Source: Oikopleura dioica (lineage: Eukaryota > Animalia > Chordata). From it: a stretch of DNA of 64,000 nucleotides. A program made the position numbers and the translations under genes. The notes under the pieces are model-generated. The model was not told the DNA's origin and ran no database searches. It saw nothing but the letters and a program-made list of their open reading frames with translations. Below, in pieces: positions 1-64,000 of the stretch. Within the stretch, counting starts at the first letter, position 1; every line of letters begins with the position of its first letter. The DNA lies in contig OU015566.1 of assembly GCA_907165135.1 (NCBI GenBank), positions 2,108,001-2,172,000 on the forward strand. The letters are read 5' to 3'.

Positions 1-1973
1 AAAGATTTGATGGAAAAATTCTGCGGCTTCGAGGACTTCTGCCCTCCCAACGAGCGCCGATTCGATTTGACCTCAAAAATGGGCCTGTGCATGATTGCAA
101 TGGACGACGAAGGCGACCGCTGCCAGAGTTATTTGCGATCGTTCATCAACGAAAAAGAAGACATCGAAAAGTACGGCGATTTGTGGTTTCGCGTTGCGGA
201 AATGTATCTGGCAGCGTTTCACAAATTCGGCGAGGAGAACAATCGAATGCAGTATCTTGAAAACGCGCTTCGATTGACCAACCGTCTTTTGCACACGGAA
301 GAATGGGCGCATTTGCTTGTTCTTGTCCGCCACGCCGACATTCTTGAAAACCTCGGACATCATTACGAGGCGATCGAAGCTTTGAAACAACTTGCGGACA
401 TTTCTGAAGAGCACCGAATTCCAGCGAGAGCGAGGATCATGAAACTGGAGGAGCAGATGTCGATGGTTCCGATGATGGCGCACTTAGAGAATGATCAGCC
501 ACTTGATATTCTGAACTTTTTTAATGATTTGGAAAGCGCGAAGAAGGTCAAGGTCGATTTTGTGTTTGAACAAAGTAAGTTTTCCTGCATTTTGGAGCTT
601 TGCTGCTTGAGATTTCTAATTGTTAGCTAAAAACCAATTCAAGGTTTAACCATTCTTTCTTCTAGTGAAAAAATGGACGGACTTGGTCGATGAACAAACT
701 GACAAGTACGAGAAGCGCCGATATTTGCGCTGCGTCGCCGACTTGGGCCTCTTCATCATGACTCACGGCTTCCGCATCTCCTTTGAACCGGATCGAGTGC
801 ATCTCTACAAATCGAGCGAAATCGCCGTCGGACTTCCGTTCAACCACCCCGGGCGATACATCCTCGTCGACATGAAAAACAACCCCGATCAGATCTTTCC
901 GCGTCAAAAAGTGGAAAAAATAGAAGCAGAGTTGGAAGATGTCCGCCTTGCGTGGCTTGGCTGGTATCGGCTTTTTCGCGAAGTTCTTGGTGTTCTTCTC
1001 GAAATCGGCAGATTCAAGGAGGCAATTTTACTCGCAGAACAGGCGCTCAAAGTGCGAATAGACACGGCCAGTCGACAAACTGAGCATTCTTATCGACGAG
1101 AAATGCAAAGTATCGTTCTGGCTATCGCGATATCAAGTAAACAGTACGACAGGTGCTACAAGCAGCTTACAGAATGGCTCAGGAAGAGTCTGAAAGGTAA
1201 TCTTTCCCTCTTTTCCCGGATTCTTTGTTGAAGGTTCGAAGCTTCTGTAAAATAACTGTTGAATAGATGATAATCTTGCGATGCAGCATCATTGGAACCT
1301 TTTCAATTTCACGATCAACAACTCAATCGATGTTCGTCATCAAAAGTTCGTTGTTCGTCAGCGATTCAACAGCAAAGCTCCTGATCCGACTCTTTGGACC
1401 ATGCTCGGCCACGTGACTCGGTACAATTAACGAAAAAAATACACCCCCGCCTTCAGTTCTTTATTCTAGCGAGACACGAAGCTACTATCACGCAGCGGAT
1501 GCCTACACCGAAGCGTTAAAACTCAAACCCGACTGTCCCTTTCTTCATCTCAACCTCGCTACCATCTATGCCCACATTGCTTCACAACGATTTACGACGA
1601 ACAGACACACTGCTGCAACGCAGGTCATCGGATTTCTGAGTTCTTACAGTAAATTGAGAGGACTCGACAAGTTTCCACAAGAAATTCATTACAACAGAGC
1701 CAGGTAAGATCTCGTTGACATCTGTCGACCTCCTTAGACAAAGGATAATTATGAATTGTCTCTAGAATTCTTCATCAGCTTGGCATGTACGGCCTAGCCG
1801 CGATTGAGTACAAAAAAGTCATCAACTCGCCCGTCACGTGTCCAGAAAACGACCAAGAAACTGACAAATTTGACCTGACAAAAGAAGCCGTTTTTAATCT
1901 GTCTCTTATCTACCGCCAATCCGGCAATAAGGATCTCGCCTATTCTATTATCTCAAAGTACTGCCGCTTATAA
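1..1973 (+). CDS. GTF3C3: General transcription factor IIIC subunit 3 (TFIIIC102-like TPR protein), multi-exon, 5' partial
   Basis: Exons in ORFs 7-630, 665-1231 and 1785-1973 plus intervening exons join through GT-AG introns (e.g. donor ~576 to acceptor 665). TPR-like helices. The C-terminus 'FDLTKEAVFNLSLIYRQSGNKDLAYSIISKYCRL' matches the GTF3C3 C-terminal motif. AATAAA follows at ~2005. Confidence 0.8.
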
Positions 1974-2060
1974 AAGTCTCAACAAGTTCAAGAGTTGTAT
2001 ATAAAATAAACAAGCTGCCTCTATCACAAACTCCTTCAGAAAAGACCCTAGTTTTACATC

Positions 2061-2541
2061 ATGTCGTGGTCCGAATATGTATCTGGCTCGAGCGGACTTA
2101 TGGCTCACTACGATAAGATCTCAGCCGGTGGAATCTTCGGCCACAACGGCTCAACCTGGGCGCAGCAGGGGATGGATCACACCACTACTTATTACAATGA
2201 AATTACAGATATCGTCCAGCTTTTCACTAACCCCAAGGAAGCCTACTCTAAGGTAAGTGTCCCACTAAAATTCTGTCGAATGAGAACCCTTCATCCAAAT
2301 TTGCCTGTTTCTAATCAAACTTCAGGGCTTCACTCTGAACAACCAGCAATTCGTCCTGCTTCGAATCCAAGACGAAAAGACCATCCTTGCTCGTGGAAAA
2401 ACACCAAACACTGCGCCCGTTACCATCCAAAAGACAAACCAAGCAGTCGTCATCGCCATCGGAGAAAAGGACGCTCAGGCTGGTTCCATTTCTACTGCCG
2501 TTGGTAAAATCGCCGACTACATGGATTCTGTGGGATATTGA
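2061..2541 (+). CDS. PFN: Profilin, 2 exons (intron 2253-2325)
   Basis: Spliced product MSWSEYVSGSSGLMAHYDKISAGGIFGHNGSTWAQ...GFTLNNQQFVLLRIQDEKTILARGK...VTIQKTNQAVVIAIGEKDAQAGSISTAVGKIADYMDSVGY* has the typical profilin N-terminal (MSW..YV) and C-terminal patterns. Confidence 0.9.
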
Positions 2542-3119
2542 ACAAAGGACTTGAGACAGGAAAGGATGATTTTCAGCAGACTCATCAGGGTCAGAAAAAT
2601 ACTTATTTAACCAATTAATTGTCCTAAAACTATTCTCATCCTCAAAAGTCATCAAGAAATTGCCATATTTATACCACAAGGAAACAAGTTACCCTCTCAC
2701 TACTTTTTTGAAACAACCGCACACCACAAAGAACCTTATTTTCAACCACATGACAAATATTTTTAACGTTCTTCCTAAAAAAACTCTAGTCCAATAAAAT
2801 GCCCGCGTGCCATCAAAATAAAGAAGCTCAAAAGTTATACAGCAGCAGCCCACTGTAACAGCCCATTTCACTCTTGACTGAAAGTACAACCTCTTTATTA
2901 CGATTATTTCTTGCCCATGCTGTTTTGTTTTCTTCTTATATTCACGTAGAATGTATTTTATTTCGCTCTTTTTTCTGCGCGCACTGGAATTCCCACTGAA
3001 TCTTTTAGGCTATTTTCAATACTGATAGTAGGTTTCTAAAGTTCAAAATCTGATGCTTTCTAAAATTAATAAAATACCAACAAAAAATACTAGTTTTTCG
3101 CTTTTCTTTAGATGGAGAA

Positions 3120-6100
3120 ATGTCCCTTCTCCTTATCGTGACGTCTATACGATGTCAAAACCTGCCAAAAAAGAACTGTAAATGTCACGTGAATATCTTC
3201 GTAGAAGATGAGAGCTCCAAATCGATTCAGTCCGCGTCGACAAGTGTCAAATCCGGGAGCAATAAACCAGAATGGCATGATTTATCGCTCCCTTGGTTGA
3301 AAATCAATCCGCTGGTAAAAGTCATCCTCGTTGTGAAAGAAAATTCTTTCGCTGGTCGAAATCTTCTCAAAGTCACCATCCCCTTCGAAGACATCGAAAG
3401 CGCCAGAAGAAGTGGAAATGACGATGTTGGAAAAGGATCGCTAGTTGTTCGAAAAGGAGAGGCGTCAATTATGATCACATTCGATCTCATTGAACCAGAT
3501 CGCCCTGACGCGGCAAACACGATTTCTCGCCGAGCAACTGGCGCTACCGCTCCTTCCATCCGCTCGTCCGTAGAAACTCTGAATTCTGCTCGCTCGTTGC
3601 ACCATATTGACAACTCAGAAGATCCAGAAACCTTCGATTCTTTGGAAGAAATGCTCGCGACGGCGATACGAAGCTCCAGCGAAAGAGGCAACTCTTTTTC
3701 AGAAACACTTCTTCGCCAATTTGAGTCGATTTGTCTGTCACAAACTGACTGCCAGGAAAAAGAAGAACAAGAGGACGAAGATGAGAGCGAGAATGATTCG
3801 GTTTTCGAGGAGCAGACAAATAACTCAAGCGAGAAAAACAGATCGGACTCGTATCACAAGGCGATGATCGGAAGACCACAGCTGGAGACCGTCTCGCATA
3901 GTCCTACAGTAATGTCGCCTCTAACAGAAAACTTCACCATTCAAATCGAAAACGCCGGTTCTTTGTCCTTTCTCAAGACGCCGGAGTATTTAATCGTCCA
4001 AGAAGTGACCCATGCGGAGCTAAAATTCGGCGATAGAATTCACAAAATCAACGGAAAAAGCGTCTATGAGATGCAGAGTCCTGAACTGGCGCTTGAAGGA
4101 GTGGTAGAATTGGAAATTGAAAGAATCGTGACGATAAATGAACTGAAGACGAGAGCGTTCTCCAGTAGAAAGAAATCTGCCGCGGCAGAGGGGAAGAAAA
4201 GATCAAAACACAGGCTTTCGGTCAGCAGGAGAACGCAAATGACAGCAAAAACGCCTTCAGTTGTAAGTCAAAAAATAGACTCCTGGTAATTTTTATTCTT
4301 TTCTCACCTTGTTCGAATCTCTGGGAACAAGTAAATTTTCTTTCCCAGCTAATCAAACATGTTTGGTTATTGTGGCTAAGACGGACACTAATTTAACTTA
4401 TCAACAGTCCGATAATCCGAAATCAATCCCCTCCCCCGTCTCCCTCGTGATAATTATTTATCTAGGACGCCACCAGCGACCCCCACTCGTCTAGAAACCA
4501 AATGCATTCATTCAAGAGCAGCACTATGCGTCGCAGGTACGAAATCGTTTTTTATTTAAAAGTTATTTGGAGTAAGTTGCTCTATTACTAATAGACTATT
4601 AGTAGTAGATGTTTGATACATCGTTATAATTCGCCGTTGTAGAGATTTTTTATCAGTTCCCGATGATGATATGAGGTAAAGAGGTGATAACAGAATGATA
4701 AACTAATTCTTGCTTGACTGCTTCCCACGATGTTTCCTTCAGATAAAAAAAAAACATTTATAAGGGTGTTTTTGTTTCAAAAAATGAAAATAAAAGCTAA
4801 CTCACATTGCCAATATGACATTGGTGTCCACAGCCTGTGAAAATACCTGAGTCAGGGTCTCGAAACTGTAACTGACCCTGTCTCAGTGTTCTTCACAGTT
4901 TGCCTTCCCAAGAATTATGGTGAAATTGTCGAAATCAATTTAAAGGCATGAGTTTTTTAACAATAAATAACCGATGGAATCATAAGATCCGTCCAGCGAA
5001 ACCGCGCCACCGTCGTCCCCCAATCCTTCACAAAACGTTATGCATCAATGAAGCGCGCCATGTCCCGGAAAATCGAGCACAACATGATGTCCGATCGCGA
5101 CTATCATCTCCAAGTCAAAAAGTTCATCCTATCTGCCGACTTCTTCAAAGAGCTGGAAAAGAACGAAAACGCGCGTCATTTCTATCTTGAGAACTCGACG
5201 GTCCGGACATTGGTGAATCTGATGCGGACGAAGGAGAATTTCTTCCAGCAACATTTGAGTACGCAGGCGTTTGTACAGTTTATAAATATTTATGTTCCAG
5301 ATAATGCAAGGAATTGGATTTAGATTCTTTTTGATATTGAAATCCTTTATTTCTTCCTTGAAGAGTAGCAAATGATCTGAAGATTCTGAATCCTTTGGCA
5401 GTTTACCTCCAAGTTGGATCGCCTTGAAAGACTCAAAGAATCGAGAATACTACGCAAATATAGAACTACACTTCACAACATTTTTTCACCCAGCCGCAGT
5501 TCACGCACTGACTCCTTCATCCTCACCTGCTTCTGAAAATCTATCCGAATATCACGCCTCATCAAATGGAGACAACGCACAAGATTCGACGACGAACAGA
5601 GACACCAGCTCTAGAAACTCATCAGGTAGACCAACTGGTAAATTAATAACTTACCTTTTTCTTGAAGACCCACTTTCATACCCAGATCAAGTTGTTATCT
5701 TCCTCAACAAGCGTTCCAACGCTTACATCGCTCAGAAAATCCCCGCTCTTAAAAATTCGCCAATGACGATGAAAGTCCTTGAGAAAATACGCGCTGGAGG
5801 AGTGGCCGCCTTCCATAATCACGTGAACGCTGGCGGCCTGGCTCAAATTTTATCGGTTTTCCACGACGAAATCAGTTCAATCTCTCTGGGAACTCTCGAT
5901 CCATCACGAGCTCCTTCCATCGCCTCGACGAAGAGAACGACAGAAAAGAAGGAAAAGATAACGAGTCCTTTTGAAAAGACGCTGTCTGAGTTTTACTCGA
6001 AACTCGACGAAAAGGGATATGGAAAAGGACCTGGGAAAATCAAAATGCCACTCGAAAGAGACTCATTCGTCAGAGATGCGTTTAATTATTTGAGATACAA

Positions 6101-9100
6101 GTCGGTGAAACAGCTACAGAGGCAAAAACTGCAGATAACTTTTCGAGGAGAAGAAGGTCTAGGTAAGAGCTTCTTTAAGATGAGAAAAATATCTCATACC
6201 TTTTGATTCGCTACCCAGTGTAGAAGCCTGACTCCGGCTCCTGTAGAAGTTGCCGAATAAATAATTGGCATGATTCATTGCCCTAATCTGTTAATTATTA
6301 GACTACTCTGGTCCATCCCGAGAATTCTTCTACCTCGTTTCGCACAACCTCTTCAATCCTTATTACAACTGGTTCGAATACTCGGACGCAGACGACTACA
6401 CAGTTCAGATCTCCCGTCACTCCCTTTATAATTGCTCCCACGACAAAGAGATGGTCTCCGCATGTAAAGAATGGTTCCGCTTCATCGGACGCATTCTCGG
6501 ATTGGCGCTCATTCATCGCTACTTGATAGATGCATACTTTATAAAACCGATTTATTCGCTTTTGCTGAAAAGAAAATTGACACTGGATGATTTGAAGTAT
6601 GTGGACTTGCAGCTGTATAATTCTGTCAAGGAATGGATATGATTTTATTTCCGATTTCAAAAAAAGGCGTTGCGTTAACCTGACTCAGGTTTTATAAAAG
6701 CTTGAAGAGAACCCTGACTCCGGTGCAGAAAGGTTCTCGAGCACAGGTCCCCCCTTTCATATCATCAACTCAGTATATGGAGGACAATTCCATCGACGAC
6801 GCTTACCTCTTCATGGACTTCACGGTCATCGAGGAACGTTTCGGCAAAAAGGAAGTCAAAGAACTCATCCCAAACGGTGCCGAAGTAGAAGTCACTGATG
6901 CGAACAAACACGAATACATCGAGAAACTCGTCAATTGGCATTTCTATGACGGTGTTCGGCCGCAAATCGCTGGCCTTGTGCATGGGTTCAATGAAGTTGT
7001 TAATGTTAAGATGCTGGAAAAGTTTACTGCTTCGGATTTGGAACTAGCGTTGTGTGGAACGCAGGAGATTGACTTGCAGGACTGGAGGAGTCATACAGGT
7101 AACAGAAAAATCATTTTGAAAAGCCAGGATCGAATTTGTTTAACCAGATTATAATCATTCGGTATCTGGCGTGAAAATGTAGCTCAAACGCATAGAGTTT
7201 TATAGACGTCGACTGTATATATAATTATATCCAAATAATCAAAATAATATCGCTAGAGTACCGAGGAGGATACTTTGACTCCAACGATACAGTCGAGCTC
7301 TTCTGGAAATACCTCGAAGAACTCGACCACGAACACCGACTCAAATTCCTCCAATTCGTCACCGGCACTTCTAGCATCCCTTACGAAGGCTTCTGCGGTC
7401 TCCGAGGACCAAACGGCCCAAAACCCTTTTGCGTCGAACAATGGGGCACGATCAAGGATCTTCCAAGAGCGCACACTTGTTTCAATCGGATAGGTATGTT
7501 TTTCACTTTGAGTTTATTGTTTATTGAACAAAATGAATCACTAAACTGCAATTTTTCTTCTTGTAACATGGACTTTTCTGGTGCAGTTGATATATAATGC
7601 AGAAGCAGCAATTTTACAGTATTGTAAATCAGGGATGGGCAATTTTTGGTTCATACTGGGCATTTTCTATAGTACAGTATTATCAATAATTCCCAGGGCT
7701 AGCGGTTGTTCTAGGCAAGATTTTTTGGGTCTTCGTGCCACTGACCAAGTTTAGGGTTTTGGGATACAGTTCCTTAATCAAAGTTACAGTCTGTTTTCAT
7801 AGCTTGGCAAATTAGCAGCATCTGATTGGCTTGAACTAGAAACACTAACGAAAATGTTCTTACCAATAGTACAGGTTCCCATAAAGTCATGAATTCCCGC
7901 TCCAGCCGGATGATAACCACCGCCAGGTCGATTCTTAGGCTGCGGGAGAGGCGACAACTCGCCCAAATTCACCGTCTGTAAATTGTCAAATCCATCGCGG
8001 CCCATTCCATATGACTTTTCGCGGTCAAAGTTTGGAACGTCTCCTGCATATTTTGGCCCCTGGCCGGCTTGAAAGTGATATAATAAGAATTCTATTTTTG
8101 AATTGCCAAAAACCTTGATCTGCCGGGTTGATTTTGCTTTTGCGATATTTTTGCCAGGCGAATGTTCCGATGGACAAGAGGACGAGAAAGACGACGATGA
8201 GCATAATTTGTCCGACTGGCCCGAGACCGCCTTTTGTAGCATCACATGTAGACTAATTTTGATTTTGAATAAAGAAAAATATATTTTCATGAGCTTACCC
8301 TATCTACGTCAGTATCCCATCCGCTCTGTAAACACGTGATCTTATCAGGAGTGGCATAAGATGCGACGCATTTGACGTTGCACGACGAACCGGTTGTGAT
8401 CTTTTTCGTCACGTGACCGAGGCAACTCAAGTCGCCATCGACTGAAAGATAAATTTCACCGCCGGTTAATTTTTTTTTAGAAAATAAGAACACATGAAAA
8501 TCAAAATTTCGAACCGCGGTCAACCGCGGTAAACCGTGGTTTCTTTAATTTTTATTCCATATAAGAGTTTTCCTGTTAAAATTCCGATAACAGCATCCCT
8601 CGTATTAAAACTTTATCAATGTTTTATACATTAAGATATCAACTCTTATCACCCACAAAATGTTTTTACTACGAAACGAGAGTAGTAACTATCAAATAAT
8701 TACGTTATATTCCCCTTGGCCAGATTCTATCGGTTACAATGTTACCTGGTGCCCAGAATATGTCCCCGTTGCAGTTTGCTTCCTTCATCGTGTCTCTGGA
8801 AGTGCTGAGTTCGGGCGCTAGAATGAGCCAAATCTGCACTTCTAGTTGCCCTTAGGCAGGATCGGACCCTGTACTTTTAAGCGTCTCATTCGTCCAAATT
8901 GTTAAACGTGTGGCGATATAGTTTCCATTCTCCAGGAATTATAATGTCTAAATGCCAAATATTTATAATTCATTATAAAGTTTTGAGTAGACTCAAAAAT
9001 AACCCCTTTATAATTTTCTTTAATTTTCAGGCTTTTGCTTAGTGACAAATTTTATTCTATCCTTTCAGATTTGCCGCCATACGCGACCATGGCTCAGCTG

Positions 9101-9154
9101 AAATCAAAAATCGAGCTGGCAATCCACGAATGCGCAGAATTCGGCCTTGAATAA
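3120..9154 (+). CDS. HECW1/2-like: NEDD4-family HECT E3 ligase, HECW1/2-like (C2, PDZ-like, helical box, WW, HECT)
   Basis: HECT motifs '[21 protein letters not shown]', '[23 protein letters not shown]', catalytic '[14 protein letters not shown]' and terminal 'FGLE*' (stop 9152-9154). WW domain '[30 protein letters not shown]'. The N-terminal C2 exon links in frame through donor 4263 to acceptor ~4465, and a donor after 'MRR' (~4537) to acceptor 4986. The 5' linkage is less certain than the HECT part. Confidence 0.8.
5311..5401 (+). other. Non-canonical GA-AG intron (AAG|GAATT...GCAG)
   Basis: Required to join the helical-box exon in frame to the WW exon. The unspliced frame stops at 5323. 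Confidence 0.7.
6631..6773 (+). other. Non-canonical GA-AG intron (AAG|GAATG...TCAG)
   Basis: Splicing gives NSVK|YMEDN, which aligns without a gap to the HECT motif 'SLQWMKDN'. Phase 0 on both sides. Confidence 0.75.
7784..8788 (-). CDS. Single Sushi/CCP-like domain + TM + conserved cytoplasmic tail, nested antisense in the last HECW intron
   Basis: Exons: [14 protein letters not shown] | [25 protein letters not shown]...ITCLQSGWD | [38 protein letters not shown] | ...[12 protein letters not shown]...[12 protein letters not shown]...*. GT-AG junctions. Clear paralogue at 49161-49864. Confidence 0.7.
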
Positions 9155-9400
9155 CTCAAGCAAAACTTCACTGAATCATACTTCTTTCTGTATTTCTATT
9201 TCAAAAAACTTCCTTTCACAAAAATCAATTCCTTGAATTTCAACTTCTAATCAGTTACACAGCCAAGCTTTTCTTCAAACATACTTTTAAAAACTTCGCT
9301 CATTAAAATTCAAGCTTTCTTTCAGTTCAAAACAAACAAATACAAAAACAATATCATTCTACATAAAATTTCTCAATTCTCACATTCAGCAAAAACCAGA

Positions 9401-9672
9401 ATGGCGCTTTCTCCATACAACTCTCCAATCGACCCATCGTTGTATTCCACCCTTGCGTTTTTTCTGATGATCGCTGGACTCGGATCTTCGGCTTACTTTT
9501 TTGTCGAGGTACCAAACTAGCGCAACATCCTGATTCTAACAATTTCTAGCAAGTGACAAAGTCCAAAAACGTCCGCTCTCTATCAAAGGATTTTTCCCTC
9601 GCGCTCGTTTCTGCCATCTTCATGGGTCTTGGAATGATGTTCACCATGCTCACTGTTGGCATCTATGTCTAG
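9401..9672 (+). CDS. TMEM258: TMEM258 / OST5 oligosaccharyltransferase subunit, 2 exons (intron 9509-9549)
   Basis: MALSPYNSPIDPSLYSTLAFFLMIAGLGSSAYFFVE|QVTKSKNVRSLSKDFSLALVSAIFMGLGMMFTMLTVGIYV* matches the family pattern (Y.SP..P, two TMs, GIYV end). Confidence 0.9.
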
Positions 9673-10097
9673 GAAAGGGGAAAAAGTACTACCAAAAGGA
9701 AGAGTCTTCCTTGATTTCAATGTGAAAATATTTCATTTTTCGATGAGTTTGCAACTTCCACTCTTTTCTTTTAATTTTATGACCAGTTGCTCATCAAAGT
9801 AAAAATAATGCTTGGTCAGAATTGAATCTGATTCAGCAGCTTATTTAGTCAGAAAAAAACTCGTGACTGGAAAAATTCCCCAGGGACAAATATTTTCGTC
9901 TACCTTTATTCCTCCAAAACAGACCAGCTTCTTTCCTCTTTCTGGACAAGTGCAATTCGAAGAAAAATGATTTTTCATCTGTTCCAAGTTACTCCTGTTT
10001 CTTTCGCTGTCTTAGAGACAAATTTCAACAATTAGAGAATTACTGTAGATCAAATAAACGACGATGACTGTATATGACTTCATTCAGAGTAAAAGAG

Positions 10098-13000
10098 ATG
10101 ATGCAAGAAGAGGAACTGACAGAGCGACTTTTAAATCAGTCCAAAAGCTCGGATTTTGATGCGGCGTATCAGGTAATTTCTAGAGCTCGAGGTTTTCAAA
10201 AGCGCGGCCCGCTAATGTGCTAAATTGTTTTTGACCTTGGAGTTTTAAAAAGTGCAGGAGCCAGAGGAGTCGCGATTTCCCCTTTTTTGCGCTGAAAAAA
10301 TAAGCAGACTAGTTTGTTATTTTTTTGCTGAGCCAGATCATCCTCGACGGGCTTCAGTTTTCGTGCCGATCGATTACAGATATAATCGCACTTATCTGTC
10401 CCTGCTCGGCATCCTTCCCAAGCCAAATTACTCCCGGCACGTGCCCTATCCTCTGCCGCAAAAAAGAGAGGGGTGGAAAGAAAAGAGATAGATTTACCGT
10501 CTGATTGTATAACTTCTAAATGCCTGGCTTAGAGAAGAAAATGGAGGACTTAGAGCTTTCGGATATTGTTCTTGAACCTTCAGTAAGTTTTTTCGAGCAT
10601 TTTCTTTGTCCAAAAAGGAGTAGAAAGAGTTTTCATAGAAAGCTCCATATGGGCTTTTCCAAAGCCGCAGAATGGCTCCCCAATTTTTGATTAAAAATTC
10701 TCATGATTTGCTTTAGGAGGAAACCATTCCATACAAGTACATCTCCGCTACATCTGGCGATCAACACGAAGTTCGCGTCAAAGTAACCGTCCATGGCGAT
10801 CCCAGCGCCAGCATCACTTTTCTGACAATGCATGATATCGGCTTATCTCGTGAGTAATCCCTGCTCCTTTTCTTTTCCCCACGTCTCATCTTTCCATCTA
10901 GCAAAGACGCAGTTCTCAACTCTATTCAACTGCGACCTGCTCGAGCCGCTCAAGTCGAAATTCTGCGTCGTTCATATTGGAATTCCGGGACTGGACAAAA
11001 ACGACTCGCAGATTCCGGCAGGATGCTATCCTTCGCTCGATCAAATGGCCGAAATGGTCCCTTTCGTAAGTCTTGCTCAGTCTTTTCTTGAAAGCCAGCC
11101 CCCTCCAACTTTTTTTTCTATCAAAAACCCCTTCATTTTCAGATCGTCAACCACTTCAGTCTCAAACGAGTCTATCTATTCGGCGTTGGCGTCGGTGCCA
11201 ATGTTCTTCTCCGATTTTCGGTACGAATAAGGCTCCCCCTTCCTACTTTCAGCTAAAAAATTAAGCTCAACGATCAATCCCGCGTCGACGGATGTATATT
11301 CGCCAACCCAATGTTCTCGCAACAAACATGGAGCAGCTACTTTCACCAAAAAATCTTTGGAACTTCTGCTGGATACGACTATCTCGACTGGTAAGAAAGA
11401 TGAGGCGTTAACAGGCCTCGGAAACCTGTGTTGAAGCCTAAGTCAGGTCCTGGCAAAGCTTGAAGCAAAAGCTGCGTAGCGGCTTTACCAGATCTCCATT
11501 TATGTTGTGCTCTATCAGGACCTGACTCAGTTTTCTACACAGGTTTGGGAGCCCTCTTATCGTTTGAAGGGTTTTTGAAGCTTTTTTATTTGAAACCAAA
11601 CCATTTGTTATTGACAATATTTTGCAACTTGTAACTGTTTTCCGCTTCGGCCGAGGGCTTTTCTTCTTTTGTGAAGATCGGCTTGAAACTGTAGATGTGT
11701 TTCCGGGTCTTGAAATCCCTGTTGTTGTTGAAAAAGGTGTTGACAGTGAATTGAGCGCATTTCAGCTCACCGAGCCTAAATTTTTTTGAACTAATAATTT
11801 TTAATTTTGGCGACTTACAAAGAAGCAAGAATAAAAAGTAAAATCGCTTTTCTCATTTTTTGTTTTATTTCTTTCCTTTTTTGTTGAAATCAGTCCAAAC
11901 TGGACTCTTTTTAAAAGAACAGCGACGATTAAATCAATTTTTAAGCGCCTAGATTAATCATTCTAATACCTTTTTTAACAATTCATAGGGTTTGGTTTAT
12001 TGCTCTAAAAATACAGTTTCTTGATCATTTTCGTTCAGGTATCACTTCAGCGGGGATTATGTTTCCCAGCGACTCAAGGACTCGAAGAATGCGCATCTTC
12101 ACGACTTCAGAAAGCTAAACGAGAACAATATCAAAGAGCTCATTAATTCCTTGGAACGCGTAAGTCCAATCTTATTCAATATCTATCCAGTGGCGACAAT
12201 TATCCCAAACTGTTAGTCATCAGTTCTTTGCTACACAAAGTAACCGGTGAGAATCTAGAAGCCGCGCCATTCTCCCAAAGCCGCACGCGGCTTCTCGAAT
12301 TCCAGCAGTAATTTCACTTCCGTACCAATTAGAGCTCTATCGAAAATTTTGCTTCGAAAATATCGCTTATTAGCTTATAAGTAATCTTCTTTTGTAGCGA
12401 AAAGCCGACTACGAAAACATACAGAAAAAATCGTAGGATATCGTCACTTTTGACGTGTTAGTTCTCCAGACCTAAGGTTTCGACAGCAGCATTCATTATC
12501 GTCCATTTTAAATTGAAGTGCTTGCAAAGTTCCTTTAGAAAATTTAATTTTTTGCGGAGAAAAAATTTCCGGAATTGTCAGGCGTTGTTAATCACAAAAG
12601 CCAATTAGAAGCTTATTCACAGTACTTATTCATATTGTAAGTCCGAGCATTTGAGTACGTACTGCGTATGAGTTTAGCTAAGTGTCTGATTCTTGAGCCA
12701 CGATTTTAACCTATCAAGTGTATTCAAGTACCGAGTTCTCTCGGAATCAGAATAGAAAGAACCGTATATGATATACGGTATATTTACTGTGGTAATTAAA
12801 GGTAATGTTTAGCGGACTGAAATTAATCTGATGCGGACTCCACTTGGCAAGAGTAATCTGAGAGTTCCCACCTTGCTCCTCGTCGGTGATGCCTCGCCGC
12901 ACAATGAAGACACAGCCGAGCTCAATTCACGGCTCAATCCGCAGATTACCACACTTGTCAAGATGCAAGACGCTGGCTCCATGATCCTTGAGCAGCAGCC

Positions 13001-13393
13001 GATGAAGACTGCCGAATCCATCATTCTCTTCCTCCAAGGACAAGGCCATTTCCCAGCGCTGTCAATTCTTCAAATGAGTCAGAAACGAGCACGAGCGGTC
13101 AAATCGCAGGCTGAGATCTTTGGTAAGTTTCAAACTAGGGCGTCAATCTTCAGTAGAGCCCCTTGTATTTTAACACTCTCAATCCATCACCATTTCGAAA
13201 AGAAAAATCAATTGATTCGCCATTCCACCTTCGGAATACTTATTGATACCCAGCGTGCGCTCTCTGGCTAATTACAGGCATCTTCAGAGTACCCACCGCC
13301 TTGGATCTCATTTTTAGTCCAGACGGCTCATCCTCTTACTTTTTTATTTCAGATGTGAATCCCAACGCGGCTCAGCAACAACTCTCCGTCTGA
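10098..13393 (+). CDS. NDRG: NDRG family protein (alpha/beta-hydrolase fold), multi-exon
   Basis: Motifs 'FLTMHDIGL', 'FCVVHIGIPG', 'YPSLDQMAEM', 'FGVGVGANVLLRF', 'PTLLLVGDASP' and 'KMQDAGSMILEQQPMKTAESIILFLQGQG'. Confidence 0.9.
11422..11546. mobile_element. Small intronic MITE with ~35-bp imperfect TIRs containing CTGAGTCAGG
   Basis: aaacctgtgttgaagcctaagtcaggtcctg pairs with caggacctgactcagttttctacacaggttt. Related arms at ~4836-4900, ~6220-6250, ~6680-6730 and ~14381-14410. Confidence 0.65.
11586..11775 (-). CDS. Possible terminal exon of an unknown nested gene inside an NDRG intron
   Basis: TTTAG acceptor, then 62 open codons with host-like codon bias (LGELKCAQFTVNTFFNNNRDFKTRK...WFGFK*). 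The stop overlaps AATAAA. The upstream exon was not identified. Confidence 0.35.
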
Positions 13394-14957
13394 AGAGAAA
13401 ATCTTGAACAATATGATAAAAAAATGCCGATGCAAAATAAAGACTGTAACCTCTCTCTCTTTCTTCATCTCTTATTTTACTACTATCACACTGAAAAAAC
13501 TCGAGAAAATATGATTGCAACTATGATTACAAATAACGAACACGAGAAATGAGATAAAAAATGTAAAAAAAAATTCAAAAGCTAGGTTGTTTTTTCCTTC
13601 AAAATAAGAAATGAGAGATTTTTCTTATAGAAAAAATATATCTTCCTGTATTTTAAATCTTTCTAAAACCTAGAAAGATCGAAATTTTTCGAAATTTTCA
13701 AGAGCATTTTTGGCGATAAATTTTCCATTCCTTTTTTGAAGAAAAAAATTTGCTACATTATCAACATTTCTCTTAATAATTCCATAAGTTCTTATCCGCT
13801 AAAAACTTATTCCACCGTACTGATCAACTCTTTTTCCTCCTCTTTCGTCCCCTTATTTAAACCATGTGCTATCCTACTCTCTTCAATTTATTTATTACAT
13901 AATAAATTTGGGGCCGAGAAAAACCTATCTTTCTGAAATTCGAAAAGAACACCTTCGTGTTTACTACTTCTTTCAATTATCAAAGTACAATTTCAAAAAT
14001 TGCCTCTTTCGAATAAACTAAAATAACTTGTGTGAATGTTTTCCTTGCCAAATCCTATAAATCGACCAGAATCTGGCCTGTCCACCATTAATTCTTGAGC
14101 CATCTGCTCGCCCTTGCGTTTTTTGGCGGAAAAGGAGCAAATATGAAATTAAACTTCCTAATCCGATCATCTGCCAGACTTCAGATCGATATGATCATCC
14201 CGCATGTGTACCTTTTTTCGCATAGTCGATATTGAGTTTATATCAGAAATCGACTTTTTTCGTCGGAAGATTGGCCTTCTTTGAGTTTTATTTTTGATTT
14301 ATTTTTATAATAAATTTTCGTCATTATCAAAAACTTAGCGAAAACAAGATTCAGAATCTTACTTCAATTTTGGTCTCGGCAACCTGTAAAGAAAACTGAG
14401 TCAGGGCTGTTATTCTTGTACTCTTTGAACCTTTAGGACTCAGACTCACGTTTATTCATAGACTGATGAGGCTAGCTCCTATTTTCATTCATGATTTGGA
14501 TATTAACACTGTCGTAAATACCGGCTTATTTTGATATATTTTCCCGAGAGGTCAAAAACAATCTTTTCAAAATGAGTTGACCCTGGCTGAGAATTCTTAC
14601 AGACAAGTTTTTTTCGCGGCAAAAATTTTCCCGGCAAAAGGCATCAAGCTCGGCCAGGTGTTTTTGAAGATCGATATCGTCCTGATAGGTTTTTTTCGTA
14701 AGGGTCGGACCACTTCTGCGCCACATGGCGTCCCCGATTTTTGCGTCTTTTTTCCTTATTGCCTAGCTGTAGCCCCCTTAGTTCATCCCCTTATCGAGCG
14801 CTGGACTCAGTAGCGCCTCGGAAGAGATAGAAAGAGCGGCAGTGTTTTTAGTACTGCAGCGTTTGGAGTTACAGTTGCTAAAAGAAAATTGTTACAGCGG
14901 GAATAAAAAACAACTTTTAATTAAGAGAGTTTAAGAATTGAATAAAAGAAAGTGTTG

Positions 14958-17900
14958 ATGAAATCGAGCAAAGATGGGGCCGAGTATGGTGGGACAAGTC
15001 CGCAGCGAGAAAGGTACAGTAACACCGATCATCCTTACAAATATTTTGATGATCTTAGAATCAAGATTTTGAGTTTTATCCGAGGACAATTTTCCTTACC
15101 GCAATTTTCCTGTTCGTAACAAAACAGCGCGTTTCAAATAATAAGAGAAAATATTCGTTTTGAGAAGCAAGCATGTTTCCAAAAAGGGAGCTCTATAAAA
15201 TCAGGATCTTTATCAATTTTCGATCCCCATAAAAACCCTCCTCGTTCGGGATAAACCCATAAAATCAACCCAAAGATCATCATCAAAATAACCGAATTTC
15301 ATGCGACTCATTTTGTAAATTTCAGACCCGCAGTTCGCCACATTCTACCTGCCACGCTTCCAAGTTCGCATCTTCAAACTGCGCAAACTGCCGGCTTCGT
15401 GATTTGCCCGACGCAGATCACGAGGATCATTAAGAGCGAAAAGCAGGAGCTAGACCTGAGCTCGAGTTTCTCGGGAAGATCCGATTGTTCGCCGGAGAAA
15501 GCGAGGCCCAGGCAACGATGGACAAGCAACGAAGATACGAAACTAATGGCGCTTGTGAAAAGCGCTGGAAATGACGAGGTAAGACCTTTTTCAAGCAGTT
15601 TTACAAAGTTGAAATGATTGAAATTCTTTTGATTCTTATCCCTTGCTATCAAAAAGATCATCACTGCTGATGTCCCTCTCAGCAGGAGTCGATTTATATT
15701 TGCCTTCTTTTTTGCAAATTCGCGGCTCCCCGCCGAGCGCCGCAAGCAAATATAATATAGCAGTATACAGTAGCCTGCAGTGCTACTGAAACGCGGCTAC
15801 AAGCTCGAGCTGCTTTATGTGTCACGTGATCAATAAAGTAATTTCTCAGGCGATCGGGTGGAACGAGATTTCCGAGAAGCTGCCAGGGCGCACCGATGTT
15901 CAATGCCGCGCCAGGTGGAAGAATCACCTCCAGCCCGACCTTATCAAAGGGCCCTGGACCAAGGAGGAAGACGATCTGTAAGTTGAAAAAGTAGAAGCTT
16001 TTATTAACTTATTTTCTAGCGTCGTCGAGCTTGTCAAGAAACATGGACCCCGAAAATGGGCCTTTATCGCCAAACATCTAAAAGGTAGCAACACTTTTAT
16101 AATTTTATTTCAATGACTATCGAATGACCAAAATGAAACCCAAAATTTAATTGAATTTCAGGCCGCATCGGGAAGCAATGCCGCGAGCGATGGCACAACC
16201 ACCTGAATCCGGAAATAGACAAGTCTGACTGGACTATTGAAGAAGACTGGATTATCCACGAGGCGAGAAAGAAAGTGGGAAACAAGTGGGCTGAGATCGC
16301 CAAGCTTTTCAAGGGACGCACCGACAACGCGATCAAAAATCACTGGAACTCGAGCTTGCGAAGACGCGTTGAAAAACAAGGTAAGAATGAGCTTCTTTTC
16401 AATATTTCTCAGTTCTCATTTTAGAATATCTGGCAGGAGATTGTCCGGACAGCGTGAAAGAAACTATCGAGAAGCTGGGCCAACAAAACGGGGCGAACAT
16501 GAGCTTCAATAGCAACTCTTCCCATTCTCACAGTCGCAGTAAAATGGGTCGTTTGAGGTACTGTTACTTTCAACTGAAATTGTCTTTCCTTGATTACAAT
16601 CGTTTGAGGAAAAACCGATCGTGAACGTTCTCTTTTTAGCTTCAGCCACGAATCGTACCACCGTTCTCGTTCGATGAGCGAAACACACTCAACAGCTCAC
16701 TCCCTCAGCTCCACTTCCATCAAGCTCGAGCCAATCAATGTCGGTAACAACTCTAGCTACGGACAAATGGATACTTCTTGCTGGAGTATGAATAGCATCT
16801 CTGGATTTGGCAGTAGCATGAGCGGACTCCCACCTAAGCGGCCTTGTTTCGAGCCTGGCGTCTACCGCCCCTTCAACTATATGCCCACGACACCGACCAA
16901 GTCCCCCGTCAAATTTGACCGCCTTCATTCGTAAGAACAAACCCTCTTTTCCGTTTTTAAAACTCCCTTCAGTGGTGGAACGAGAGTTATTCTCAATGGA
17001 CAGCGTCGAGGACAAGAAATGCTCAATTTTCGCGACCTTGTTGCTCCTCCTTCGGCCGACACGACTCTGATCGGTCGCGAAACGCCCATCAGAGCTACTG
17101 ATTCGCACGAGATCGACCTGAACCAGACTGCGAATCAAGAAAATGAGCATCCAGAAAACACCGTCCGCCCAGAGCCGAGTCACTCCGTGAAAAGCTTGCT
17201 CGTCCAGGAGCTGGAAAAAACGCAGAATTTGACTCTTCCAGGTGGAAATACGTCGACGCTGAACAGGACGCCGACGCAATCTCCTCTCAAGTAAGCGCCA
17301 TAAAGCTAAAACTTTACTCTAGCGTTTTTATAATTAAGTTGTTTCTACGCTAAAAAGAATCATAATCATCCAATCTTTGCTGCCTCCTTTTTGAGGCCCT
17401 TTTGCCTAATGTCTAATCTCATCCTTTCAGGACGCTTTTGTCTCCATCACGTTTTCTTAACGGTCCTCCCCTCTCTTCTTCAACCCCTCGCCATTTGCGC
17501 TCTCCTCGAAAGCGCCTAGAAGAGCTGGAGAAAGAAAACATCGATGGCTCGAGCACGCCCCGCGTCAATCCTTCCGAACGACCAATGTCCAAGCGCGATT
17601 TGCTGAATTTGACGCCGAAACGAAGTGTTCCCTTCGTTCCACGAACGCCTACTCCCTTCAAGGTATGATTTTAGAAGCAATTTGTGAATTAATTTGAATT
17701 CTAGAGAGCAATGGCAGCGCAGGAAAAGCGACATGGGAAGTTGAACAGAACAGGAGATGTCAGTGTCGAAGATCTCTCCGAGGTAAAACTGGTCAAAAAT
17801 GGATTGAAATTGACGATTATGTTTTAAGGTCCTCTCCTTCATCGACTCCCCAAGACGCTCCGTCGCCGGTACTTCTCGAAGCTACATTGAGCTCTTGCCA

Positions 17901-18365
17901 AATCCCCGAAAGCGCGTGAGAAAAGCCCTCCAACTCGACGACGATGGATACTCATCCTTCTCCGGCGGCGCCGCTTCCGATCGCTTCCGATCTGCTTCGA
18001 TAAACTCCTCCACCGCGCCGCTTTGGAAAAATGCGCAGAGCAGTTTGAATAGTTGCGTCGCCAAGGATTTTGAGCGAGAGCAGCTTGAAGCGAAGAATAA
18101 CGATGTTACCGAGGTGGTGAAAATTGAAGCGGCGACGACGGAAACGCCTTCTTCCGATGATTTTTTCATCAAAAACGAACCGGTAAGTTGATAATCAAAT
18201 GGACAGATGCCTCAAGTTCTGAGGATACTGTACCAAATCTTCCCTTGCCAAATCTAACAGCATCTTCAGAGCCCTGACAGTTGGAACGCCATCGCCACCG
18301 GTTCCAGTCAAACCCAGCAAAGTCTGACAGCAGACGCAGAAGCCTACCTCAAGATGTTCAACTAA
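14958..18365 (+). CDS. MYBL2-like: Three-repeat MYB transcription factor (B-Myb/c-Myb-like)
   Basis: R1-R3 repeats: '[10 protein letters not shown]', '[30 protein letters not shown]' and '[29 protein letters not shown]...[15 protein letters not shown]'. Conserved 'RTPTPFK' and C-terminal '[17 protein letters not shown]'. Start codon tentative. Confidence 0.9.
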
Positions 18366-20110
18366 ACTCAAGGCCTCCAGCGTCAAAAAGTAAAACCCTA
18401 ACTTTATATTCACTTCAGTTTCTTTATCTTCCCTATTCTTTTATCAGCTTCACCTATCCAATTACTGTTACATTCGCATTTTCCAAATTCTCAACATTTC
18501 ACGCTTTCATTTCACATTCCGTTATTTCACTACTATTCCACGCCTTCTGAATTGAAGGTCAAAATAGCTCTTTTTTCTGTAAATTTTGTACAAAAATGTT
18601 TCCTTATATTTTAAGTACAAGGTTTTTCAAATCATCAAAGAACAACTTTCTGCACACCGCTTTTTTGGACCATTTCGTTCAATTTTCGGTCCAAAACTGG
18701 GTCCGTTTTGACCCTTTTTCACGTTCTCCTGCCAAAACGAAGACGACGAATAAAAAATTCATATTCAAAAAGGATTTCATCAATTTTTTCAACCAAGGGA
18801 AGGCTGAGAGAATGATGATAAGAGTTTTTTTTATGCATTATAGCAGATTTTTTCGTCATGTAAAAATTCCATAGAATATAATTTGACTTTGCGTCAGACC
18901 AGAAAATTGAGGTCGGTCGCAAAAGGTCGAATTTTGAAGCTTGCAAAATACACATCCGCAAAAAGTATCGTCCAGGGCAGCTAGGTGGTCGAGAAGCAAA
19001 TAAATGATCAGCAACGAGATGATGATAAGAGCTAAAAAGGATGATTTTCTTTCAAAATTTTAATTTTTTTACTGGTGGTAGTGTAGCCCCAGGAATCCTG
19101 CTGAAATTTTCGGCCCCATCTTTGCCAGGCATTCAGAGCTTCTGGTTCTTCAACCTGATGATAAACGTCGTTTTTAGTTCAAGAGGTGGACGAACCTGCT
19201 CAGTCGCGTGCTTTTGAATGTTCAAAAGAGCTTCTTCATCCCATTCCAGAGGTTTTGTCAGAATCTCTTCTTTTCGCTTCCCAGCTTGTTTTGCGGCTCA
19301 TTTGAGTTTAAAGATTATTTAATTGTTCAAATTGAAGATATCTTTTATTATTTTTAAGCGAGTCTTATTGAGTCTTTACTTGACTGAAGATCTGCTTACA
19401 TTCGAATAATTTGAATGTGATTTCTTCAATAATTTTCTCTTGTCTTTAACCATTGTTCTTACCCTTCTGTTGGCTCTAGAATTATTTTGAACTCAATTCC
19501 TCCGACGAGCGCGCCAGCTCCAATTCTCGGCATTGTTTGTGATTTGCAATTCTGAGAAGCTTGAAAATCTTTTTTCTTCTTCCCCGAGCCAGCTCCTTGT
19601 TGACGGCTCATTAATGCTAATTGCGCATTTGTGTTCTTCATGTTACCCCAGATGGATCGAATGTAGAAGACTTTTTGATGGATTCCAATTTAATAATTTA
19701 CCCATAGCAAATTTATATAAACGCGAAAAATATTCAACTTTCACTGGAGCAATTATTCCGAATAATATATTTGCTTTCATCGAACTTGAAAAAAAAGTTC
19801 ATTTGTGGATGTCGAAAACTTTCGTCAGACAAAATTTCCTCTTATACGAGAAAAATTATCCGAGATAAGCGCGCACTAGAAAACGCTGGAATGGGGCGCT
19901 TAGCCTTTCTTGAGACGTACTCATCTTCTGAAATCCTCGAAGAAGGATTTTCGGATTAAATCTGACGAAATCAGCGGCTTCTGACTATAAAAAGAGCGTC
20001 GAAAAGTCCGGAAGGCAGTATTATCTGAAGTTATAATATCCTAGGTAAAGCGAAACCTTTTTAAAAAGACCAAAACTTTACTCAATTTTAGACCACCCTC
20101 TATCACGACC

Positions 20111-20503
20111 ATGAAGCTCTTGAACGCCTTCCTCATCGCCGCTGTCTCTGCCCGACATTGCGCTCGATCCTTCTCCGGCAATCCAGCCCTCGCTGGTACC
20201 TTCGTCGAGGCCCAGAATGCCTACCTCGCTTCCCTCGAAGAGGGCGAAGCTGAGGAGCAGGAGGAGCCAATGAAGAAGAAGAACAAGAACAAGAAGGAAC
20301 TCCGAAAGGCTGAAAAGAAGGAGAACCGACAGGAAAACCGAAAGGAGAACCGACAAGAAGAGCGACAAGAAGAGCGAAAGGAAAAGCGACAGGAGGAGCG
20401 AAAGAACAAGAAGAACAACAGGGACGGTGACAAGAAGGAGAAGAAGAACAACAGGAATGGAGAGAAGAACAAGAACAAGAAGGGCAAGAACAAGAAGAAC
20501 TAA
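20111..20503 (+). CDS. Small secreted, highly charged Lys/Asn/Glu/Arg low-complexity protein (single coding exon)
   Basis: Signal-peptide-like 'MKLLNAFLIAAVSA'. TATAAAA at ~19986, a 5'-UTR intron at ~20045-20091, and AATAAA at ~20573. Confidence 0.75.
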   Translation: MKLLNAFLIAAVSARHCARSFSGNPALAGTFVEAQNAYLASLEEGEAEEQEEPMKKKNKNKKELRKAEKKENRQENRKENRQEERQEERKEKRQEERKNKKNNRDGDKKEKKNNRNGEKNKNKKGKNKKN

Positions 20504-20986
20504 ATTTTCTCTTGCAATTTGAGTTCAATTCTAACGGCTGATTTCTGTAAAACTTTATTATCCTTGATTTCAATAAATTCACTTATGCATCAAAATACGG
20601 CTGAAATTCGCGATTCTCCCGTAATACCGTATTGTGAAAAGAAAAATCGACGGATGTTCTCGCGAAAGCGGAAATTATTGGTACCGTAACGTTCCGAAAG
20701 AACAAGGATAAAAACATGATGGAAAAGATAAAGATGATGTCTTGATAAGATTTTCTCGCGAATTAGCAAATTTATTTATCAGTGTGGCGCTCTTCGCAAG
20801 CATTATAAATTTGATCATCAAGTGTATTGATTTATCAGTCAACTTGAGAAAAATTTGAAAAATAATATTTTCTGAAATTGACACTTGATATGAGGATTTC
20901 CAAAATTTTTTTCTCTGTTTGTCTTTTAGGTATGTAGCGATTCTTTTCTCAATTATTTCATTATTATTTTTTCAGCAAAAGAAATA

Positions 20987-21990
20987 ATGTCATCGCCAAA
21001 TTCTCGCGCTTCCTACAAATTGAAAATTGAAGACCAAAGAATGTGCGATGAGGAATTCATTTACACTTGCTCTGACGGTGAAAATGAAGAAGTTTGCGGC
21101 GAGTGGGTATGCACAGATGGAGCCTTGGAGTTTTCTACTTGCACAGTCGTTTTTGATAAGAATCAAGAAAAAAGTTTTGAAAATGTTGAAAGGAAAGTGG
21201 CTTGAAAATGACTTTTACTTAAATTTTACTGTAATTTTCAATTTTGTTCTAAAATTAAAAATTAATGTATCAGAAATTCTCTGACCTTTAATTATTTGGT
21301 AAGCCAGAAAAAGAACTTGCAAATGTCATATTGATGTTGGTCCTTTCAAAGTTTTCACTGGCTGCAAATGGATCAGGTTTGTTATTCAGTGTGGTCTCAA
21401 TAATTTTTATGAAACTCTGATCAATAAGTTATTGAGAATAAGGGTAGTTCTTTCAGATCGCTGAATACAGAAGAAAAGCCCGAAAAAGAATCAAGAAAAT
21501 CAACCACGAGCGTTTCAACAACGAGTTCTACGAAAACAACAACAACAACGTCAACACCACAAATAACAACAACGATTGCAACAACTTTTTCTTCTTCGAC
21601 TGAAAAATCGCAGTCGACTCAAGAAAGAAACGAGAACTCTGTTCAATCAAATCATCAAGGTCAACCAATGCTTCTCGATGTAGTCAACAGCGAGGATTCA
21701 AACTGGAAAGAAATGCAAAAGAAAAATTTTATCGAAGAACAAGCAGAAGAAATCGAAGAAAGGAGGTCCTATCCAATCAAGAGAGAAAAAAACTCTCGTA
21801 TTGGAAAATTAAAAACAGCAGAGACCACGATTCCAAGAAGAATAATTCAAAAAGGTGCGATAAAAAATTCGTTCACTGCATTTCATTGTATTTTTAGATG
21901 GAACTTATGTCCACGCTTTTGAGTTTATGCAGCATTTACAACAAATGATGTTTATGAATGGTCTGTTTCAGCGTGTTTTAAAAGATTAGG
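20987..21990 (+). CDS. Orphan Cys-rich + Thr-rich (mucin-like) protein; boundaries uncertain
   Basis: Cys-rich ORF 20987-21205 and an open Thr/Ser-rich frame at ~21460-21890 (STTSVSTTSSTKTTTTTSTPQITTT). The splicing is not fully resolved. Confidence 0.4.
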
Positions 21991-22244
21991 AAAACCTATC
22001 TTGATGCTTTTCTGTATATACAATAAAATTTAAAAAATCAGATTATTTTATTTATTCCATTTTGTTCTTAGAAGCTTATCACGCCATCGAGATAAGATAT
22101 TCTTCTGAATTGATATTTCAAAATATTCAATTGAATTTGACTTTTGAATTTGGCATTTTATCTTGTCCCGATGACAGCCAAATTCATTTTTATTCAATTT
22201 GATAGCGGTTTTACGTTGACAAGGACAGAGTGCTTTTTTGGAAA

Positions 22245-23673
22245 ATGAAGATTTTCAGGTATTAACCCGCTGCAGAGATCCTTTTTTTATAGTCATTTTC
22301 ATCAATCGCTGAGATAAATATCTTTTATATATCTCCCTGGTATATCTATCTGAGAAAGCCTATCGCCTTATTTGGTTTTTCGAAAAATGTTGATTGCATA
22401 TAAAAAATTTTAAGGCTTGTTGCATCTGCTGCTACTGTGAGCGCTCTTGACTGTTTCGATGGAAACAACGGCGGATGTTCCCATCTTTGCACAAGCGGCG
22501 GTTGCGAATGTCCCGAATGCTGGGAGCTAGGTCAGTTTTCAGAAGGAGCGATATTTTAAATAAATTGAAATTAAGATGAGTTCGACTCCTTCAACTGCAA
22601 AATCCAAGCAGGAATGGCGACTGTGACATGTTCGTCGACGGGAACAGAAATTCTTCTCAATAAATGCGTTGCTCCCGATGTTGAGCCCGATAAAATTAAC
22701 CTGAATGAACCAGCTTGCCATGCAGTTGACTTCGATGATGAACACTATAGAATCGCTACTCCATCTGCAACATCATGTGGAGCTATGCTCCATGAAACGG
22801 AGGGTGTCCTTCATTATGGTAATTTTTTAAATATCGGAGGAAAAACAGTTAATGGAATCGTCCTTGGGAGACCATCATCGTCTTTCTATAGCTGTTCATT
22901 CAACACAACAACAACGGTGACATCGGCTTACTCTTCAAGCTAAGATTACAAATTTCATTTCATTCAAAAAGTTGCTTAGTAGATTTAAAAACGAGGGAAA
23001 AATCGTGAAAAAATATTTTGAAATTTTTCAAAGCAATAATCCTGTTCACACCAGTTTCAACCTCGGCGATGTGATTGACGATTCAATCGTCATTGATTAT
23101 AATATTCGGTTCGCTTCTGGTCCCGAAATTTTCTGGGAGGATAATTTGTTTAATGAGGCAGAAGAATTCTCCGTTGGAGCTCCAATCTACGCAAAGACAA
23201 GTGATATTTTTTTTCAGAATTAAATTGTTTTATTCGATCAATTTATTCAAATGTATCTGTCTCTTGCTGATTAATATATCACTGGTTAGATTTCATTCTC
23301 AGAGTATATCACGGATTTCGGAATGAAGGTTAAGAGCTGCGTGATTTTTGATAGCGCAAACCAAGATTTGAAAATCGACCTTATCGAGGATTTTTGCCCG
23401 AACGACCTCGGACTAGACTTCCACTGGGGTGCCACTAACGGTAATCATGTGAACTTTATGTACACCAGTTTTGCCTTCCCCGATAGCAGCGCCGACGCAA
23501 CGATGATCGTCGAATGTGATGTGAGTATTTCTATTTAATAAAAATCTTAATGCGATTTAAATATAATAAGTTTTATCTAGGTCGAACTTTGCAACGACGA
23601 AGTGTGCGAGCAAGGCTGTCCATTGATTCCAACATCCGATTCAGATTCGGAAATGGATGTATTGGGATCTTAG
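22245..23673 (+). CDS. Secreted EGF-like + ZP-domain protein
   Basis: Signal MKIFR|LVASAATVSA, EGF-like 'CFDGNNGGCSHLC..CECP.C', ZP-N 'VTCS...C...SCG...FYSCSF' and ZP-C 'VKSC...LIEDFCP...FAFP...VECDVELC'. One internal splice site is unresolved. Confidence 0.75.
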
Positions 23674-23849
23674 ATTCGTTAGGCTTAGTCAAGATGAAAT
23701 AAGTTCACTTCAACATCGAAGAATACATCGACATTAATCCTATCTATTGTTTTTTTTTGAAAATAAAAGAAAAAAATACAATGCACAGCAAATATTTCAC
23801 CATTTCTTTATTTAACAGTTTAAATCATGTACTACAAAAATTAACTGAA

Positions 23850-26800
23850 GTAACAATAACAATTGGAGCAAAGACATCAACCCCTTGGTCCGCGACCGTG
23901 TCAACTGAAATAAAATTTTCGGCGGAATCTCATAGCGGATTTCAATTCTCTTCACTAGTCGAGTTTTTTTCAGTTCTTTGAATCCGCTGCCTAGATTGAT
24001 TCGTTGGATTGATCTTTCATCGCTGTATAAATGCCCTGGAAAAACATAAATACTACCATCAACGACTTTAATAAGGGATAGCTCATCGTATTATCAAGAA
24101 AAATTGTCAGAATTTTTTAAAATTATCTAAAATAAGTCAACTAGCAACTTGAAATCCCTTGAATAAAACTGATGAAGATAAAACAGCCTTGGAGAGGCTT
24201 CCGTCCAAATACCAATTATTGTTCATCATTCTCCAAACATCTTCAAAATGTTGGTCTATCTTATCATCCACTCCTCCAATTGTCAGCAAAGCTCCTGAAG
24301 GAAGTCCGATCGCCGACGCTAGTTTAATCCATCTTCAATTTTTTATCACACAAACCGATTAAATTGAAAAAAATGCATTACCTCGGATGATCCTTTATTG
24401 GTATCCAACCGTCTTTTGTCAAGGCTTCCACTGTTCCATTTGCGTACGCACCTCCAACAGCAATTGGACGGCCATTGTACAAGCCAAGAGCACCAAAAGT
24501 GTGGTCGAAATTCGTTGCGAAGATGTGTTTGATTTTTCTCCCATCAAATTTTTCGCATGTTCTTCCATAATAATCATCGAAACAAATGATAGCTTTAAAA
24601 AGTTCAGAATTTTTTTTACAATCTTCAAGCAAACCCTTATTGCCTCCGATTAAGGTGATAGCATCCGCAAGCCAATATCTGTAGCTCAATCTTGTCCGTA
24701 ATTTTACAAAAGTGCACTTCTCTAACCGAGAAATCTAGGAAAATTGGATTAACTATAACAGCAATTCAAATTAAAAAGGGGGTCTCCTAGTTCAACCTTG
24801 TCTTTTAGCATGTGGGTCCCTGGCTCATCCTTGACTTTTAGCGTGTGGTTCCCTAGTTCATCCCGCCAACGCAGTCTAGTTCAGTCGGGATGAACTAGGG
24901 AACCAAACGTTAAAAGTGAAGGATGATCCAGGGAATCACATGCTGAATTTCACAGATGAACAAGGTGGCCCCTTATTTTACCGCGTGTGGATCTTTAAAC
25001 CCTCCAAGAATGAAAAGCTGATTTTTAACGAGAACATGTCTCGAATCTTGAGTATATTGAGACAGGGCTCCTTGATGATCATTTGGAGCTTTGATAAATA
25101 TCTCTTTGCTGATTGATCCGTCGCCGAGTAGAGCATAAGGATCGACAAGACCGGAGTGATGTGGTAAAATAACGCTTATTTGTGTTGATTCTCTTGTTGA
25201 ATAAATGAAATTTTTGATTGATATATGGCGATTGAATTTGTAAATCCGTATTCTTTTGTCAATTATTTTTTCGAATCCAGACAGTTTTATAGCTTTTTCT
25301 TCTTTTTTGTCGGACTGCTTCTGATAAATAAAAGAAAAGGAGTCATTTTTGAATCGGAATTCGAGTTTGAGCAGCTCTGATGAAAAAATTGTTGAATTTA
25401 TCTTTTCAGGAAAATAATCTGAGTAAAGGAGAAGGAAACCATTCATTGATGATTCAAGGCCGAAAAGAATACTTTCATCAAAAAATTTGAATTCAAGAAT
25501 AGAAGTTGTTCCTTTTAAAAGAGGAAAATTCAATTCAAGCTCGAAATGATCGCTTCCATCAAGTGCCAGGATAAGAGAGGAAATATGTTCGAAGTGCGCA
25601 AGTGTGGTGAAAAAATAATCGGGAATGATTGTGCGTGGAAAGGGTCTCGAAATAGAGCTTGTTTGACGGTAGAACTGCGGTTGTGAGGCAGCGTTTTTCG
25701 CAAATGCGGGAAAGACGTCATCATGGAAGGCAAAATATGGATTGCTTGTTACGTGCATCTTCTTTTGCGCTTTCGTTTGCACGAAGTCAAGCTCAATTAG
25801 CTCTTTTAGAAGGATTTCAGATGTCAAATCTGGCTTTCGGGAAGCCTTTTGGTCGGGAAGAAAGCTCGAAAATCCCGTCCGAAATCAAATTTTATCTCAA
25901 ACGTTGCGTCAAAAACAAAGCTTTGAATAAAAAAATTTTTCATCGTAAGCAACTGCATTCCCAAAATACTCGCATTCGTCGTTATTATTGCCATTTTGAT
26001 CCGTGTAGAAGCGGTCATTTTTAGCGAACAAATTAGAGACGCAGTTGGTTTTTTCTTCATATTGAACGAGAGAACCTATCCACTCGCTGCTGAGAGCAAG
26101 AAATTTTCCCTCCGCTTCCAAAAGAAAAGAATATTGAGTATTTGAGAGAGCGATGCTTCTTGTCACCAGAATAAGGATCAATCTTCCCAAGTCAATCAAA
26201 GGAACCACGTGAACAGGGTCAATATCTCGAAAAACAACTGGAAGAGAAATTTCATCTTTCCGCCAACCCTTTTCGAGTTCTTCGCTCTTTCTTATCTTAT
26301 TCAAAGCAATTGTCCTTGAAACTTTGATCCAACGGTCACCAAGCCTGATGCTCATCAAATGAAAGACCCCTTTGAAAGTTACAGATGAGGTTTTTACGTT
26401 AAAATGGTTGCTAGCAATAAAGCCTTGTGCTTCTTCGAAGCGATTCAAGTTGTAGTCTGGCGCATAATAATAGCATTTATCAGATCTGGAAGTTGGTGAG
26501 CTTAGTGTTGGTCAAAAATTGATTGTTTTCTGTGTAAGTCGAAATCTAAAAGACCCTGTTTCAAATAACAACAACTGGAAACACCGCTTTACTTCTTTCT
26601 TTCCTGAGTATTTCTATATGATGAGTTCCAATAGAAGACATAAAATGAAAAACGAAGAATCCGCTAAAAAGCTCATCTCCTCAATCAAACTCAATCTACT
26701 TACATTTGACTCTTCTGATTCGGAATACTTTTCGGTGAAATATTCCTCTCACTGAAAATCACTAGATTTCCAATTACATCGACCAAGAAGTGCTCGCCAT

Positions 26801-29800
26801 TGAGAAAAGTGGAACCGGTCGACTTAAAGATTTTTGATGACGAAATCATATTGAAATAAATCATCAATCACTTACATATTGAAATAATGGAATATCGATT
26901 AGGACTTTTGTTCCGTTTAAATTGAGGTCAGAAAGAAAGATTGGAAATTTTTTTCTCTTGCTCTGACGACCATCCCAACGACCAGCAATTAACTCGTCGG
27001 ATTGCTTCTGATCTGTCACCATTAAAATATCTTCAGAGGCATCAAAGTTTTCGGATTTTGAAAGATCAAAAACTGGAATAAGTTTTTGTTTCGACTCGGC
27101 CAATTTTTCGCATTTGTAAAAAGGGCAAGGGCACCCTTTCTTACAGTATTTTTCAGTTGGGCAAACATCACCAGCTGAATCAAAAGACCTGGTCAGCTGA
27201 AAACAGATGGACTCGCAGGGGGAAATTGCGGTGTTTCCTGGTTTGGTAAAATTCCTGGTTTGGTAAGAGTCATGGTTTGGTAAGAATCCTGGTTTGGTAA
27301 AGTTTTTGAAGTCTTACCAAATCAGGAATTTTACCAGACCATGATTTTTACCAAACCAGGAAATCTATTTTCAAAAATCTCAAAAATCAAAAAGTGAAAA
27401 CATCGAGTCTTACCGTTTTTGCTCAACCCCCCCTCGAAGTGAAAAATATAAAAATAAAAATCATTTTTTCGCAAAAGCAGACCAGAAATGCCAGAAAATT
27501 GCCAATTTATCAGTAAGATAAGCCTTATTTTAAGTTCTATTTCTTTCCTACCCCTCTTACTGCATCAAAATTCCCTCAAAAGATAGTTGCAAATTTTGCT
27601 TTATTGAATGAACTGAGCCAGAGTTGTACATTTGGCAAATTTTTCTCGTAGCGGAGATAGCGGAGCTGACCCGAAAATTTAGCGGGGCTGACCAAAAAAA
27701 TTTTCCCCGTAGCGGAGCGGAGCGGAGCTGACTAATTTTCTTTTCCCCGTGGCTGAGCGTAGCGGAGCTGACTCAAAATTTTTTCTCCGTAACTAAGCGT
27801 AGCGAAGCTGATCAATTTTTGTGACCTGTAGCGGAGCTGACGAAAAAAAAAAAATTCCCGTAGCGGAGCGGAGCGGAGATAGGTGGAGTATTAGCTAGGA
27901 TAGCTAAGCTAAGCTGAACTAGCTGAAAAAGCCCAGGGCCGTTATCTACACTGATTGAGAACTTATTTTACTCAGAAAAGGGCCTTATTTTACATAGAAA
28001 GGGCTTATTTTACACGCGGCATAAGGGTACTGCCGAATCTGTTGAACCTTAAATCATTTGATAAAAAATAAGTTTTAGGGGGAAAATGGCCCTTCTTTTC
28101 TAGGGTCGGCGCCGACCATCGACCAAATCGACATTGTCGGGTGTCGGGTCGGGTTTCGGTCGGACCGACCCGACCCGACATTGATATTTGTCGTTGGTCG
28201 GTCGATGGTCGGGTTTTTGTCGGGTCTGTGGTCGGTTTTCGCATATTCTCGCCGAGAATTTCTCGGGCATGTTTTCTGACATAAATTCACTTCTGTTATT
28301 CGAGAAGTTTTTCATATTTTAATGTCACTAGCGCCAAACCATTTAGAATTTTGGACATTTATAAAATCGAATGTTTCATAACCCCCATCTTTGGATTTTG
28401 AAGCTTTTTCATCATTCTCATCGGCCGACCACCGACCCGACCATGATTTCGGCCATTTCAAAGTGGCCCGACCCGACCCGACATTGAAAAAGGGTGGTCG
28501 ATGCCGACCCTAGCTTCTTTAACGGGATTTTCACTGACTTTTTCTGGCCAAGATATTTACTAATTTACGCCGTTTTCTGTAACTGGTAAACTGGTAAATA
28601 CTCAGATTTTGCCTATCTAATCAGGTTTTCCCTCATTTTTGGAAAGGGCCTTTTTTACACAGAGAGGGGCCTTATTTTACAGAGAAAGGGGCCCTATTTT
28701 ACACAGAAAAGAGCCCAAACTTAGTCAGCTTAGTAGCGGTAGCTGAGCTTACCCCTAAAGAGCGGGTAAAAGGTGCGGAAACGTAGCGCTCACTTTTGCT
28801 ACTTCTAGAAGAAATTAGTAGGAAAAGTGCGAGCTAGAGGTCCGGCAACGCAGCACTCACCCTTTAGGGTGCGGAAACTCCTCACACAGTTATAAAAAGG
28901 GGGGTCACAATTATAACGGGCAAATTCTTCCCGAGACTCACAATTATAACGGGTTCAATATTCTTCCCTGGACTCACTAAGTTAACGGGATTTTCAGATT
29001 CTCGAAATGAATTGAGCGCCCGTGGCGAGCTTGCTCTTCGTTTTTTCTAGAAGTGTAACTTTGATTTTCTAGAAGTGCTCAGAACAAAATTCGATTGGTT
29101 CGCCGATTTCGAGTTCAGCTGAGTTCAGTCAATTCATTTTGAGAATCTGAAACCCGTTAACTTAGTGAGTCCAGGGAAGAATATTGAACCCGTTATAATT
29201 GTGAGTCTCGGGAAGAATTTGCCCGTTATAATTGTGACCCCCCTTTTTATTAATAGAAACTCGACATTTTCCAATAAAGAGGGATGAAGACATCGATATC
29301 AACAACTTTCGACGTCTTTTTTCATCCTCTTTTTTACGAGGTCAGTCGAGGTCACGTAACCCCAAATGACCTCACTAAAATCCACTGCGAGATAAAAAAA
29401 TATATCATTTTAAAGGAAAAATTTTTCATATTTAAATTGAAAACCATAATAAAGTGAAAAACAAGAATTATTTAAATAACATATTATTAAACAATATTAA
29501 ACAACAAATCACACCACTGTATGTTTTAGACTAAAACTTTAAGTAGTAAGATTGTGTTTAAGTGACTTAAATGACTGTCATTGAGCTGAGCTGAGCAAAG
29601 TGATAATTGTCTGAGCTGAGCTGAGCAGATCATTTTATTTTCAAAAATCACTGAGCTTAGCTGAGCGACTGCTCAGCTGACTCAGCTCAGAGAATTTTTT
29701 ACTCAGGTCAGCTCAGTTCATTCAATAAAGCAAAATTTGCAACTATCTTTTGAGGGAATTTCGATGCAGTAAGAGGGGTAGGAAAGAAATAGAACTTAAA

Positions 29801-30804
29801 ATAAGGCTTATCTTACTGATAAATTGGCAATTTTCTGGCATTTCTGGTCTGCTTTTGCGAAAAAATGATTTTTATTTTTATATTTTTCACTTCGAGGGGG
29901 GTTGAGCAAAAACGGTAAGACTCGATGTTTTCACTTTTTGATTTTTGAGATTTTTGAAAATAGATTTTCCTGGTTTGGTAAAAATCATGGTTTGGTAAAA
30001 TTCCTGATTTGGTAAGACTTCAAAAACTTTACCAAACCAGGATTCTTACCAAACCATGACTCTTACCAAACCAGGAATTTTACCAAACCAGGAAACACCG
30101 GAAATTGCTTGTGTACGTTTTAAATTCAGAACAAGCGTATTTGAACAAAGATGCCGGCATATTTTCGCATCGTAAAATTTTTTCTTCTTGCAGCGGACCA
30201 AATTGAGTTTATTATCCTCCTCTGAGAATTCTAGGGCTTCTTCTTCTGGTTGCTGTATTCTAGAGACTGGCTCAGGGAGAGGAAACATTTGTGTTTCGTA
30301 ACATTGCTTCATCAAATGCCCGCATAAGTCCATATTTTCCACACGAATGCATTTTTTATAATTTCGATTACAAGTCGATGTAAGAAAAGTGGCTACGCCA
30401 CGTGATTTTTCCAAAGATTGAAGATTCGCTTGAAATCGTTAAAAAATAATTTGCTGTCAATTTCTTACTCAAAAGCATGATTAAAATCCAAAATAAGGAA
30501 CCAAGTCCAAGGTAGACTTTCAACTGAGTATCTGTCGAAAAACCATGCTGAGACAGACTCACTCTGTTCCTGATTTTTTTGACCCAGGTTTTCTTTTTCA
30601 AATCTCGCTTTTGGGTGTTGATACTTCGAGAAGAAAGCACCTCTTCCGGAAATAAATAAACTTTCTTCCCTTTATGCTTGAGAACACCTATGCAATGACA
30701 ATCCATACACTGAAAATTTGCAATCAGTAATTTTATACCAGGATAACTACCTTGACTCTAGTTTGATAAATCCGGTTTCTGCTCTTGCCATGGTCGTGTT
30801 TCAT
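23850..30804 (-). CDS. TM-anchored Cys-rich + kelch-like repeat protein (Oikopleura-type expanded family), interrupted by the element at 27230-30099; may be two tandem genes
   Basis: N-terminal TM 'VYLGLGSLFWILIMLL', Cys module 'CPTEKYCKKGCPCPFYKC', and kelch-like blades 'LFILGG', 'ISRLEKCTFVKL', 'AIICF...CEKFDG', 'LGLYNGRPIAVGG' and 'LLTIGG'. The 3' end is approximate. Confidence 0.55.
24775..24978. mobile_element. Degenerate inverted-repeat MITE filling an intron of the kelch-like gene
   Basis: ttttagcgtgtggttccctagttcatccc pairs with gggatgaactagggaaccaaacgttaaaa. The outer arms are degenerate. Confidence 0.55.
27648..27885. repeat. Dispersed short repeats (gtagcggagc(g/t)gagctgac) inside the Mutator-like element
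   Basis: About 7 recurrences of agcggagctgac-like units. A related gctgagct array occurs at 29580-29715. Confidence 0.7.
28100..28513. mobile_element. Nested MITE (CTAGGGTCGGC...GCCGACCCTAG), rich in ccgac subrepeats
   Basis: 11-bp terminal inverted repeat. Flanks cttctttt and cttcttta (7/8 match) suggest a possible 8-bp hAT-type TSD; a TA duplication is the alternative reading. Confidence 0.7.
28892..29250. mobile_element. Nested inverted-repeat element with ~100-bp near-perfect arms
   Basis: ataaaaaggggggtcacaattataacgggcaaattcttcccgagactcac... is mirrored at 29150-29250. No clear TSD. Confidence 0.8.
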
Positions 30805-31051
30805 CTGCAAAAAGGCTTGAAAAGAGCACTTAATTTGATAGAACGGGAAGAACCGCTTTTTCGAGTTTTACCAATCTACTTGACAGTTTTACTGCTTTCT
30901 CCGGTATTCCGAATACCATATTCGGTTTTCAGCGCTTGAATTCATGCATTGAAAGCATAATTTTTATCTTAGTGTTAGACCAATGAATCATCGGCAATGA
31001 TTGTTTTTTTTAATGCAAAATACATTATCTCTCAGTTTTTATTTGTCAACT

Positions 31052-32227
31052 TTATTCCAAACTATTAACCAAAAGCATCACAAAAATAACCACAGAATTA
31101 TTGACACGGTTAGCAGCTGAACAAGTGATTGTCTCCAATGTTGGTATTGTTTCTGGAGACTCAGTTGGTGTTGTTGTAGCACTCGTTGTTGTTTCAGAAA
31201 ACGTCCAGATTGGTAATAACGTTTGAGGGCATCCCCCATTAGACAAGCATGAATAAAGAATATCCAATTTTTTATGTACAACATTGATTTCAGTCTGCAA
31301 GTTAATTATTGTCCCTAAATTTTCCAGAGTCGCCTCTTGAACTTGAAAAGGATAACTCTATTTATCAATAAAATAATCTCAAAACACCCTTTTCCTGCTT
31401 TCAAAATTTGATTGGCTTGATCATCTCGATCAATCAGGTTTTGATGAAAATTTTCAAGTGTTATAAGACGGGTTTTTTGCTCATCAAATTCCTCCTTGAT
31501 AGTGGCATCTCCAAGATGAATACCATCTATGACTGATTTACCATAGATCACAAAAATCGTAATTATGGATGAAGCGGCGATACAAATAATCAGAGATAGC
31601 GTTATTATGATTCTTCTCGCCCTTTTACGCTCTGATTTCCGAGAGCTTAAAAAATAATAAAAAAATGAAAAATATAACGTTTATTAACCTTTTGATCGCC
31701 GCATTCTCAATTTTCAGGTTCTTATAGTCTTCAAGAAGGAAACTTGGCGGCTAAAAATGTGTTATTACAATTTCTTAAAGACCCCCGTCAGCTTTTTTGA
31801 AAAATCTTTTTCGGAATTTTAAAATTTTGACCCCGGAAATGGATTCTTCAGGTCAAAAACGATTTTCAGGCGTCATTTTTTGGGGGTCTATCTCGACTCT
31901 AACACCCCTAAAATCGCATTTGAAAATTGGACTTTTCGCCGAAAATTGACGAATTTGCCCTAATTTTGCCAAAAATATCGATTTTTATTGGTCAAATCTT
32001 CGTCCTCTACAGTTTTTGAAGCAAGTTTAACTTGAGGACACATAAAGAACCAAAAATATGGTGTTTTTAAAAATTTCAATTTTTCGAAGGAAAAAGCTGA
32101 CGGGGGGGTCCTTAATAAGTAATTTTTAAAATTATTTATTGTCCACCTCAAACTTAGCAGGAGTCGTCTCAGTCAGATTGGACTCGGAGATTTTCGAAAA
32201 ATCTTTCAACGATGTGTCTCTTTTCAT
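31052..32227 (-). CDS. Orphan protein: cytoplasmic tail + type II TM + coiled coil + Thr-rich stalk + GPI-signal-like C-terminus
   Basis: Four exons join in frame: MKRDTS...KFE | PPSFLLEDYKNL...IKS | SRKSERKRARR IIITLSLIICIAASSIITIFVIYG ...IKEEFDEQKTRLITLENF...ILKA | VQEATLENLGTIINLQTEINVVHKKLDILYSCLSNGGCP...TTTSATTTPT...CSAANRVNNSVVIFVMLLVNSLE*. Confidence 0.65.
31779..32111. mobile_element. TTAA-flanked MITE with purine-purine termini (Kolobok-like) in the first intron of the 31052-32227 gene
   Basis: TTAA|AGACCCCCGTCAGCTTTTT ... AAAAAGCTGACGGGGGGGTCC|TTAA. An internal segment (~31870-31910) recurs inverted at ~46210-46250. Confidence 0.65.
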
Positions 32228-32557
32228 TTTTTTTTGAGCTTTGACCTTTTGACGGAAAAATGATTTTCCCTTTTCTCACATAAAGTAATAATAAACCGGA
32301 TATTGATTTCAAGCTTAATGGTTATGAATAGAGGAGGTCGAGATGTCAAATGATTTTCACTTATAAAAGTGAGATAAAACAGGACTTGAGCCTTTTCCTC
32401 CAGGAAGCGCACTTTCAGTCCATATTTTGTCAAAAGTTTATGCCGCTCAAGTCGCTTTACTTATCGCCTACCTCCTCCCAAATCCCCTTATCAAGGCTTC
32501 AACGATCGAAATCAGCTTCACTTATCAAAAGTCACTCCCAACGAAAGCTTTTCAATC

Positions 32558-33249
32558 ATGGATGACGATTTCGTCAAGAAGCGCCTCGAGCGAGATTTGG
32601 CCGAGCTCAAGAGAATGTGCGACGATCACTTCCAGAAGCGAGCAGCCGATGAGGAGAACATTACTGAGCTCGAGGGACGAATGAGCGAGCGAAAGAATGT
32701 AAGGGCTAGTGCTTAGGGTTGAAGTTTCTTCTTCAAAGGAAAAAAAAGTTGAATACTGAAATATTTTTTCAGCTCCGAGAAGAGCAGAAAAATGCCCGAT
32801 TGGAAAAAGAAAAAGCCAAGAACGAGGCCGAGCGACTCGCCAAAGAAGCCAAGGAAAAGGCTGAAGAAGAGCGAAAAGCTAACGAAGCTGAGGAGAAGGC
32901 CGCGATTCTTTCTGGTGAGTAATGAGGTTATTTTTGGCTATGATTTCATGCTCCCCTCTTTCGCCACGTTTTCGCACTTCGTATTTTTTCGGCACGTGTC
33001 AACAGCTGAAGTCGAGGAAACTAAGAGCAAATTGAAAATTAACGAGGTTCAAATGATTTCTTCGAGTTCGAACAAGGCGAACTCAAAGAGTGATTCCCCT
33101 ATTTTCCCCTTTTTTTCTACCATAAATAATGAATAAACCCCCTTTTAGCCATGTCCCAGGGCTACGACAAGGAAGCCGCCCGAAAGCGACGAGGCGAAAA
33201 GCGACGACTCAAGCGACGATCTGCCGCCATCAAGCAGGCCCAGGCCTAA
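32558..33249 (+). CDS. TNNT-like: Short troponin T-like protein (~128 aa, 3 exons)
   Basis: 'DFVKKRLERDLAELKRMCDDHFQKRAADEENITELEGRMSERK' matches the TnT1 tropomyosin-binding helix (KR.EKDL.EL..LI..HFE.RKKEEEEL..L..RI..RR). Confidence 0.8.
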
Positions 33250-33651
33250 GGGCGTCTCATCAGCCAATCATTCTCTCCAAATTATCACGTGCCGTTCTTT
33301 TTTCATGTCTTCTTCTTCTGTCCCTCTCTAACTCACTTCCTTTTCGTGCTTTCTTGCTTCTTTTTGCGCCGGAATATGAAGCTCTAGAAACTTGAAAGGA
33401 ATTGACAAGAGAGTAAATCTTATTTTCAAATTGTGTGTGTCGACAACACTTTTTTTGTATTTTTTGCGCTGTGCCTTCTTTATAGACCTGATTTCGGAAG
33501 ACCGTTGAAATTTCAAAAGCCTTTTAATAAACTTTTAAATAACAAAAATTGCGCTTTTTTGACAGATTTATTCCTCGAAAATGACAAATAAATCATTTGA
33601 AATGATAGCAGAAAAAGACGCAAGAAACATTCCTTCTTCGGAATGGATGGA

Positions 33652-34732
33652 TTAACCGAAGAGATCCATGCCGAAGTCTTCGTCGGAGGACTCTTCAGAT
33701 TCTTCAGCGGCTGGTGCGGCTTCCTCAGCTGCCTCAGCGGCTTCTTGAAGCAAGAATGGGAAAAACTGATATTGGGGCTTTTCAAACCTGGAGCAGCAGA
33801 AGCAAAGGCCTCAGGATTGGCAAGGTATTCCTTGAGCTTCTCGACTTGTGGGAAGGTAATTTCAGTCGCCGCAGCAATGGCCTGGATGTTCTTGAAGGCA
33901 TTGGCGATGCTGTGAGGAGCAGAAGCAGCGGTAGGATAACCAATCGACAATGAAACGGCGGCGACATTGCTGACAGCGCTGAGGAACTTCGCTTTGATGT
34001 CGTCCTCGGTGATGTCGAGAATGTCAGGAGAGTAGATAGTTCCAGCATCGTAGCAGCTGATGACGTCAAGACCGTAGGTGAAGGGAGAGATCTTCAGCAT
34101 GTTGAGAAGGGTGGCGGCGGATTCACCGACTTTGTCGCCTTCGTTGATCAAGTTGACAGGGGCGGTGATTTCGATGTTACCACGGGTAATCTTGGTTGGG
34201 ACAGAAAGGGCCTGGAAGAAAGATGTTTTCTCGGGACCGAGAGTTGTGACCTGATTGGGTTCTAGGCATCCAGAGACATGAAGGAAAGTTAATATCTAGA
34301 ACCATTCCTGTGGAGGAACAACAACAGGAACAGGAGCAACAGCACCAGTTCTAGCGGCAGCAGGCACCTTGAAGCTCATCACCAAGTCACGGATTTCCTT
34401 CATGTCTCCGTTGAAGCAAACAAGACCGACGTTGAGCTTAACCAAGTAGGACAGCTTTTCGAGCTCGGGCTTGTCCTCGTACAATTGGCGCATGGCTTTC
34501 TTCATCATGGTGTTTTTGCCCATGAGAATTTCACCTTGACCTCGGAGACCTAAATTCAAATAAAGAGTCTCGCTTTCAAATCATCATTTCTACCTGTTCG
34601 GATTTGCTGAAACTGCTTGGAAGTAACATTATCAGCATCGCAAACAAGGACCTTGTCGTACTGAGAGAGAATTCTCTCGACTTTTTGGAAGTATTCGGCC
34701 TTCCATTCCTTTCGATCTCTTCCCAAAACCAT
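33652..34732 (-). CDS. RPLP0: 60S acidic ribosomal protein P0, 4 exons
   Basis: 'DRKEWKAEYF', 'ADNVTSKQFQQIR', 'LMGKNTMMKKA', 'KVPAAARTGAVAP', 'LGPEKTSFFQAL' and acidic C-terminus 'EESSDEDFGMDLFG*'. Confidence 0.97.
34251..34307 (-). other. Non-canonical GA-AG intron in RPLP0 (CAG|GAATG...TCAG)
   Basis: The only 57-nt removal that restores 'VPPQ|VTTLGPEKTSFFQ' in this highly conserved protein. Confidence 0.85.
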
Positions 34733-35139
34733 AGTTGATAAGACTTGAGTTAAGGGTAGCAAGAAGCTATTTAAGAGATTCTTTGAGAAATCCGACGAGT
34801 CTTAATCGTTAAAATAATTTTTAAAATAAAAAATGAATGCAGGGCAAATTGATGAATAACTTGTTCACAGTCACATTTTTCTCTATTAGGACTCGGTTCA
34901 ATTTTTTTCTCTGGATATAAAAAGGCGTTTTTACGATGAACCTAACTCACGCGGCTCATAAAAAAACGACTCTAACGAAAATATTACTAATCTTCGTTTG
35001 AAAAAAGGTCGAACAGGAAATAGGCTTCTGGAGGGAGCATATTTAACTGACAAATGAAAATCCAAACAATTAAAAATATCAGTTTTCATGTCGACAAATA
35101 CTTTTTTTTTCAATATTTTTATCATATTTGTTATTTGGT

Positions 35140-36388
35140 TTATTTAGCAAAGTCAGGAATGGGCAAGCCAAAAGCAGCATAATCCTCAATGTATATCTCC
35201 ACTAGTTTCGCCCTCTCAATATCCGTCAGCTTCCCAAACTCTTCATCTATCCTCAATTTCGAGTGTTTTGTCGAATGAGCATTTGCCGACTGAAATCCTT
35301 GTTGAATTTCATCATACGTGGGGCTTTGCACTTTGAGCTTTTCCATCAAGCGAGGCATATCTTGATCCATTTGAGAGATGAGCCCAATAAAATCGAAATC
35401 GAAGGCGCAGATGTCACAGGAGCTCTAGAATACCTAGATGAGACTAAGGAGGATGATTTGACTGTACCTGAACTGTATTCCAATGAATATTTGTCTTGTA
35501 ATGATCATTCTTCGCCAACCACCTAGCAAACATCTGAAAGCTGACATAATATCCCATCTGATGCGCGTCCATTTTTCGCTTCGGAAATTCAAAGTCTTTC
35601 GGAAGATTGAATTCCTCTCTTATGATTTCTTTTCCCGGATACTCGTAGTACATTTCACGATCTTCTGTTCTATTCATTTTGTCTTTCCAGCCTGAGAAAA
35701 TTCGATCCATTGGGTCTCGAACAAAAATGAATTTTAGAGAGTCCTTGTCGATTTTGTCGGGTTTGAGAAGGCAGCCTTTTTCGAACGAGTCGCAATTCTT
35801 GTTATTTCGCTGGTCGCCGTTGACGATTTGCTTTTTTGGGGCTTTCACTCAATAGACGCCACTTATGTCAGATAAAAGTAAAATGGCGGATAAGTTTGAG
35901 CCCTCCATTAAATTTGACACCAATTGGGTCTTTAATAAACCCTGTTATTTCGAGAAACATTTGCGTAAGCGCCGTCGATGCAGATTTAGCCGTGACACAG
36001 GTTGAAAACTTCACTCCTCCTTTTGAGACACCTTCGAGAGTTGACGCTCGATTTTTCAGGGTTTTTGTCAATTTGCTCTTACTAAATTTCGCTAAAAAAA
36101 TGAGGATTTTTAAAGATAGCAAACCTGCAGTACTCTCGATATGTTTTGAGTAAATTCAACATATTTAGTTGCTTATTTTCTTTTTTATTTTCCTTCTTGA
36201 TTTTGCCCGCATCTAGTGAAAACTTTTCTAGAGAAATTCTCCCCGCAGCAACCTGACTTGTTATCGAATTCCCGGAGTTTGATATCACCAGATAGGCGCC
36301 AACAATTACACAGAATACAATAATGACCTAAAAGTTCATAAATTAGAAAATTGAAAAGCCCTACAAGTTTGTTTTGCTGTATTATCAT
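35140..36388 (-). CDS. Golgi carbohydrate sulfotransferase (Sulfotransfer_2, CHST8-14-like)
   Basis: Signal anchor MIIQQNKL|VIIVFCVIVGAYLVI, 5'-PSB-like 'CVTAKSAST', 3'-PB 'FIFVRDPMDRIFSGWKDK', 'CDICAFDFDFIG' and 'IYIEDYAAFG'. Confidence 0.85.
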
Positions 36389-36541
36389 CTTTATTTTTTT
36401 CTCTGGAAAAAGTTCAAGTAAGAATTCAGACCAGACGCAAGTGAATATCCTGTTCATTTAAACAATAGCCCGTTTATTCTTAATCTGCGACTATGCCGGA
36501 ATTTCAAAAGGGCAAATAGAAATAGCAAAAGAAGAAAAAAA

Positions 36542-37642
36542 GGGAATGACGACTAGGTTCGTGGTGGGTTCTGCCAGAGTAATGAAATCGGCCTATATTT
36601 TGGGGCAATAAGGGAAATGGGTTGATGACTAGGTTCGTGTGACTAGGTTCGTGAAATTTTATAACGAATAAATTTTTAGGGCAGTAAGGGAAACGGGTTG
36701 ATGACTAGGTTCGTGTGACTAGGTTCGTGAAATTTTAAATACAAAAATTTTTGGGGCAGTCAGGGAAACGGGTTGATGACAAGGTTCGTGTAATTTTAAA
36801 TAGAAAAATTTTTGGGGCAGTAAGGAAATGGGTTGTTGACTAGGTTCGTGTGACTAGGTTCGTGTAATTCTATGTAGAAAAAATTTTTGGGCAGTAAGCG
36901 AAATGGCTTGGTGACTAGGTTCGTGTGACTAGGTTCGTGAAATTTAAAATAGAGAAAATGTGGGACCATATTTGCCAAATGAGTATCCTAGTCTTCACGA
37001 ACCTAGTCTTCACGAACCTAGTCTTACGAACCTAGTCATCACGAACCTAGTCATGAACCCGCTTCCCTTACTGCCCCAAAATTTTTTCTATTTAAAATTT
37101 CACGAACCTAGTCACACGAACCTAGTCATCAACCCATTTCCCTTACTGCCCGAAAATGCTGGAAATACAAAAAATACATATAAAAATCCAAATTTCACGA
37201 ACCTAGTCACACGAACCTAGTCATCAACCCATTTCCCTTACTGCCCGAAAATGCTGGAAATACAAAAAAATACATATAAAAATCCAAATTTCACGAACCT
37301 AGTCACACGAACCTAGTCATCACGAACCTAGTCTTCACGAACCTAGTCACACGAACCTAGTCTCCACGAACCTAGTCTTCACGAACCTAGTCACACGAAC
37401 CTAGTCATCAAGCCATTTCCTTTACTGCCCCAAAATTTTTTCAATTTAAAAACTCACGAACCTAGTCACACGAAACTAGTCATCAACCCATTTCCCTTAC
37501 TGCCCCAAAATGGAGAAGATGCAAAAAATACATATAAAAATCCAAATTTCACGAACCTAGTCACACGAACCATTTTTCCCAACATGGCACCCACGAACCT
37601 AGTCACACGAACCTAGTCCTCACGAACCTAGTCATCGGTCTC
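36542..37642. mobile_element. Foldback-like element built of CACGAACCTAGT subrepeats in inverted orientation
   Basis: The left ~400 bp carries ACTAGGTTCGTG units and the right ~650 bp carries CACGAACCTAGT units, around a short unique centre (~36950-36985). Both flanks read GAAAAAAA (possible 8-bp TSD, low complexity). Confidence 0.8.
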
Positions 37643-37835
37643 GAAAAAAACTTACTTGAAAATAATTTCTTGGTTTTAAAATTCCCATTTCTCTTGAAAA
37701 ACTTTCGAGCAAAAAAAATTCACATGGATTCGCAAAAATTTAAATATTGACTTTTTGACGAATCGCGAAAAAAGAATTTGTAGATAATCAAATAACGAAA
37801 TGATAGACATTTTATTTTTCAAAGAAAAGATGAAT

Positions 37836-40631
37836 TTATTTGCCCTTCTTGTTCTTCTTGTTCTTTCGTTGGCTGAAGTCGATGTCGCCAAGGCACTTTT
37901 TACACTTTTTGCAGCCCTCGGGCTTCGCGCTAGAAAAAGACTCATTAGTTGTTTGAAAGCTGCAGAACATACGCAGTAAGGAGAGTTCCTTGAAGTCGTT
38001 ATTGTGGCAAACGCCTGGGCAAGCGTTCTTAGCTGCTCGTTTGCAGTTTGACTTGCCATCGCCGCAAATTGCTTCGAATTGAACTTTTGTTTCTGAAAAA
38101 TTGAGTAAAAAACTGAAAATAAAATAACCGACCTTGTGGAAACAGAAGCCAGCTGGTGGTGGACACCTGTTTTTCAGAGCTTGCTTACAAGTACATCCCT
38201 CTGGAACGGCAACTTCAGCTCCATTATTTCTTGGATCTCGGCAGATTCCTGGGCACTTGTTTTTCTGAGCCTGCTTGCAAGTGCAGTCAGTGCCACTGAG
38301 ATCGAGAGTGTTTCCGAATCGATCTTGGCAAACATCTTCTCCTTCATTTCCGGCTGGGGCTGGAAAAATTTATAAAAAGAAAATCCCACAATTTTTACCT
38401 CCACTTTGAGCAGAATCATCTCTCCACGCTTCCAAGTTCATGCCGGCCATGTTTCTTGAGTTGCAATTGATGGTTGGTCCGGTACCGGATTTCTTGAACA
38501 TATTCGCTTGAATGTTCCCCATGCCTTCCATAGCATTGCAGAGAGCCTTGGAAAGGGTCCATCCTTTGAGGGTGCTCAATTGGGCAGATGAGAAGACGTC
38601 TCCATTTTCGTGGTGGAATTTGTCACCATCTTAATTTTACGATAATCGGGATTTTTCAATTCATTTTACCTCGAAGGGCCAAAAATTGGTCGACAATAAT
38701 ACAGCCAGCCGTTGGTCCAACTTGAGCATTTTGCATCGGCTGTTCCATAAGAAGACCAACGTAGAGATCGATGTCACCATCGTTGTTGTACATGTTTCTG
38801 ATGTTATTCCAGCCATTCTATAAATGATAATCCTAACAGAATCTACAGTGAATTATACCTGCATGGAAGGAAGACCATTGTACATAATTCCGTAGTCTTC
38901 ATGATTCATGCACCAATCTCGAAGAGCATTGTAAGTTCCAAGGCCGTGTTCTCGTCCTCTCTAGAAATCAAATCAAATTCTTTTCAAGAAAAATGCCTTA
39001 CCGCGAGATTGATGGCCAAAAGATCAACGCCGTGACTGAGCGTATTTGGCTTGAAAAGCTTGTGATTCGTTGCTTCGGCATAATGACCACCAACTTTGGC
39101 CGCTTCCATCGAAGCCATACCTCGAAGACAGGCTCCAGCTCCGTCTCTGAAGAGAAGATCTGGGTCAAAGAAGTTGTTTTCGAGCTTTGCTGATCGCTTC
39201 TGGCTCATGTCAGTATTCGCCGATTTGAAGTTATCGGGGACCATTGAGTGGCCGAATCGATAGGCTGCAGCGGCGAATTCGTTTCGAATAGAAGGATCGT
39301 CCTGAGATGGAGGGACGTGACCATCGGGATTGGTTCGCTTCTTGTTCTTGTTTTTCTTTCCTCGGCCAATGTTGTTCATGACTGCCATTCCTGGATTGCC
39401 GACCATCAGTGGTAAGTGCTCCGAATAGTTGATTTCTTTCATGACACCAATGACAAACAATCTTGCCTCTTCGAACACTCGCTCTTTGTTCCACCCAGGG
39501 TTGATTGCTCGGAGCTGGTCGACAGCGTTGTTATGGAGTCGAGCGAAAAGAGTGTGGAGGGATGAAAGAAGTGGGTTTTCCAAAACTCGAGTATCGCCAG
39601 CGACCAATTCGTCGTGACCTTTGTCGTTCAAAGCGCTGGAGGTGGAAAACTTGTCCTTGATTCCATTATCGTTGAACATGTTAACAGATGGGAGGAAGTG
39701 TTCGCCTTTGACGGACTGCATTCGCAAGTGCATGCCATCGGATGCAGTCAAGAGCTTTCTGTGCTTAGTTGTGAAGCCATAGACGGTTGTGGCATCGAGA
39801 TAAGCAGAGAGCTGGTTGATTTGTTCACGAACAGGGGTTCCTTGACCACTCTGTCCGAGTTGTGAGCTCGATCGAATGATAAACAAGCATGGGAAGGTGA
39901 TAACTGGGTCGTTATCCAATGAGATCTCTTTGCATTGCGGGGCAGTTCCGCTGCAATCGCAGGGAACATCACCGGATCCGAGAACATCGGGCGTTTGAAT
40001 GATGTCGTGAGTGATGAACTGACCCCACGCGGTGAAAGCATAGGAAACGTCATTTGACATTGTTCGCTGAGTGTTGGCTCGCATGGCCAAGGAAATTGCC
40101 CGCTCGGATGGAAGCTGACCCCCGTTTGAGGCGCATCGAGGAGAGTCACGGCCGTTACAGTAGTTGGCAGAGACAAGTCGAGTGTATGCTTGAAATTTCA
40201 GATTAATAATGGTTTTGAATAATATTTTACCTTTCATAGATCTTCCCTTATCATTACTAGCATTGCAAGACCCATCCAAAGACGGAAAAGAAGAACCACA
40301 ATTTCCTTGTCGCTCGAAGCTCTCGGTGACATTGACAGCTCGCTCGACCATGACATCCAGTGGCTCTGTAGATCGTTCGTTGAAAACCTGGTTCAAGATT
40401 CGTTCGTTTTCAGCTGAGATTTCGTCCATAACAGGAATGGTGAAACCGTTTCGAACTCGGCGATGAGCGTGCATGATGGCCTGGAGCGGGCTGAGGCCCC
40501 GTTCCATGCCTTAAAATTTAAGATAATTACAGGTTCTTCTTGTCATTTTTCTTGGGTTCAAAGATCTCTAGAAAAAATGAAAAAGGAAACGTACCATAGG
40601 AAGATGCTAAAAGAGTTGGGAGGAGCTTCAT
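37836..40631 (-). CDS. Secreted animal heme peroxidase (peroxidase-cyclooxygenase superfamily) with a Cys-rich basic C-terminal extension
   Basis: Signal exon MKLLPTLLASSYG, 'FTAWGQFITHDI' (distal His), 'QINQLSAYLDATTVYG', 'AGDTRVLENP' (distal Arg/Glu), 'EFAAAAYRFGHSMV' (proximal His), 'DLLAINLARGREHG' and 'GDIDLYVGLLME'. Confidence 0.92.
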
Positions 40632-41136
40632 GGTCGGCGGGAAGCTTGAAATCTGAGTATCAGCTCTCAGACTATGGATTGCAGGAGAGCACTGGTAAGA
40701 GGAAAATATTTATTTCTCCAACGACATATTTATAAGCAACTTGGTCAATTATTACTCCGAGGAAGATATGAACGCTAAACACTTTTTGGGATGGGCCGGA
40801 AAAACACGGGCTTTTAAAATGTTTATTTTTTCCAATTCTGTTCTGAATCGAAAAAAAAATGCGATCCCAGTTTCTGAAACTTATAATACGATTGTGGTCA
40901 TGAAGTCGCGTCATAAATACATAAGAGCCTGAAATTCGTGGTAAACGAAAAAACTCAGAAAAGTATAAGGTTTGACAAAATCAGCTTAACTAACCGTAAG
41001 TTCCATTTTTTGTCCTATTGGAACGTCATCGTAAACGGAACACAGGCTTAATTTTTAACTCTCTTGCGCTCTACAGGCACATAAATACAGCGCAATTCTC
41101 AATCTTTTCATCAAATTTGTTCGATAAGATACAAAT

Positions 41137-43114
41137 ATGAAAGTTTCTACCTTTTTCAGCATCTCTGCTATCGCTGCGAAACGAGATAAAATAAAACTAT
41201 CTCAAAGTCGACTTTCTCTTGAGTCGACACAAGGTCGTCAGTTCACTGACTGTGGCGGCCTCTTTGAGTTTACCAAGGAAATGACGAGTGTTGAGATTTT
41301 CTCTCCAGTTGATCCGGAGGATGCAACAGTCTACCCACCAAACGCCTCTTGCGAGTGGCTTCTTCAGGATGAGTGTGCTGATAGTTTTACAATCAATGCA
41401 ATCAAACTCGATATTGAAGGTAAATGGGTAAATAATGAGTACAGTCGTGAATCAAAATAGAGCAACCTTTCCGGGCGCATATTTTTACAAAATCGATTTG
41501 AAATAAAAATACATTTTTCAAGGACACGAAAGATGCGTTTGGGACTACCTTGCGTTTGCAAATCAGGATCGAACTTATAACGCTACTTTCTGCAATGATT
41601 ACAATGACTACTACGACTACAGCGATGACGACTCCGAATTTCACGCGCTCAAAGAAGGCGGTGAAATCGTCATTCCAGGAAATTCAATCAGCATCACTTT
41701 CATTTCTGACGGAGTAGTACAGCAAGAGGGATTCAAGATTTCAGTTATTCCAAGTAAATTTCATCTTGATGAATAAAGCTTTCATAAATTTTAGACCGAC
41801 CTGAAGGCTCAGAATGCACCCCAAATATAAACGAGCCAGTCTGCAAATTTCCATACAACAGTGATGGCTCTGTGATGATGAAAACCTGGGACATCTCAAC
41901 GCATGATAAACTCGTTCCGTTCTCGAATTACGCCGACACATTTGAACAGGAACCTCTTGAAGATGTTGAGTGGCATATGCAAGAATGCGCAAATAGATGT
42001 GTCGCAACTCCGGGATGTTTCAAATTCAAGGTTGGACAAAATTGCATTTTACGTGGAAACAAAATGGAAGAACCAAGATTTCAAAGTTATGGTGAGCACA
42101 AATATTAAGAAAAAATCGTAATTTTGACAATTCAGCTATCAATGGAGAAGATTGCCCTTCTGACCCCTCGAATCGTCTCTGGATCGATAGAAAAGCAACG
42201 ACTCAAGTTTTCTGCAATTTTTCTGGAGTTGAAAGCGCCGAAGAGTATTTGGAATATCTCCGTTCCAAAAATCAACAAATGACAAAATGGGTAAAATAGA
42301 TATTTTCCCGACTTTTTCTATCATTTTAAACTAGAATGTTACTGATGTAGACGGACATAATGGGGCGCTTACGACGCGAAAAATGACTCGAAGGTGGACA
42401 TTTTCTCAGGCAACAGAACGACCAGCAACCTGGGGTCAATGGTATACCTTCGTCACGACTATTTTCTTCCGCGACTATCTTGTTCCAGTCAACGCAACGG
42501 CAACAGCAACTACACAACAACAGAGGAAAAGAAGACAAGCCGAAGAAAATGAAGAACTCATCGCCATAGCGAATCAAGAAGTCCAAGCCTTCATTGCCAA
42601 CCTCGAGATCGGAGATGACGTAGAAGTTCTCGAAACAGAAGTGTCCGAGATTGAGCTTGAAAACTTAGATCCAATCGACGATACTGATACAAACCAAATG
42701 ATTTATGCTTACTCAAGCATAAGAGCTCTTCTTGACTCGTCAATGAAATCAAAAGGGACTCGACGACAGCCGCAGAAAATGAAACAGTTCGACCACGTGA
42801 ATCGTCGATTTTCCTGGATGTACGATCACATCAGCGACGACTGTGAAATTCCGACTGATTCAATTTTTGGCACTGAGAAATGGACCATTCCAGAAATCAT
42901 GGAAGAGAATATCTGTAGCAGTTTTGTTTCTTTGATGGAATCAACAATGTTGTTCTACGACCACAAAGTCTGCTTGGATCACATCAATCTCAAAGAAAAC
43001 AGAAGAGCTCGACGAAGATATGAGAGAATCGAGTCTGATTTTTTCCGATCGAAAAAGGTCTTTAATCGACTTCTCAGAGGACTCAAGTGCGAAGAACAGC
43101 TAGAAACTAATTAA
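41137..43114 (+). CDS. Secreted CUB + PAN/apple-like + furin-site + novel helical C-domain protein, copy A (5 exons)
   Basis: Signal peptide, CUB 'CGG...IFSP...YPPNASCEWLL...CVWDYL...FISDGVVQQEGFKI', PAN-like 'ECANRCVATPGCFKF...C.L', 'RKRRQ', and a C-terminal domain with 4 conserved Cys. Confidence 0.85.
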
Positions 43115-43285
43115 TCATGTCTTTTTCCTTTGCTTCTGCTTGACGAAAACTTTAAAATCAATAATAAGACGCACTTAAACTTTTACAAAACTCCTGTCGC
43201 TGAGAAAAAAAGCATTAACGCAGCAGAAATCTAAAGCGTAGTAGTAGGATCTAAACAACGCCAAAGGCCAAATAAAATTGTTGTA

Positions 43286-43442
43286 CAGTGGGTTGCGCAG
43301 GTAATGCACCCCTAAAGAGCGGGTAGAGGGTGCATCTGTCACACAATCACTTTGAGCAAGTCTTGAAAGAAACAATAGAAAAAGTGCGGGCGAAGGGTGC
43401 AGCAACGCCGCAATCACAAAACACTACCTGCGCAACCCACTG
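43286..43442. mobile_element. Tc1/mariner-type MITE, 18-bp TIR CAGTGGGTTGCGCAGGTA, TA TSD
   Basis: TA|CAGTGGGTTGCGCAGGTA...TACCTGCGCAACCCACTG|TA. Its interior resembles 28750-28870. Confidence 0.85.
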
Positions 43443-43816
43443 TAACGATCTTCGATGACAAAATTACAACCACATCGTCGACGACAACTGTAACAATTTA
43501 GCAAAATAACGATGATATTAATGATATTCTTATGAAAACAATTATGTATACGACTCAACTATTTTGTGTAAAATTTATATCATTTGTGAGAGACTTTATA
43601 TTTCATTTTCCGCTCAAAACTACCAGAAGATTATTGTTCAGTTTGATTAAAATTTCATTCTTTCCTTAATAGAATCCTTATTCCTTAAAAGGTCTACTTC
43701 CGCTGTATTCATGCTTACTTTTTTCTTTTCAAAACCACGCATTTTTAAGAGTTTAAGCGGATTTTATTGTTGATTTTACAGTATTTGTCAAGCAGAAGCA
43801 AATAGAAAAGGCATTA

Positions 43817-45782
43817 TTAATCAGTTTCTAGCTGTTCTTCGCACTTGAGTCCTCTGAGAAGTCGATTGAAGACCTTTTTCGATCGAAAGAAATCAGACTC
43901 TATTCTTTCGTATCTTCGTCGAGCTCTTCTGTTTTCTTTGAGATTGATGTGATCCAAGCAGACTTTATGGTCGTAGAAAGACATTGTCGATTCCATCAAA
44001 GACACGAAACTGCTACAGATGCTCTCTTCTTCAATTTCTGGAATGGTCCATTTATCAGTGCCGAAAAGTGAGTCAGTTGGAGTTCCACAGTCCTCGCTTG
44101 CGTGATCGTACATCCAGGAGAATCGACGATTCACGTGGTCGAACTGTTTTATTTTCTGGGGTTGTCTTCGAGTTTCTTTCGCTTCCATTGCTGAGTCAAG
44201 AAGATTTCTGATGTTTGAATACGCATATGTCATCTGATTTGCGTCAGTATCGTCGATGGGATCTAAGTTTTCAAGCTCGATCTCAGACACTTCTGTTTCG
44301 AGAACTTCTACGTCATCTCCAATCTCGAGGTTGGCGATGAAGTCTTGGACTTCTTGATTCGCAATGGCGAGGAGCTCTTTATCTTCGTCGGCTTGTCGTC
44401 TTCTTCTATTTGGTGGTCGTGAATTCGGAACTTCTACAGTCGAATTTGTTGTTGATGTTATTGTTGCGTTGACAGGGACTAGATAGTCGCGGAAGAAGAT
44501 AGTCGTCACGAAGGTGTACCAATGTCCCCAGGTCGTTGGTCGTTCTGTTGCCTCGGAGAATGTCCATCTCCGAGTCATCTTTCGCGTTGTTAGCGCCCCA
44601 TTATGTCCGTCTACGTCAGTTACGTTCTAGTTAAAAATTATTTTAAAAAGTCGGGAAAATGTATATCTTTACCCATTTCGTCATTTGTTGATTATTCGAC
44701 CGGAGATATTCTAAAAACCGTTCGGCGTCTTCAACGCCAGAAAAGTGGCAGAAAACTTGAGTTGTTGCTTTTCTATCTCTCCAAAGACGATTTGAGGGGT
44801 CGGAAGGGCAATCCTCTCCGTTGATGGCTTAGAAATCAAAATTATTATGCTTTCTCTATTTTTATGCTTACCGAAGCTAAGATTTCCGAAGCCAAGACCT
44901 GTTCGTTCTATTTTGTTTCCACGTAGAGAGCATTTTTGGCCCAAAACGTTGATTTTGAAACATCCAGGAGTTGCAACACATCTATTCAAGCATTCTACCG
45001 CAGGCCACTCACCAAATACGAGAGGATCCAGTTCAAATGAATCCGCGTAATTCGAGAATGGAACGAGTTTATCGTACGTTGAGAGGATCCAGGTTTTCAT
45101 CTTTACATCATTATTGTATTGAAAATCGCATTGTGGCTCTCTTACGTTTGCGCTACATTCTGAGCCTTCAGGTCGGTCTATAATTAATGATAGCTTTATT
45201 TATGAAGATAAAAATTACTTGGAATGACTGAGATCTGAAATCCATCGTGTTCTTCGGATCCATCAGTAAGAAAAGTGATGCTGATTGAATTTCCCGGAAT
45301 GATGATTTCACTGCCTTCCTCGAGTGCGTGAAATCCCATGACCGAGTCGCCAGACCCGTAGTCGTAGTAGTCATTATCATCATTGCAGTAAGTTGCGTTG
45401 AAAGTTTGATCCTGATTTGCAAGCGCAAGGTAGTCCCAAGTGCATCTATCGTTGCCTACAAAGTTTAAAGTTAAAACTGAATATATCTGGTATATTTACC
45501 TTCAATATCGAATTTGATTGTTTTGATTGTAAAGCTGTCAGCGCAATCATCCTGGAGAAGCCACTCGCAAAAAGCGTTAGGCGGGTACTTTGATCCATTA
45601 TTCGGATCAACAGGCGACGAAATATCCAAACTGGTCATTTGTTTGGTGAACTCAGTGATACCGCCACAGTCACTGAACTGGCGACCCTGAGTCGACTCAA
45701 GAGAAAGTTGACCTTTAGATTGCTTTCCTTTATCTCGTTTTGCAGAGACAGCAGAGATGGTAAAAAAACTGACAACTTTCAT
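43817..45782 (-). CDS. CUB-PAN-like paralogue, copy B
   Basis: Same 5-exon structure as copy A, in inverted orientation. 'RRRRQ' site. The C-terminal ~50 codons differ from A mostly at synonymous positions. Confidence 0.85.
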
Positions 45783-46632
45783 ATTTGTATCTTACCGAAC
45801 AAATTTGACGACAAAATCGAGAATTTTCGCAGTATTTATGTGCCTTCAGAGCGCAAGAGAGTTAAACTTAAGCGCCTTTGCGTTCCGCAGAGGATGACGT
45901 TCCAATAGCACAAAAATGGAACGTAGGGTAAGTTGAGCTGATTAGGGCGAACCTTATGCTTTGCTTAGCTCTACTGGTTAACCACGAATTTCAGGCTTTT
46001 TTTGTATTGATGACGCGACTTGGTGACCCTAATCGTTTCTACAACCCCTCCTTTGTTATTTTTGAAGGCTTCACCGTGAAGCCCTCCCCTCATTTTATTT
46101 GTATTTTTATTTCCTTTTGGGCTGAGATGCTCAAGGAAGTCCAAAGGTCAACTATTTGACATGTCTCAATCCTTTGCAATTCTCAAAATTTGAAGATAAT
46201 TTTTAAGATTGTTAGAGTGGAGATGGGCCCCCAAAAAATGATGCGAAAAATTTTTATTATTACCTCCTTGGTGCGGCGGTTGGTGCGGCTCCGAGGAGTG
46301 ATCCCTTAAATTAATCGAGCATGTCGATTTCACATTAAAATCTACATCCTCGATGAATGCAAGTATGAATTAGTTCTCAGTTGAATTACTCAGAGATAAA
46401 ATATGGTTTTAAAAATTTTGAACAAAAATTATGGTTATTCAAATTTACAGTCATTTCACTCTGATAAGCTTATTTTTCTCTTATAAAAAAGTTTGCGTTT
46501 TTAAATAATTTAAAAATTTTGAATTTCAACCCTAAAATGCTCAATATCGAGTTCAAAAAATCGAAAAAAATCATCTTAAAGACACTAGAAGTCATCAAAC
46601 GTCGAAAAATATTTTTAATTATACCTTCATTT

Positions 46633-47451
46633 TCATTTTACAAGTGTTGACAGATTCAACCTTGATTCCTGAAAAACCAATTTGTAAACACAATAGAAGT
46701 AATAAAGCAGACTCAGTGAAATGAGCACATTCCCAATATTCTGTGCTTGAGCGAAATCAATCGGTCTTGTCGTCCTTGCTGCTCTCACTTGATTCTCCTT
46801 GTTCAGAAGCAGTGCAGTACGTTCACTAGCCAAATTTAACCCTTTGAAAAGACTGTCATCGAAGCTCGGGCCATCGAAAGTCATGGTCGTATCATACATG
46901 GTGAGGATAAAGTCGAGAATCGTACATTCGTCGGTGAAGCATTCGAACCAGATGTTCCCAAGCTCGCGGACGAAAACTGTTGGCGCGTATGGCTCATCGA
47001 GTTTATCTCGAAAATGATGGTCACTTTCCGTTTTTGCTTGAAGATGATTGTCTCTTCTGACGCTGCAGCCATCGGATTTGAGGCTCACTCCGTCGAGGGG
47101 AAAGCTCAGGGGAGCGCAAGAAGATCGATCCGCGAATCGAAAGGTTTCGAATTCGACACTTTTGAGAGCGTTGATTCCGTTTAGGACTGCGTAAATTTGT
47201 TCGGAGGAAATTTGAACTGCACTTTCATGTTCTTCTTTTTTCAGGTTTTTCATGATCAAACTGGCCTGGACGACTTTGAGATTCGCTCAGAGGGACAAGT
47301 CGGCGTCTGTTTCTGCAGCTTTGTTGCAACTATCCATTGACACTTTCACATAAACGCTTCTTTCTTTCCCGCCAGAGTTTTTCAAGTTCACGAAGAAAAA
47401 CTCCTGGCCGCTTTCTTTCCAAATATCAGAGTTTGTTTTTTGACGCCGCAT
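46633..47451 (-). pseudogene. Orphan ORF interrupted by one in-frame TGA (47287-47289)
   Basis: The frame is open from ATG 47451 to TGA 47289 and continues in the same frame into ORF 47259-46633. No recognisable domain. Confidence 0.4.
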
Positions 47452-49160
47452 TCGGATTCGGTATCGCAGAGGCTAAGATTATTCTTTCGTATTAGCACAT
47501 AGAGCCATTAAATAATTATACGAACAATTTATCAACACATCCTTCTCACGTCTCACCGGGCAGATTACAGGTTTTGTCAGAACGCCAATACTAATAGCCA
47601 CTTAAATTCATTCAAACGGATTCTTTGTTCTGTCATTGAGATAACAAAAAGACGTAAAATGTGGACAACAATTTATGTCTCTGTTATTTTATGCTCTGCC
47701 TCTTCTTTGGTAAGTCTTCAGAAGGATATTCTTCAAAGATGACCGAAAATCTTTCAGACATTGCCGGACTCATCGCGAATTGGAAAGAACCAGGAGGCGA
47801 TTTTAAAGCGATTTCCAGTCGGAATTCTTGCTGAATATTCCTTCAACGATGAGGAGAGCCCGGACTATTATAATTATAATCTTACAAAATAAAGAAGGAA
47901 AAGACTGTTGAGAATCTCAACTTAAGTCAATACATGTTTGTTATTATTTGTTAACTTATCATTTTGAAGCAATATACAGATAGACGAAAATGGTAAGAAC
48001 GATGAGGAAGGAAATCTTCAGATGGCTTTTTTCAGGGTTTAAAATCATCAAAGCTCATGATAAGTTTTTGTTTGAATTTTTTTGACCCTTGATTAATCAA
48101 GCTTCTTCTTAGTCTTTGTTCTTCAGCAGGGCTATAGTTAGCACGAGCTCCAGACGCGAATAACGATTCTGCCTCGTCAACGTTTCCAGTCTTTGAGAGT
48201 TTTTTTGCTTGGAAAAAATCTTTCTCTTACCTCGATATCATAGAAGAGAACCTTCGTCATAATCTCTTTCTTCCAAACTCATTGGCAAAATAAGCTTGCA
48301 AAGTCTATCTTGAAGACTTCTAGAGACTCATTTTTTTATTTTATCCCGTCGTCAAACTGGTGAATGGGATAATAATTCTTCGAGCGTTAAATGCTCCAGC
48401 CGGGTGAAAGAGGGCTTCTGATTTATAAATTCTAACCGAAACAAGCTAAATCAACAGCTTGACAGATACTTTTAGGATGGTTTCATAAGCAAAAATGATA
48501 CTTTTCTTGGCCAAGATTTTTCTCAAATCTGATTGGACTTCCGGGTGAATACTGTTATCTGATTGGTTCAAAATTTTTGTTTAAATTGTCACTTATTTTT
48601 TAATGACTCATTATATGAAGCTTTTATTTTTCATTTTTACATATAAGATTTATTTTAAAATTTTATGTTTAAATTAATTTTTGTAAACAAAGAAGATAAT
48701 TCTGATCCAAATTTTTCTAAGTACCATTTATACTACGCTAGAATATCACGTTCTCCCTTGATTGGTCCACAGCCTTTGAAATTCCCTGGACAAATGATGT
48801 ACGGCCCGTTACTTCTGAGGAGTACTGCCCGAGGCAAATGTACGGCGCTGGGCAACGCTAGAATTCTGCTGAGCGGCGCATTTTGAAGAGAACGCGCGGC
48901 AGGTACGTGATGGTTTTATGCAAACGTTACTGTTTTCGATTTATTGTGGGAGCAGTGGGGAATGTTCCGGGGGCGAGAAAGATACTATCGTAGTAGATTG
49001 GCCCTAAAATGAGAAAAAGAAAAAAAGACTGGAATTTTTTACCGGTCTCAAGAAAATTGTTTGCGACATCAGTTTTCAACTTTGATAAAAATGTAGTTAT
49101 CAACCACTTGATAAGAAAAAATACAAAATTTTCTTATCATCCTCGCTCGGCCCCAAAATC

Positions 49161-49864
49161 ATGAAGCAAGCATACTGCCAGAGAGACATTTTTCACGCTC
49201 CAACGGATGGAGAGATTATTTGCAGAGGAGTTGTCCAGCAAGATGTGCCAGTAGGAACGAAGTGTTCGATCACCTGCAATGCTGCGATTGCCGATCCGAG
49301 GGAGATTGCTTGCTTGCCAAGTGGTTGGGATGCGGGTAAGTCGATCTTCAGGTGACACCCTTAATTCCTTTCTCTCAGATATTGCAAGATGCGATGCTAC
49401 CTCCGGAGGTCTAAGTCCCGGAACACAGGTCGCCCTCATTTGCGTCGGCCTCATTCTTCTTTGTGTTGCGACTTTCCTCTATCAACGATTCCGAAAGCAG
49501 AAAATAGAAGGTTAGAATATATAAAATGCCTCTCTTACAAGTCGTCATAAGAAAATACCGCGAAGAACCAAACGATGGGCCACACAAACGCGTCATTTGA
49601 TCCAGACCGAACTTATGGAATGGGCCGCGAAGGGTTCGACAATTTGCAAGCTGTCAATGCTGGAGAAATAAGCCCTCTTCCGCAGCCAAAGAATCGACCT
49701 GGAAAAGGCTATCATCCAGCTGGACAGGTACACTTTATTAAGAGAGATATCTGGAGCACATATTTTAGGGAATTCATGATTTCATGGGGACATGTACAAT
49801 CGGTACTGTTTCTCAAAACCCGAAGCTCGGAAAGTGGACTGAAGACCCAAAGAACCTTGCATAA
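49161..49864 (+). CDS. Sushi/CCP-like + TM + conserved tail protein, paralogue of 7784-8788
   Basis: MKQAYCQRDIFHAPTDGEIICRG...GTKCSITC...IACLPSGWD | DIARCDATSGGL...VALICVGLILLCVATFLYQRFRK | ...[38 protein letters not shown]|[12 protein letters not shown]...*. Confidence 0.75.
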
Positions 49865-50091
49865 CTTGTGCTTCCGAACTGTATAAAAGAATTTTAAAGG
49901 AATAAAAACCTGCTGCATATGTAAGGGCGTTTTTTCCGCAAGAGGAAGTATTCGTTAGAGAATTCGTAACGGTTGCATACCGAAATAAGACAATATTAAA
50001 TACGAAATAATTTATTTTCAAAATTTACAATTTAATTTAAAGCGAATAAAGATAGTTGTCAAAGAGCAAGTATCATGGCAAATCAAGCTTT

Positions 50092-52061
50092 TCAATTGAT
50101 GGCCAATCGTTCTGAGCATTTGAGTCCTCGAAGAAGACGATTGAAGACCAGTTTTGATCGTCTGAAATCGGAGTCAATACTGTCATATCTTCGCTTTGCC
50201 TCTCGATTTTCGTTAAGATCAATTTGATCTAAGCAAACATTGTGATCATAGAAAGACATCGTTGATTCCATCAAGGAAACGATGCTTCCGCAAATGTCGC
50301 TTTCGTTAATCTCTGGAGTCGTCCAGCCGTATGTGTCGAAAAGTGAATCAGCTGGAGAGTCGCAAGAGATTGAGTCAGAAGAATGCTCGTACATCCAGGA
50401 AAATCTTCGAATGACTCGGCCGAATTGCTTTATTTTCAACGTCCGTCTTCTTGTCCCTTCTGCTATCATCCTTGAGTCGAGGAGATCTTTCATGGTGGTG
50501 TAGGCGTAAATCATTCGATTTGTGTCGGTATCATCAATTGGCTCCATGTTTTCAAGCTCAGTTTCTAAGACTTCAGTTTCGAGAACTTCTGCATCTCCGA
50601 CATTGAGATTGTTGATGAAGTCTTGAACTTCTTCATTCACAAGATTAAGGATTTCTTCGTTCTCGTCTGTATCTCTTCGTTTTCTAGCTGGCTCTACTTG
50701 TGCTCCATTTACTGGAACGAGATATTTGCGGAAGTAGATAGTGGAGACGAAGGTGTACCAATGCCCGAAGCTAGATGGTCGCTCAGTTGCTTCGGAAAAT
50801 GACCATCTTCGAGTCATTCTTCGCTCATTTCCGCTTTCAGAAATTTGCTAAAACGGGAAGAAAAAATATAAGTTTCATATGTAAAAGGTAGGCTGAATTA
50901 CCCATTGGGTCATTTGACCATTCTCCGCTCTGAGATAGTCCAAGTAATTTTCGGCAGCTTCGATACCATAAAAAAGGCAGAAAATCTGAGTCGTTGCTTT
51001 GCTATCTCTCCAGAGAAGATTCGATGGATCGTTCGGACAATCCTCTCCATTGATCGCTGAAATTATGAATAATCTCAAACTGTATTAAAAAAAGCTTACC
51101 AAAACTAAAAGCATTCGCATTTTCCACTTCGTTTCCGCGAAGATCGCAAGTTTGGCCGTCGTATTTGAATTTGAAACATCCGGGAGTGTCAACGCATTTT
51201 GCAGCGCATCGATTTGCGAATGATTCTCCATCTTCATTTTGACCTCTTTCGAAGGAGCCAGCGTAATTTGAGAATGGGACGAGTTTATCTTGAGTTTCGA
51301 TTTTCCAAGTTTTCATCATGATGGATTGGTCACTGTTGTAGGGGAAGATGCAGAGAGGCTCGTTAACCTGGACGATGCATTGGGGATCGGTTCGCTCTTG
51401 ATTTTGGTTATTATCTTTAACAATGAAATTGATGCTTACTTGGAGTAACAGTTAATTGGAATCCCTCAAATTGATAGACGTTATCACTCGCGAAATTGAT
51501 TCTGATCGAGTCTCCTGGAACAAAGAACTCGCTGCCTGCTCCGAGCTCCTCAAAATCATCGGTCCAAGAACCGCTGTAAGAGTAGTAAGAGCTGTAAGAG
51601 CTGAATGAGCTATTAGAAGACTCGTAGCTGCTCGACTCGTCATCGTATACTGGTCGCTGATTGCAAAATGTGGAGTTGTAACTTTGATCTTCATTTGCTA
51701 TCGCTAGGTAGTCATAAACGCATCTTGGATGGCCTAAAAATTTTGCTATATAATGGACCATAATGTGAGGTAGTTACGTTCAATCTCGAATCTGGTTGTT
51801 TTGATTGTGAAGCCCTCAGCGCATTCATCATGGACCAGCCACTCGCAGAAAGTGTTTGCTGGATACTTGGTTGGGAACACGGGATCGACTGGAGACGAAA
51901 TCTCTACACTGGTCATCTGCTTTGTGAACTCAGTAAGACCTCCACAATCAGTGAACTGTCGACCTTGAGGCGACTCATTGAAAAGTCGACCCTCAGTTCT
52001 TCCATCTCTTTCTCGTCTTGCAGAGACAGCAACGATGGTAAAAAAACTCAAAGATTTTCAT
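50092..52061 (-). pseudogene. CUB-PAN-like paralogue, copy C, with a +1 frameshift in the signal peptide (or a sequence error)
   Basis: ATG 52061 is 10 nt from the conserved frame that starts at TTG 52051. Relative to B there is one extra base. All downstream exons are intact. Confidence 0.6.
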
Positions 52062-52988
52062 TTTGTATCTTATCGTACAAAATTAAATGAACAAAACTCC
52101 GGCCACGCTTCTATTTATGTCATTTTTCTCAGAGCGCGCTAGCGAGCACTTGCGCTCGTCGTACCAAAACATGTAATAAGCAAGCAACTGGTTAAAAATA
52201 TTCACTTTGAAGGGAGCAATAACTTATTGCCAATAAGGTAGTATAGTTTTTTAGATAGTATGCAATGAAATTTGGTTCAGGAGTCCTGAATCAGGACCAA
52301 TTATTTTATAATTTGGCAGAATTGGTATGATACCCCTAACTTTAAAGCCTGACCAAGGGGCTACGCCCCAGTCCCCCTTAAGCCTTACCCAAGGGCCCCC
52401 AGTAGGTTTTCTGAATCATAAATAAGGATTTCTGTTTCTTTTGATTAATTTTTATCAAAGATAGTCAGAAATGGTCCCCTTGTTTCTTTGTATTTTGGCC
52501 ATATCTTCTTGTTAACCGAGCGAACATACAATTAAAGGTATCTCTTAGAAACGTCTTAGAAATTTAACATCTAAAAAGATAATTACCTGCCAAAAACATT
52601 TTCTTATTATTGCATATTCTTAAAAATGATAGTAGCTAAATTCCCTACGTTGAGTTATTCTCGGAGGATAAATTTTAGACACCACGTTAATTGGTTCAGC
52701 AATTATCGAATAATTAAAAGAAAATGGTTTGTTTCGATTTTGAACTAGCATCAATTAATCCAATGAGCATAGTTCAATTCCTATTAACGATGCACGTTGC
52801 TAAACATCCACGAGAGAGGATTCGTTTTTAATAGAAACAAAAAATTAGGACAACTACAACTAGCGCTAGATTTTCACAACATCAGCAAGCAAAAATAATT
52901 GAATTTTTAAAGAAAGAATTTATTGAAATTATTTTCAATTTTTTTTTCAGATAGAGAAAAAATCAGTTGAATGTGAGAATAAAATAGT

Positions 52989-54965
52989 TTAATTGATTGC
53001 CAATCGTTCTTCGCATTTGAGTCCTCTGAGGAGACGATTGAAGACTAATTTCGATCGTCTGAAATCGGACTCAATGCTGTCGTATCGTCGTTTTGCTTCC
53101 CTATTTTCCTTGAGCTCAATCAGATCCAAGCAAACATTGTGATCGTAGAATGACATTGTTGATTCCATCAAAGAAATGATGCTGCCGCAAATGTTGCTTT
53201 CATCGATCGTAGGGGCCGTCAATTTTTCGGTGGGGAACTGACTCTGTTGGATAGTCGCAGGAGACAGAGTCGTAAGAATGCTCGTACATCCAGGAGAATC
53301 TGCGAATGACTCGGCTGAATTGCTTCATTTTGAAAGACTGCCTTCTTGTTCCTTCGGCTGTCATAGTCGAGTCGAGAAGTTCGCTCATCGTGCTGTATGC
53401 ATAGACCATCTGATTCGTGTCGGTATCCTCGATTGGTTCTAAGCTTTCAAGTTTGATCTCCGAAACTTCAGTTTCGAGCACTTCTACGTCATCTCCTATG
53501 TTCAGATTTGCGATGAAGTCTTGAACTTCTTGATTCGCAAGGGCGAGGAGTTCCTCATCATCGTCTGTCTGCCTTCTTTTTCTCGCATCTGTCGCTGTAG
53601 CGTTGACCGGGACGAGATAGTCTCGGAAGAAGATGGTAGTGACGAAGGTGTACCAGTGTCCCCAGTTTGTCGGTCGCTCTGTTGCTTCAGAAAACGTCCA
53701 TCTTCTCGTCATTTTTCGCGTTTGAACAGCGCCATTATGTGCGGCGACAGGAGTAACCTCCTTTATAAATGTGTTTAATACGATTGAGATGCGAAATTTA
53801 TTCTTACCCATTTCGTCATTTGTGGATTCGTCGCTCTGAGATAGTCCAAATACCAAAGCGCGTCATCAACTCCAGAAAAGTGGCAGAAAACTTGAGTTGT
53901 TGCTTTACGATCTCTCCAAAGGCGATTCGCCGGGTCGGAAGGGCAGTCTTCTCCGGTTAGCGCTAGAATAAGAGATCAGCTATGATAAAAAATTTTTTCT
54001 TACCATGAGCGAAAATTGTTGGCTCTTCCATCTTGTTTCCTCGAAGATCACAAGATTCCTGGCCTAGAGGAATAAATTTGAATTTGAAACATCCTGGAGT
54101 GTCAACGCATCTAGCTGCACATCTGTTAATGAAGTCGTCTCTATCTTCATCTGGATGTTTTTCAAAGGAGTGCGCGTAGTTCGAAATTGGGACAAGTTTA
54201 TCTACGGACACGGTTTGGCCGTCAAGATTCTGCCAGAGCGGCCAGGTTTTCATCATGACAGACCCATCACTGTTGTATGGAAAGATGCAATCCGGCTCCC
54301 ACTGGTTGGCGCTGCATTCAGAGTCTTCTGGGCGATCTTAAATAATGGTTTCTTTTTCTTTCATTGCATCAGCTGCGTTATTTACTTGGAATGACCAAAA
54401 TCTGGAATCCCTCGTGTTGTACCGATTCGTCAGTAAGGAAAGTGATGCTGATTCTGTTTCCAGGAATGATGACTTCGCTGCCTTCTTCGAGTGCGTGAAA
54501 TCCGATGACTTCCGATGAGTCGCTAGAGGAGTAGGAGTAATAATCGTTGTCATCATTGCAGTAAGTAGCGTTGAAAGTTTCATCTTGAGTTGCAAATGCA
54601 AGGTAGTCCCAAGTGCATCTTGTGTGACCTTAAAAATTTATTTATGCTATAAACTCGATTTTTTTCAAAAACTTACCTTCAATATCGAATTTGATTGTCT
54701 TGATCGTGAAGCTGTCAGCACAGTCATCCTGTAGAAGCCATTCGCAATACGTATTGTCTGGATACACCGTCGCATCGTTTGGATCGGCAGGCGACGTAAT
54801 CTCAAGACTCGTCATTTCCTTGGTGAACTCAGTGACACCCCCACAGTCAAAAAATTCAGTGGAACGACTTTCACCCGAGTCAAAAAACGACCGACCCTCG
54901 GTCTTTTCCTTTTTATCTCGTCTTGCAGAAATAGCAGAGATGGTTAAAAAGCTAAAAACTTTCAT
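52989..54965 (-). CDS. CUB-PAN-like paralogue, copy D
   Basis: Same exon structure and 'RKRRQ' site. The coding sequence appears intact, but the promoter is interrupted at 55042. Confidence 0.85.
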
Positions 54966-55041
54966 TTTGTATCTGATCGTACAAATGAGATGACAAAATT
55001 GAGTATTTCGCTCTATTTATGTGCTTTTTTCAGGGCGCGCT

Positions 55042-58000
55042 TTTTTTTTTTTTTAATATTGAATTTATTGAAGCTACTAATCACGTGGTTAGAAGCTTTG
55101 TACAGGAAATAATAATGAACAGAATAATGTACAAGATATATAAAACAAAAGAGGAGTGTGGGCTTGTGTGGGGAGTGTAGGAAAGTATGAAGGGGACGGG
55201 AGAGAGTGGGTCCTTGTGAAAAAGTGTAGGGCCTGCAACACAGAGCAGTTCTAGTTGTAGAGAGCAAACAAGAAAGGCTCAGCGAAAGCAGGCAACAGGT
55301 AGAGAGTGCCTCCCCATAGGCAGGCAGCTGCCTCCCTGCAAGGATTCTAACGAATCCAGTGCGCTCAACAAGAGCTACTGATGGCCTGTAAGTTACAAGG
55401 ACTTACCAGGCAAATCAGCAGTAACAGTATAAGCCCTAAGTGGACAACACAATAAAAAAAAACGCAATAAAAATAAAAATAATAAATAAAATAAATGGTC
55501 TAAATTATATACCGGGCAAATTAATGATAAAAAATAACTAAGCAAAAAAGTAAATTAAAGTAAAGTAAAAAAAGTAAAAAGTAAAAGAATTGAAAGAACG
55601 AGAGGAGAATAGACGATTGAGAGTTAAAGTAGAAATCAAAGGAAGAGTCTCCTACATAAGTACTATAGTTAAAGCAGTAAGACATGAGCCAGCGGAGTTA
55701 ACTGAATCTAGAGAAGGAGTTATGTTGGGAGGGAACGCAGGAAAAGAAGAGAATAAGAAAAGAAGATGCTGTTTGGAACGTCAGACGTCTTCATTAATCC
55801 CGGATTCGTGCGGCTGAGGCATAGCTACTAAAAGAAGATGCGTATATTGTTAAAAAGTTAAAAAAGTTAAGTCATTTATATACGGAAAATTCGGCTCAGG
55901 AAGACAACTGAGATCGACTTAGCGCCGAGAAACGAGAAAGTGACCAAAATTTTCTAGAATCCACCTGTTTTCATCGCTGAGAATTCATTTCATCGTCAGT
56001 TCAATTTTGGACACTTTCCCAAATAGCGATGTCTTTCATCGCCGATAACTATTTCCAGGTAAGTGGGATGCGTTGATAAACCGCAAAAATATAAGAGAAT
56101 TGTGATGACTCACCCCAGCTCACTGATAAGTGCCTGGCTCCCGTCTCTGAGGAGAGAATCACGTAACTACAATAAACTAGGAGGATAAAAAGAGAGAAAT
56201 CAAGATCATTTTTAATTTCAAGTAGTTTTTATAGTTTTAATAGTTTTTGTGCCATAGTTTCTTGGAATTTCATCCCTTTCCCTTGCGAAACACTACTTAT
56301 TTGAATCATTGCTAGCTACGGCTGATTTCCTTGCGTTTCCTTGGTATTTTTGTTAAGTTCAAAATATCGGGAAACAGTAGTTCTAGAGATTACTACTAAA
56401 TGTTCAAACAACCCAATTTGTATGCAATTTACAATTATTAAATTTGTTGTTGAGCTGCAACAGGGTAATTTTATCGTTTAGGTCTTGGGAGATTTTACGG
56501 AGGAAGAGCTCACCTTCTTCGATTTTTATGGATGGTTTCCAACTCCACTCGAGTTGGAAATCCATTTGCAAGAGAGTTTTCCTGAGTTGCCAAGTATTGG
56601 CACAACCCCCATGGAGCCTGTGGAGTACAGTCGTGGAAAGAAGAAGAACCCTAAAGGACGCCCCACTGTCGCTGATGTACTAAAGGGAGTGGAAAGTATC
56701 AAGATACCCGGACACTCCTCATCCCAGAAGGGTCTTGCAACCATCAGACGACAGAGGAAATCCCAGCGCCTCTTACAACAATCCAAATCGACTGCCGAGT
56801 CCAAGCTCCACCAGAAAAGCCATGAGGATTTGACCGGAAAACCCAACTCTGAGGCAGACACGGACCTGCCTGCTGCTAACTCTGAGGTTGAGATGGAGGT
56901 CGACCAAAAGCAAGGTGAGTCCTTTCTTTACCGACTATACATGGTTGTTGGAAATCGTTAGTCAAGCCTAACCATTTTTAACCACTCTTTTCCTCGTAGC
57001 CGATTTGCCTTTGGAACCCCCCACCGAGCAGGAGATATCAATGGCTGAGGAGACAATCAATGTCTCCCCTTTCTCGAAGGACGAGGCGGAAGAGGGGATC
57101 GACTGTGGTACTGAGCCTGTACGCGCTTTAAAACACCCTGGAATCCCCTTATCTACTACGGAGGGCCATCCGTCGCTTATCTCAGCCGACGTATCATTAC
57201 TGGCTGATCAATCCGAGCAAAGTGAGAATTGGGAGGAGATTCCATCATGGGCTGAATCACTTTATCATGCCTCAGAACTCCTATATTATGTAAGTCTTAC
57301 CGGTCCTGTCGCTTTATAATATATATCTAGAACGGTAAAGTAGAGGCTGAAACCCAGTGCAACATACCTTTACTTCAGGTCTCCTAGTAAGAACAATACA
57401 CCGTTACTAGAAATTATATACTCATAATTCGGTAGTTATCATGATTTCTCATACATTCTTTAGTATCTCCTGGGCGCTACCAACCGCGCACTGCAACACG
57501 ACCCTCAGAAGCAGCGCAGTCTTTATCACTTCTGCGCTAGTCTCATCCCTAGTGTGCTTTCAATGTACGATCCTACCGATGAAGTGACTGCCCGTATATT
57601 ATTACGAAACGTCAAGACACACTTGGTCAATCTCGATGAAGGCACCCCTGCGGAATGGAGACACTTGACTTCAGAAGTCCTTGATTTCATCGCCGCGTTT
57701 CTCACCCGATTTCAAGAGCGAGTGTTTTATCAGCAAGAGGTTGAGGCAACGGTCGATAGTTACAATCGCCTATACAATAGGTAGGTCTTTGCCTAGGTTT
57801 GGAGGCATCTGCCTCCGCTGCCGGAGGCAACCTCATAGTATTTTAAGTTTTAATAATATTTACATTTAACATTTAAATGACACTCATTAAGCTTGAGTCC
57901 ACTGTGCAATGAGTCAGAGCAGGAGTTGTTGATGTCCAACTTCGAGAAAATCTTCACTAAAGCCCCGCTTGAGACTCACTTGAGCGAATCCCTTAGAAAT

Positions 58001-59008
58001 TTACTCTGCTATCTCCTACAGGTAACCTTAGTTAGAACTGCGAAAGTACATAAGTTAGAACCTCTGTAATACTTGACTCTTAGCAACTCTACAGCGTTGT
58101 TTCCTCCTCCATTATAACCCAGATGACTGATAAAATGCCACCGCTGCTCCAGACTTTTGCACTTGTCAATCAATTATTGGATTGTCGAAAGAAGCCAGTG
58201 CCAACCACAATAGATTGGACCACACTCCCTTACCATCTGGAGTACCGACGACAGTATCATACTTGGAAGTTACAAGAGGAGGGCGACTCTGAAGGTGTGT
58301 GAACAATCTTATTATAACTTAACTTAATCTTCCCATGTTGGGAGTATACTACATTTCTTAAGCTACATTTTTAATTTCCGGGCTTTTGTAATATGAAAAG
58401 TATTTTAATTTCAATCTTAATTTTATTCTTTTTTCCATATACATGTATTCAGGTTTCATAGATCCTATTTTTAGCGCCCTCTTGTATTTTATCCCGAGCC
58501 ACCGAGTGTAAAGTTGCCACGCTGCATTCCCTGGAAGTTTATGATCAACTCCGTCAAACCGTCAAGCAAACTCGCGCCGAGGCTCTCGAGAGGGAGAGGT
58601 TGCGCTTGCAGGAGGAAGAAAGGGCACGAGCACAAGCAGAACAGGCCGAGCGTGAAAGAATAGAACAGGCCCAGCGGGAAAGGGATCAGGAGATGAACCG
58701 TGTTATCCCAGGACCCGCTGAGTCCCAATCTCCTGCTCCGGCTCCGGGACATACTACAGAACGAATGGAATCAGACGACGACATAATAGACGTGGTCAAT
58801 ACTCCCGAACCCAGTCCTCAACCAGCTGGAGAAGACTCTAGGCCCTTCGCGCCCTCATCGCAAATGGATTTTGATGCAGGAAGATTTCACGAAGAGGGTA
58901 CCGGAAGTAATTACTCTCAAGCCGGAGCACCCATCGAGTGTTACCTATTAATTGTTCAAGGGGACCGCTCACAAGTTGTACGTCTACCAAATCCACGTAA
59001 GTGAAAAA
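55042..59008 (-). mobile_element. 3.97-kb poly(A)-terminated insertion with a 3-bp GCT duplication (putative 5'-truncated retro-insertion)
   Basis: A minus-strand AATAAA (55064-55069) is followed by a 13-14 nt A tail. Removing the segment restores cagggcgcgctagcgagc, 17/18 identical to the copy C promoter (52130-52147). No RT or transposase ORF is visible. Confidence 0.7.
56029..58996 (+). CDS. Orphan multi-exon gene inside the insertion, apparently truncated at a GTAAGT donor (58997)
   Basis: MSFIADNYFQ|VLGDFTEEELTFF... followed by about 5 more GT-AG exons. Helical middle part, E/R/Q coiled coil (58600-58700) and Pro-rich tail. No recognisable family. Confidence 0.6.
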
Positions 59009-59164
59009 GCTAGCGAGCTTATCGCTCTATTGCGCTAACATTGTCGGAAATATGTTACACGACTCTTTAAGTGAAATACCCTGTAAATGATCTAGGTTAG
59101 CTTTCAGGCAAGTTTTAGTGAGTCGAAGATGGTTGGAGGCCGTTTGCGGCCTTTCCAACAATTC

Positions 59165-59607
59165 TTACGTTTACAGGCGCGTGGCAGTCTCACGGCCACG
59201 CAGAGCGATAAGATGAGTTAAACTCTATTTTATATCGGAAATTTTTGTATTTTTTGAAAATTCAATCGATTCTCTATCTGTAAGTATAATTTAAAGAAAA
59301 ATTCGCATGAAATTCTGGTCGGAAAAGCGTAAGAAAAAGTTCAGTCGGCGAAGAAAAGGGAAAGAATAATACAATTCGCTCGCCTTTTCCCTTTTTTCCA
59401 TTTTCTCAAATCTCAGCGCCGAGAATGACGTAACTTTGACCTCATTTTTCAACCCCTTAACGAATCGGAAAAATAAAAGAACAACATGTAGAAGAAAATG
59501 AAGACGATTCTCAATCTGTTTTTCCCTTTGGAAGTAGCTTTTTCGTCCCCTTTTCTCAGAATTCATCAAAAGGTGCGTGGACTTTAGACTGCCACGCGCC
59601 CGTTAAC
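59165..59607. mobile_element. Diverged inverted-repeat relic (MITE-like)
   Basis: acgtttacaggcgcgtggcagtct is inverted relative to agactgccacgcgcccgttaacg. No TSD seen. Confidence 0.45.
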
Positions 59608-59700
59608 GCATTAGATCGGATGCCCAGCTAACGGGTTTACCAGTGACCAGACGTGAAAAAAAATCAATTTGATAAAAATTTTTGAAATTCATAATACTTC

Positions 59701-60250
59701 GGGTACGCGTCGTTTGCTACGGTTTGGGGGGTTTGCGTATATTTCTACGATGCGTATATTTCTAGGGTGCGTATATTTCTACGGTCAAAAATGAGTCATA
59801 GGGACCGTAGCAATCGACGCACAGTTTAGGGTGGGCAAAAAGCCGAGTCGGTTTTGTCGGTTATTAATAAAAGTAAAAGAATTTAAAGCTATCTAAGTCG
59901 GTCGGAACGAGTGTCAGGTCGGTTTTCCCTTACAAAAAGATGAATAAAAATCATACTTTGACAATGCTTATTGCACCAAGGCTTAAAATTATTTTCCTTC
60001 ATATTGTTTTCATTTTTGTAAGCGGAAACCGACCAGACACTCGTTTCGACCGACTTAGATCGCTTTAAATTCTTGTAATTTTATTAATAACCGACAAAGC
60101 CGACCCGGCTTTTTGCCCATCCTAAACTGTGCGTCGATTGCTACGGTCCCAGTGACTCATTTTTGACCGAAGAAATATACGCACCGTAGAAATATACGCA
60201 TCGTAGAAATATACGCAAACCCCCCAAACCGTAGCATACGACGCGCACCC
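59701..60250. mobile_element. 550-bp Mutator-like hairpin element with a 9-bp TSD TAATACTTC
   Basis: TSD at 59692-59700 and 60251-60259. GG...CC termini. Inverted arms >200 bp with gcgtatatttcta subrepeats. Internal TAGGG...CCTA module at 59827-60124. Confidence 0.85.
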
Positions 60251-61445
60251 TAATACTTCTACCAATTTTTCGTTATTCCCTTACACTTTGCTCTCTTTCC
60301 AGGAAGAATTTACGATCAGTAACTCAAGCCTCTCTCCATTAGGTAAGTTTGTTCTGTCATTGTGCCCAGTGCCCGAATATGGGTCTTAACCCTAACCTTG
60401 AAAAAGAGCGAAAGAAGCGAACCAACATTTGGAATTTTGATTTCGGATGTTCCGCTTACAAATAACTTGCAGCGAAGAATTACAGATTTCCGTGACAACC
60501 TTTCAAAAGAATTTATCCCCCATTTTCCGATTATACCAGTGGTATAAACTCTTTCGTGTTTTCTAAGCTTTGTTCAATTTAATTTTAGACGCGATTTTAA
60601 TTGATTCGGCATTTTTTATAATTGTCAATTCCCTCTCTTATTGAACAATAGATGAATATGGTTCATCACGTTTTTAACAAGCATCGGTTAATTAAAGGAG
60701 TACGTTCGTTTTTTATTTAATTAACTCTGAGTGCGAAGGTGTACAAGTTTTTAGGCAAAACAACTACCTAAGTGGGACTTCAACAATTAGCGCAAAAACG
60801 AAACGTCGCCAGTTACGATGAACTCCTCAAGCAAACACCTTATCGCTAATGACAGGAAGTTTTATTTTATATTGACAGGGATGTCCATTGTGTTTTTCTT
60901 TGTTGTTCAGAGCGGATTTGGATCACCTTCTGGGCAGCGCCCGCAATTTGCTCTCCATAGCAACCTTGAAAAGTCTTTTCGACTTTTTGAGACTAATTTC
61001 TGATTACAACAAAGAGACCGATTTTCAGATTCAGAAGATATAAATAAAAAAAAGCAGACAACAAAAGTAATTAATTTTTTTTCATTTTAATAAATTTTTT
61101 TTTATTATTTTTTTATCAAAGTTCATCTCGAAAAAATCCGCTTTTGGTAATGTGTTTTTTGAAGGATCATCTTGATTTGCCATAGTTTTTCATTTTAATC
61201 CATTTCCAAACACTTGAGCATCCGTTATCAGATGCTTCTTTTACGCATTATTGACTCTGTCAAAGCAAGAAACTACTGACTAAATAATTACCTGTCAGAA
61301 GAAAGACAGAATCGAGAAAAACTTATTGCTTTCAGTTTTCCCATTCTCGCTTCGATGTCTTATTCCTGATTTTTACAGGAGATTTTTTAAGAGAAAGAGG
61401 AAAAAACTCAAAAAAGAAGGGAAGAAGAAACTAAAAAAAAGAAGG

Positions 61446-64000
61446 ATGAGCCTGGTTTCCGCCCCACATCGGATCGGATCCCAAAGATCCGGAATTTCTA
61501 GCGCCGCCGGATCCGTCCGACTCCCCGTCATCCAACATCCTTCTGCCCGTCTCGCTGCGCCTGAAACAATCTCCATCGCTGGCCGGTCTTCCGCGCTCTC
61601 CCAATCCATCGCTCTCGATCAAGCCGATTCCGTCCTCCGAGCTCCCGCTTCGAACTTTTCCAAAGCAACTTCGAGAACAGCTGCTTCTTCTCGATTCACC
61701 AATGCAACTGGCAGTCGAGTTTCAAAGCCTGAAACAGTGGCGAGACTAGCTGTTGATGAAATTGAAGCGATTTTGAAGCAGAAATTGGCCGGCGCGGGCC
61801 ATCATCAGGTTGAAAATGGGGAAATACGGGTTAACAGGTTACTTTCAGTTAAAAACTGCATGGGCAAACAACGATCTTGACGGAAAAGGACTGATAAACC
61901 GCGATGTCTTCCGCATTGTCTTATCAAAATTTCTAAATCGCGACATATCTTCCCGTCATATCGAACTACTGCTTCAGGAACCGAATTTCAAATATTTACA
62001 GAAGAGATTTTTATTCTCAGCAATTTTCTGCTGATTTTTCTGAATTCGAAAAAGAGACTTCACTGCGCGCACCTGACGCAACTGCGATTCTCGGATGTTT
62101 ATTCCCACTTCAAATCGGAAAGCAAATCCACTGGGCTTCCACTTTGGCTTGACAAGGCGCCGACCAAGAATGTCCCTGGCGACGTTGTTACAGGAAATCC
62201 AGTCTTTAAATGTTTTTGCTTCATTTTGGCATTAAATTTTGAATATGACTTATGAAGACTATTGTAAGCTTCTCATGCTTGGTCGAAATTGAAGTCAAAT
62301 TGGGGAACATTGAAGGATCTTCTGCCCGTTGATTTTGTCGCTGGATGGGTGGTGAAAGATGAGTTCAGGTGAGATAATAGGAAATGGATTGAAAAGCCCC
62401 CGGGGCAAGCTTACTCTCACCCAAGGTGGAAACCGAAGTCATCACTAATGACTCATCACTGATGATGACTCATCATTGATGATAACTCATCATTGATGAT
62501 GACTCATCAGATCATCTATCATATTATTTATTCTAGAGAATTCTTGATCCGCCGATTCGATCTCCATTTCGACTCAAAGAAAGAATACTCCAAATTATGG
62601 AAACGAATCGATTTGAACGGATTCAACGCGGTCAAAGTAGAAGACATCACAAAGCGAATCGCGGGGCCAGTACGACCATTTTCTTCAGAAGAATCGAGAG
62701 CGAAGAGGAAGCCAAATAAGTTCAACGATATCACCGTTATTGAACGAAAATCAGCAGAAGCGGAAGATTCCCTCGCTGCGCCAAAAACAGCAGTTTCTGA
62801 AAGAAAAATGATCAAGGGCAATATCGAGCAATGGCTAAAATACAAGTTCCGCGAAGGCTTCAAAGACCTCCGGGATGCCTTCAAGCTTCATGATCGCTCG
62901 GACACGGGGAGAATCGGAAGGAAAAATTTCAGACGAGTTCTGGGAAAATATGGGCTTCATTTGAAAGATGATCATGCTCTGAATACGCTGCTCTCGAGAG
63001 TCGGGATTTTGGAGCCGGGAGATGTAAATTACAAGATGTTTTTGACGCGATTTCAGGATCGGTCGGATCAGGGAATGACCTACGAAGTCCTCAAGAGAAA
63101 GGAGAAGAAGATTCTTGAGCGGCCAGGAACTCCAGGATCGACTGTCACCCGAATCGAGTCGAAAATACTGTCGATGCTTCAATCCGACTACCTCTCTCTC
63201 GTCGCTGCTTTCCAGTAAAACCATCTTCTTGATATCAAAGATAATTTAAAATTATTAATTTTAAATCAAGCAAATTGGATCGCGAGAACAAGAATATCAT
63301 CGCCAAATCTGAGTTCCAAGCCCTCCTTGAATCCCGATTCGGCCTTGAAATGGACTCAGATGAGTTCAACAGGCTTTTGAAAAATGTCCCGTTGGATAAA
63401 AAGGGGAACATAAGATACCCAGAATTTCTTTCTCAATTTGATGCTGGAAGAGATAACAGGTTTTGTTTATCATGAATCATTTAAAAAAACTTTCTAAGGT
63501 CTCTTTTTGCACCGACAGAATATACGTCTGCTTCTAGAGCTCGCCCTGTCAAGAAAAGAAAGACTGAAGGTTTGTGTTTTTCTTCAAAAATATTCTTATT
63601 TATCAGATTTGAACAACTTAATCGAAGTCGCCCTGCAAGAAAGCGTCTCCAAAGTCGAAGAATATTTTCGCGAAGTCGACCAGCTCAACCATGGATGGCT
63701 AACTGTCGAAACGCTTTACCAACTGCTCCAAAAACTCGACCTCTCCCCGCCTATTTCGAGAGACGAATGTAGAAAGCTCTGGCCGCAGTTTCGGCTGAAT
63801 GCGAAGAACACGCTTGATTGGGATGAGTTTTTGAGGCATTACATGTATTCTCAAGAGTAAGGTGATTTCATCGAAAAAATGGGAAAATAAATTTAGGACC
63901 GCTGCTTTCCCAAATGCAAAAAGAGCACCGCCGAGAAAGGGAGATGATGATTTGAACAGAAGATCGAATAAATTGAACGGAGTTGTTTATTATCTCAAAA
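61446..64000 (+). CDS. EFCAB6: EF-hand calcium-binding domain protein 6-like, 3' partial
   Basis: N-terminal 'LPVIQHP' and repeated EF-hand pairs ('AFKLHDRSDTGRIGRKNFRRVL', 'LDRENKNIIAKSEF', 'VPLDKKGNIRYPEFLSQF', 'VDQLNHGWLT'). Confidence 0.75.
61978..62268 (+). other. Two consecutive GA-AG introns (61978-62054 and 62194-62268)
   Basis: CAG|GAACC...AAAG and CAG|GAAAT...TAAG are the junctions that keep the EFCAB6 frame open. Nearby GT alternatives hit stops. Confidence 0.6.
62447..62512. repeat. Intronic tandem array of about 4 x 18-bp self-palindromic units (tgatgatgactcatcat)
   Basis: Read directly from the sequence. Each unit contains a TGACTCA-like core. Confidence 0.8.

Follow-up and report, generated by a model that had tools for sequence, protein, structure and literature searches.

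Ulp1-carrying and gene-carrying Mutator-like elements (MULEs) are best known from plants. In the 1980s and 1990s, cryptic splicing of DNA transposons from exons was described for Ds, dSpm and Mu in maize and for Tc1 in C. elegans. Elements that provide introns form a further group of related systems: introners and MITE-derived introns occur in Micromonas and other lineages, Fritillaria borealis has non-canonical introns and euglenids have non-conventional ones. Introners are short, number hundreds to thousands of copies within genes and have splice sites set by the element together with its target-site duplication (TSD); neither tunicates nor MULEs are mentioned in Gozashti et al. (2022). The closest precedent for removal from RNA is SOS splicing (Zhao et al., Nature 2025; PMC12779559), a report in which the excision of Tc1 from mRNA is also cited. 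All tested exonic insertions of Tc1, Tc3 and Tc4 in C. elegans were excised, and excision was observed in human-cell reporters as well (PMC12779559). Base-pairing inverted repeats of any sequence are necessary and sufficient for SOS splicing, which requires AKAP17A, CAAP1 and RTCB (PMC12779559).

Here we analysed an element in a 64,000-nt stretch of Oikopleura dioica DNA (the window, to which all positions refer unless a genomic location is given). The element lies within a coding exon and has ends that resemble splice sites. We interpret it as the ordinary exonic insertion of a non-autonomous MULE that is tolerated as the host gene is redundant and whose family is not adapted to act as an intron (probability about 0.65).

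Structure of the element

The span 27221-30108 consists of the element and one TSD copy on either side. The following features were assigned:

27221-27229, no strand: left copy of the TSD, 9 bp, GGAAATTGC
27230-30099, no strand: non-autonomous Mutator-like element, 2,870 bp, no transposase ORF
27230-27618, no strand: left terminal inverted repeat (TIR), 389 nt
27619-29710, no strand: interior, a mosaic filler of minisatellites and further short dispersed repeats
29711-30099, no strand: right TIR, 389 nt, 98.97% complementary to the left arm
30100-30108, no strand: right copy of the TSD, 9 bp, GGAAATTGC, perfect match to the left copy

The element starts with GGTGTTTCCTGG and ends with CCAGGAAACACC. 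Its two arms differ by two mismatches and two gaps, with the first difference at nt 108, and their outer 107 nt are identical. The initial annotation, which had described an exonic element with 9-bp TSDs and near-identical arms of ~390 bp, was thus borne out. The outer ~140 nt of the left TIR are made up of 17-bp, TTTGGTAAnnTCCTGG-like sub-repeats, each of which is palindromic, with GGTAA and CCAGG on opposite strands. ORF reading of 27230-30099 revealed no transposase, the longest frame having at most 79 aa. The filler is unrelated to the interiors of the long family members described below and includes, for example, a repeat of ~420 bp at about 28100-28517 and a palindromic one of ~360 bp at about 28891-29252. 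Searches at the DNA level for host-gene fragments between the TIRs returned only dispersed short repeats and minisatellites; with an interior of short-repeat filler, the window copy differs from gene-carrying MULEs (Pack-MULE). On the host (minus) strand, AATAAA occurs four times across the whole element, once within the 5' TIR.

The interrupted exon and its gene family

The host gene is read on the minus strand, in the following order:

30470-30706, minus: exon A, with the start codon and a segment resembling a membrane anchor
30429-30469, minus: intron after exon A, 41 nt, GT-AG
30100-30428, minus: exon B, upstream part, Cys-rich, ...LKRTQAIS
26876-27229, minus: exon B, downstream part, AISPCESICFQ..., ending at the GTAAGT donor at 26875
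25912-26511, minus: open frame with exon C, 200 codons
24976-25884, minus: open frame with exon D, 303 codons, homologous to paralogs

Both halves of exon B are open and in frame, and removal of the element plus one TSD by script restored 231 open codons. Genome searches with the two halves gave 141 and 135 matches, and more than 130 paralogs carry both halves contiguously in one ORF, which indicates that the interrupted segment is a coding exon, as had been claimed from its flanks. Reading of the upstream part of exon B into the TIR led to a stop after 17 codons. A second lesion was found in the exon C frame: in comparison with all paralogs examined, an A5T7 run (25926-25940) carries a +1 frameshift, and the frame meets a premature stop at ~25912. 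This frameshift may be real or may be an assembly (nanopore homopolymer) error. Apart from it, all readable host exons are still open, which counts against the interpretation that we favour. A Pfam scan of the host protein gave nothing convincing. In a large word-indexed protein search, the downstream open frame retrieved only paralog-like metagenome ORFs with at most 65% identity over most of the query, and no self or orthologous protein.

The element family

A survey of the genome revealed eight complete copies and about nine solo ends. Perfect 9-bp TSDs flank the window copy and the seven other complete copies (E2-E7 and E9); E8, which makes up the ninth pair of ends, is arranged as an inverted duplication and lacks a TSD. 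The copies resemble each other in their TIRs only (72-97% identity), the outer ~200 nt of the arms being common to other copies, including 10-kb elements, at 72-94% identity. Two long relatives, E2 (10.4 kb) and E3 (9.7 kb), encode a MULE-type DDE transposase and carry a Ulp1 (peptidase C48) ORF. When the transposase exon of E2/E3 was combined with its relatives into a profile, this matched a profile of the PF10551-positive ORFs of the genome with an hhalign probability of 93.9% (E 1.6e-7), in an alignment spanning the DGxF, D-x-E and C-x-FH motifs, and the protein Atlas gave a lead to MULE and FLYWCH-MULE clusters. The relationship is distant, since direct Pfam scans of the transposase exons gave no match. 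E2 and E3 were not among the matches of the PF10551 genome scan, and an exhaustive phmmer search with the E2 transposase exon returned eight short fragments and no named family.

The Mutator-like identity proposed in the initial annotation is therefore upheld by the TSDs of eight copies, the long TIRs and the transposase-encoding relatives. As in MULEs, whose TSDs measure about 9 bp (8-11), each of the eight complete copies for which both TSDs can be read has 9-bp ones, the TIRs are long, begin with G and contain sub-repeats, long relatives combine a DDE transposase with Ulp1, and the non-autonomous copy has only its TIRs in common with these relatives. Unlike plant MULEs, the family resides in a tunicate, and its transposase was recognised by profile-profile comparison only.

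Two of the eight complete copies, the window copy and E5, lie in long ORFs, as do none of the nine solo ends; short exons could escape detection in this count. E5 (C1:17046633-17049138) is situated in a giant Cys-rich ORF and leaves 290 + 1,202 codons open. Published figures for O. dioica give one gene per 3.7 kb and a median intron of 49 bp, and from gene density and introns we put the share of random insertions expected to fall in exons at about a third. Under this estimate two of eight copies represent no enrichment (binomial P(X>=2) about 0.8, our own arithmetic), and the genome-wide survey of the TIRs suggested in the initial annotation hence gave no sign of a preference for exons.

Splice-like sites at the ends of the element

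The initial annotation had proposed that the element may be spliced out from G/GT, or from the GTAAAA donor at +17, to the AG at -8, adding 18 or 33 nt to the mRNA, and that the family may tolerate exonic insertion by this means. In such a model the spliceosome would remove the element as a new intron, and the family would owe its persistence in exons to this removal. The arithmetic is correct: by direct reading, joining of G/GT to AG/GAAACACC leaves 18 nt, read as GNT+AIS, and use of the +17 donor leaves 33 nt, read as GVSWFGNT+AIS, both in frame and stop-free. In E5 the +17/-8 pair likewise leaves 33 nt in frame, and non-canonical introns are known in larvaceans, where those of Fritillaria are linked to transposons. 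The frame-preserving property is not beyond chance, as 11 (14%) of 78 GT x AG pairs lying no more than about 160 nt from the two ends are in frame and stop-free, and the symmetry of the sites in both orientations follows trivially from the identity of the outer 107 nt of the two arms.

Site strength was assessed with a rough in-house matrix that started from 18 host-family introns defined by homology, which is partly circular and serves for ranking only; a first matrix from ORF-flanked GT...AG segments consisted mostly of noise and was dropped. The donors at +17, +34, +51 and +68 scored 7.9-8.9, and the rank of +17 in the 95th percentile is in favour of splicing. The GTAAGA donors at +34 and +51 match +17 in strength yet are out of frame with the -8 acceptor, so that of the four strong GTAA donors only +17 and +68 are in frame with it. 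The donor at +2 is weak (0.4) and its GT is not conserved, the copies having GGTG in some cases and GGGG in five; in the latter 20 nt would be left, resulting in a frameshift. The -8 acceptor scored 1.1, far below the 6.7-15.6 of all 18 real introns of the host family, and contains just 2 T between positions -12 and -3; all acceptors in the TIRs are weak on this rough matrix. Moreover, an intron of 2.9 kb would be about 60 times the median length. A weak site is in itself not disqualifying because unusual donors are in use in O. dioica: according to published data, non-canonical introns make up 11% of the total, and the host family itself has GTTTTT, GG and GA donors.

With donor-like and acceptor-like sites in its TIR ends that would allow near-precise removal and a leaky allele, the element resembles the Ds, dSpm, Mu and Tc1 cases. 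Those cases rest on cDNA, whereas the sites considered here are predicted only and the acceptor is weak. Like introners, it is a TIR element with a TSD in coding sequence whose inverted ends could bring the intron ends close to each other. Unlike introners, the family numbers ~8 complete copies, with kilobase lengths and mostly located outside ORFs, and it does not conserve its terminal GT. Removal of the element by the spliceosome as a new intron is thus improbable in our judgement. The broader claim that the family tolerates exonic insertion through splicing found no support, given the unconserved GT, the acceptor score of 1.1, the 2/8 complete copies and 0/9 solo ends in ORFs without exon enrichment, and the redundant host. 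A simple knock-out, which the initial annotation had kept as its fallback, is more economical than an adaptation to splicing.

Possible excision triggered by the inverted repeats

The paired 389-nt arms might instead be recognised in the pre-mRNA by AKAP17A-CAAP1-RTCB, the element being cut near its TIRs and the mRNA religated without the spliceosome. This SOS-type excision is a possibility that we hold only tentatively. It follows the precedent of Zhao et al. and predicts heterogeneous junctions, mostly non-GU-AG and some of them in frame. The arms are long and 99% complementary, and each of the three factor families has a single match in the genome above the Pfam cut-off. RtcB was identified with PF01139 (360.8 bits, E 1.7e-106), CAAP1 with PF15335 (41.1 bits, E 1.5e-8; the ORF alone passes the cut-off) and the AKAP17A RNA-binding domain with PF25015 (129.8 bits, E 3.2e-36). 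When the AKAP17A ORFs were scanned alone, one passed (67.9 bits) and one fell just short (25.4 vs the cut-off of 27). These homologues, assigned by Pfam profile match, include AKAP17A at C5:10,771,373-10,772,059 and CAAP1 at C1:15,195,633-15,195,818.

The locus resembles SOS splicing substrates in that a DNA transposon with pairing inverted terminal repeats lies in a coding exon, in a genome that encodes AKAP17A, CAAP1 and RTCB homologues, and the predicted outcome is the same: excision close to the TIRs that would leave a short footprint, sometimes in frame. It differs in being a MULE with 389-nt arms, as compared with Tc1/mariner elements. C. elegans and human cells are the only systems in which SOS splicing has been described. 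Furthermore, the outer right TIR as host-strand RNA has a computed local fold of -89 kcal/mol (z = -10.5), and such self-folding of the outer TIR may compete with pairing between the arms. In C. elegans, SOS-excised alleles still tend to be purged (PMC12779559, discussion). The open 290 + 1,202 codons around E5 fit a very recent insertion and also continued function via removal at the RNA level.

Insertion into a redundant gene

In the ordinary insertion that we favour, the element breaks the host exon at the DNA level, and read-through from the upstream part ends at a stop that lies 17 codons inside the TIR. Both the GT and the AG at the ends are part of the 17-bp sub-repeat, which is probably a transposase-binding module. 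With its GGTAA and CCAGG, this sub-repeat provides donor-like sequences where reading enters the element and acceptor-like ones where it leaves, whichever way the element lies, and the splice-like ends can be explained without selection for splicing. The conservation of the +17 GTA and the -8 AG across the family counts against an ordinary insertion, as does the presence of the SOS-splicing factor genes. Tolerance would be due to the redundancy of the host gene, which may already have been a pseudogene; more than 130 paralogs and the possible second lesion would make a tolerated null allele a sufficient explanation. If transcripts are rescued, generic and imprecise host processes would be expected, namely cryptic use of the strong GTAA donors or SOS-type excision triggered by the inverted repeats, and either route would yield a mix of in-frame and out-of-frame products. 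We infer this fate of the element in RNA, like the role of the sub-repeat, from the features described above.

The insertion appears to be recent, which fits the identical TSDs and the otherwise open host gene. Nothing dates it: sister copies share only their TIRs with it, which makes dating from them impossible, and TIR mismatch is no clock for cut-and-paste elements.

Implications

The locus documents an ordinary event, the insertion of a DNA transposon into an exon of a redundant gene. Its value would be that of a natural test allele on which a null allele, a newborn GT-AG intron and spliceosome-independent hairpin excision can be set against each other, in an organism whose spliceosome is permissive, whose introns turn over fast and whose AKAP17A, CAAP1 and RTCB genes are apparently intact. 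Being redundant and maybe frameshifted, the host copy makes a weak test case; E5 would be the better one. A further-reaching idea, which we consider speculative and unlikely, is that the window element and E5 are natural substrates of tunicate SOS splicing, that excision from RNA lets O. dioica tolerate exonic DNA transposons, and that TIRs bearing GT and AG could then pass to the spliceosome. If hairpin excision were true, a mechanism known from C. elegans and human cells would extend to a natural chordate allele. Tunicate SOS splicing followed by a hand-over to the spliceosome would, if true, show in concrete terms how a transposon can become an intron, in a lineage known for massive intron turnover.

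Structure of the element and of the interrupted gene

The Mutator-like element of the window is real, and the initial annotation, which had placed it in a coding exon between open in-frame flanks, was accurate to the base with respect to the target-site duplication (TSD), the arms (TIRs) and the flanks. The element and the adjoining part of the host gene comprise the following features.

27230-30099: the element, 2,870 bp
27221-27229 and 30100-30108: the two TSD copies GGAAATTGC flanking the element
27230-27618 and 29711-30099: the arms, 389 nt each, 98.97% complementary
30706-30470, minus strand: exon A
30469-30429, minus strand: GT-AG intron of 41 nt after exon A
30428-26876, minus strand: exon B, interrupted by the element

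Two mismatches and two gaps separate the arms, which first diverge at nt 108; over its outer ~140 nt, each arm consists of 17-bp sub-repeats and is itself palindromic. Minisatellites and further dispersed short repeats make up the mosaic interior of the element. Since the TIRs (72-94% identity) are the sole parts common to this copy and the other copies of the family, the window copy represents a non-autonomous shell. A sister copy close enough to date the insertion was not found in the genome. Two dispersed repeat families are nested in the interior, one of ~420 bp with GTCGGG-rich ends (28100-28517) and a palindromic one of ~360 bp (28891-29252), each with several 85-90% identical copies on other scaffolds.

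The flanks share an open frame on the minus strand, reading ...LKRTQAIS upstream of the element and AISPCESICFQ... downstream of it, and a scripted frame-compatibility check in which the element and one TSD were removed gave 231 open codons. Searched separately, the halves of the interrupted exon match 135 and 141 genomic places with 45-75% amino-acid identity. In the paralogs both halves are contiguous in single ORFs of ~230-380 codons, which provides an empty-site control by paralogy. The host gene (22000-30757, minus strand) thereby belongs to a dispersed multi-exon family that has over 130 loci across the genome (e.g., L042-L060). Its members share a first exon bearing the start codon and a hydrophobic, anchor-like stretch, followed by the Cys-rich exon interrupted here and several more conserved exons with Kelch-like GG...W motifs; no convincing Pfam match to any part of the family was obtained. 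Marine metagenome ORFs are 37-79% identical to the family, indicating its presence in other populations. At conserved intron positions of the family (L042-L060; ~25870 and ~26875 in the window) the donors appear non-canonical or weak: judged by alignment boundaries only, the intron after the FDFG motif seems to begin with GA and that after the YERF motif with GTTTTT or GG.

Translation running on from exon B would encounter a stop in the TIR after 17 codons. The remaining readable host exons are open except exon C, which carries a +1 shift in an A5T7 run (25926-25940, minus strand) relative to every compared paralog, leading to a stop at ~25912. This shift is either a second, pseudogenising lesion or a homopolymer error of the nanopore-based assembly.

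The element family and its assignment to Mutator

The 64,281,565-bp assembly (19 scaffolds, the largest of 17.09 Mb and another of 16.16 Mb) was scanned with the end pattern of the element, allowing up to 3 mismatches, which yielded 25 matches versus 1+1 with the reversed pattern as control. These comprised eight complete copies (the window copy, E2-E7 and E9), all eight with perfect 9-bp TSDs, and about nine solo ends. A further end pair, E8 (C3:1840073-1865747; L039, L040), faces inward over 25.7 kb with outer flanks that are reverse complements of each other; it constitutes a large inverted duplication, located on the repeat-rich small scaffold C3, rather than a single element with a TSD.

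E2 (10.4 kb) and E3 (9.7 kb), both on the 2.9-Mb scaffold C3, encode a Ulp1 peptidase C48 domain in one ORF (Pfam E 4e-7) and also contain transposase exons. Direct Pfam scans of these exons gave no match, and phmmer with a transposase exon returned short relatives only. Comparison of the transposase-exon profile with a profile of PF10551-positive ORFs of the same genome by hhalign gave a probability of 93.9% (E 1.6e-7), the alignment including the DGxF, D-x-E and C-x-FH motifs, and a protein Atlas lead agrees with this classification. Together with the 9-bp TSDs and the long TIRs, these matches justify the label "Mutator-like". Scaffold C3, which is probably the Y-specific region, holds most copies and fragments of the family, including both transposase-bearing ones.

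Splice-like sites in the element ends

The initial annotation had proposed that the element may be removed from the transcript by GT and AG sites in its TIRs, and its arithmetic proved right. Cuts at G/GT...AG/GAAACACC leave 1+8+9 = 18 nt, reading GNT+AIS, and the GTAAAA donor at +17 leaves 16+8+9 = 33 nt, reading GVSWFGNT+AIS. With a TSD of 9 bp, two sites keep the frame wherever the element inserts, provided that the TIR nucleotides they leave behind add up to a multiple of three, and, as the outer arms are identical, this holds in either orientation. However, 11 of the 78 GT x AG pairs near the element ends (14%) are in frame and stop-free, which makes two such pairs unremarkable.

Several further features argue against ends built for splicing. 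The terminal GGTG is replaced by GGGG in E3 (left end), E5, E6, E7 and E9, where the first GT lies at +4 and would leave a 20-nt footprint that shifts the frame. In a rough donor/acceptor matrix for which 18 homology-defined host-family introns served as the seed, the donor-like GGTAA that the sub-repeat places at +17, +34, +51 and +68 scored 7.9-8.9 (84th-95th percentile) and the +2 site 0.4; joined to the -8 acceptor, the donors at +34 and +51 would shift the frame. All acceptor-like AGs of the 3' arm were weak in this matrix, the -8 acceptor scoring 1.1 versus 6.7-15.6 in the 18 real introns and having 2 T at positions -12 to -3 versus 3-9 T. Moreover, the 5' arm on the host strand self-folds at -89 kcal/mol (z = -10.5), a predicted structure that would bury most TIR donors once transcribed, and the element contains four AATAAA motifs on the host strand. 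Both the +17 GTA and the -8 AG show family-wide conservation, which would be explicable by a conserved, probably transposase-binding sub-repeat. The weak TIR sites can nevertheless not be dismissed, since 11% of O. dioica introns are non-canonical and GA-AG introns are frequent (published), and the host family itself appears to have conserved introns beginning with GTTTTT, GG and GA. Precise GT-AG removal would be an improbable main route. The most economical explanation, to which we assign a probability of roughly 0.65, is an ordinary, probably recent insertion in one dispensable gene of a very large family, the splice-like ends being by-products of the TIR sub-repeats.

Hairpin-triggered excision as a possible alternative

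The initial annotation had also suggested that the folding arms bring the two sites together, an idea with a precedent that needs neither GT nor AG, as pairing of the repeats itself triggers excision. In SOS splicing, exonic DNA transposons are excised from mRNA in C. elegans and human cells upon base-pairing of inverted terminal repeats of any sequence (Zhao et al., Nature 2025, PMC12779559). Cleavage takes place within the repeats or close to them, mostly at non-GU-AG sites, and the reaction resists a spliceosome inhibitor, requires AKAP17A, CAAP1 and RTCB, and is efficient and imprecise, in-frame products being only a fraction (PMC12779559). One genomic match above the Pfam cut-off was found for each factor family.

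C2:4189849-4191311: RtcB, match broken only by stops consistent with introns
C1:15195633-15195818: CAAP1, open frame with the matching domain
C5:10771373-10772059: AKAP17A RNA-binding domain, open frame with the matching domain

These single-copy homologues look intact. It is conceivable, though rather unlikely, that most transcripts lose the element through hairpin-triggered excision; a generic rescue of this kind would be compatible with an ordinary insertion, so that the two readings overlap.

Exonic copies of the family

A tendency of the family to insert in exons, for which the initial annotation had proposed a survey, was not apparent. Only the window copy and E5 lie in long ORFs (2/8 complete copies, 0/9 solo ends), and the remaining six complete copies and nine solo ends had no adjoining long ORF, in a survey that may miss short exons (median exon of O. 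dioica 152 bp, published). From the published density of one gene per 3.7 kb and the published intron length of 49 bp, we estimate that ~1/3 of random insertions would be exonic, and two of eight copies are not an enrichment over this estimate.

C1:17046633-17049138 (L034:1034-3539): E5, 2,506 bp, GGGG ends, 9-bp TSD GATTAATTT

E5 splits a giant Cys-rich single-exon ORF that has a few tandem paralogs; 290 codons stay open upstream of the insertion and 1,202 downstream, and use of the +17/-8 pair would again add 33 nt in frame. As a test allele, E5 is preferable to the copy in the window.

What the first reader, a model, noticed from the sequence alone, without database searches (positions are those of the whole stretch)
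55042..59008. Poly(A)-tailed 4-kb insertion carrying an antisense, intron-retaining orphan gene, landed ~20 bp upstream of a TATA-like box
Seen: the copy D promoter stops at ...cagggcgcGCT, followed by a T run. After 3967 bp it resumes at GCTagcgagc. The rejoined empty site is 17/18 identical to the intact copy C promoter. The left end is AATAAA plus an A tail on the minus strand. Inside, on the opposite strand, is a ~7-exon gene whose last exon ends at a perfect GTAAGT donor only 12 nt from the right junction, so the gene looks cut off inside an intron. Inference: target-primed reverse transcription of a minus-strand RNA that was 5'-truncated here. Introns survived because they are antisense to that RNA. 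This implies a retroelement, or a transduced transcript, with a spliced antisense accessory gene in its 3' part. Comparable cargo is known for some Penelope-like elements, but I cannot assign this one to any family. A tyrosine-recombinase element with a short core overlap is an alternative. No RT, endonuclease or YR ORF is present in this copy.
Basis: partly seen in the sequence, partly recalled or inferred. Interest (0 to 1): 0.85.

Follow-up and report, generated by a model that had tools for sequence, protein, structure and literature searches.

The report
Truncated LINE carrying antisense spliced gene
This 4-kb stretch is a cut-short copy of a giant (17-20 kb) jumping gene of the tunicate Oikopleura dioica that, unusually, carries a large gene with ordinary introns on its opposite strand, and that gene is conserved across the whole element family.

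Summary
Window 55042-59008 is an insertion into the promoter of a secreted CUB-like gene. The rejoined site matches the intact paralogous promoter. The insert has a 3-bp duplication (GCT), a 13-nt poly(A) tail with AATAAA on the minus strand, and seven plus-strand GT-AG exons. It stops 12 nt into an intron.

The genome is Oikopleura dioica OKI2018_I69. A longer relative on the same chromosome continues the plus-strand gene to 1508 aa. Beyond that gene, on the minus strand, lie three long ORFs. One holds a reverse transcriptase, and in paralogs an AP-endonuclease as well, so this is a LINE.

Four further Okinawa copies and two Bergen-strain copies show the same layout. Sense ORF1-ORF2-ORF3 are followed by a 7-10 kb tail whose only conserved coding frame is antisense, then AATAAA and poly(A). 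The 5' ends vary (about 4, 9.6 and 12 kb, and full length).

Between the window copy and the long copy, synonymous sites are saturated but the protein and the intron positions are kept.

Transduction, Penelope-like and tyrosine-recombinase readings are rejected. The antisense protein has no recognisable domain. No RNA data could be obtained.

The parts
55039..55041 (.). Left copy of the 3-bp target-site duplication (GCT)
   Evidence: The same GCT recurs at 59009-59011. Paralogous promoter C has a single GCT at this point.
55042..55054 (-). Poly(A) tail (A13 on the minus strand), the 3' end of the inserted element
   Evidence: The homologous end of the long copy is A10 (L004 4064-4073). Other family copies end in A15-A17.
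55064..55069 (-). AATAAA polyadenylation signal, 9 nt before the tail
   Evidence: Every family copy with an identified 3' end has AATAAA 5-15 nt before its tail.
55045..55127 (-). Conserved 3'-terminal non-coding block. It includes the palindrome CTAATCACGTGGTTAG (E-box core) at 55077-55092, which folds as a hairpin just upstream of AAUAAA in the minus-strand RNA.
   Evidence: 85% identical to L004 4071-4154, although synonymous sites between the two copies are saturated. Hairpin. The 20-mer is found exactly only at these two loci in the genome.
55320..55391 (.). Second conserved non-coding block, containing the palindrome AGGCAGCTGCCT. It may be a cis element of the element's 3' UTR or the promoter of the plus-strand gene.
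   Evidence: 81% identical to L004 4344-4415. Motif.
56029..59004 (+). Antisense gene, truncated copy (public model chr1.g520, 646 aa). Exons: 56029-56058, 56482-56914, 57000-57289, 57464-57780, 57892-58021, 58084-58294, 58475-58996. The model reads through the last donor to TGA 59002-59004.
   Evidence: Intron positions match the long copy. 39% aa identity to P0015 residues 1-640. No Pfam family.
58997..59008 (+). First 12 nt of intron 7 (GTAAGTGAAAAA), the 5'-truncation point of the element
   Evidence: In the long copy the homologous exon ends ...CCTAATTCTG|GTAAGGAAATCA, and the gene continues after an intron (P0015).
59009..59011 (.). Right copy of the target-site duplication (GCT)
55010..55038 (-). 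Proximal promoter of CUB-like gene copy D. The TATA-like box TATTTATG is at 55014-55021 and the ATG of D at 54962-54964, both on the minus strand. The promoter is now cut off from its upstream part.
59012..59035 (-). Displaced distal part of the copy D promoter (agcgagc...)
   Evidence: Aligns to copy C 52141 onward for about 25 nt.
52128..52147 (-). Intact 'empty site' in paralogous promoter C
   Evidence: 2 mismatches in 20, none expected by chance.

Best explanation
Window 55042-59008 is a 5'-truncated retrotransposed copy of a giant (17-20 kb) AP-endonuclease-type LINE of Oikopleura dioica, presumably of the Odin group.

Full-length members encode three sense ORFs: ORF1 of about 1000 aa, ORF2 of about 1800 aa with endonuclease and reverse transcriptase, and ORF3 of about 650-780 aa. 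A 7-10 kb 3' region follows. On its opposite strand it holds a conserved gene of at least 13 exons and about 1400-1500 aa. That gene's promoter lies in the last 0.5-1 kb of the element and points inward. The element ends with AATAAA and a poly(A) tail.

Mechanism. The full-length sense RNA is polyadenylated at the terminal signal. The element's endonuclease nicks the target, here GCGCGCT^AGCGAGC, 20 bp upstream of the TATA-like box of a CUB-like gene. The T-ended nick primes reverse transcription on the poly(A) tail. Synthesis stopped 3.97 kb in, 12 nt inside intron 7 of the antisense gene. Second-strand joining left a 3-bp duplication.

The introns survive every round of copying because in the RNA intermediate they read as CU...AC, so they are invisible to the spliceosome.

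Shown: the insertion, its ends, the truncation, the family layout, and coding constraint on the antisense frame. Inferred: the TPRT steps themselves; that the antisense gene is expressed and spliced; and that its product serves the element. The protein has an acidic, disordered N-terminal half with a charged helix and a conserved, Cys-rich C-terminal half of about 600 aa. Its role is unknown.
For: Insertion and empty site.

Genome identity (O. dioica OKI2018_I69, chr1).

Long colinear copy with the same poly(A) end, with the gene continuing past the window's cut.

Minus-strand ORFs of 783, 1832 and 1073 aa beside that gene, with RVT_1 in the 1832-aa ORF. Exo_endo_phos plus RVT_1 in paralogous ORF2s. 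Distant hits are APE+RT LINE proteins.

Six more family loci in this genome.

In the 3' regions of copies a, b, c, d and ref, translated similarity lies on the antisense strand. There are 0 sense HSPs in all pairs except the two closest: c-d (16 antisense / 7 sense) and ref-window (17 / 10).

Conserved Cys exon followed by an intron at the same place; a canonical GTAAG donor in four of the five lineages, while copy a would need a non-canonical GTGCC.

AATAAA plus A10-A17 lies 7-8 kb after ORF3 in copies ref, b, c and d; a less certain A9 end lies 9.8 kb after ORF3 in copy a.

The same layout occurs in the Bergen strain: L034 has T-run/AATAAA, gene, ORF3, ORF2; L033 is cut just upstream of ORF3.

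Window versus long copy, 218 ungapped codons: pN 0.38, pS 0.85, third-position identity 0.32.

The window exon model is identical to public model g520.

The antisense genes are annotated as 1408-1520-aa proteins.
Against: No RNA evidence was obtained.

Target-site duplications of the full-length copies could not be identified. Their 5' boundaries are set by ORF1, not by junctions.

The AP-endonuclease domain was detected by Pfam in copies a and e but not in the long 'ref' copy.

No close source element of the window copy exists in this assembly. The nearest relative is 39% identical in protein.

Copies e and f of the RT family show no detectable homologue of the antisense gene.

Sense-strand AATAAA hexamers are not depleted in the 3' region. 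How the sense RNA reads through 7 kb is unexplained.
Confidence: 0.88

Rival explanations
1. One-off 3' transduction. An ordinary LINE read through into a neighbouring host gene lying in antisense orientation, and the window holds a retrocopy of that read-through transcript. On this reading the gene is host cargo, not part of the element.
For: LINE 3' transduction is well known (own knowledge). In the long copy a second sense-strand AATAAACTCAAAATAAAAAAG lies about 400 nt after ORF3. It resembles the terminal signal and could be the 'native' end.
Against: The same gene sits at the same place and in the same orientation, before the terminal poly(A), in at least five anciently diverged lineages of the Okinawa genome and two of the Bergen genome. 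Any capture must therefore predate the family's radiation and has been kept since. The window and the long copy share a constrained terminal block.
Confidence: 0.04
2. DNA-level event. The 4-kb piece is a segmental duplicate or a double-strand-break filler copied from a paralogous locus, and the T-run is incidental.
For: Only two loci in the genome carry this N-terminal gene part. The duplication is only 3 bp.
Against: The piece begins exactly at a pure 13-nt tail preceded by AATAAA. That is the same terminus as the homologous element end 12 Mb away and as all family copies. No DNA-level source exists in the genome: the nearest copy is saturated at silent sites.
Confidence: 0.03
3. A Penelope-like or tyrosine-recombinase (DIRS/Crypton-type) element with accessory cargo, as the first reader offered as comparison or alternative.
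For: Both kinds occur in O. dioica and can keep introns (PMC8008620; scan note s1-363072, unchecked by me).
Against: The linked ORF2 carries RVT_1 with Exo_endo_phos upstream of it. No GIY-YIG or recombinase family was found in ORF1-3. The nearest database proteins are APE+RT LINE proteins. The ends are a poly(A) tail and a variable 5' cut, not repeats.
Confidence: 0.01
4. This is an addition to the main reading, not a replacement. The truncated gene g520 has been kept by the host as a new gene (exaptation). That would explain why 644 codons and all splice sites are intact although no close source element remains.
For: The reading frame is open across seven exons and all sites are canonical. 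It is annotated as a gene. The source lineage is absent from the assembly.
Against: The pure A13 tail and the perfect duplication point to a young insertion, which explains the intact frame without selection. The conserved C-terminal half of the protein is missing. O. dioica elements are known for low copy number and fast turnover (PMC4122922), so a lost or unsampled source is unremarkable.
Confidence: 0.12

Closest known systems
AP-endonuclease non-LTR retrotransposons (LINEs); in O. dioica the Odin group (Volff et al. 2004, cited in PMC4122922 and PMC8008620)
   Same: ORF2 has an Exo_endo_phos endonuclease followed by RVT_1. The 3' end is a poly(A) tail after AATAAA. 5' truncation is variable. 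The target duplication is short. Copy number is low and lineages are very diverse.
   Different: The element is 17-20 kb, against the usual 4-8 kb. It has a third sense ORF after ORF2. Its 7-10 kb 3' region holds a conserved antisense gene of about 1400-1500 aa with at least 12 introns. I found no description of such a gene in the papers I could search. The original Odin paper was not available.
Human L1 antisense promoter and ORF0 (own knowledge: Denli et al. 2015)
   Same: A LINE that also encodes something on its antisense strand.
   Different: ORF0 is a short, primate-specific ORF in the 5' UTR that splices outward into host exons. Here the gene is large and internal to the 3' region, has many exons, and is conserved across the family.
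Antisense genes of retroviruses and LTR elements: HTLV-1 HBZ (spliced antisense mRNA) and antisense ORFs of plant Tat/Grande-type Ty3/gypsy elements (own knowledge); extra ORFs captured by bdelloid LTR elements and Athena/Terminons (PMC5408684, PMC8557442)
   Same: An accessory gene is carried by a retroelement. Because it is antisense, its introns escape splicing of the genomic RNA.
   Different: Those are LTR/retroviral or Penelope-like elements with other replication modes. None is a poly(A)-tailed LINE, and their antisense ORFs are much smaller.
Engineered retrotransposition indicator cassettes with an antisense-oriented marker gene (own knowledge: Heidmann, Boeke, Moran)
   Same: The same strand logic applies: whether an intron is removed from the copy depends on its orientation relative to the element RNA.
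   Different: In the cassettes the intron is sense to the element, so it is lost on copying. Here the introns are antisense, so they are kept. This case is natural, not engineered.

Membership tests
AP-endonuclease non-LTR retrotransposon (LINE) | Reverse transcriptase domain in a long sense ORF | tested here: met
   RVT_1 at E 3.5e-21 in the 1802-aa ORF of the long copy and E 1.2e-14 in copy a. The window copy itself lacks it because of truncation.
AP-endonuclease non-LTR retrotransposon (LINE) | APE-type endonuclease N-terminal to the RT in the same ORF | tested here: met
   Exo_endo_phos in copy a (residues 449-642, before the RT at 953-1254) and in copy e. It was not detected in the long 'ref' copy at E <= 0.01, although that ORF aligns with copy a's fused ORF1-ORF2 (which holds the endonuclease) over ref residues 101-1331.
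AP-endonuclease non-LTR retrotransposon (LINE) | Poly(A) 3' end without terminal repeats | tested here: met
   AATAAA plus A10-A17 in the window, ref, b, c, d, L033 and L034. Terminal repeats were not searched for exhaustively.
AP-endonuclease non-LTR retrotransposon (LINE) | Copies share the 3' end and have variable 5' truncation | tested here: met
   Window 3.97 kb. L033 about 9.6 kb, with no ORF2. Copy d starts near ORF2 residue 822. Full length: ref, a, b, c and L034.
AP-endonuclease non-LTR retrotransposon (LINE) | Target-site duplication flanking the insertion | tested here: inconclusive
   A 3-bp GCT flanks the window copy. No convincing duplication was found for full-length copies.
Odin clade of O. 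dioica LINEs | RT groups with Odin reference sequences in a phylogeny | not testable with these tools
   No Odin reference sequence or Repbase entry was reachable, and the describing paper is not held. The assignment rests only on Odin being the LINE group reported from this species (PMC4122922, PMC8008620).
Penelope-like elements | PLE-type RT with GIY-YIG endonuclease | tested here: not met
   The endonuclease is Exo_endo_phos. No GIY-YIG family hit was found in ORF1-3.
Tyrosine-recombinase elements (DIRS/Ngaro/Crypton) | Tyrosine recombinase ORF and characteristic terminal repeats | tested here: not met
   No recombinase family was found in any sense or antisense ORF. The ends are a poly(A) tail and a truncation point.
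Processed retrocopy of a host mRNA | Intronless copy in the sense orientation of the gene, with the poly(A) at the gene's 3' end | tested here: not met
   The copy keeps six introns. Its poly(A) tail lies on the other strand, upstream of the gene's ATG.

The most novel reading that the evidence does not exclude
These Oikopleura LINEs are truly two-stranded retroelements. The antisense, intron-bearing gene would be an element-encoded factor that the element needs, for example for its ribonucleoprotein, for nuclear entry, or to blunt host silencing. It would be expressed from a promoter built into the element's 3' end. It would be passed on with its introns because the copying RNA is its antisense. 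That would be the first LINE lineage with a conserved multi-exon accessory gene, and a natural route by which intron-containing genes are duplicated through RNA.
Probability: 0.4. Interest if true: 0.85.

Novelty: new variant of a known kind. Interest (0 to 1): 0.72.

Why it matters
LINEs are usually seen as minimal two-ORF elements, and retrocopies as intronless. This family breaks both habits. It is 17-20 kb long, has a third sense ORF, and carries a conserved gene of about 1500 aa with at least 13 exons on its antisense strand. That gene is copied with its introns every time the element moves.

Three consequences follow:
- It gives a natural system to ask what an accessory protein can do for a LINE.
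- It lets one ask how convergent transcription inside a retroelement is managed.
- It shows that RNA-mediated duplication can create new intron-containing genes. The truncated copy here is already annotated as host gene chr1.g520.

All this occurs in one of the most compact animal genomes, where such bulk should be strongly selected against.

The finding also matters for annotation. At least five 'genes' of the public O. dioica annotation are parts of this element family: g520, g3838, g3839, g5074 and g13923. A sixth, g13223, has no reverse transcriptase nearby, so its tie to an element is unresolved.

Tried and rejected

Function of the antisense protein:
- No Pfam family on single exons or on the public full-length models.
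- A profile of the C-terminal 600 aa found nothing in the PDB.
- The ESM Atlas feature search gave no usable hit.
- AlphaFold2 on a 6-sequence alignment gave mean pLDDT 42. This is too poor for a fold search, so none was run.
- The profile search of 1.84 billion proteins found only seven relatives. Five carry Oikopleura dioica names; the other two, a Logan and a JGI/IMG record, have no organism label.

Other sequence searches:
- ORF2 gave no PDB sequence match.
- ORF1 and ORF3 gave no Pfam family.
- Target-site duplications of full-length copies: only chance-level 7-8-mers.
- DNA-level comparison among family copies: all are saturated except one 63% stretch between copies c and d.
- Depletion of sense-strand AATAAA in the 3' region: none, 40 sense against 43 antisense.
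- The GGCA-N-TGCC palindrome is not a family-wide feature.
- A third locus with the terminal palindrome (C1:10076233) lacks the T-run and is probably chance or a fragment.

Literature: the Odin description (Volff 2004) is not held. Searches found no report of an antisense gene in a LINE.

Joined exons: I sent no self-joined exon model to any search or fold tool. The joined sequences used there were public models returned by the databases (P0015-P0024). Local scripts joined the seven window exons only to count stops and to test identity with P0024.
Full report
**1. What is in the window**

The sequence shows the promoter of a minus-strand gene. This is copy D of a four-copy secreted CUB-like family (copies at about 41.1-43.2, 43.7-45.9, 50.1-52.1 and 53.0-55.0 kb). 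The promoter runs ...TATTTATGTGCTTTTTTCAGGGCGCGCT and is then interrupted.

After GCT (55039-55041) come 13 T (55042-54), AATATTGAA, and TTTATT (55064-69). On the minus strand this reads AATAAA, 9 nt, then A13. At the other side the sequence reads ...CCAAATCCAC|GTAAGTGAAAAA (to 59008), then GCT (59009-11), then AGCGAGC.

With one GCT removed, the rejoined 20-mer occurs once elsewhere in the window. That site is the homologous point of promoter C (52128-52147; 2 mismatches, none expected in 100 shuffles). It sits in register with the aligned TATA-like box. Promoter similarity fades about 25 nt beyond the junction, so the junction and its register carry the argument.

The insertion is 3,967 bp, with a 3-bp target duplication.

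**2. The plus-strand gene**

Seven exons are all bounded by AG/GT and give 644 open codons. They lie at 56029-56058, 56482-56914, 57000-57289, 57464-57780, 57892-58021, 58084-58294 and 58475-58996. The last exon ends at a GTAAGT donor 12 nt before the junction.

Reading through that donor gives RK-stop at 59002-59004. This reproduces the public gene model Oidioi.mRNA.OKI2018_I69.chr1.g520 exactly (646 aa; P0024). No minus-strand ORF longer than 111 aa lies in the insertion.

**3. Origin of the window**

The database names and contig sizes identify the genome as Oikopleura dioica, assembly OKI2018_I69 (PMC8008620). The window is chr1:2,108,001-2,172,000.

**4. A longer relative**

A DNA search of the whole genome found only one other locus, chr1:14.130 Mb. 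It shares the first 83 nt after the T-run (85% identity) and a 72-nt block 280 nt further in (81%). It begins the same way (...GCGCGCCGA-T10-AATATTTGAGTTTATT...). At the protein level it is colinear with the whole insertion.

Intron positions coincide. Over 218 ungapped codons pN is 0.38 and pS is 0.85, with third-position identity of 0.32. Silent sites are therefore saturated while the protein is kept.

At the point where the window copy stops, the relative has the same exon end followed by an intron and six more exons. This gives the 1508-aa public model chr1.g3838 (P0015). The TGA at 59004 is an accident of the truncation.

**5. What lies beyond the gene**

About 500 bp past the stop codon of g3838, on the minus strand, lie three long ORFs of 783, 1832 and 1073 aa. 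The 1832-aa ORF has a reverse-transcriptase domain (RVT_1, E 3.5e-21). Its distant database relatives are LINE proteins with AP-endonuclease and RT domains.

Six more loci in the genome encode 22-35% identical ORF2s. After fetching them, all but the 5'-truncated copies d and f show ORF1-ORF2-ORF3 in a row; those two keep ORF2 and ORF3 only. Pfam finds Exo_endo_phos upstream of RVT_1 in copy a and Exo_endo_phos in copy e. ORF3 is weakly conserved among a, b, c, d and ref. The family is an AP-endonuclease LINE.

**6. The antisense gene belongs to the element**

I compared the 3' regions of copies a, b, c, d, ref and the window in all six frames. Similarity lies on the antisense strand, with no sense-strand hits except frame shadows in the two closest pairs.

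A Cys-rich exon (invariant C, R, C, C, G, C, G) is present in five lineages. It is followed by an intron at the same place; four lineages show a canonical GTAAG donor, while copy a would need a non-canonical GTGCC.

7-8 kb after ORF3, copies ref, b, c and d end with AATAAA, 5-8 nt and A10-A17, followed by unrelated flank. Copy a has a less certain end (AATAAA, 15 nt, A9, within tandem repeats) 9.8 kb after ORF3.

A profile of the Cys exon, searched against 1.84 billion proteins, found seven proteins. Five carry Oikopleura dioica names: the public models for ref, d and a, one more Okinawa model, and one Bergen-strain protein. A sixth, an unnamed Logan record, clusters at 90% identity with a second named Bergen protein (P0022). 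The seventh is an unnamed 58-aa JGI/IMG fragment.

Both Bergen loci repeat the layout. A T-run with AATAAA on the other strand lies about 500 (L034) and 780 (L033) bp upstream of the ATG. Past the gene lie minus-strand ORF3 and, in L034, ORF2. L033 has ORF3 but nothing of ORF2. Copy d starts in the middle of ORF2, and the window copy is the shortest. This is the pattern of shared 3' ends and variable 5' ends expected of LINE target-primed reverse transcription.

**7. Mechanism**

- *Shown:* an insertion bounded by a poly(A) tail and a short duplication; a cut inside the element; homologous full-length elements with endonuclease and RT; and an antisense gene that travels with the 3' end.
- *Inferred:* the endonuclease nicked GCGCGCT^AGCGAGC; the T-ended nick primed on the poly(A) of a sense RNA spanning the whole element; and cDNA synthesis or joining aborted after 3.97 kb.
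- *Intron retention:* the introns are kept because they are antisense in that RNA. This follows from the strand logic of splicing and needs no special assumption.
- *Terminal block:* the constrained terminal 83 nt include a palindrome (CTAATCACGTGGTTAG) that folds as a hairpin just before AAUAAA. They may be the RT's recognition element or part of the antisense gene's promoter. With two sequences I cannot tell which.

**8. What the antisense protein does is unknown**

It has an acidic or S/T/P-rich, fast-evolving N-terminal half with an E/R-rich helix. Its C-terminal half of about 600 aa is conserved and has Cys/His clusters. Pfam, a PDB profile search, the Atlas and a structure prediction (pLDDT 42) gave nothing.

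Its retention with open frames of 1400-1500 aa, in lineages whose DNA no longer aligns, argues that the element needs it. I put that at about 0.4-0.5.

**9. Rivals**

- A recent 3' transduction is excluded by the family-wide conservation. An ancient capture is compatible with the main reading and is in fact likely as the origin.
- A DNA-level duplication is unlikely. The piece starts exactly at the family's poly(A) terminus, and no DNA donor exists.
- Penelope-like and tyrosine-recombinase elements fail their domain tests.
- The truncated gene may since have been kept by the host. That is possible but unnecessary, because the pure tail suggests a young insertion.

**10. Limits**

- No transcript data were available.
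- Junctions of full-length copies are undefined.
- Membership in Odin is untested.
- Copies e and f show no homologue of the gene.
- Two further relatives of the gene have no RT nearby, and I could not fetch their surroundings.
- I sent no self-joined exon model to any search or fold tool. Only public models returned by the databases were used there.

**11. Verdict**

The element is a giant AP-endonuclease LINE with a conserved, intron-bearing antisense gene. As far as the papers I could search show, that architecture has not been described for LINEs.

Noticed in passing
window 59698-59938 and 60013-60253: A 241-nt inverted repeat, 93% complementary, with 74 nt between the arms. It lies about 700 bp to the right of the insertion. 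It could be a MITE-like or hairpin element.
   Followed up: no
L005 1031-1050 (G000:C4:14137031-14137050), minus strand: About 400 nt after the ORF3 stop of the long copy lies a second sense-strand AATAAACTCAAAATAAAAAAG. It resembles the terminal AATAAACTCAAATATT-A10. This hints at short (ORF1-3 only) and long (genomic) sense transcripts.
   Followed up: no
G000:C1:16987045-16990035 (-) and G000:C5:3581483-3584610 (-); loci L035, L036: Two further relatives of the antisense gene: public model PAR.g13223 (P0020, 858 aa, ending about 40 aa after the Cys exon) and a paralog. Neither has a reverse-transcriptase hit nearby or an A-run within 1.5 kb upstream of the ATG. They may be decayed truncated copies or domesticated genes.
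   Followed up: partly
L005 1435-3768 (-) and homologues in copies a-d, L033, L034: All family members have a third sense ORF of 627-783 aa after ORF2. It has no Pfam family and only 20-39% identity between lineages. This is an undescribed LINE ORF3.
   Followed up: partly
G000:C4:14136000-14149000 (public models chr1.g3839 = P0002): The public annotation strings pieces of the LINE's ORF2 and ORF3 into one 1186-aa 'gene' with invented introns. Several annotated O. dioica genes are parts of this element family.
   Followed up: partly
window 55322-55333 and 57803-57814: The palindrome AGGCA-NN-TGCCT occurs twice in the window, both times inside the insertion (0.01 expected). It recurs in the long copy but not in other family members.
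   Followed up: yes
window 55400-56000: The roughly 600 bp between the conserved terminal blocks and the ATG are strongly purine-rich on the plus strand (GC skew +0.24, AT skew +0.25 for 55001-56000). They contain A-rich GTAAA-type repeats.
   Followed up: no
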